DNA of 32,000 nucleotides from Vibrio cholerae ATCC 14035 (GCF_000621645.1 NZ_JHXR01000010.1:116483-148482); one strand, 5' to 3'. Shown: positions 1 through 32,000, numbered from the stretch's first letter. Notes: generated by a model not told the origin, from the sequence alone. Numbers and translations are program-made.

Positions 1-290
1 TGATCCTGACCGCGACACTGGCTTCTGTCGGTACTGCGGGTGTGCCTGGCGTTGGCTTAGTTATGCTCGCCATGGTACTTAACCAAGTGGGTCTGCCACT
101 GGAAGGGATTGCGCTGATCATGGGTGTCGACCGTCTACTGGATATGATCCGCACTGCAGTGAATATCACTGGTGATGCCTGTGTCTCTTGTATTGTGGCG
201 AAATCTGAAAACGCCTTTGATGAAGCACGTTTTGCCGATCCAAAAGCGGGTGAAAAAGAAGAAACGGTTCACTTATCTCAAGCTCAGTAA
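1..290 (+). CDS. Sodium:dicarboxylate/amino-acid symporter (DAACS, GltP/DctA family), C-terminal fragment; 5' end lies outside the window
   Basis: The frame is open from the window edge to TAA at 288-290. The translated tail (GVGLVMLAMVL...GVDRLLDMIRTAVNITGDA...) is typical of the conserved C-terminal membrane region of DAACS carriers. A strong hairpin follows. Confidence 0.8.
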   Translation, partial: ILTATLASVGTAGVPGVGLVMLAMVLNQVGLPLEGIALIMGVDRLLDMIRTAVNITGDACVSCIVAKSENAFDEARFADPKAGEKEETVHLSQAQ

Positions 291-316
291 ACTTAGCGAC
301 TTCACTGAATGTGACG

Positions 317-356
317 TAAAAAAATCGCCCCACACATTTGTGGGGCGATATCATTC
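317..356. terminator. Bidirectional rho-independent terminator
   Basis: An 11-bp stem (atcgccccaca 324-334 / tgtggggcgat 339-349) with a 4-nt loop. An A7 run lies upstream, giving T7 on the minus strand, and a T-rich tail lies downstream. Confidence 0.7.
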
Positions 357-418
357 TTAGTCTAGCGTTTTCCCGCTTTCGGCTGAACATTCAAACACAA
401 AAGCTTAATCACATAAGC

Positions 419-553
419 TTATTGGCTAAACTTTTGACGCATTCTCTGTAATAAAGAGCGCTTTTTCGTTTTGCTTTTACCAAACTGAGCTTGATGCATC
501 GCTTGTTTAGCGATCATTTGGCCTAGGTAAACAGAACCGAGTTCATTATTCAT
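419..553 (-). CDS. Candidate small basic protein, 44 aa (MNNELGSVYLGQMIAKQAMHQAQFGKSKTKKRSLLQRMRQKFSQ)
   Basis: An ATG ORF below the ORF-track size cutoff. AAGAGG sits 8 nt upstream of the ATG. A sigma70-like TTGTTT-16 nt-TATATT lies on the minus strand at about 593-620. The hairpin at 324-349 with a T7 tract on this strand is about 70 nt downstream. I recognise no homology. Confidence 0.35.
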   Translation of the reverse strand: MNNELGSVYLGQMIAKQAMHQAQFGKSKTKKRSLLQRMRQKFSQ

Positions 554-656
554 AACACATGCCTCTTTGTTGTTGAGTGACATTTTGCGCTCAATATAAC
601 AGCGAAAAACAACAAAACAAGAGTATGGTCACGTTTTTTTGTAGTTTTATTACAAA

Positions 657-1007
657 TTAATGGCGTTTTGGTTGTTTGTACGTTTTACCTGCCGCTTGGT
701 AAACGTCTTTTTGCTTGATATCGAAAAAGCCATCAAAGAACCAAGCGACAAATTTCACCACGTCGTCACCTTCGTTCATGATGTGTTCGACGTATTCTTG
801 TTCTTCGCCCTGCTCATCCACTTCCGTGGTCACATGGTAAATACGTTGCTCACCTTCGACTTCAGCCAAAGCAAACTGACCTGAAAGCGATTGCGCCGCT
901 TCAGCAATCGCCTCGTCTTCGCTGCTTTTTAGCAGTTCTAGGGCTTGCGGTAACGTCGCTTGCTCACATAAAAGTTTAATTAAGGCTTCAAATTGACTCT
1001 GTTGCAT
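657..1007 (-). CDS. Hypothetical acidic cytoplasmic protein (116 aa from the second ATG)
   Basis: A long ORF with coding-like composition. I prefer the ATG at 1007 (GGGGA 7 nt upstream) over 1037. There is no signal peptide and I recognise no family. Confidence 0.55.
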   Translation of the reverse strand: MQQSQFEALIKLLCEQATLPQALELLKSSEDEAIAEAAQSLSGQFALAEVEGEQRIYHVTTEVDEQGEEQEYVEHIMNEGDDVVKFVAWFFDGFFDIKQKDVYQAAGKTYKQPKRH

Positions 1008-1137
1008 GATGTTTCCCCGTAGAAAGCACTTCCCCATAAAAATGAGCGGCGATTATATACACTTCTCCACCTGAGCGGCAGTGAATCTCGATGGAGAGAG
1101 AAACCTTTTCCTAACCACTTTGGATTGCCCTCTTAGC

Positions 1138-2340
1138 TTAGGCAAGCACCGCGCTTAGCTTCATACGACCATTAAGTCGCACCATCATAAAAACGGCAGC
1201 AACCATCACCATCGCCGCCAACATAAAACCTAACTGAGTTAGCCCAAAATGGCTTAGGAAAGCAATGGCGACATAACTGACACTTTGCACTAAAGTCGAA
1301 AACATTTGTAACCCACCATCGGCACGCCCACGCTGATCAATGTTGACGCTATAGTGCATCCAATTCGTGCGGGCAATCCGATTTAAGGCGTTAAAAGTAC
1401 CAAAGAAAAAAGTACAGAGAATCAGTGACTGCGGCGATGCCGACAAACTCATCCCAATCAATGCCATCGTTGCCAATAGCATGGCTCCGATGATGATCTT
1501 TGGATGCGTACTGATCCCAAGCAACCGACTCACAAACAGGCCAGTGACTAAAGAGCCCATACCGAAAGCGATGTTATAACCCGCAAACCAATCACCTGAA
1601 ATATTCATCTCGGCAAACCAGATCGGCACCAACTTGCTCAGAAACGTTAAGATTGGGTAGGTTAACGTCGAGAGCATGAGAAACGCGTAAAACTGTGGGC
1701 GTAGAGTAAACACCTCTCGGCTCTCTTTGATTTGTTCGAAAAAAGAGGCCGAGTGAGTTTGTCGTAATTGACGACGATAAGGTGCCAACAAATAACTGCT
1801 CATTGCGATCCCAGAAGCTAAAGCCGCAAAGCATGCAAACTCAAACATGCCCCACATTTCAAGCAGTACAACCCCCAATGCGCCAGATCCCAGCGTGGTC
1901 GCTTGCATAATCACTTCTTGTTTACCTGAAATGGACGCGTATTCGTGGGGTTGAAAGTGCTCTTGGGTAAACGCATTGTTAGCTGACCATGCCAAGTTAC
2001 TCGATGTCCAGAATACGAGCTGAGCGGCTGCTAATAATCCCATTGAGTCATAACCCGCGCCATAACACAACGCCACCACTACAGCGGTTCCGGCCTGTAA
2101 AGCCTGCACCAACACCAGAAGCTGTTTTCGAGAGCTGCGATCAATTAAGGTTGAGAAAAATGGGGTAAGAAGAAAAGAGAGCACCGTACAAACTAAAGCC
2201 ACTATCGCCACAAAAGCGCCCTGATTTGGTTTTGAGAGCATCATCCAAGGTAATGCCATCATAAATAGTCCTGACGAAATACCATCAAAAAACAGTCCTG
2301 TAAGGTAGTATCCCGCACGCGTTGTATTATTTTTTTCCAT
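1138..2340 (-). CDS. MFS transporter (12-TM, efflux-type), predicted SoxR target
   Basis: A 400-aa polytopic hydrophobic protein with MFS-like topology. Its promoter region carries a soxS-type SoxR box (see 2382-2399). Confidence 0.85.
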   Translation of the reverse strand: MEKNNTTRAGYYLTGLFFDGISSGLFMMALPWMMLSKPNQGAFVAIVALVCTVLSFLLTPFFSTLIDRSSRKQLLVLVQALQAGTAVVVALCYGAGYDSMGLLAAAQLVFWTSSNLAWSANNAFTQEHFQPHEYASISGKQEVIMQATTLGSGALGVVLLEMWGMFEFACFAALASGIAMSSYLLAPYRRQLRQTHSASFFEQIKESREVFTLRPQFYAFLMLSTLTYPILTFLSKLVPIWFAEMNISGDWFAGYNIAFGMGSLVTGLFVSRLLGISTHPKIIIGAMLLATMALIGMSLSASPQSLILCTFFFGTFNALNRIARTNWMHYSVNIDQRGRADGGLQMFSTLVQSVSYVAIAFLSHFGLTQLGFMLAAMVMVAAVFMMVRLNGRMKLSAVLA

Positions 2341-2381
2341 GTTAATATTCCAATTGAAGCCAACTGGGTGCTACGGTAATA

Positions 2382-2399
2382 CCTCAAGTTAACTTTAGG
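2382..2399 (-). promoter_or_regulatory. SoxR operator embedded in an over-spaced promoter driving the MFS gene
   Basis: The minus strand reads GCTTTACCTAAAGTTAACTTGAGGTATTACC. This is nearly identical to my recollection of the E. coli soxS promoter (TTTACCTCAAGTTAACTTGAGGAATTATACT). The inverted repeat CCTnAAGTTAACTTnAGG sits between the -35 (TTTACC) and the -10 (TATTAC). Confidence 0.8.
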
Positions 2400-2519
2400 T
2401 AAAGCGTTTTTTTCAATAAAACGGGTGTACCCAAACCACTTAGCGTTGCAACCCGCACGGCTGCAACTTCAAGTGGGCAGGAAATAGAAGGCTCGTTCGG
2501 TCAATGGGAGACAAATCAT

Positions 2520-2966
2520 ATGGAGATGACAGTAGGCGAAGTGGCGCAAAGAGCGGGCGTGAAGGTCTCAGCGTTGCATTTTTATGAACAGAAAGGATTG
2601 ATCCATAGTTGGCGTAATCAAGGCAATCAACGGCGTTACGATCGTAGTGTACTGCGCAGGATCGCGGTGATTAAGGCCGCACAAATGGTCGGACTGACCT
2701 TAGAAGAGATTGCCGAAGCTCTGGCACATTTACCAAAACATGAAGCGCCCACTCGTCAAGATTGGCAGCAAATGGCTTCTCATTGGCACCATTTTCTCGA
2801 TCATCGGATCCAACAATTAAACGCATTGAAAGAGGACTTAAGCGGCTGCATTGGCTGCGGATGTTTATCTCTTGAGTCTTGTGCTATCTACAATCCCAAA
2901 GATATTCGCGCTATGACTTTCGCGGATAAAACACGCTTATCGCATCCAGAAGAGTGGAGCCGTTAA
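2520..2966 (+). CDS. soxR: Redox-sensitive MerR-family activator SoxR
   Basis: The N-terminus has a MerR HTH (MTVGEVAQRAGVKVSALHFYEQKGLI). The C-terminus has the [2Fe-2S] motif CIGCGCLSLESCAIYNP (nt 2847-2897). GGGAG lies 9 nt upstream of the ATG at 2520. Confidence 0.9.
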   Translation: MEMTVGEVAQRAGVKVSALHFYEQKGLIHSWRNQGNQRRYDRSVLRRIAVIKAAQMVGLTLEEIAEALAHLPKHEAPTRQDWQQMASHWHHFLDHRIQQLNALKEDLSGCIGCGCLSLESCAIYNPKDIRAMTFADKTRLSHPEEWSR

Positions 2967-3007
2967 ACCAGATTTGACATTGTACTTAGACGGTAAACCC
3001 AGCTTAC

Positions 3008-4219
3008 TTACATCGGCACTTGCGCAGCGCTAGGCTGCGAGTGCGCTTTTTTCGTTGCGATCAACACACTCAACATCGTGATGCCGACCAGAATATAAAA
3101 CACACCCATTGCATTTTGGCTAGTCACCCAATGCTCCACCAAATATCCTCCCAGTAAACCTGCGATCCCCATCTGAATCGAACCAGAAAGCGCAGAAACC
3201 GCCCCCGCTTGTGATTTATGAGGTGATAACAAAAGCGTTGTAGCCAATGGAAAAGAGATGCCCTGCGCGATGCTCAGCCAAGTAAAAGCCCAAATCAGGT
3301 TAAACACGGAGAATTCGGTCAGCAGCAGCCAAAGGCCCGCAAATACCATCAAGCTAATCGCACACCCCAGCAATTGACGCACCGAAAAACGAGAAGTCAG
3401 CATGTTTACAAGCACGCTGCCCAGTAATAAACCTGAAGAGGGAATAATAAGGGTCGATCCGTAATCGGCTGCGGTCATACCTAGCTGTTTTTGGAGCAGA
3501 AAGGGCAAAATGGATAAGGTGACCAAGCTGGCTAAATAACTTAACCAGTTGTAACTTGCACTACTGGTGACTTGTTGATTAGTAAGCAGTTTAGCGTAGT
3601 TAATCACAATGCCACGCCATTGAACTCGCCGTTTTGGGTAAGGCAGCGTTTCTGGCAGGATCATCAACCCGAGCGTAAAAATCGCTCCAATATAGAGCAG
3701 CACAAAAATAAACACCGACTGCCAGCTTAAATGGTACGCCAGCCATCCGCCAAGGACTGGTGCAATAATTGGCATGATTGAGGCGGTGATTGAGAGATAT
3801 GAGAGAGCTTTGGTCAGATGGAAACCATCATAGCTGTCTCGCAACACACTACGCCCAAGTACCGAAGCACTGCCCGCCCCTAATCCTTGCAATAAGCGTC
3901 CAAATTCAAGAGCTTGAAAATGATCCGACATCATCACGCAGAGCACAGTACCTAGCAAATAGATACCTTGCCCAAGCAAAAACGTCGGGCGTCGGCCTAC
4001 GGCATCGGACAGTGCGCCATAAAATAGCTGTGAGCCACCAAAACCCAGTAAAAAGAGCGTGACGAGCATCTGCGCACTCGCTTGATCGACCTGTAAATCA
4101 CGGCTAATCAGAGGCAGTGAGGGCAAATAAATGCTCACACCCACTTGGCCAGTAGCGATGATCATCATCGCAAGTAGCATGGGGGTGCGGCGAAAACGAG
4201 TAGAGGTTTGTGCGTTCAT
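3008..4219 (-). CDS. MFS drug-efflux-type transporter (Bcr/CflA / EmrD-like)
   Basis: A 12-TM MFS pattern. I moved the start to the ATG at 4219 (MNAQTSTRFRRTPMLLAMM...), because the ORF-track start at 4330 would overlap the divergent LysR gene. Confidence 0.85.
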   Translation of the reverse strand: MNAQTSTRFRRTPMLLAMMIIATGQVGVSIYLPSLPLISRDLQVDQASAQMLVTLFLLGFGGSQLFYGALSDAVGRRPTFLLGQGIYLLGTVLCVMMSDHFQALEFGRLLQGLGAGSASVLGRSVLRDSYDGFHLTKALSYLSITASIMPIIAPVLGGWLAYHLSWQSVFIFVLLYIGAIFTLGLMILPETLPYPKRRVQWRGIVINYAKLLTNQQVTSSASYNWLSYLASLVTLSILPFLLQKQLGMTAADYGSTLIIPSSGLLLGSVLVNMLTSRFSVRQLLGCAISLMVFAGLWLLLTEFSVFNLIWAFTWLSIAQGISFPLATTLLLSPHKSQAGAVSALSGSIQMGIAGLLGGYLVEHWVTSQNAMGVFYILVGITMLSVLIATKKAHSQPSAAQVPM

Positions 4220-4308
4220 GGCAGAGAGTCTATATTGGCAACTCTTATTTGATAATCTCGCAAATTGGAAATAAATTAGTTCCAACCAAGAATAAATAAG
4301 GGCACGAG

Positions 4309-5196
4309 ATGGACTGGCTGCAGAGCGCAAAAACCTACATCAAAGTCGTTGAGGAAGGCAGTTTCAATGGCGCAGCACGCAAACTCAACACCACCAGTTC
4401 GGCGGTCAGTAAGCGTATTCACTGGCTTGAGGAGCGTATTGGAGTTCAACTGCTGAAACGCACGACACGTTCAGTTACGCAGACCGAAGCCGGAGCGCTT
4501 TTTTATCAACGAGCCAAAGCACAGTTAGAAAGCTGGCAATCCGTGGTCGATGAAACACGCTCCGTCAACCAAACGCCCGCAGGCTTGCTGCGTATCGGTG
4601 CAACCTTAGCGGTCGGCTCTAAATTTTTGATGCAGTACCTCGATGAGTTTTTACAACGCTATCCCGATATCCGCGTTCAGCTCATCACCACCACACCGGG
4701 ACAATTACCTGAACTGCATCTCGATCTGTTCATCAGCCGTGAAATTGAGCAGCTCAATTCGCTTAGCTTCAAAGCCACTCCCCTATTTGAGTATCAAGCG
4801 GCGTTTTATGCCTCTCCGAGCTATTTGGCTAAACATGGCGTTCCACAAACGCTACAGGAGTTAACTGAGCACAATGTGCTGTGCTGGGGGGAGCAAACAT
4901 TTCGCGAAGTAAAAACAGCGCAAGGCAAACGTCTCACGTTAACGGGCAATTTCGCCACCACCAACCCTGAAGCCTTGTTTTATGCAGGGAAAGCCGGCAT
5001 GGGGATTATTGTCACTGGGCATATTATGATCAAAGAAGAGCTAAAACAGGGCAATTTGGTTCGCCTATTGCCTGATGTCACTATAGATCAAGCGACCGTA
5101 TACGCGTACTACCCCAAATTGGAGTACCAACATACCCGTACTCAGCTATTCCTTGATCATTTAAAGCAGAAGTTAGTGCAAAACAAAACTGAATAA
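4309..5196 (+). CDS. LysR-family transcriptional regulator, divergent from the MFS gene
   Basis: The N-terminus has a LysR winged HTH (SFNGAARKLNTTSSAVSKRIHWLEERIGVQLLKRTTR) followed by a C-terminal substrate-binding domain. This is the classic divergent regulator/target layout. Confidence 0.9.
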   Translation: MDWLQSAKTYIKVVEEGSFNGAARKLNTTSSAVSKRIHWLEERIGVQLLKRTTRSVTQTEAGALFYQRAKAQLESWQSVVDETRSVNQTPAGLLRIGATLAVGSKFLMQYLDEFLQRYPDIRVQLITTTPGQLPELHLDLFISREIEQLNSLSFKATPLFEYQAAFYASPSYLAKHGVPQTLQELTEHNVLCWGEQTFREVKTAQGKRLTLTGNFATTNPEALFYAGKAGMGIIVTGHIMIKEELKQGNLVRLLPDVTIDQATVYAYYPKLEYQHTRTQLFLDHLKQKLVQNKTE

Positions 5197-5463
5197 GTGA
5201 CTTTAATGTCAATTAATAGATCGAAATTCCTGCTTGCAGTCTAATTTTTTTGCTCAGTAAATGATTGAAATAAAAAAGTAAGCCTAAAAATCCATGACTA
5301 ATCCATAAAAATTGGGTGGAAAATCATCCAGAACTCATCAATAGTAACTACATGCATATAAATCCAAATGGCTTGGAAGCAAGGACTACCTTCCAACTTA
5401 TTGGACAGAGAACTTCGCCGTGACGAGCTCCATATTGTCAGTTACCGCTAGAGAGATCAAAGT

Positions 5464-7299
5464 ATGACGAGCACTCAATTGAAATCAGAGAAACTGAGTC
5501 TGGATGCCATACACCACTTCAATGGGCTTTGCGGTTCAGAGCTACTTTCTCAAGCCACACAGTTTCTGCATAAAACGTTTAATAGCCACAGTTCAATGGT
5601 AATTGAGCTCGACAAAATGCGCTATAAAGCACACAACCTGTCTTGTGCCAGTATTGAACCCAGTGGTTTAGAGCCTGATTACGAATTGCATGGCACACCT
5701 TGTGAGCAAGTCGGGTTAATGCAGCAACCTTACTGCTTATTCACACACCAAGTCGCCGAACGATTCCCTACCGATGGCTATCTGGTAGAAAACCAGATTG
5801 AAGCCTATCTTGGGATCCCGATTTCGTTCTCCAATGGTGAAAACTACGGCATCCTGATCTCCACCTTTACTCGCCCATTGGAACAGTACGATAACTTAGT
5901 TTTGACCCATCAAATTTTGGCTCAAATGATCGCCCATGATTTGGAGTGCCAACAGATCGCCGCTCGCTCGCAAAGTTTAGTCAACCAACTACGCCATGAA
6001 ATATCCCATGATAATTTAACAGGTCTAATGAATCGTAATGATTTGGCTGAGAAGCTGACCGCTCTTGTTCAAGAAGACCGACATCATTTCACCCTAGCCT
6101 TTCTTGATATTGATGAGTTTCGTTCGATAAACGATCTGTATGGGCACTACTTAGGCGACCTTGTGTTGAAATTTGTCGCGGATGCGATAAAACAAGCAGT
6201 CCCCGAAGAAGGATACGCTTTTCGCATCGCCGCTGATGAATTTGCGTTTTTGACCACAGATCGTGAGCCGATGAAGATCTGCCAAACCATACTCAACAAG
6301 CTGGCGCAAGATTATATCGATCAAGATCGTCGCCTCAAAATCAGTGTCAGTATTGGTATAGCCAAGTACAGTGGTGAAAAACTCAATGCCGATCAATTAC
6401 TGTTCAATGCAAGTCTCGCTTTAAAAGAGTGTAAACGGAACCATAACACGCGCATTCGTTTCTATGACAACTTACTCAGCAATCAATACTATCGGCGTAC
6501 ACAAATCATTGAAGCTTTGCGTAGTGAATTGAGTAAGCCAATTCATCAAACTGAGCTGTATGTGGTCGTACAACCGATCGTGAAAAAGCATCAAAGCAAT
6601 TGGGACTATTTTGAGATCTTAACGCGTTGGAATAGCAGTACGCTCGGTGTGGTGACACCACTGGAATTCATTGAAGCAGCAGAGCAATCTGGCCTGATTG
6701 TCGAATTTGGCGAACGTATTCTCGAATTGGCCTGCATCGCGAAACAAGAATTAGAACAAGGTATTGACCAAAAAATTCGCTTAAGCATCAACTGCTCCGC
6801 CGATGAGCTAACGCATTCCAATCGTTACCTTGAGCATCTATTAAAAACCATTAAAGCCTATGGTTTTCAAGCCGACGAGTTCACCATTGAACTGACAGAA
6901 ACGGTTTTACTCTCTAAGGCCGCAGAAGTGTGCAGTATTCTCACCATATTGCGTGAATTGGGTTTTAAAATTGCCTTGGATGACTTTGGAACAGGTTATT
7001 CGAGCCTTAACTACATCCATAGTTATCCGATTGATTGCATCAAGATTGACGCAGCATTTGTGCGTAACTTACTTACCAACCAAACCTCTGAGAGTATCGT
7101 ATGGTTGATTATTCAGCTTGCCAACCAGCTTAAACTCGATCTCGTCGCTGAGGGGGTAGAGAACCAACAAGCGCTGGATAAACTCTATCAAATGGGCTGT
7201 GAGCAAATTCAAGGGTATTACTTCAGTCGACCTGATTTACCGAGTGTGATGATTGAACGCTGGCAAAAAGGGACGAATGTAACTCAAATGGCGAATTAA
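5464..7299 (+). CDS. c-di-GMP signalling protein: N-terminal GAF-like sensor, degenerate GGDEF (AADEF), EAL phosphodiesterase domain
   Basis: The GGDEF-domain landmarks are present (DNLTGLMNR, FLDIDEFRSINDLYGH), but the active-site motif reads RIAADEF (nt 6229-6243). The EAL-domain landmarks are intact (FEILTRW, ELTE, DDFGTGYSSL, KIDAAF, EGVE, QGYYFSRP). Confidence 0.9.
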   Translation: MTSTQLKSEKLSLDAIHHFNGLCGSELLSQATQFLHKTFNSHSSMVIELDKMRYKAHNLSCASIEPSGLEPDYELHGTPCEQVGLMQQPYCLFTHQVAERFPTDGYLVENQIEAYLGIPISFSNGENYGILISTFTRPLEQYDNLVLTHQILAQMIAHDLECQQIAARSQSLVNQLRHEISHDNLTGLMNRNDLAEKLTALVQEDRHHFTLAFLDIDEFRSINDLYGHYLGDLVLKFVADAIKQAVPEEGYAFRIAADEFAFLTTDREPMKICQTILNKLAQDYIDQDRRLKISVSIGIAKYSGEKLNADQLLFNASLALKECKRNHNTRIRFYDNLLSNQYYRRTQIIEALRSELSKPIHQTELYVVVQPIVKKHQSNWDYFEILTRWNSSTLGVVTPLEFIEAAEQSGLIVEFGERILELACIAKQELEQGIDQKIRLSINCSADELTHSNRYLEHLLKTIKAYGFQADEFTIELTETVLLSKAAEVCSILTILRELGFKIALDDFGTGYSSLNYIHSYPIDCIKIDAAFVRNLLTNQTSESIVWLIIQLANQLKLDLVAEGVENQQALDKLYQMGCEQIQGYYFSRPDLPSVMIERWQKGTNVTQMAN

Positions 7300-7363
7300 C
7301 CAATATTCTCAACGCAGGCTTCAATCCAAACGATACGCCAAAACAGCAACGGCTAGAAACGAC

Positions 7364-7390
7364 AAAGCCCCGTAACGGGGCTTTGTATTC
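7364..7390. terminator. Bidirectional terminator between convergent genes
   Basis: A hairpin aaagccccg-taa-cggggcttt (7364-7384), with T-rich tails on both strands. Confidence 0.7.
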
Positions 7391-7400
7391 ACACTCGATT

Positions 7401-8693
7401 TTATTGCGCTGCTAGCATGCTTTCTTGGCGAGCTAACATCTGGTCAAGCTCTTTGCGCTTGGCAATAAACTGCGCCATCTCCTTCTTCGGCACTGAACTT
7501 GCCATCGGGATATTGGCTTTCATGGCGTTGACAGGACGACCACGCACGATTAACTCATAGTGCAGATGAGGACCTGTCACACGGCCGGTATTACCCGATA
7601 ATCCTATCCGCTGACCACGCGATACTTTCTGCCCTTTCTTGACCAAAATCTTGCTCAAGTGCAGATAGCGCGTCATGTAAGTATTACCGTGCTGAATCAC
7701 CACATAGTTGCCCGCATAAGGGTGATTACGTGTCATGACCACAACACCATCACCTGAGGTATACACAGGAGTACCAATTGGCATCGCAAAGTCTGTACCG
7801 TTATGCGGCGCTACGCGCTTGGTCACTGGATGCAGACGTCTCGGGTCAAAGTTTGATGAAATACGCCACTTGCTGTCCACCGGATAACGTTGGAAAGCGC
7901 GTTGCAAGCTATCACCATTCTTATCGTAATACTGACCGTCTTGGTGCAGATACGCGGTAATCTCTTTGCCACGGTTGAAGATTTTAATCGCCTGAATTTC
8001 AGAATTACCGGTGAGCTTTTCTCCGACGAGCTGACGCGATAGTACGACTTCAAAGCGATCGCCACGACGCAAATCACGGCCAAAATTAATTTTGTCTTTC
8101 AGCAGAGTGACGATTTGATCCACATCGGCGGCACCAAGGCCAGCACGATTAGCCGAGAGAGAAAAGCTACCGTCCACTTCACCAATCAGAGGCTCAACCT
8201 TCCACGTACCAGGAATTTTGCGCTCTTCAAATTCGTAGCTACCATCGTTTAAACGCGTATAAACGGCGCGGTCAACGAGGCTAAACTCCAGCTCCATTTT
8301 GGCCAAGGTGTTATCGCTGCCTTTCCAAAAACGCAGCACGTTACCCGGCCGTAACGTATCAAGAGCGAGGTAGTTTAAGTCAGTTTCCATGACTTTCATT
8401 AGCTCGGTATAAGCAAAACCAAGCTGATTAAAGATAGTACTTAGGTTATCACCCGGCTTGATTTCATATTCATAATCCGGATGGCCCACTTTGACCACTT
8501 CTACAGTATGTTCTGCTGAAGAGAACTGTACGAGCGGAGATTCTGGAAGAGACAACTCAATACGTTGTTGCCGCGTGGGACTGTTTAGCGAAGAAGATAT
8601 CGCGGCCACAGCCAAAAGCGGCAAACCTACTAGTGTCGCTTTCTTTCGCATTGAAAGCTCAGAAAATCGCAAAATAATAGATTTAGATATCAC
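7401..8693 (-). CDS. shyA: LysM/OapA-M23 (LytM) peptidoglycan D,D-endopeptidase, MepM/ShyA-like
   Basis: A LysM-like segment (YEIKPGDNLSTIFNQLG) and the M23 motifs HNGTDFAMPIGTPVY and GPHLHYE. The start is either GTG at 8693 or ATG at 8651; the latter gives the signal/anchor MRKKATLVGLPLLAVAA. The symbol comes from my recollection that the chromosome-II M23 endopeptidase of V. cholerae is ShyA. Confidence 0.8.
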   Translation of the reverse strand: MISKSIILRFSELSMRKKATLVGLPLLAVAAISSSLNSPTRQQRIELSLPESPLVQFSSAEHTVEVVKVGHPDYEYEIKPGDNLSTIFNQLGFAYTELMKVMETDLNYLALDTLRPGNVLRFWKGSDNTLAKMELEFSLVDRAVYTRLNDGSYEFEERKIPGTWKVEPLIGEVDGSFSLSANRAGLGAADVDQIVTLLKDKINFGRDLRRGDRFEVVLSRQLVGEKLTGNSEIQAIKIFNRGKEITAYLHQDGQYYDKNGDSLQRAFQRYPVDSKWRISSNFDPRRLHPVTKRVAPHNGTDFAMPIGTPVYTSGDGVVVMTRNHPYAGNYVVIQHGNTYMTRYLHLSKILVKKGQKVSRGQRIGLSGNTGRVTGPHLHYELIVRGRPVNAMKANIPMASSVPKKEMAQFIAKRKELDQMLARQESMLAAQ

Positions 8694-8780
8694 CAGTTTA
8701 CCTGTGGAAAAAAGTCAAAACTCGGCCAAGAGTAAGGGTTTCAGCGCGGTTTGTCACCTACGCTTTCGTCAATTTAAAGC

Positions 8781-8803
8781 AAAAAAGGCACATTTGTGCC
8801 TTT
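8781..8803 (-). terminator. Rho-independent terminator of the CBM48-like gene
   Basis: A stem aaaggcac/gtgccttt (8784-8803) followed on the minus strand by T6. Confidence 0.65.
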
Positions 8804-8884
8804 CAAAAATAGAGGATTTTGTGTGCTAGCAGCAACTTAGTTGTTTGTGATTTTTTGAGCTTTCGTAAAAAAATGCTACCCAAA

Positions 8885-9184
8885 TCACTGATAGGTGGTT
8901 AACAAACAGTTTTCTTCGCCAAAACCGTTAGCAATATACTGATCAGCATGGGGATCATTGACCCACTCTTGTTTATCGAGCAAATAACGGAACTGAAATT
9001 CACGATCTTTCGGCAAACGAGTTTTAAATTTGAACGTGCTTGATTTGGCCACTTTTTTCATTGGCTCAGGCTGCCAACCTAAAAAATCGGCCACAATCGC
9101 CACTTCAGAGGCCGCTTGCGGGGCATCGCATTCAAAAGTGACTTCCACTTCATCTTTTGTTTTAAGGAACTTCTTGTTAATCAT
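8885..9184 (-). CDS. Small standalone glycogen/starch-binding-like protein (CBM48 / AMPK-beta GBD-like early-set fold), 99 aa
   Basis: The sequence (VEVTFECDAPQAASEVAIVADFLGWQP...MKK...FKFKTRLPKDREFQFRYLLDKQEWVNDPHADQY) resembles the AMPK1_CBM/CBM48 pattern. I chose the start at ATG 9184 because GGAG lies 7 nt upstream. Confidence 0.6.
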   Translation of the reverse strand: MINKKFLKTKDEVEVTFECDAPQAASEVAIVADFLGWQPEPMKKVAKSSTFKFKTRLPKDREFQFRYLLDKQEWVNDPHADQYIANGFGEENCLLTTYQ

Positions 9185-9521
9185 GTCAAACTCCATCTTC
9201 GAACAAAAAACAACCAACCGAAGGAATCATAGGTAATTTGTTATCTATACTCAACCTACAATCTCTCAATTAAGTGCATATCTTGAAAATCATCGGTGCT
9301 CTGTTTTTCCGCATGAAATTCCAATTAATCGCAGTCTTTTCCGTTAATGTTGGGAAAATGTGACGTTACATGAAGTTAATTCAATGAAATTAAAAGATTA
9401 ATTTTTTGACTCTGCCCGCCTAGCGATAGGTCAGTCAACTGAAGCCGCCCTTTACAGCCTATAAAATGAGCGTAGAATCCTCGGCGTTTTCATTTCCCTA
9501 TTTTTGTTAAGGTGATCAACT

Positions 9522-11183
9522 ATGTTTGCCATCTATGAATCCTATAAAGCCGGTCAGTTGCAACCCAAACAATGGGTCAACAATATTACAGCAGGATTGA
9601 TAGTTGGGGTGGTGGCACTGCCGTTAGCCATGGCGTTTGCCATTGCATCGGGAGTAAAACCAGAACAAGGAATTTATACCGCTATCATCGCGGGGATTAT
9701 TGTTTCCCTGTTTGGTGGTTCACGCGTACAAATCGCCGGCCCAACCGGCGCGTTTATTGTTATTCTTGCAGGCATCGTAGCCGAACACGGCGTGGCTGGA
9801 TTACAAATTGCCACCATCATGGCGGGCTTTATTCTAGTGGTATTGGGGCTCGCACGATTAGGTAGCATCATTCGCTATATTCCTGACCCGGTTATCGTCG
9901 GTTTTACTTCAGGCATTGGGGTGATCATTTGGGTGGGGCAATGGCGTGACTTCTTTGGCCTTCCTGAAATTAAAGGTGAGCACTTTCATCAAAAACTGGT
10001 GGCGATTTTTCATGCTTTCCCACAATTCCATCTCACAACAACACTGCTGGCTTTACTGTCTCTGGCTTTAGTGATTTTTGGGCCGAAAATTCCCAAACTC
10101 TCAAAAATTCCGGGGCCGCTTTTGGCCCTTGTGGTGGTCACGTCGCTGCAATATGTGGTGGGGTTTGATGGCGTCAGAACCATTGGGTCAGCGTTTGGCG
10201 GTATTCCACAAGGCTTACCTGAGTTTGCGCTACCGGATCTTAGCCTAAGCCAAATGATTCAACTGATTGGTCCTGCCTTTGCGATTGCGATGTTAGGTGC
10301 AATTGAATCCTTACTCTCCGCCGTAGTTGCTGATGGCATGGCTGGCACTAAACACAACTCAAACCAAGAGTTGGTTGGACAAGGGATTGCGAATATTGTG
10401 GCCCCTCTATTTGGTGGTATTGCTGCAACGGGTGCGATCGCGCGAACCGCGACCAACATTCGTAATGGCGGCAATAGCCCAATCGCTGGAGTCATGCACG
10501 CGCTGACGCTGGTCATTATTCTGCTCGTACTCGCACCTTTGGCGGTGAATATTCCTCTCGCGACGTTGAGCGCGATTCTATTTGTGGTGGCTTGGAATAT
10601 GAGTGAAGCGCCGCACTTTGTACAACTGGCTAAGCGCGCACCGCGTGCTGATGTGGCGATTCTACTGCTCACCTTCGGTTTGACCGTGTTTGCCGATCTG
10701 GTCGTGGCAGTCAATATCGGTGTGATCATTGCTATGTTGCACTTTGTAAAGCGCATGGCATCGAGCGTTGAAGTGAAGGCCAACGGCTCGCAAGAGATGA
10801 GCTACGAACTGGCACAACACGGCAGAAGTACACTGCCTCGTGAACTGGCGGTGTACGCGCTAGAAGGCCCCTTCTTCTTTGCTGCGGCAGAAACGTTTGA
10901 ACGTGTGATGGGCAGTATTCAAGAAACCCCTCAGATCTTAATCTTGCGTTTAAAATGGGTGCCTTTTATGGATATAACGGGTATTCAGACGCTGGAAGAG
11001 ATGATTCAAAGCTTCCACAAACGTGGGATTAAGGTTTTGATTTCAGGTGCCAATAGTCGAGTCTCACAAAAATTGGTCAAAGCAGGCATAGTCAAACTGG
11101 TCGGCGAGCAGAATGTCTATCCCGTTTTTGAAGTCGCTCTCAGCGCAGCATTAACGGAAATTGAAGCCCAACCCACCGAGTGA
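9522..11183 (+). CDS. SulP-family anion transporter with C-terminal STAS domain
   Basis: A 553-aa protein with a polytopic N-terminal SulP core and a C-terminal STAS-like region (ILILRLKWVPFMDITGIQTLEEMIQSFHKRGIKVLISG). The RBS AAGGTGA lies upstream. Confidence 0.9.
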   Translation: MFAIYESYKAGQLQPKQWVNNITAGLIVGVVALPLAMAFAIASGVKPEQGIYTAIIAGIIVSLFGGSRVQIAGPTGAFIVILAGIVAEHGVAGLQIATIMAGFILVVLGLARLGSIIRYIPDPVIVGFTSGIGVIIWVGQWRDFFGLPEIKGEHFHQKLVAIFHAFPQFHLTTTLLALLSLALVIFGPKIPKLSKIPGPLLALVVVTSLQYVVGFDGVRTIGSAFGGIPQGLPEFALPDLSLSQMIQLIGPAFAIAMLGAIESLLSAVVADGMAGTKHNSNQELVGQGIANIVAPLFGGIAATGAIARTATNIRNGGNSPIAGVMHALTLVIILLVLAPLAVNIPLATLSAILFVVAWNMSEAPHFVQLAKRAPRADVAILLLTFGLTVFADLVVAVNIGVIIAMLHFVKRMASSVEVKANGSQEMSYELAQHGRSTLPRELAVYALEGPFFFAAAETFERVMGSIQETPQILILRLKWVPFMDITGIQTLEEMIQSFHKRGIKVLISGANSRVSQKLVKAGIVKLVGEQNVYPVFEVALSAALTEIEAQPTE

Positions 11184-11243
11184 TTGACGTAAACGACTTG
11201 ATATTTACGCATCGAGTCGAAGCGAAAGACCATACTTCAACCT

Positions 11244-11275
11244 AAGCCTCCGAGAGCAAGGAGGCTTTTTTATTT
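11244..11275 (+). terminator. Rho-independent terminator of the sulP-family gene
   Basis: A stem aagcctcc/ggaggctt (11244-11267) followed by TTTTATTTTTATT. Confidence 0.75.
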
Positions 11276-11618
11276 TTATTCTCTTCTTAATCGAAGCTAC
11301 AGCAGTGCTGACTACCACACTCGTGGCTAACAATATGCTTTACGCCACACAATGACCAAGCAATCGCTTTGTGGTCTTATTCATCAACAATGACACTTTT
11401 AACAATAAATATACAAAAAACCATCAAAGCTTGAAACATCAGGAAATTAATTTGAATGCATACCCAAAATAAATGAATAGTATTGCGTAGGGTGTCAAAA
11501 ATAGATATTCTTGCGCCCGCTGATTAAATACGGAAATGCAGTGAATTTTTATGCCAAGGTGTGGCGAATTTCGACTGAACAGTGTGTCTGAATGACGCAG
11601 CATGAATAGAGATAAATA

Positions 11619-12995
11619 ATGCAAGATAACGCGCAAACCTTAGAGCCACCAGCGAAGGCTGGCACAGGTAATCTGTGGATGTTCCTGATCCCTTCTCTGA
11701 TCGGGCTTTTCCTCTTTATGGCTCCCATCAGTTACGATGGATCGTTAACCATTCCAGTGGCGGTGTTGGCCAAGTCCGTTCAAGCGCTGTTTGGGGATTC
11801 TCTGGTGACTGTCGTTACGGCAATCATCGCCTTTATGTCGGTTGCCTCTGTTATCTGTAAAGTCTTTAAACCAAGTTGGGTCATGTCTCGTCCTTTCTTA
11901 AACAGTTTGTTTAATCCTTCTTGGCTTTGGTTAACCGTGCGTGTGATTGGCGGAGCTGCCGTGATCATGACATTTTTCCAAATCGGTCCAAAAGCGATTT
12001 GGGAAGAAAATACGGGTGGACTGGTTTTGCAAGGCCTGCTCCCAACGCTATTTTCCGTGTTTATTTTCGCAGGCTTACTGTTACCTTTGCTGCTTAACTT
12101 TGGCTTGTTAGAGCTGTTTGGCAGCTTACTGAGCAAAGTGATGCGCCCTTTATTCAATCTACCGGGTCGCAGCGCAATCGACTGTATGGCTTCATGGCTG
12201 GGCGATGGTAGCGTAGGCATCCTACTCACCAGTAAACAATACGAAGAAAAATTCTACACCCAACGTGAAGCAGCGGTAGTTGGCACAACCTTCTCTGCGG
12301 TATCGATCACTTTTAGCTTAGTGGTGATCGCCCAAGTCGAGCTTGAACACCTATTCCTACCTTTCTATGGTGCAGTCTGTTTAGCGGGATTGGTGGCAGC
12401 AGTAGTTATCCCTCGCCTTCCTCCTTTGTCATGGAAAAAAGATACTTATATCGATGGCAGCAAGCCTCATCCTGATGCCGATGCGATCCCGGAAGGTCAC
12501 AGTGCGTTTTCTTGGGGCATGGAGCTGGCTTTAGCCAAAGCGGCAAAAGTTAAATCCGTCCAATCGGTGATCGGTGAAGGCATACGTAACGCCGTCGATA
12601 TGGTGTTTGGCGTACTGCCTGTCGTGATGGGGCTTGGCACTATTGCCTTGGTGATTGCTGAATATACTTCGGTATTCTCCCTGCTTGGCCAACCTTTCAT
12701 TCCGTTTTTAGAGCTGCTGGGCGTACCAGAGGCTGCCGCGGCTTCAAAAACCATTGTGGTTGGCTTTGCGGATATGTTTATTCCGGCCATTTTAGCGGCC
12801 TCTATCGATAACGAAATGACACGCTTTGTCATTGCAGCGATGTCTGTGACTCAGCTTATCTATATGTCTGAAGTCGGTGCACTACTGCTCGGTAGCCGCA
12901 TCCCAGTCAATATTGTCGAGCTGTTTGTCATTTTCATTTTGCGCACCCTGATCACTCTGTCGGTGATTGCCGCAGTCGCACATCTGCTGTTCTAA
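11619..12995 (+). CDS. YjiH-like membrane protein (nucleoside-recognition/Gate-domain family), function unknown
   Basis: A 458-aa polytopic protein that resembles the YjiH family by overall pattern. The start-site RBS is weak, so the exact start is uncertain. Confidence 0.75.
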   Translation: MQDNAQTLEPPAKAGTGNLWMFLIPSLIGLFLFMAPISYDGSLTIPVAVLAKSVQALFGDSLVTVVTAIIAFMSVASVICKVFKPSWVMSRPFLNSLFNPSWLWLTVRVIGGAAVIMTFFQIGPKAIWEENTGGLVLQGLLPTLFSVFIFAGLLLPLLLNFGLLELFGSLLSKVMRPLFNLPGRSAIDCMASWLGDGSVGILLTSKQYEEKFYTQREAAVVGTTFSAVSITFSLVVIAQVELEHLFLPFYGAVCLAGLVAAVVIPRLPPLSWKKDTYIDGSKPHPDADAIPEGHSAFSWGMELALAKAAKVKSVQSVIGEGIRNAVDMVFGVLPVVMGLGTIALVIAEYTSVFSLLGQPFIPFLELLGVPEAAAASKTIVVGFADMFIPAILAASIDNEMTRFVIAAMSVTQLIYMSEVGALLLGSRIPVNIVELFVIFILRTLITLSVIAAVAHLLF

Positions 12996-13012
12996 TCTGT
13001 CTCCCTATTAAG

Positions 13013-13040
13013 AAGCGCCATCAGCATGGCGCTTTTCTTA
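13013..13040 (+). terminator. Rho-independent terminator
   Basis: A 9-bp stem aagcgccat/atggcgctt with loop cagc and a T-rich tail. Confidence 0.7.
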
Positions 13041-13285
13041 TACAAAATCTCATTTTTGAGCCTTTTTATCATCAATCTTATTAATATCAGTGATTTTCAT
13101 ATCATCTGACTCCGCCTATAATTCAACCAAATAATGATGATTAGCCGTCAAGTTGTAATCAATAGCCCTGCAACTTTAGGTTGAGAAGTAGAACACAATC
13201 GATATCCACACGACTTGGAAACAGACGCAGCCAACACCGCTGCAGCTTCAACGAGGAAGGGGATAACAGTGCGGAATAATCAATA

Positions 13286-13753
13286 ATGAGATGGATATTG
13301 CTGATCTTGACCTTGTGGTGCAGCTCTTTCGCTTTGGCATCGAACATCACGATACAAATCGCAGACGCGCCGCCTAAGGTATTTTCATTGCAAGAGCTAG
13401 CCACTGAACTGCCTGCAGTTTCTTTTACCACTGGACTGCCATGGATTCATGGTTCACATCGCTTTACGGGTTTTAAAGTGAGCGATTTGCTTGATTATCT
13501 ACAGCAAGATCACGTCAAATCGGTGACTTTTATGGCATTGAATGACTACGCTGCTAATATTTCGATAGCGGATATTCAATATTATGAACCGATTGTGGCG
13601 TACTACATGGACGGTAATGAGATGAAAATTCGTCACAAAGGCCCTTTTTGGTTGGTGTATAACTTAGATCAAAATCCAAAACTGAAGAACTCCGTTTATT
13701 ACACCCATATGGTTTGGCAGATAAGTCAAATTTTGATTCATAAGAAGCCATGA
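13286..13753 (+). CDS. Periplasmic protein with molybdopterin-oxidoreductase-like (YedY/SorA Oxidored_molyb) fold, 155 aa
   Basis: A signal peptide (MRWILLILTLWCSSFALA). The pattern FSLQEL...LP..SFTT..PW..G...FTGFKVSDLL...V.F.ALNDY...I...D......IVAY..DG..M....KGPFWLVY is typical of small molybdopterin-binding-domain proteins. Its stop overlaps the next gene's start (ATGA). Confidence 0.65.
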   Translation: MRWILLILTLWCSSFALASNITIQIADAPPKVFSLQELATELPAVSFTTGLPWIHGSHRFTGFKVSDLLDYLQQDHVKSVTFMALNDYAANISIADIQYYEPIVAYYMDGNEMKIRHKGPFWLVYNLDQNPKLKNSVYYTHMVWQISQILIHKKP

Positions 13754-14850
13754 ATACACAAACTCAGAAAACGCTCCACCCGCTGATCTTACATGCCAAA
13801 ACACTGCTGATCTTCATGTCGGCGATTCTGATTTTGGCCAATTTGTATTTGATCAACAGTACTCGCGATTTATCTAAGTCTTACTCTTCGCATACTAACC
13901 AAGCGATCTGGTTCTTATTCCAGCTCAATAAAGAGTTTACTGAGATGCTGGCGCTCTCCCCCTACCTATTGGAGTCGGAGATCAACCAGCGCGATGTGAT
14001 GGTGAAATATGAGCTGACTTGGAGCCGTTTTGATCTGATCCTCAATAGCCCAGAAGCCGACGGCATTATAGGCATGCCCAGCACTCGCGAATTCTTCCAA
14101 GCCGCGTTTGCGCGCTTTAAACAACTTGAACCGCTACTGCTTGCGGCCAAAAATCCAGAAAGCTTACAAACTTTTATTGTTGCCGCCCAACAAGAGCTGG
14201 AGATTTTTATTCAGTTCATAAACCGCACATTTGGAATGCAAAGTCCTTTGTATGTAGAGCAAAAAGAGAAACTGAATTACCTCAGTCGCATCCAGTTTGC
14301 GTTAATTTTGTTGACGTTTAGCTGTGTGGGACTGGTGAGTTTTATTTTGCATAAAGAGGCCACGCACCATAGAGTCTTGGCCTTAACGGACCCATTAACA
14401 GGGCTGGAAAACCGTACAGCCATGTTCGCCGAATTAGAACGCCACCGCCGCAGCGGTGGATTCTCTCTCTTTTTGCTCGATCTGAATGGTTTTAAACAAA
14501 TTAATGATACCTACGGACATCCAATGGGCGATGCGGTACTCAAACAGGTTGCTTATCGCTTAAACAACTCGATTCCTTCATTCGATTATCGTGTATTTCG
14601 GATGGGGGGAGATGAATTTGCCATCATCCTAAGCAGCATCAATTCGACCGAGCAGATGATGATGCAGCGCATGATCAAACAGTGTTTCGACCATGAATTT
14701 GAATTAAGTGGCGATTTACGAGCCAAACTCAACACCAGCGTCGGGGTCAGTACTTATCCACTCGACAGCACCAATTTGAGCCAGTTGATCCATCTGGCAG
14801 ATAAAAACATGTATGAAATGAAATTCCTACAAAAAAGCCCCTCATCGTGA
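13750..14850 (+). CDS. cdgA: Membrane diguanylate cyclase (two TM segments, periplasmic sensor region, GGDEF domain)
   Basis: Two TM segments flank a periplasmic region of about 150 aa. The C-terminal GGDEF domain has DPLTGLENR, LLDLNGFKQINDTYGH and an intact RMGGDEF. The symbol comes from my memory of the gene next to pstB on V. cholerae chromosome II. Confidence 0.8.
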   Translation: MNTQTQKTLHPLILHAKTLLIFMSAILILANLYLINSTRDLSKSYSSHTNQAIWFLFQLNKEFTEMLALSPYLLESEINQRDVMVKYELTWSRFDLILNSPEADGIIGMPSTREFFQAAFARFKQLEPLLLAAKNPESLQTFIVAAQQELEIFIQFINRTFGMQSPLYVEQKEKLNYLSRIQFALILLTFSCVGLVSFILHKEATHHRVLALTDPLTGLENRTAMFAELERHRRSGGFSLFLLDLNGFKQINDTYGHPMGDAVLKQVAYRLNNSIPSFDYRVFRMGGDEFAIILSSINSTEQMMMQRMIKQCFDHEFELSGDLRAKLNTSVGVSTYPLDSTNLSQLIHLADKNMYEMKFLQKSPSS

Positions 14851-14855
14851 GGGGC
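14831..14855 (-). terminator. Rho-independent terminator of pstB; the hairpin overlaps the cdgA stop codon
   Basis: A stem gcccctca/tgaggggc (14837-14855). The minus strand continues with T6, whereas the plus-strand tail (aaagtttacc) is poor. Confidence 0.7.
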
Positions 14856-14896
14856 AAAGTTTACCATCGCTTATAGTTATAATTTGCCAGTATTCA

Positions 14897-15652
14897 TTAA
14901 CCAAAATCACCATTCACATAACCACGGGTACGATCATCGCGTGGGTTACTGAAAATGACTTGAGTGTCATCGTGTTCAACCAACTCACCCATTAAGAAGA
15001 ATGCAGTACGGTCTGAAATACGGCGCGCTTGCTGCATTGAGTGAGTCACGATAACGATGGTGTAGTTCTTCTTAAGATCTTCCATCAGCTCTTCTATTTT
15101 GTGGGTCGCAATTGGGTCAAGTGCCGAAGTCGGCTCATCCATCAAGATCACATCGGGTTCCATGGCGATGGTGCGCGCGATACAAAGACGCTGCTGCTGG
15201 CCACCTGATAAACCAAAGGCATGAGATTTAAGACGATCTTTTACCTCATCCCATAGCGCTGCGCCACGCAGTGAACGTTCAACCACTTCATCAAGATGCT
15301 TTTTGTCCTTGATACCTTGCGCACGCAGACCATAGGCCACGTTTTCATAAATACTCATTGGGAATGGGTTGGGTTTTTGGAACACCATACCAACGCGGAT
15401 ACGCAGATCAGACACATCGATATTGCCATACACATCTTGGCCATCCATGGTCAGCTTACCGGTAATTGTGACTCCCTCAATGAGATCATTCATACGATTC
15501 AGGCAGCGCAACAGGGTTGATTTACCGCAACCAGAAGGGCCAATCAGTGCTGTCACTTGACGCGTAGGAATCGGCAGATTAATCGATTTCAGGGCTTGGT
15601 TCTCACCGTAAAACAGGTCGAGGTTTTCAATGTTGAATTTGGTCGTTTTCAT
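14897..15652 (-). CDS. pstB: Phosphate ABC transporter ATP-binding protein PstB
   Basis: Walker [10 protein letters not shown], signature LSGGQQQRL, Walker [13 protein letters not shown], and the PstB-typical ends (NLDLFYG...; ...[10 protein letters not shown]). I prefer the start at ATG 15652 (MKTTKF...); the ORF track extends it to 15676. Confidence 0.95.
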
Positions 15653-15680
15653 TGTGTTATCTCTAAATTCTGTCAATGAC

Positions 15681-16550
15681 TTAATAGGTCGCAGTATTGA
15701 ATCGTTTGGCGATGAGCTTGGTGATCATGTTGATCAGCAAAACCACAACAATCAGCACAGTGGCGGTGCCATAAGCTTGGTTCCATTCTTCAATAGTGAA
15801 CAGCTCTGTGGTCAGTTTGTACAAGTGAACGGTCAAGGTGCGTCCAGAATCTAGCAGAGAATCTGGAATACGCGCCACCATACCCGCGGTTAAAAATACT
15901 GGGGCAGATTCACCAATGACACGGCCAATACTCAAAATGACAGAAGTTAAAATCCCCGGCATAGCACTTGGCAAAATTAGCCGGCGGATGGTGTAAATTT
16001 TTGAAGCACCCACGCCATACGAGCCTTCACGGTAGGTTTGTGGTACCGCCATTAAGGCTTCTTCCGTGGTACGAATAATGACTGGCAGGATCAAGATACT
16101 GAGAGTTAATGCACCGGAAAGAATCGAGAAGCCTAAGCCCAAAATCGCCACGAAGAAGGTCATACCGAACAGACCAAAAATGATCGAAGGGATCCCCGCC
16201 AGTGACTCGGTACAGAAGCGAATGATTTTGACCAAACGGCTGCCGACTTTGGCGTATTCCGTCAAGTAAATCGCTGTCATGATACCAATAGGCGCTGCGA
16301 CCGCGATCGAAGCGACAACCATATACACGGTCGAGACAATCATCGGGAAAATACCGTGCTCATCGCCCGTGTGGGTGTAATTATCAGTAACGAATTTCCA
16401 GTTAACGTGTTGCAGACCGTTGGACAAGATGTACCAGATGATCCAGAACAAGAAGCCGACGGTCAGCGCCGCAGAAATCCAAATAAACGTGCGCAAGATA
16501 TTGTCTTTGAGCACACGCGCTTGTTTCAGTTTTACGCGATCCATCGTCAT
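15681..16550 (-). CDS. pstA: Phosphate ABC transporter permease PstA
   Basis: A 289-aa BPD_transp_1 permease. It is the second permease in pstSCAB order, and its start overlaps the pstC stop by 1 nt. Confidence 0.9.
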
Positions 16551-17470
16551 TACCTCGCTTTCTCACGGTTTAAATACAGCAACGCACCGTTCAGCATCAT
16601 GATGAATACCAGCAGTACCACACCTGTGGCGTAGAGTGCATTAGCATGGATGCCACTGGCGTAAGACATTTCAATCGCAATGTTGGCTGTCAGGGTACGC
16701 GCCGAATCAAGTAGGCCTTCTGGCATCGCAGGTGCGTTACCCATCACCATGATGATCGCCATGGTTTCACCCAGAGCGCGACCAATACCCAAGATAACGC
16801 CCGTCATGATCCCGGAACGCGCGGCGGGAACCAGCAGTTTGAAGATGGTGTAGATGCTTGAAGCACCCAGTGCGAGTGAACCTTCTTTGTAAGCACGCGG
16901 TACCGCGCGAATCGAGGTTTCAGAGACCGTAATCACGGTGGGAAGGATCATGACGCCCAACACTATGATACCTGCCAGAATCGTGTTACCCGCAGGCACA
17001 TTAAAGACATCTTGAATCAGCGGAACGATGATCACCAAGCCAAAGAAGCCATAGACCACAGAAGGAATACCGGCGAGCAATTCAACTGCAGGGCGTATCA
17101 CATCCGCTACCCGTTTGGGAGCCACTTCAGCGATAAAAATAGCCGTGAGAACACCAACCGGAACCCCCACAATCACAGCCCCAAAGGTTGAGACGACAGA
17201 AGCGACAATCATGGTCGCCACGCCAAACAGTGCAGGTGGTAACCAGTCTTGTCCGAGCACTATGCCGGTGACTCCCGCTTCTTGGAAAGCAGGGATACTT
17301 TCACGAACAATGAAGTAAGCAATGATGGCTAGAGACAAAATGCCGATCACAGCACTGGTCATAAACAAACCGTGAAAGATACGTTCTTTCCAGTCAACAC
17401 GTCGTTGCTCACGCAAACTACGCATAGAGGTATTATCCATAAGCTTGTCACTATTTGTTGCGATGGTCAT
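16550..17470 (-). CDS. pstC: Phosphate ABC transporter permease PstC
   Basis: A permease with the EAA-like loop, the first permease after pstS. I set the start to ATG 17470 (MTIATNSDKL...), because the ORF-track extension to 17533 merely translates the intercistronic hairpin. Confidence 0.9.
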   Translation of the reverse strand: MTIATNSDKLMDNTSMRSLREQRRVDWKERIFHGLFMTSAVIGILSLAIIAYFIVRESIPAFQEAGVTGIVLGQDWLPPALFGVATMIVASVVSTFGAVIVGVPVGVLTAIFIAEVAPKRVADVIRPAVELLAGIPSVVYGFFGLVIIVPLIQDVFNVPAGNTILAGIIVLGVMILPTVITVSETSIRAVPRAYKEGSLALGASSIYTIFKLLVPAARSGIMTGVILGIGRALGETMAIIMVMGNAPAMPEGLLDSARTLTANIAIEMSYASGIHANALYATGVVLLVFIMMLNGALLYLNREKAR

Positions 17471-17509
17471 AAAATCACCTATCGAACTAAGGTCGATGTA
17501 AATAAAGTA

Positions 17510-17530
17510 CCCGACCCAAATTGGGTCGGG
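17510..17530 (-). other. GC-rich intercistronic hairpin between pstS and pstC (candidate attenuator or mRNA-stability element)
   Basis: A perfect palindrome cccgacccaa-a-ttgggtcggg, followed on the minus strand by TACTTTATTT. Confidence 0.55.
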
Positions 17531-17547
17531 CAAAGGAGTAAAGCGTG

Positions 17548-18369
17548 TTAGTTAACTGCGATGTAGCCTTTATCAGCGACAATCTTTTGTGCTTCTGGAG
17601 ACAGCATCCACTGTAAGAATTTCTGTGCTTGTGCTGATGGTTTACCTTGTTGGTAAAGCACGAGGAACGGACGAGAAACTTTGTAAGTACCGTTTTTCAC
17701 GTTATCAACGCTCGCTTCTACACCATCCACAGATAGAGCGTGAACTGATGTGTCGACAGTACCGAGCGAAATGTAACCAATTGCATAAGGGTTAGAAGCA
17801 ACGATGGTTTTTAGTGCACCGTTACCATTCGCGACTTGAGCACGTTGAGAAATGGCAGAGACTTCTTTATCCGCAATTTTCTTTTTCAGAGACATGATGT
17901 CTTCGAAAGCACCACGAGTGCCTGAAGCAGTGTCACGAGTGACGGCAACAATTGGCTTATCTTCACCGCCAACTTGTTTCCAGTTGGTGATTTCACCTTT
18001 GTAGATTTCAGAAACTTGTTCCGCTGTCAGACCTTTCACCGCATTGCTTGGGTGAACTACGACTGCGATACCGTCAAGCGCTATCGCTTCTTCCATTAAT
18101 GTTGGCTCTTTTTCAGAGTCTTTCAGATTGCGCGATGACATACCGAGATCTGCGCTGCCATTTTTCGCGGCTTTGATACCCGCAGAAGAACCTGGGCCTT
18201 GTACTTCAATGAAAACTTCAGGATTCTTTTTAGCATAGGTTTCAGAAAACACTTCCATCAATGGGGTAACACTGTTTGAGCCCACAGCTGAAATTGTCTC
18301 TTTCGCCATCACTGGAGTTACTGCAAGTGCGCCCATAAGAGCGATAGCACCGATTACTGTCTTTTTCAT
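17548..18369 (-). CDS. pstS: Periplasmic phosphate-binding protein PstS
   Basis: From ATG 18369 there is a signal peptide MKKTVIGAIALMGALAVTPVMA, with AGGAAA 6 nt upstream. The protein has PBP-like_2 features (GSNSVTPL, GPGSSAGI, RDTASGTR). Confidence 0.9.
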   Translation of the reverse strand: MKKTVIGAIALMGALAVTPVMAKETISAVGSNSVTPLMEVFSETYAKKNPEVFIEVQGPGSSAGIKAAKNGSADLGMSSRNLKDSEKEPTLMEEAIALDGIAVVVHPSNAVKGLTAEQVSEIYKGEITNWKQVGGEDKPIVAVTRDTASGTRGAFEDIMSLKKKIADKEVSAISQRAQVANGNGALKTIVASNPYAIGYISLGTVDTSVHALSVDGVEASVDNVKNGTYKVSRPFLVLYQQGKPSAQAQKFLQWMLSPEAQKIVADKGYIAVN

Positions 18370-18434
18370 CACGAATTTCCTATAAGTGGCTGGGTTGCCG
18401 TTGTGTTTCACTTGAACGAGGCTCACTTTAGGCG

Positions 18435-18479
18435 GTGAATATGACAATTATGTTTCACTTAATTGAACCCTCTATGACA
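18435..18479 (-). promoter_or_regulatory. Tandem Pho boxes (PhoB sites) of the pstSCAB promoter
   Basis: The minus strand reads TGTCATAgaggGTTCAATtaagTGAAACAtaatTGTCATAttcac. That is four 7-bp direct repeats at exact 11-bp periodicity, and the outer two match the PhoB consensus TGTCATA. A candidate -10 (TAAAGT) follows. Confidence 0.75.
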
Positions 18480-18739
18480 CCTTTCGCTTATTGTTCATAA
18501 AATCCACAGACATAGCGTTTTCACCCAAGCGGTTATCAAGGTTGCAACAAAAAATTCACCCCAAAAGCTAACTATTTCTTCCATCAGCAACATCAGGATA
18601 AAAATGTGACCAGAGTCAATGTTTAGTCATCAATCTTGGTTTGCAAGCGATTGCAATCTCATCATTGATGCTTATTATCGGAGGGCATTTATTTTAAATA
18701 ACGATAATTATTCTTAATAACTTTTAGAAGAGGATCACC

Positions 18740-20383
18740 ATGCGCCAGTTACTCAGCGGCTTGTCTATCAAGCTGCAGGTTGTAGTACCGGTATTTTTCA
18801 CTCTGTTGTTACTGATCATTGGCATTACCTTCAGTACCTCCAGCTTAAAAACCGCCTTCCACCAAGTTACCGTCTCTACTGAACAACTCATCACCGATAA
18901 AGATAATCTCACCACTCTGATTGATAACACGTATGCGATGCGCATCAGCGCCATTTATAGTCTGTTCCGTCCCGCTGAAGTGACCGCCCTTCCTAACGTT
19001 CTTAAAGAAAAACAAACCGAAAACTTGGCGCTCTTACGCAGCCTTGCGGATAATCCCGAACTGAAAAATGAAGTCGCAGGGCTTACACAAGCTATGCAGC
19101 GTTATGTGGATTACTCGATTCAAACCATGATCCCATTACTGAACATCGAACACAGTGACCAAGAGAAAGACGAGCGATTTACCGCCCAGTATGAACAGGC
19201 CACCGCAGAATATCGCAAGGTGGGCAATGAGATGATTAAAGCCATCGATGTGCTATCCAATCGCTTAAACCAAGTGGCTATGACGACCATTGATGAGAGT
19301 GAGCATGAGCACGATTCAGTCATGTCTCAATCCACGTTTGCTTTAATCGGTATTTTACTGGTCGCTGCGCTAAGTAGTTGGCTACTGGCGGGCATCATTG
19401 TCACCCCAATTCGTCAGTTGCAACAAACGGTACGTGAAATCGCAAAAGGTAATTTACTGGTTAAAGCCCAAGAAGAGGGCAATAACGAAATCACCCTTCT
19501 GGCCCGTGATGTCAACGCCACGGTGACTCAACTGCGCCAAACGGTAGAGAGCTTAGTGCGCATCAGTACCGATGTCGCTTCTGCCTCAACCGAATTAGCG
19601 ACGGTGATGACTCAAGCCAGTGTCAACTCCGATCAAGAGAAACAGGAAGTTGAACAAGTGGCTTCAGCCGTCAACCAGCTGCAAAGCACCGCACAAAGTG
19701 TGACTGATCATGCACACAGTGCGGATGGCGCAGCACAACAAGCCAACCAACTGGCATCTCAAAGCTTACGGATGTTTGAAGAGAGCCACCGCGCAACCGC
19801 GAAAATGGCTGACCAACTCAGAGAAGCCGCACAAGTGGTCAATCAACTGAAGGAGCAATCTGAACGCATTGGTAATGTAACAGAAGTGATCCGTAGTATT
19901 TCTGAGCAGACAAACCTTCTGGCACTGAATGCCGCGATTGAAGCGGCTCGCGCGGGAGAAAGCGGACGCGGATTTGCTGTAGTAGCCGATGAAGTGCGTA
20001 TGTTAGCCGCGCGTACACAGACCTCGACTCAAGAGATCCAAGCCATTATTGAAGAGCTGCAAAACCAATCCAATACCGCTAACAGCAGTATGCATTCAAG
20101 CTTAAGCCTGCTTGAGCAAAACCAATCTTTAGCAGCCAAAGTCAGTGCATCTCTCACTGAAATCAATCATTCGATCAGTGCCTTGGGTCAGATCAACGCG
20201 CAAGTGGCAACCGCTTCCGAAGAACAAAGCCAAGTGACCAAAGACATCAACCGCAACCTCAGCAATATTTATGAACTGGTTAGCCAAAATGTGACTGGCA
20301 TTACTCAATCAGCAGCAGCAAGCCATGAGCTGTCCGACCTTGCCGAGCAGCAACACCAGCAGCTCCAGTATTTTCGCGTGTAA
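18740..20383 (+). CDS. Methyl-accepting chemotaxis protein
   Basis: Two TM segments flank a periplasmic ligand-binding region of about 185 aa, followed by a HAMP domain. The highly conserved signalling hairpin is present ([38 protein letters not shown]). Confidence 0.9.
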
Positions 20384-20405
20384 ATGACTCGGTGCTCTTT
20401 ATGAC

Positions 20406-20445
20406 ATAAAAAAGGTCTGGCTAAGCCAGACCTTTGTCTTTTTCG
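20406..20445. terminator. Bidirectional terminator between the MCP gene and the end of the five-gene operon
   Basis: An 11-bp stem aaaggtctggc/gccagaccttt with an A-run upstream and a T-run downstream. Confidence 0.75.
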
Positions 20446-20516
20446 TGCCGCTTATTTTTAGAGCTAACACCACTGCCCTTCAAGCAAGATGGGGACAGCA
20501 GAAATAAGCATGCCTA

Positions 20517-21077
20517 TTACTCATCCGCCACAAGGAGCAACCCCATTTCATGAGCGTGAATCGAGTACGCATAAATCTCGCCGTTAATGGCATCCCACGT
20601 CCAAGCTTCTTCACGCTCAATACGCGTGGTATTACTCCATAAATAAGCGGCATAGTTGCCCACCTCGGTCACTAAGCCAGAGGCAAACGCCGTCTCATTC
20701 GCCGCTGGCGCAAAGCAGGCTTGTTCGGTCAAACTGCTTAGCTCTTTGATGTTTGGCATGCGCCACTGTTTAACACCCGCAAACTGGTGTAAACGGTGAC
20801 GGCTACCCGGGTGATTGATCGCTTGCACTTCTTGCAGTGCCGCTTGCCAGCGCAGAGGTTGCGCCTGTCCTGTACAACGTCCTTGCTCAGCATTCCACTC
20901 TTTGCCAAAGGTGCAGCGCATCCACGTTAACCCTGTGTGCAGGTCTTTTACTGTTCCTTGGGTGCTGTACACATAACGTAAGTTGGGTGCGGTGCGCATA
21001 ATATCACTTGCACACTCTTGCGCCATTACCGGTAAGCTCAACGCCAACAGAGTGGCCATAGTCGAGAGGGTTTTCAT
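20517..21077 (-). CDS. Exported DUF1566 (Lcl C-terminal, lectin-like) domain protein, 186 aa
   Basis: A signal peptide MKTLSTMATLLALSLPVMA. The DUF1566 hallmarks are present (DLHTGLTWMRC...; QWRMPNIKELSSL), along with several Cys residues. Its ATG overlaps the upstream stop (ATGA). Confidence 0.75.
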   Translation of the reverse strand: MKTLSTMATLLALSLPVMAQECASDIMRTAPNLRYVYSTQGTVKDLHTGLTWMRCTFGKEWNAEQGRCTGQAQPLRWQAALQEVQAINHPGSRHRLHQFAGVKQWRMPNIKELSSLTEQACFAPAANETAFASGLVTEVGNYAAYLWSNTTRIEREEAWTWDAINGEIYAYSIHAHEMGLLLVADE

Positions 21078-22516
21078 TCTTGATTCTCCACTGGGTTGGC
21101 AACCATACGCACTGGAAGCAGCAAGGAGCTACCCGAATCCGCTTCTTTATTCTGGTCATAGATTTCGATCACGCTGACTTCACCCTTAGCTAAGCCTAAG
21201 TGACTAATAAATCTGTAGGAGTGGGAGCCATTAGCCATTAATAACGAATAATTCATATAACTCACGGCAGAAGTCCAAGTATGGCCAGAGTAATCTTCGT
21301 TCTGGCTCTGCTGCGGAAAATAGCTCACGCTCAATGCCTGCGCCTCTTCGCCAGTCTCGCCAAAATCAAACAGGTTGAACAACTCTAGGCTGGTTGGTAA
21401 TCGCCAATGACGGATCCCACAACGCGCAGTTTGGTTTAGATGTGTAATGTATTGCGCCGTCGTACAGACTTCATCACCAGCACTATGGCAGGTGGCTTCT
21501 TCCACATCCTCAGCATAAGGACTAAAACGCCCAGGGATCTCAAGGGCAAACAGGCGTTCTTTGTGATTAAGCGAGGTCGTATCTGCACTTTTCACTTCCC
21601 ACACCAATCCGGTTACTTCATCGCGTACACAAGACCACTCACTTGCGCTGTCGCTCAGTGGGTTACCCGCCGCATCGAGTTTGCGCATCGTGAAGGCTGA
21701 CTTGCCCGATAGAGCATCACGACCATACTCGGCATCCTGCTCTGGATAATCACTGTTGGGGATATAACCGACAACACCCCCTTCTTCATAAAAAGTGACC
21801 AGCCCAGTATCGTTTAGCGGCACTTGGCGAGGAACGCGTTTCGCCAACTGTGTCACGTACTCCGTAAGCTGCACCTCACTCAAAGCGTTGTGGACTATGC
21901 CAGGATGTTCATCGCCAAAGGTTTGCGCCAAGGCGGCTAGCACTTGCGTGCGCTTTTCTGTGGCGATGAGTGGCAAAATCTCCAGCATATTGGCTTCAAG
22001 CTGGGCTAATGAATTTTGCGTAAATAGCGTCTGCAGATCCCGGGGAGCGGAGATGCCACGCTGTTCGAGCTGGGCGAGAAAGAGTTTAATTGCGTCGGCT
22101 TCGGTGTAACCAGCCACCATTAACGCCGCAAACAGGGTGCTCACACCGTTGATGAGTCGATCCCCCGCTCGGTTTAACCCCGGAGCGGCAAGCACAATAT
22201 TGGCTGAATCATTGTCTGCCGAGCGCGCAGCACTGGCACGGCTCACTTCAGCCAAAATAGGCAATGAATAGAGTGATTTATCCAAGCTTCTTAGCGTAAA
22301 ACGACCATTGCTGTCCGCTTGGGTGGTAAATTCGCCGCTATCACAAGTGAAGTTTTGGTTACGGTCTAAGCAGATTTTGCTGTTCAGTGCGACGTTTTGC
22401 GCGCTCAACGAGCCCGATAAAACGTATTCAGGCAGACTCGTCTCCAGCGCAGCATCTTCACCGCCACAACCAGCCATCAGTAGCGCCATACTGATCAAAG
22501 AGTAGTGATATTTCAT
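21074..22516 (-). CDS. Lipoprotein with a novel N-terminal region and a C-terminal DUF1566 domain, 480 aa
   Basis: A lipobox LLMAG-C (MKYHYSLISMALLMAGCGG). The C-terminus carries DEVTGLVWEVKS and HWRLPTSLELFNL. There are ATGA overlaps at both ends. Confidence 0.75.
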   Translation of the reverse strand: MKYHYSLISMALLMAGCGGEDAALETSLPEYVLSGSLSAQNVALNSKICLDRNQNFTCDSGEFTTQADSNGRFTLRSLDKSLYSLPILAEVSRASAARSADNDSANIVLAAPGLNRAGDRLINGVSTLFAALMVAGYTEADAIKLFLAQLEQRGISAPRDLQTLFTQNSLAQLEANMLEILPLIATEKRTQVLAALAQTFGDEHPGIVHNALSEVQLTEYVTQLAKRVPRQVPLNDTGLVTFYEEGGVVGYIPNSDYPEQDAEYGRDALSGKSAFTMRKLDAAGNPLSDSASEWSCVRDEVTGLVWEVKSADTTSLNHKERLFALEIPGRFSPYAEDVEEATCHSAGDEVCTTAQYITHLNQTARCGIRHWRLPTSLELFNLFDFGETGEEAQALSVSYFPQQSQNEDYSGHTWTSAVSYMNYSLLMANGSHSYRFISHLGLAKGEVSVIEIYDQNKEADSGSSLLLPVRMVANPVENQE

Positions 22517-24819
22517 GATTGAGTCCCCTTGTTAGCCCAACGACGACGAGAGAAAGCGCTCAGCAGAAGCAGCAAGCCTAAAGTGAGAGAACCACTGCCC
22601 GCCGCGACGTCTTCTTCACTATTGGTCGTGCTTGTTTGATCTTTGACTTCTTTATCACAGGTGTAGTGGGTCACTTCACCGACTCCCCATAAATGTAAAG
22701 TACCCACATTGCCCACGACATTATCGAGGATCTCCAAGCGCCAATTGCCATCTAACCGTTCACCGCGTAGCACTTGCAGCGCCTTTTGATGCGCTAATAC
22801 CCAATAGTCATCCAGCTGCGCAACCGGCGTGGTTTGGTTATTGAGGATCTCAACTCGGGTACCTTGTGGGGAAATCAAGGTGATACGCAAATCCTGCATA
22901 TTGCTGTGGCTAAGTTTCACGCGCAGCGCAAAATCATCGCCCACGATGCGTGCGGCGCCTTCCACAAAGAAGTTGTAGCTTTTAAAACCTGAAGCGAGTT
23001 TGCCATCACTGCTCAACTGCGCATCACGCAAGGTTGAGTTCAAGGTCGTAAAGGTTTGTGCCATCTTAGGAAGACCAAACACGACAGGTAACTCCGCCTG
23101 CCAAGTTTGCTGGCCTAAGAAGTGGGCATACTGGTAGTTAAAATCGACCTTAACCGAGGTCGCTACACCACATTGGTAATCGGTTGGTGCAGGCAATCGC
23201 CACACCACATTAGCCAGATTGTCTTGGCTAAAAGTATGAGTTTGCCCAGCCATCACCACCGTGGCTTGCGTCGTTGCCGAGCGCTCTGTCGCGTTGACGT
23301 AAAGGTTTTGAGTTGCGAGCGGGTCAAGGTACTTTTTAGCAAACGCCGCTTGGAACGGTGCTTGCAGCAAACCGTGATGCTGCAAATTGCGCTGTAAGAT
23401 CAGCTTATAGTCTTTATCTGGATACAGTGCGTTGGCCACATACAGCATGTTTTGTGCAAGGTCGTGCATCAATACCCCACGCCCTACGCCAAACATGGAC
23501 TCCAACACTACAGTGTTGAACTCATCAAAGGCGCTGACCCCATATTGCTCAACCGCCTGCTTCAAGCTTTGAAACAAAGGGGTCGACCAGAGTTCATCAC
23601 CTAAATGACCCGCTTCACGCTCATGGGCACGATAATCCCCTGCAGAGTAATAACGCGCCGCGAGGTTAGCCAAACTGCGAGTGGAAATTGTGGTTCCAAA
23701 ATAACCATCCCAGTTGAACAGGGTGTCAATTTCAAACGCTTTGCCTTGTTCATACTGGTTACGGTAGCTGTGCGCTCCCGCCCAATAGTCGCCAAACCCT
23801 TCGCCTAACGCGCCAGTATGGCCGTACGCCCAGTCCGGAACCATGTGGTAGTGAATAGCATGACCAAGTTCATGCCAGATGATATCGGCATCCAGCGCAT
23901 CGTGAGAGACGCCTTCACCAAATAAAATGACATTAGGGCCCACATAGTATGAGGAGTTGTTGGTTGAGAGCGCGGCGGCATCAAACAGTACTGGTTCGAT
24001 GCCTGAGCCATCGGCTTTATTGAACAGGTCATAACCGAGCGAATTCAAATAGCGTAGCGAATTATCCAGATGCGCAAACGCCATGATCTGTTTAAAACCG
24101 TCATCTTCCATTTTTACGGCTTGTAACTCAGCGATCGAACTCCAGCTCATGATGACGCTATCAGCAGGTGCAAGGGAAACACCACTCTCAACATAGGTAC
24201 TGCTATTTGCTTCTTTTTCTAAGATGGCTTGTGCATCGACCATCTTTACCCGCTCGTTAGCAAGATAATAGCGGCCACCCGATTGCAACAATGACACTTC
24301 GGTTCGTACATACTGCGCAGGGTTGGGATAATCCTCTATTGTTGCCCAAGGCGTCGCAGGGGCCGCCAACCCATCCATGGTGCGCAAGTCAGGGTCAAAA
24401 ATCGAAACGTCAACGTTAATCGGGCTCCCCGTCGTTAATTCAGGCGGTTGAAGAGCGGTTAAACGCTGTGGGGCAACCAATTCAGCGGCGACACTCGGCA
24501 CGCCGTTAACCAGCACGGTATCATTGAGGCTTTTAAACACTCGAGTGACATTGCCCTGCTTATCGGTAGAGATAACCACCGTTTTTTGTGCCTGCACTTC
24601 ACCATTTTGGGTCAAGTCAAAATTGTAATGGGTACCAAGCAGGCTGGTTTTGCGATAATGCAGTGCTGGCTGGCCCACTTGTGGATAGTACTTTTCGACA
24701 AACGCCAGTGCCTGCGCCTCGTTCAGCACTTTATCGCTGGTGGCCGGATAATCCCACTGCGCCGCTGAGGCTAAAGGGGCTAATAGACTGGCTATAATTA
24801 AGGTCAACGTTGATTTCAT
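22513..24819 (-). CDS. Secreted zinc metalloprotease: signal peptide, FTP/PepSY-like propeptide, HEXXH...E catalytic domain, proprotein-convertase P-domain, GlyGly-CTERM tail
   Basis: A signal peptide MKSTLTLIIASLLAPLASA. The zinc motif HELGH is at nt 23860-23874, with a downstream GEGFGDYWA. A P-domain-like segment is present (DLRITLISPQGTRVEIL...GNWRLEILDN..GNVGTLHLWGV). The C-terminal AAGSGSLTLGLLLLLSAFSRRRW lies at nt 22537-22605. Confidence 0.85.
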   Translation of the reverse strand: MKSTLTLIIASLLAPLASAAQWDYPATSDKVLNEAQALAFVEKYYPQVGQPALHYRKTSLLGTHYNFDLTQNGEVQAQKTVVISTDKQGNVTRVFKSLNDTVLVNGVPSVAAELVAPQRLTALQPPELTTGSPINVDVSIFDPDLRTMDGLAAPATPWATIEDYPNPAQYVRTEVSLLQSGGRYYLANERVKMVDAQAILEKEANSSTYVESGVSLAPADSVIMSWSSIAELQAVKMEDDGFKQIMAFAHLDNSLRYLNSLGYDLFNKADGSGIEPVLFDAAALSTNNSSYYVGPNVILFGEGVSHDALDADIIWHELGHAIHYHMVPDWAYGHTGALGEGFGDYWAGAHSYRNQYEQGKAFEIDTLFNWDGYFGTTISTRSLANLAARYYSAGDYRAHEREAGHLGDELWSTPLFQSLKQAVEQYGVSAFDEFNTVVLESMFGVGRGVLMHDLAQNMLYVANALYPDKDYKLILQRNLQHHGLLQAPFQAAFAKKYLDPLATQNLYVNATERSATTQATVVMAGQTHTFSQDNLANVVWRLPAPTDYQCGVATSVKVDFNYQYAHFLGQQTWQAELPVVFGLPKMAQTFTTLNSTLRDAQLSSDGKLASGFKSYNFFVEGAARIVGDDFALRVKLSHSNMQDLRITLISPQGTRVEILNNQTTPVAQLDDYWVLAHQKALQVLRGERLDGNWRLEILDNVVGNVGTLHLWGVGEVTHYTCDKEVKDQTSTTNSEEDVAAGSGSLTLGLLLLLSAFSRRRWANKGTQS

Positions 24820-24828
24820 CTTAAATTC

Positions 24829-26970
24829 CTAGAACACATACTTAGCGTGCACGGTGAAATAGCGTCCCGGCTCCGTGGAATAGAGGGTGTCACTTGGCGT
24901 CACACCAGCGACATCTTGATAGCGCGTGTATTCTCGATCGAGCAGGTTAACCACGTTGAAACTGGCACTCAGCTGTGCGTTCCATTGGTAGTTGAGGCCG
25001 ATGTCCCAACTCACCCAACCTGTGGTCGTGGCACATTCAGTTTCTTTGCCTTGCTCTGTGGTGCAAGTCGGCACTCGGCTCATGGCACTCGCCCAGTTCA
25101 GGCGGCTGTAAGCGTCCCATCGCTCTCTTTGGTAGTTGAGCTGCACACTCCCTTCTAGTGGGGTTAAGGTGCGCACGTATTGGTTTTCACCATCTTTACC
25201 ATCCACGTATCCGAGCTTATTTTCGACACTCCAACGATCATCTAGACGATGCATTACCGACATTTCAGCCCCGTAGGTTTTGACGCCCGCGATATTTTGG
25301 TACTGCTGAATCACCGACCCTGTGGCGTTGTCATAACCGACTTGTTTGACATCAATAAAGTTATCGAAGATGGAATAAAACACGGCCACGTAAAATTGCG
25401 TCTGACCATTGTCGTATTTGCTGCCCAACTCGAAACTGTCGCTGGTTTCAGCGCGTAACTTATTGTTGGGCTTGATAATAAATGGCGTTAGCGGGACAAA
25501 ACTGTGATCGCTTGCGCCATACGCTTTGTCATAACTTGGCGCACGGAAGCCGTGGTTGTAGCTCAGGTAAGTATTCCATTCTGGATGCCATTGATAAGAG
25601 ATTGAGGCACTGGGTGACCACTCACTGCTCCCCATGGTCACCACTTTGTAGCCATGAATACGATCGGTATTTTTAGGGCTCAATTTTTGCGCATCAAAAC
25701 GCAAACCCGCAGCCAGCGTCCAATCGCCTAAGAGGAGATTGTCTTGTCCGTAGACGCCAAAACGGTACTCACGCGCAGGAGCAAACGGCTCATCGGCTTG
25801 TAAATCGTCACCTGAAGATTCCATCCGTCGAATCGATTTCGGACGCTGGTAATCATGACCATCAACGCTCATACCGTAAGCAAACTGATGCAGCCACTCA
25901 CCTTGTTGCCACTCTTTTTGCGCATTGAGCGTGGCTCCTAACGCCTCATCATTGAACCCTTCATCACGCAGTTCACGACGATAGGAGAGGATGCCAGCGC
26001 CAGACCGATCATTCGCCATCAAACGGTTCGTCTGTGTGATGTTTTCTGTACTGCGCCAGTAGAATTTTCCTTCCAGCGTATCCATCCAACTTAGATTAGC
26101 CGTGTAATCGGCACCAACGCTGGCCAGACGCGTTTGGCTGCGTTGATACTCGTAAAAGCTGACCAGATCCCACTTGTCATCTTTTTGGATAGAAGAGGTG
26201 CCTTCGCGACGCTTGGCATAATCATCAAAATACTCTAAGTGCGTTTTTAAACGCAGCGCATCGTTTAACCAATAATGATGGGAGAACCCAAGGTTGTAAC
26301 CATCCACTTCGCGGTTATACAGATCTTGATTAAAGTTACGTGTCTCTTCACCTTGCCAGTAGTCGATCGTGAGCAGCGCCTCGCCATCACCGTGACGCAT
26401 GGCTAACGCGTGGTTACCTTGGTAGCGGTTGCTGATGCCTGAGTAGGTCAATGCGGCATCCACGTAATAATCACGGTGGTACAAATAATCTTCCGGCGCT
26501 TTACTTTCGATGATCACGACGCCACCAATCGCACCAGAACCGTATAGGGTTGAACTCGCGCCCTTCACCACTTGGATCTGTTTCACATTGCTCAGGCTAA
26601 ATGTGTTACGGCCATACTTGTCGTTAATATCTGCAGCGCCATAACCATCCGCACTTTGAATGCCATCACGAACAATCGCTATCCGGTTGCCGGTCATGCC
26701 ACGAATCGTAATATTTTGTGGGCGTCCCGCTCCGCCAGTCACGCTGACACCCGGCTCTTGATTCAATGCATCGTACAACTCGGTCTTGCCTTGCTTTTCA
26801 AGGGTTTCCCCTTCAAGCACTGCCACTGAGCCCGCCACTTCTGACAAAGGCTGCTCAATGCGATTGGCCGTCACCACCACTTCTTCGTAGTGGCTAGGCT
26901 CAGTTTCGGCATGAGCGAACCCTGCCGCGAGTACGCTAAGTACCGCAGCTGATACTGGAGAAAGCTTCAT
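24829..26970 (-). CDS. hutR: TonB-dependent outer-membrane receptor of the heme-receptor class
   Basis: A signal peptide, a TonB box (EEVVVTA), a plug domain and a C-terminal aromatic residue (KYVF). The heme-receptor signature FRAP-(10 aa)-H-(10 aa)-PNNKL (an NPNL-box variant) is at nt 25456-25548. The symbol comes from memory of the V. cholerae ptrB-hutR locus. Confidence 0.8.
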   Translation of the reverse strand: MKLSPVSAAVLSVLAAGFAHAETEPSHYEEVVVTANRIEQPLSEVAGSVAVLEGETLEKQGKTELYDALNQEPGVSVTGGAGRPQNITIRGMTGNRIAIVRDGIQSADGYGAADINDKYGRNTFSLSNVKQIQVVKGASSTLYGSGAIGGVVIIESKAPEDYLYHRDYYVDAALTYSGISNRYQGNHALAMRHGDGEALLTIDYWQGEETRNFNQDLYNREVDGYNLGFSHHYWLNDALRLKTHLEYFDDYAKRREGTSSIQKDDKWDLVSFYEYQRSQTRLASVGADYTANLSWMDTLEGKFYWRSTENITQTNRLMANDRSGAGILSYRRELRDEGFNDEALGATLNAQKEWQQGEWLHQFAYGMSVDGHDYQRPKSIRRMESSGDDLQADEPFAPAREYRFGVYGQDNLLLGDWTLAAGLRFDAQKLSPKNTDRIHGYKVVTMGSSEWSPSASISYQWHPEWNTYLSYNHGFRAPSYDKAYGASDHSFVPLTPFIIKPNNKLRAETSDSFELGSKYDNGQTQFYVAVFYSIFDNFIDVKQVGYDNATGSVIQQYQNIAGVKTYGAEMSVMHRLDDRWSVENKLGYVDGKDGENQYVRTLTPLEGSVQLNYQRERWDAYSRLNWASAMSRVPTCTTEQGKETECATTTGWVSWDIGLNYQWNAQLSASFNVVNLLDREYTRYQDVAGVTPSDTLYSTEPGRYFTVHAKYVF

Positions 26971-28967
26971 TACTGCCCCGCTTTTCTGGTTTTATCTAAG
27001 GTGAGAAAGAACGCATATTCACGCGCCTGCTTTTCAAGCGCTTGACGCCGATCACTGGCGTGACCCGCCTGAAAATCGGTTGATAAAAGGTAAGGACCAG
27101 CCCCTTGTGAGACATCACTCAAACGTGCCAAATAGCGAGCCCCTTCCCAATAGGGCACTCGATTGTCCCACCAACCGACATTAACCAACGTCGGAGGGTA
27201 AGGAGCAGCACGTAGATTGCTGAATGGATCATAAGCTTGCATCACTTGACGCTGCTCTGGCTGTTGAGGATTACCCCATTCTTGATACTGCTGCGCCGTC
27301 AAGGCTTGACTGGTATCACTCATACTGGCTAACACATCGACAAACGGCACTTGCAGCACAGCTCCCGCAAATAGGTTGGGCTGCTGATTGAGCGCCGCAG
27401 CAACCAAGGTGCCGCCGGCACTTCCGCCGATCGCATAAATGGCGCGCTCACCTTGCTGAAAATGGGTGAGATATCGAGCGGCCGCGAGGAAATCATCAAT
27501 GCCGTTTTGTTTATTGAGTCCAGCGCCAGCTTGATACCAAGCCTCGCCAAGGTATCCACCACCACGAACATGAGCGATCGCGTAAATCATGCCTCGATCA
27601 AGCAAACTGACCATTTGTGGCATGAAATAGGGCTTCATCGTCACGCCATAAGCGCCATAGCCATACAGCACCACACTGCTGTTGGGGGTCAGTTTGTCAG
27701 AGCGGTAGGCCAGTGTCACCGGAACTTGGATGGCACCTTGCGTCACCCATACCGTTTGGGTTTGATACTGTTTCGGGTCAAAGTCTGCGTAGTGATCTTG
27801 GCTTAACTGTTGCCACTGTAACTGTGCCACATCCAACTCATGCCAGCTAGCAGGCTCCGTCATTGACATTGCACGTACACGCAGCCGATTACTGGCAGCA
27901 TCACCATTGCGAGAGATCCACGCCACTTGACCTAAATCGCGCAGTTCAAAGTGAGTACGCACTTCGCCTTGGCTATCGAGAACCCAAACTTTCGGTGCAA
28001 GAGTTTGGTTCTCCACCAACACAATCCCAGCATCAAACAGATAAAAGTTGCTCAGTGAGCCGATTTCTTTATGTGTTGTGACGCTTTGCCATTCCTGTTT
28101 AGTGTGTAACGGCTGACGATAGAGACGAAATGCCCCCTCATGGTTGCTATTGATGTAAAGTGTCTCACCCAGCACATCGGCATAATATTCCAGCCCCAGC
28201 TCAGTGGTGCGTAGCCATGGCATCAGCTCACCGGTTTGGGTATCCAGCAGGCGCTGCTGAGTCGAGTTTTCATTATTTTGCTGTACCACGATATAGCGTG
28301 GATTGCTTGCAGAATAGAGCGAGAACAGCCACTCTGCCGAGCGCCACTCTGCAAGCCTCGTTGATTGACCCGTTTCTAGCTCAAAACGCTGCAGCTGGGT
28401 AGACCCATTGAGATCAGATAAGTAGTAGAGGCTTTTGCCATCGGCCGCCCAAGCAAAGTAAGTGCTCGCTGTTTCTGAAACGATCTGCTCGGTGCGATCG
28501 GCTAAACGCACGATCGTCAGCTTAAACTGCTCGTCACCCCGCGTATCTTCTGCCAACGCTACCGATTGGACTGAGCGATCAAGTGACCAAGAAGCCAATT
28601 GGTAATAATCAAACGGCTCTGCACGCGCGCTAAGATTCAGCAGAGGCTCAATTTGGCCTTGAGCACCTATCTTGACGATGTGCCGATGACCATTCCATTG
28701 AATATCGTTGTACTGCTGGTTTGCGTAGATAAGCGCAGGCGGAGGCGCTTTATGCTGTGAAGTTTGTTGCCATTCATTGACCAACTCTTGCACCAGTGGC
28801 TTGGCAGGTGCAAACCAATGATCGGTTTTTCGATTATGCTCAGCCAAAAACTGCTTCACCGCAGGTTCCGAACGCGAGTCATCGCGTAACCATTGATAAT
28901 CCGTCTCTGCATAAGTATAAAAAACCGACAGAGATGTCGTTAACAGCAATACATTGAGCAGTTTCAT
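26970..28967 (-). CDS. ptrB: Oligopeptidase B / protease II (S9A prolyl-oligopeptidase family) with an N-terminal signal peptide
   Basis: The N-terminal propeller region begins YQWLRDDSRSEPAVKQFLAEHN, as in PtrB. The catalytic serine motif GGSAGG and a C-terminal His region (FQAGHA) are present. The first 21 residues, MKLLNVLLLTTSLSVFYTYA-E, look like a Sec signal. Confidence 0.9.
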   Translation of the reverse strand: MKLLNVLLLTTSLSVFYTYAETDYQWLRDDSRSEPAVKQFLAEHNRKTDHWFAPAKPLVQELVNEWQQTSQHKAPPPALIYANQQYNDIQWNGHRHIVKIGAQGQIEPLLNLSARAEPFDYYQLASWSLDRSVQSVALAEDTRGDEQFKLTIVRLADRTEQIVSETASTYFAWAADGKSLYYLSDLNGSTQLQRFELETGQSTRLAEWRSAEWLFSLYSASNPRYIVVQQNNENSTQQRLLDTQTGELMPWLRTTELGLEYYADVLGETLYINSNHEGAFRLYRQPLHTKQEWQSVTTHKEIGSLSNFYLFDAGIVLVENQTLAPKVWVLDSQGEVRTHFELRDLGQVAWISRNGDAASNRLRVRAMSMTEPASWHELDVAQLQWQQLSQDHYADFDPKQYQTQTVWVTQGAIQVPVTLAYRSDKLTPNSSVVLYGYGAYGVTMKPYFMPQMVSLLDRGMIYAIAHVRGGGYLGEAWYQAGAGLNKQNGIDDFLAAARYLTHFQQGERAIYAIGGSAGGTLVAAALNQQPNLFAGAVLQVPFVDVLASMSDTSQALTAQQYQEWGNPQQPEQRQVMQAYDPFSNLRAAPYPPTLVNVGWWDNRVPYWEGARYLARLSDVSQGAGPYLLSTDFQAGHASDRRQALEKQAREYAFFLTLDKTRKAGQ

Positions 28968-29023
28968 CGAAAATGTGACAACTATAACAAATAAAAATCG
29001 GTCGCCACTCTAACATAAATCTA

Positions 29024-29042
29024 AATAAGATCAATTATCATT
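29024..29042. promoter_or_regulatory. Candidate Fur box upstream of ptrB
   Basis: aataagatcaattatcatt matches AATGATAATNATTATCATT at 14 of 18 specified positions, including a perfect ATTATCATT half. It overlaps a candidate minus-strand -35/-10 (TTGATC-16 nt-TAGAGT), about 60-75 nt upstream of the ATG at 28967. Confidence 0.55.
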
Positions 29043-29107
29043 TGTATTATTTTAGAGCAAAAATTCTATTCCTTGATATACACCACGAAACCCCATTTAT
29101 TGGGCAT

Positions 29108-29136
29108 AAAAAAACCGCCCTTCACAGACGGTTTCT
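29108..29136 (-). terminator. Rho-independent terminator of the DEAD-box helicase gene
   Basis: The minus strand reads aaaccgtc-(loop)-ggcggttt followed by additional T residues (a T7 run in total), about 45 nt after the stop codon. Confidence 0.6.
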
Positions 29137-29179
29137 TGATTGAAAATCAGCAGTTGCACACTAAGTTGTACAGCATGGC

Positions 29180-30538
29180 TTAGTCGATGTCGTCTTCCAG
29201 ATCCACTTCTGGCTTAGGCGCGACTTTCTTTTTCGGGATAAAGACCGAGTCACCCACTGCCACATTTTGGTAGAAGCTCTTGTCACGCGGCGCCGCTTTT
29301 TTCGATTTGCTTGGCGCTTTCGCTTTGTTGACCCGCTGAGTTGGCGCGGCTTTAGGCTTCGCTTGACGCGGTTTCAACCCTTTAAACTTACCTTCTAAAC
29401 CAGCTAAAACCTCAAATTGGATCTCTTGCTGTAAAAAAGCTTCCACTCGCTTAAAACTCTCCCAGTCCTTTGGCCCAACAAGAGACATGGCATCCCCTTT
29501 ATTTCCGGCACGACCAGTACGACCAACACGGTGAACATACTCTTCGGTATGCTTTGGCATATCAAAGTTGATCACGTGAGTCACCGCGGGAATATCAAGG
29601 CCACGTGAAGCGACATCCGTCGTCACGAGAATCTTAAATACCGCACGCTCAAATTGCCCCATGATGGTGTTACGCTGCGTTTGATTGAGGTTACCACTGA
29701 GCGCAACTGCTTTGAGGTTGTTTTTATTGAGCTTCTCAGTCAGGCGATCGGTATCGGCACGCGTTGCTGTAAAGATGATTACTTGACGGTACTCAGCATC
29801 GGCCAAGATACGATCGAGCAGCGCTTCCTTGTGATCTAGATGGTCACACAAGTAGAAATGCTGAGTAATGTCTTTGTGCTCTTCGCTACCCACCCCGATC
29901 GCGATACGTTTCGGTTCATTAAGTAGCTCCATAGCCATATCATTCACATCTGCATGATCTAATGTGGCAGAGAACATCAAGGTTTGGCGACGACGGTGCT
30001 TTGCCGCGTTATGGATACGGCGCAGCTCTTTGGCAAAGCCTAAATCCAACATACGATCCGCTTCATCCAGCACTAGCGTTTCTAGGCCTTCCAAAAAGAG
30101 TGAACGGTGGTCAAGATGATCGGCTAAACGTCCGGGTGTCGCGACAATAAAGCGAGGTCCACGCGCTAACGCTTTCACTTGGTCATTAAAGTTTTCACCA
30201 CCCGTGATCAAGGTTGCCGTATAACTTAAACCACCCAACATGGAGCGCAGCTCACCATACACCTGCTTTGCCAACTCACGGGTTGGAACCAAAATCAAGC
30301 CACGTGGATCTTTAGCTGAAAAGGCTTTGGTTTTTAAAGATTTATGCAGCATAGGCAGCACGAATGCCAACGTTTTGCCCGAACCTGTCTTAGATGAGGC
30401 CAACAAATCACGTCCCGCAATCGTGAGCGGTATCGCCTGTTGTTGGATCTCAGTCGCTTGTTTGAAATTGTAATGCGCTAGATTTTTCAATAAGCGATTA
30501 TCTAAGCCTAAATCTTTGAATTGCAAAGTACTCTCCAT
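29180..30538 (-). CDS. DEAD-box ATP-dependent RNA helicase with a lysine-rich C-terminal tail
   Basis: The Q motif is present (FKQATEIQQQAIP), as are motif I SKTGSGKT, PTRELA, motif II VLDEADRMLD, motif III SAT and motif VI HRVGRTGRAG. The basic tail reads KPRQAKPKAAPTQRVNKAKAPSKSKK. Confidence 0.9.
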   Translation of the reverse strand: MESTLQFKDLGLDNRLLKNLAHYNFKQATEIQQQAIPLTIAGRDLLASSKTGSGKTLAFVLPMLHKSLKTKAFSAKDPRGLILVPTRELAKQVYGELRSMLGGLSYTATLITGGENFNDQVKALARGPRFIVATPGRLADHLDHRSLFLEGLETLVLDEADRMLDLGFAKELRRIHNAAKHRRRQTLMFSATLDHADVNDMAMELLNEPKRIAIGVGSEEHKDITQHFYLCDHLDHKEALLDRILADAEYRQVIIFTATRADTDRLTEKLNKNNLKAVALSGNLNQTQRNTIMGQFERAVFKILVTTDVASRGLDIPAVTHVINFDMPKHTEEYVHRVGRTGRAGNKGDAMSLVGPKDWESFKRVEAFLQQEIQFEVLAGLEGKFKGLKPRQAKPKAAPTQRVNKAKAPSKSKKAAPRDKSFYQNVAVGDSVFIPKKKVAPKPEVDLEDDID

Positions 30539-31068
30539 CTTTGGTTGTGCTTAAAACTGTAAAGCAGATCACGAAAAAGGCCATTATAATAGCGCAAATC
30601 GACGCACCATAGATAGCTGACCGACAAAATAATCCCAAAATCTATAGGGTAAGTTTGGGTATACCCAAACTGCTTGGCGTTGCAAGTAGGCAGCAAGTTG
30701 AGTGACAAATTTGTCTGGAACAAACTTGCACATCCATCGACTGGCCTTTGCTGAGAGCCAAGGATGGCTCTCATCATCCCCCATGAGCATAGACAAACTC
30801 TGTGATTGGAGCGAACGAACGTAGCCAATATCGTTGCGACTTCAAGTAGAAAGGGCATATCGGTTTATCGAATAGAAAACGCATTATTCATAATCTAATA
30901 ATTAAGATGTCGGACAATTAATTGATTCGTTGTCAAAATCTTGGATTTTTTTAGCTTTTGAGGGCTAGTTTTGCGCGAAATTGCGACTACAATAATTCCG
31001 TCCATATTTTAATTTTCGATAAGTATAGGACGTCAATAACACCGACTTACCAAGTTAAGGAGTTCTCT

Positions 31069-31317
31069 ATGAACAAGATGTTAATCGCAGCAGCAGCGTC
31101 TTCCGTACTTCTACTAGCGGGTTGCGCCTCTGGTCCTGATGAAGCTACCACTGCAAAAATGAACGAAATCAGCACTCAGGTCAGCGAACTGAATTCGCAA
31201 GTTGCTGCACTGGCATCAAAAGTGGATCAAGCTGCTGAAGCAGCGAAAGCCGCTCAAGAAGAAGCTGCACGCGCTAACGAACGTATCGACAATATTGCTC
31301 AGTCTTACACTAAGTAA
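31069..31317 (+). CDS. lpp: Braun-type major outer-membrane lipoprotein Lpp (82 aa)
   Basis: AAGGAG lies 6 nt upstream of ATG 31069. The protein has the lipobox LLAGC, a heptad-rich alanine/glutamine coiled coil, ARANERIDN as in E. coli (ARANQRLDN), and a C-terminal ...YTK lysine. The ORF-track start at 30958 is a spurious extension. Confidence 0.9.
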   Translation: MNKMLIAAAASSVLLLAGCASGPDEATTAKMNEISTQVSELNSQVAALASKVDQAAEAAKAAQEEAARANERIDNIAQSYTK

Positions 31318-31337
31318 TCTTTGAGTGATATAAATTG

Positions 31338-31368
31338 AAAGAGCCAGCATTTGCTGGCTCTTTTTTTC
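31338..31368. terminator. Terminator between convergent lpp and the L,D-transpeptidase gene
   Basis: A stem gagccagc/gctggctc (31341-31360) flanked by AAA and T7. Confidence 0.8.
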
Positions 31369-31402
31369 TCTCATACCACGAACGGTAACCAAAATAACGA
31401 AG

Positions 31403-32000
31403 TTACTGGGCGATAGTTTCCCACTGTGGTGGAGCAATTTCGACCGGAACCCCATTTTGTGCTAAAACTGCGGCGCGCGCTTTTGCATCAGAGATTTTAT
31501 GCTCTTGCAGCCACCAACTCAGCTCTTCTGGTACCACCAAGTTTTTCTTCACGCCATTGCTGCGGGTAAGCGGCTCATGCACTTCAATAAACACACTACG
31601 ATCAGGTTCAAGCGCAACTTTGATCGGTTCGTTGATAATCCGAACTTTTTCTCCACGCTCAACTTGTTGGTAAAGCCACTCAATGTCTTTCGGATCCATA
31701 CGAATGCAACCAGCACTCACCCTCATGCCTACGCCAAAATCTTTGTTGGTTCCATGAATCAGATATTCTCCAGAACCATAAGCTAAACGCATCGCGTAAT
31801 CACCGAGCGGGTTTTCTGGGCCTGCGGGTACGACTGGCGGCAAATCAATCCCTTTGGCTTTGTATTCTTTGCGAATCGATGCTGGCGGCGTCCAAGTTGG
31901 GTACTTGCGCTTGCTGCTGATTGACGTTTGCATCACAGGTGTATCGCGGCCGATACGCCCAATGCCGACGGGGAAGATATGCACTTTACCTTCATTAGGA
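31403..32000 (-). CDS. L,D-transpeptidase (YkuD domain, ErfK/YbiS/YcfS family), 5' end outside the window
   Basis: The catalytic motif is present (YLIHGTNKDFGVGMRVSAGCIRM), and upstream VPAGPENPLGDYAM matches the ErfK family. The frame stays open to the window edge, so the GTG at 31984 is not the true start. Confidence 0.85.
   Translation of the reverse strand, partial: PNEGKVHIFPVGIGRIGRDTPVMQTSISSKRKYPTWTPPASIRKEYKAKGIDLPPVVPAGPENPLGDYAMRLAYGSGEYLIHGTNKDFGVGMRVSAGCIRMDPKDIEWLYQQVERGEKVRIINEPIKVALEPDRSVFIEVHEPLTRSNGVKKNLVVPEELSWWLQEHKISDAKARAAVLAQNGVPVEIAPPQWETIAQ

What the first reader, a model, noticed from the sequence alone, without database searches (positions are those of the whole stretch)
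20517..29042. Fur-box-fronted, translationally coupled five-gene operon linking two peptidases, a heme-type TonB receptor and two DUF1566 lectin-like proteins
Seen in the sequence:
- The five minus-strand genes leave no room for internal promoters.
- The ptrB stop and the receptor start share TAATG (26968-26972).
- The receptor TAG is 9 nt from the protease ATG, with AGGA in between.
- The next two junctions are ATGA overlaps (22513-22516 and 21074-21077).
- The only substantial non-coding DNA is upstream of ptrB. It carries a 14/18 match to the Fur consensus, overlapping a plausible promoter.
- The first strong terminator is at 20406-20445.

Established knowledge: FRAP/NPNL-type receptors import heme, and from memory ptrB-hutR is an iron-regulated heme-receptor locus in V. 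cholerae. I am not aware of any functional description of the three downstream genes or of the five genes as a unit.

Inference: this is an iron-starvation module. A surface-tethered or secreted metalloprotease would degrade host hemoproteins. A lectin-like lipoprotein and its small partner would capture the substrate next to the TonB gate. An exported oligopeptidase B would process imported or periplasmic peptides.
Basis: partly seen in the sequence, partly recalled or inferred. Interest (0 to 1): 0.78.

Follow-up and report, generated by a model that had tools for sequence, protein, structure and literature searches.

The report
Known Fur-regulated hutR heme-receptor operon
This is the already described iron-repressed ptrB-hutR operon of Vibrio cholerae chromosome II: its heme receptor is understood, but the three conserved downstream genes (a secreted zinc protease and two lectin-like proteins) still have no demonstrated job.

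Summary
Five tightly packed minus-strand genes (20517-28967) lie between a Fur-box promoter and a strong terminator.

The window is Vibrio cholerae, and the genes are VCA0063-VCA0067 (ptrB, hutR, VCA0065, VCA0066, VCA0067).

The five-gene unit is not new. In V. vulnificus, RT-PCR across all junctions showed that ptrB-hvtA-VV2_1550-1552 is one transcript. That transcript is iron- and Fur-regulated, and its Fur box is homologous to the one here (PMC6813434). In V. parahaemolyticus, all five orthologues are listed in the Fur regulon and change expression together (PMC12341060). VCA0065 is a known GlyGly-CTERM, rhombosortase-dependent secreted metalloprotease.

New here:
- The receptor-protease-DUF1566-DUF1566 order is kept in all 27 species-level loci that carry a full-length protease orthologue, across Vibrionaceae, Agarivorans, Shewanella and Psychrobium, plus Ferrimonas from a separate lookup.
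- The Fur box is the only conserved block in the upstream DNA.
- The operon's PtrB always has a signal peptide and lacks the acidic pair seen in Serratia oligopeptidase B.

It is weakened by one result: V. vulnificus lacking hupA but keeping this operon grows on hemin and not on hemoglobin.

Verdict: real, ordinary at the operon level, already known. What the three distal genes do remains an open question.

The parts
29024..29042 (-). Fur box (AATGATAATTGATCTTATT). The conserved block extends to about 29019-29045.
   Evidence: Scores 14/18 against AATGATAATNATTATCATT, and 0.8% of shuffled intergenic regions reach that score. The same block, AAATGATAATTGATCTCATT, lies 71-80 nt (99-141 nt in some Photobacterium and one Vibrio locus) upstream of the ptrB ATG in most orthologous loci, and is the only conserved island in that upstream DNA. 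It is homologous to the published V. vulnificus hvtA Fur box GTAAATGATAATTGATGT.
29007..29034 (-). Putative sigma-70 promoter: -35 TTGATC (29029-29034), 16-nt spacer, extended -10 TGT-TAGAGT (-10 at 29007-29012). The Fur box covers the -35 and the spacer.
   Evidence: Read from the sequence. It scores 8/12, below the scanner threshold used. The -10 aligns with a conserved yAGAAT in other genera. The transcription start has not been mapped.
26970..28967 (-). ptrB (VCA0063): exported S9A serine peptidase related to oligopeptidase B.
   Evidence: Peptidase_S9 and Peptidase_S9_N domains. The best solved relative is Serratia oligopeptidase B, E 9e-94. The catalytic GGSAGG motif is present. An N-terminal signal peptide is conserved in all 19 orthologues read. 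QQYQEWGNP stands where Serratia has GEYDEWGNP.
24829..26970 (-). hutR (VCA0064): TonB-dependent outer-membrane heme receptor.
   Evidence: TIGR01785 scores 640 bits against a cut-off of 317. Plug and barrel domains are present. It has a FRAP box, an invariant His, a PNNKL motif and a C-terminal Phe. The published AphA ChIP motif inside VCA0064 matches 25876-25895 exactly.
22513..24819 (-). VCA0065: secreted thermolysin-fold zinc endopeptidase with an N-terminal beta-rich region, a P-domain and a GlyGly-CTERM tail.
   Evidence: 99% identical to the V. cholerae protein cluster. H316-E317-x-x-H320 and E340 are invariant in 14 orthologues. AF2 model has pLDDT 83.7. Foldseek matches thermolysin and M36 proteases at E about 1e-6 (TM 0.62-0.66 on thermolysin, about 0.46 on M36) and furin for the P-domain. 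Pfam P_proprotein E 7e-18. The tail AAGSGSLTLGLLLLLSAFSRRRW has TIGR03501 as its best hit. Published work shows rhombosortase dependence.
21074..22516 (-). VCA0066: outer-membrane lipoprotein with an unassigned N-terminal region (about residues 27-230) and a C-terminal Lcl_C/DUF1566 domain.
   Evidence: The lipobox L-x-G-C-G-G is invariant in 10 orthologues. Pfam Lcl_C scores 49.8 bits against a cut-off of 34.9. The N-terminal region was found only in orthologues from this cassette. The AF2 model is poor (pLDDT 54) and gave no fold match.
20517..21077 (-). VCA0067: small exported single-domain Lcl_C/DUF1566 protein.
   Evidence: Pfam Lcl_C scores 89.5 bits. A signal-peptide-like N-terminus, MKTLSTMATLLALSLPVMA-QE, is visible. 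It is always the last gene of the cassette. It is only remotely similar to the DUF1566 domain of VCA0066.
20411..20435 (.). Bidirectional intrinsic terminator shared with the convergent chemoreceptor gene.
   Evidence: An 11-bp stem with 6 G-C pairs and T-runs on both strands. dG -19.8 kcal/mol, z -5.2.

Best explanation
This is the Fur-repressed ptrB-hutR-VCA0065-VCA0066-VCA0067 operon of Vibrio cholerae chromosome II. It is the orthologue of the V. vulnificus hvtA operon.

How it is controlled. With enough iron, Fe-Fur sits on a box that covers the -35 and spacer of the single promoter upstream of ptrB. When iron is scarce, one mRNA is made. Overlapping or near-abutting stop and start codons couple the five reading frames. 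The transcript ends at the hairpin at 20411-20435.

Where the products go. All five are envelope or extracellular proteins:
- a periplasmic S9 oligopeptidase;
- the TonB-dependent heme receptor HutR;
- a thermolysin-fold zinc endopeptidase handled through its GlyGly-CTERM tail by rhombosortase and found in culture supernatant;
- an outer-membrane lipoprotein with a lectin-like DUF1566 domain;
- a small soluble DUF1566 protein.

Shown, here or in print: the identity of the locus, the operon structure, the Fur control, hemin import by HutR/HvtA, and rhombosortase-dependent secretion of VCA0065.

Inferred, my probability about 0.35: the strictly conserved receptor-protease-DUF1566-DUF1566 core is a bind-and-cut arm. 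It frees heme, or heme-carrying fragments, from a protein-bound source other than vertebrate hemoglobin and feeds the receptor. The exported PtrB clears peptides in the periplasm.
For: Gene content, junctions and terminator.

Species and locus: with the paper read.

Orthology to the characterised operons: the V. vulnificus and V. parahaemolyticus loci have the same five genes and the same flanks, a DEAD-box helicase upstream and a convergent chemoreceptor downstream. The published Fur box lies 65-82 nt before the V. vulnificus ptrB.

Experiments in relatives:
- RT-PCR across all junctions, and loss of iron regulation in a fur mutant (PMC6813434).
- All five V. parahaemolyticus genes are in the Fur regulon table, with fold changes of 20.7, 11.9, 5.1, 3.6 and 2.8 along the operon (PMC12341060).
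- A hutA hutR mutant is defective on heme (PMC12607845).

Conservation:
- All 27 species-level loci with a full-length protease orthologue keep the order receptor-protease-lipoprotein-small protein. None of 51 remote paralogue loci has any of the partner genes. Lookups of individual homologues agree.
- Fur-box footprint.
- The heme-type FRAP/His/PNxxL signature is kept in every cassette receptor I aligned, down to 28% identity.

Export signals. Protease fold and invariant HExxH plus Glu. Secretion and rhombosortase dependence of VCA0065.
Against: Against the inferred arm:
- V. vulnificus venB hupA strains keep the whole operon yet cannot use hemoglobin.
- HvtA is a minor receptor and not a virulence determinant.
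- The only DUF1566 domain with a known ligand binds glycosaminoglycans, not protein or heme.
- VCA0065 is found in supernatants of ordinary cultures and is cited as RpoH-regulated. It may therefore be expressed, or act, independently of iron.

Against strict single-promoter control:
- An AphA ChIP site lies inside hutR.
- Induction falls about 7-fold from the first gene to the last in V. parahaemolyticus.

No co-transcription or Fur-binding data for V. cholerae itself could be read here.
Confidence: 0.8

Rival explanations
1. This is a machine for host hemoproteins: the surface or secreted metalloprotease degrades hemoglobin and other host hemoproteins, the lipoprotein and its small partner hold the substrate at the HutR gate, and PtrB processes the resulting peptides.
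For: All components are exported and co-regulated by iron. Linkage with a heme-type receptor is strictly conserved. The protease is an endopeptidase of the thermolysin fold found outside the cell.
Against: V. vulnificus lacking hupA but keeping this operon does not grow on hemoglobin, and the authors conclude that HvtA mediates hemin uptake only. The cassette is widespread in free-living marine genera such as Shewanella benthica, Psychrobium, Ferrimonas and Agarivorans, which are not vertebrate pathogens. hvtA is dispensable for virulence.
Confidence: 0.12
2. Co-regulated but functionally separate. Iron starvation signals a host or a particle surface, and the distal genes serve adhesion (lectin-like proteins) and general protein scavenging. 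They are unrelated to what HutR imports.
For: Known DUF1566 proteins are adhesins: Lcl binds glycosaminoglycans, and Leptospira Lsa25 binds extracellular matrix. NCBIfam gives a weak Lsa25 hit for VCA0067. VCA0065 appears in supernatants without deliberate iron limitation, and only in T6SS-inactive strains in one secretome study.
Against: The receptor-protease-DUF1566-DUF1566 order is invariant over two bacterial orders, while the flanking genes differ and ptrB is sometimes lost. That pattern normally marks proteins that work together. Gene spacing stays tight in distant genera.
Confidence: 0.25
3. Not one unit in V. cholerae. VCA0065-67 have their own promoter or promoters inside hutR, for example RpoH- or AphA-dependent, so the five genes are only partly co-expressed.
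For: VCA0065 is cited as RpoH-regulated. An AphA ChIP peak lies inside hutR at window 25876-25895. VCA0065 is abundant in supernatants of standard cultures. Induction decays along the operon in V. parahaemolyticus.
Against: No sigma-32-like match was found anywhere on the minus strand of 20400-29200, and no sigma-70-like match (9/12 or better) within 400 nt upstream of any internal start. RT-PCR products span every junction in V. vulnificus. All five genes move in the same direction in two V. parahaemolyticus RNA-seq contrasts. Consensus scans are weak evidence either way.
Confidence: 0.15

Closest known systems
V. vulnificus hvtA operon (ptrB VV2_1548, hvtA VV2_1549, VV2_1550-1552; Datta & Kenton 2019, PMC6813434)
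   Same: The same five genes in the same order, with the same flanking helicase and chemoreceptor. The Fur box is homologous and at the same distance from ptrB. The protease is 42% identical.
   Different: A different species. Co-transcription, Fur dependence and temperature effects were measured there, not in this strain. The V. cholerae box reads ...GATCTTATT where most genera have ...GATCTCATT.
   Same: This is that locus. HutR is one of three V. cholerae heme receptors. As I recall the abstract, hutR is co-transcribed with ptrB from an iron-repressed promoter.
   Different: As I recall it, that description stopped at two genes. The three downstream genes were not treated as part of the unit.
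GlyGly-CTERM / rhombosortase substrates of V. cholerae (VesA, VesB, VesC, Xds, VC1485, VCA0065)
   Same: VCA0065 is a listed member. It has the tripartite Gly/Ser-rich, hydrophobic, basic tail. Its level in supernatant falls 5.4-fold in an rssP mutant.
   Different: It was not detected in membrane fractions, unlike VesA and VC1485. Its V. cholerae tail (GSGS) scores below the TIGR03501 cut-off, whereas the A. fischeri orthologue passes. It is the only listed member encoded in an iron-regulated receptor operon.
Sus-like polysaccharide utilisation loci of Bacteroidota
   Same: The logic is the same: a TonB-dependent transporter, a surface lipoprotein with a binding domain, a surface-tethered endo-hydrolase and a periplasmic exo- or oligo-hydrolase, all in one regulated operon.
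   Different: No homology. The enzymes are proteases rather than glycosidases. There is no SusD. The receptor is heme-type. This is an analogy only and is untested.
Two-component heme or iron receptors with a lipoprotein partner (HpuAB, TbpAB), and protease-assisted heme capture (E. coli Hbp, P. gingivalis gingipains with HmuY); named from general knowledge
   Same: A receptor gene sits next to a lipoprotein gene, and a protease is thought to free heme.
   Different: No sequence or fold relationship was found for VCA0066. Hemoglobin is not used through the V. vulnificus orthologue.
Legionella Lcl C-terminal domain (DUF1566/Lcl_C; PMC11162425)
   Same: The same Pfam domain is found in VCA0066 and VCA0067. 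It has a C-type-lectin-like fold, and Lcl is a type II secretion substrate.
   Different: There is no collagen-like stalk. Conserved cysteines are present here, whereas Lcl has none. The ligand is unknown.

Membership tests
hutR/hvtA Fur-regulated operon of Vibrio | Gene content and order: S9 peptidase, heme receptor, P-domain protease, DUF1566 lipoprotein, small DUF1566 protein | tested here: met
   The V. vulnificus and V. parahaemolyticus loci are identical in order and in flanking genes.
hutR/hvtA Fur-regulated operon of Vibrio | Fur box in the promoter upstream of ptrB | tested here: met
   Scores 14/18 at 29024-29042. Homologous to the published V. vulnificus box. Conserved across genera.
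hutR/hvtA Fur-regulated operon of Vibrio | Co-transcription of all five genes, and derepression by low iron or loss of fur | not testable with these tools
   Shown in V. vulnificus and consistent with V. parahaemolyticus RNA-seq. Not measured for this strain.
TonB-dependent heme receptors | Family HMM above the curated cut-off, with plug and barrel domains | tested here: met
   TIGR01785 scores 640.1 against 316.85. PF07715 and PF00593 are present.
TonB-dependent heme receptors | FRAP box, conserved His and NPNL box; C-terminal Phe | tested here: met
   FRAP at residue 475, then SDH, then PNNKL (a degenerate NPNL), ending ...KYVF. The pattern is kept in 12 cassette-linked receptors.
GlyGly-CTERM / rhombosortase substrates | C-terminal Gly/Ser motif, then a hydrophobic helix, then a basic cluster, recognised by TIGR03501 | tested here: inconclusive
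   The tripartite tail is present and conserved. The V. cholerae tail scores 12.7 against a cut-off of 15.5 but TIGR03501 is its top hit. The A. fischeri orthologue scores 30.1.
GlyGly-CTERM / rhombosortase substrates | Dependence on rhombosortase RssP | not testable with these tools
   Published: the wild-type to rssP ratio in supernatant is 5.4 and 2.8.
Thermolysin-like (M4) / fungalysin (M36) gluzincins | HExxH plus a downstream Glu as the third zinc ligand, in a thermolysin fold | tested here: met
   H316, E317, H320 and E340 are invariant. Foldseek matches thermolysin at E 1.6e-6 (TM 0.62-0.66 on the target) and M36 proteases at E about 3e-6.
Thermolysin-like (M4) / fungalysin (M36) gluzincins | Family HMM above the Pfam gathering score | tested here: not met
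   Peptidase_M36 scores 22.8 against 23.3, and there is no M4 hit. No NCBIfam family matches. No PDB relative is found by sequence for the catalytic part beyond E 0.011. It is best called a divergent thermolysin-fold family.
Oligopeptidase B (PtrB/OpdB, S9A) | S9 catalytic domain plus N-terminal propeller, and a GxSxGG nucleophile | tested here: met
   The closest solved structures are oligopeptidases B.
Oligopeptidase B (PtrB/OpdB, S9A) | Equivalog-level similarity to E. coli-type OpdB | tested here: not met
   NF007511 scores 339 against a cut-off of 1313.
Oligopeptidase B (PtrB/OpdB, S9A) | The acidic pair before EWGNP that sets specificity for basic residues (E576/E578 in Salmonella OpdB; their role is recalled from memory) | tested here: not met
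   QQYQEWGNP stands here where Serratia has GEYDEWGNP. The first position is Q in 16 of 20 sequences, counting the window, and E in four Photobacterium. The second position is never acidic in any of the 20.
Lcl_C / DUF1566 | Pfam PF07603 above the gathering score | tested here: met
   49.8 and 89.5 bits against a cut-off of 34.9.

The most novel reading that the evidence does not exclude
The conserved four-gene core (heme-type TonB receptor, rhombosortase-handled thermolysin-fold protease, DUF1566 lipoprotein, small DUF1566 protein), with the exported S9 peptidase, is a Sus-like 'hemoprotein utilisation locus' of marine Gammaproteobacteria. In this reading, lectin-like proteins on the surface hold a glycosylated or particle-bound non-vertebrate hemoprotein, such as invertebrate extracellular hemoglobins or algal and detrital cytochromes. 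The tethered protease cuts it. HutR imports heme or short heme-peptides. Periplasmic PtrB, whose specificity pocket differs from that of classical OpdB, trims them.
Probability: 0.15. Interest if true: 0.7.

Novelty: already known. Interest (0 to 1): 0.3.

Why it matters
At the operon level nothing changes. This is a published secondary heme-uptake locus of Vibrio.

What remains open is why three exported proteins of unknown role have stayed attached to a heme receptor across two bacterial orders. The three are a rhombosortase-handled zinc protease and two lectin-like proteins. An answer would:
- give a physiological substrate to one of the six V. cholerae GlyGly-CTERM proteins;
- give a first function to DUF1566 proteins outside adhesion;
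- possibly show which protein-bound heme sources marine vibrios use in the sea, where hemoglobin is not the relevant source.

Tried and rejected
Searches that found nothing:
- Scan of viral contigs for the protease: no relatives.
- Sequence searches of the PDB with the protease and with the small DUF1566 protein: no hits. A profile search recovered only the P-domain and a marginal match around HExxH.
- Pfam at E up to 10 on the protease N-terminal region, its middle beta domain and the lipoprotein N-terminal region: only noise.
- Rfam over the whole window: nothing.
- Literature searches for VCA0066 and VCA0067: no paper.

Structure work that failed or was blocked:
- AF2 model of the lipoprotein: pLDDT 54, with the Lcl_C half unfolded. 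Foldseek against the PDB gave nothing below E 0.02.

Promoter scans:
- Sigma-32-like sites were sought across the whole operon and sigma-70-like sites within 400 nt upstream of each start. None reached threshold.
- The scanner's only minus-strand promoter hit (28943-28914) lies inside the ptrB coding sequence, and I take it to be chance.

Papers I could not read: Mey & Payne 2001, Mey et al. 2005, Davies et al. 2011, Slamti et al. 2007 and Payne et al. 2016. Statements about V. cholerae ptrB-hutR co-transcription therefore rest on my memory and on citations in PMC6813434.

Labels rejected:
- PtrB as a canonical oligopeptidase B.
- The protease as a bona fide M36 member.
- The two DUF1566 genes as a recent duplication.
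Full report
**1. What is in the sequence**

- 26970-28967: 665 aa, with Peptidase_S9 and its N-terminal propeller
- 24829-26970: 713 aa, with the plug and barrel of a TonB-dependent receptor
- 22513-24819: 768 aa, with a P-domain and a sub-threshold M36 match
- 21074-22516: 480 aa, with an Lcl_C/DUF1566 domain
- 20517-21077: 186 aa, with an Lcl_C/DUF1566 domain

The junctions are as described: TAATG is shared; TAG is followed by 9 nt and then ATG; and there are two ATGA overlaps.

A DEAD-box helicase gene lies upstream. It ends with its own hairpin and T-run at about 29109-29137. A convergent chemoreceptor gene lies downstream and shares the strong bidirectional terminator at 20411-20435.

The only sizeable non-coding stretch is the 212-bp, 34% GC region upstream of ptrB.

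**2. The Fur box and promoter**

The '14/18' score is reproduced against the palindromic consensus AATGATAATNATTATCATT at 29024-29042. Only one other site in the 32-kb window scores as high. Just 0.8% of shuffled copies of the intergenic region reach that score.

Against the classical 19-mer the match is 11-12 of 19. That is about the 63% reported for the V. vulnificus site.

The promoter is weak by consensus: TTGATC, 16 nt, then TGT-TAGAGT, or 8 of 12. The scanner did not report it. The Fur box covers its -35 and spacer.

**3. Which organism and locus**

- The protease is 99% identical to a V. cholerae protein cluster with 1,916 member sequences.
- A 20-nt AphA ChIP-seq motif published as lying inside VCA0064 (hutR) matches 25876-25895 exactly.
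- The 768-aa (about 84-kDa) gluzincin with a GlyGly-CTERM tail fits published descriptions of VCA0065.

The five genes are therefore VCA0063 to VCA0067 of chromosome II.

**4. Prior art**

In V. vulnificus CMCP6, RT-PCR with primer pairs across every junction showed that ptrB (VV2_1548), hvtA (VV2_1549) and VV2_1550-1552 are co-transcribed. The upstream helicase gene is not part of the transcript. hvtA is induced by iron limitation, and that regulation is lost in a fur mutant. The authors pointed to the Fur box GTAAATGATAATTGATGT (PMC6813434).

I fetched the V. vulnificus locus. It has the same five genes and the same flanks, and that exact box lies 65-82 nt upstream of ptrB. The window has ACAAATGATAATTGATCT at the same place.

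In V. parahaemolyticus, an RNA-seq table lists all five orthologues under the Fur regulon. Their fold changes are 20.7, 11.9, 5.1, 3.6 and 2.8 in one contrast and -10.5 to -2.4 in another. The five genes move together, with a 5'-to-3' decline (PMC12341060). The locus was confirmed.

VCA0065 is one of six V. cholerae GlyGly-CTERM proteins. It is found in culture supernatant, and its level there falls 5.4-fold and 2.8-fold in a rhombosortase mutant in two studies. HutR is an accepted heme receptor.

**5. What the comparisons add**

*Synteny.* A scan of one genome per species with a profile of the protease returned 79 loci. I searched them with the five window proteins.
- All 27 loci with a full-length orthologue (30-47% identity) keep the order receptor-protease-lipoprotein-small protein. 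They come from Vibrio, Aliivibrio, Photobacterium, Agarivorans, Shewanella benthica and a Psychrobium MAG.
- None of 51 loci with remote paralogues has any of the partner genes. These are at most about 30% identical or match only in part, and come from Bdellovibrionota, Pleionea and others.
- Lookups of individual homologues gave the same picture in Ferrimonas, Agarivorans, Shewanella sp. C32 and Photobacterium. The flanking genes were unrelated and the gaps between genes were mostly under 20 nt. A 28%-identical paralogue had no linkage.
- ptrB is present in 24 of the 27 loci, cannot be judged in 2 where the contig ends, and is absent in the two Shewanella loci.

The conserved core is therefore four genes, with ptrB as a frequent fifth.

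*Fur-box footprint.* In most of these loci the block AAATGATAATTGATCTCATT lies 71-80 nt upstream of the ptrB start (99-141 nt in some Photobacterium and one Vibrio locus). It is the only alignable island in otherwise unrelated upstream DNA. In Shewanella, which lacks ptrB, a box scoring 15-16 of 18 sits upstream of the receptor gene instead.

*Receptor signature.* Every cassette-linked receptor I aligned keeps the FRAP-type box, the invariant His and a PNxxL box, down to 28% identity.

**6. The individual proteins**

*PtrB.* Its closest solved relatives are oligopeptidases B (Serratia, E 9e-94). Three things set it apart:
- It fails the NCBIfam equivalog cut-off, 339 against 1313.
- All 19 orthologues read, and the window protein, begin with a hydrophobic signal peptide ending in an Ala-x-Ala-type site just before the conserved WLRDD. 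This replaces the first ~21 residues of the Serratia enzyme.
- Where Serratia has G-E-Y-D-EWGNP, the operon-linked proteins have Q-Q-Y/H-x-EWGNP. From memory, that acidic pair sets the preference of OpdB for basic residues. If so, this periplasmic enzyme has a different specificity.

*VCA0065.*
- Invariant H316-E317-x-x-H320 and E340.
- A confident AF2 model, pLDDT 83.7 and pTM 0.81.
- The catalytic part matches thermolysin and fungalysin, and residues about 625-715 match the furin/kexin P-domain.
- Its tail has the Gly/Ser-rich, hydrophobic, basic pattern. The V. cholerae tail scores just under the TIGR03501 cut-off, and the A. fischeri orthologue scores well above it.

*VCA0066.*
- An invariant lipobox, with Gly at position +2.
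- A C-terminal Lcl_C domain.
- An N-terminal region found only in cassette orthologues.
- Its model was poor and gave no fold match.

*VCA0067.* It is a signal peptide followed by one Lcl_C domain. It is only remotely like the domain in VCA0066, so the pair is not a recent duplication.

The Lcl_C fold is C-type-lectin-like. Its one characterised ligand is sulphated glycosaminoglycan.

**7. How it most likely works**

Shown, here or in print:
- Fur represses a single promoter.
- One coupled mRNA yields five exported proteins.
- HutR imports hemin using TonB.
- VCA0065 leaves the cell in a rhombosortase-dependent way.

Inferred: the invariant linkage of protease and lectin-like proteins to a receptor that keeps its heme signature suggests they work on the receptor's substrate outside the cell, and that PtrB works on what reaches the periplasm. 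I put this at about 0.35.

V. vulnificus venB hupA mutants retain the whole operon. They grow on hemin but not on hemoglobin, and the authors conclude that HvtA mediates hemin uptake only.

The cassette is also common in free-living marine bacteria that do not infect vertebrates. If there is a protein-bound substrate, it is probably not vertebrate hemoglobin.

Three rivals remain open:
- The distal genes are co-regulated adhesion or scavenging functions unrelated to HutR.
- VCA0065-67 are partly expressed on their own. Supporting hints are the RpoH citation, the AphA site inside hutR, and the presence of VCA0065 in standard cultures.
- The locus works as a Sus-like import route for heme-peptides.

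**8. Verdict**

The mechanistic inference is untested and partly contradicted.

Novelty: already known. The residual interest lies in the unknown role of the three distal genes and the unusual exported PtrB.

Noticed in passing
window 18697-18721, upstream of the chemoreceptor gene at 18740-20383 (+): This is the only other site in the window that scores 14/18 to the Fur consensus (AACGATAATTATTCTTAAT), and it lies 20-40 nt before the chemoreceptor start. The orthologous chemoreceptor genes next to the cassette in V. vulnificus (L087) and V. parahaemolyticus (L088) also carry sites scoring 15/18 and 14/18, 15-50 nt upstream. Photobacterium (L005) does not. The neighbouring chemoreceptor may be Fur-regulated as well.
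   Followed up: partly
window 25876-25895 (-), inside hutR: An exact match to the AphA ChIP-seq motif GGCTGCATCAGTTTGCTTAC reported inside VCA0064. This is an intragenic binding site for a quorum-sensing regulator, about 1.06 kb upstream of the VCA0065 start. Its effect on the distal genes is unknown.
   Followed up: partly
window 26970-28967 (PtrB residues about 560-572) and orthologues in L002-L040: The operon-linked PtrB family carries a signal peptide. It has Q-Q-Y/H-x-EWGNP where Serratia oligopeptidase B has G-E-Y-D-EWGNP. This suggests a periplasmic S9A peptidase with altered substrate specificity.
   Followed up: partly
L003 13740-18293 (Agarivorans sp., downstream of the cassette): A Tn7-like gene set (TnsA-like, a Mu-type transposase, TniB and TniQ) lies just beyond the cassette, after a Mg-chelatase-like gene.
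   Followed up: no
L025 (1,859-bp contig labelled as a Patescibacteria MAG): It encodes a fragment 46% identical to the protease, followed by the start of the DUF1566 lipoprotein. This is almost certainly a Vibrionaceae-type contig mis-binned into a Patescibacteria genome.
   Followed up: no
PMC12341060 Table 1 (V. parahaemolyticus VP_RS22185 to VP_RS22165): Induction falls steadily along the operon (20.7, 11.9, 5.1, 3.6, 2.8-fold). This points to polarity, partial internal termination or differential mRNA decay. No internal terminator stands out in the V. cholerae sequence.
   Followed up: no
window 28914-28943 (-): The scanner's only minus-strand sigma-70-like hit (TTAACG, 18 nt, TATACT; 9/12) lies inside the first 55 nt of the ptrB coding sequence, next to a small hairpin with a T-run at 28926-28939. 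It is probably chance.
   Followed up: no
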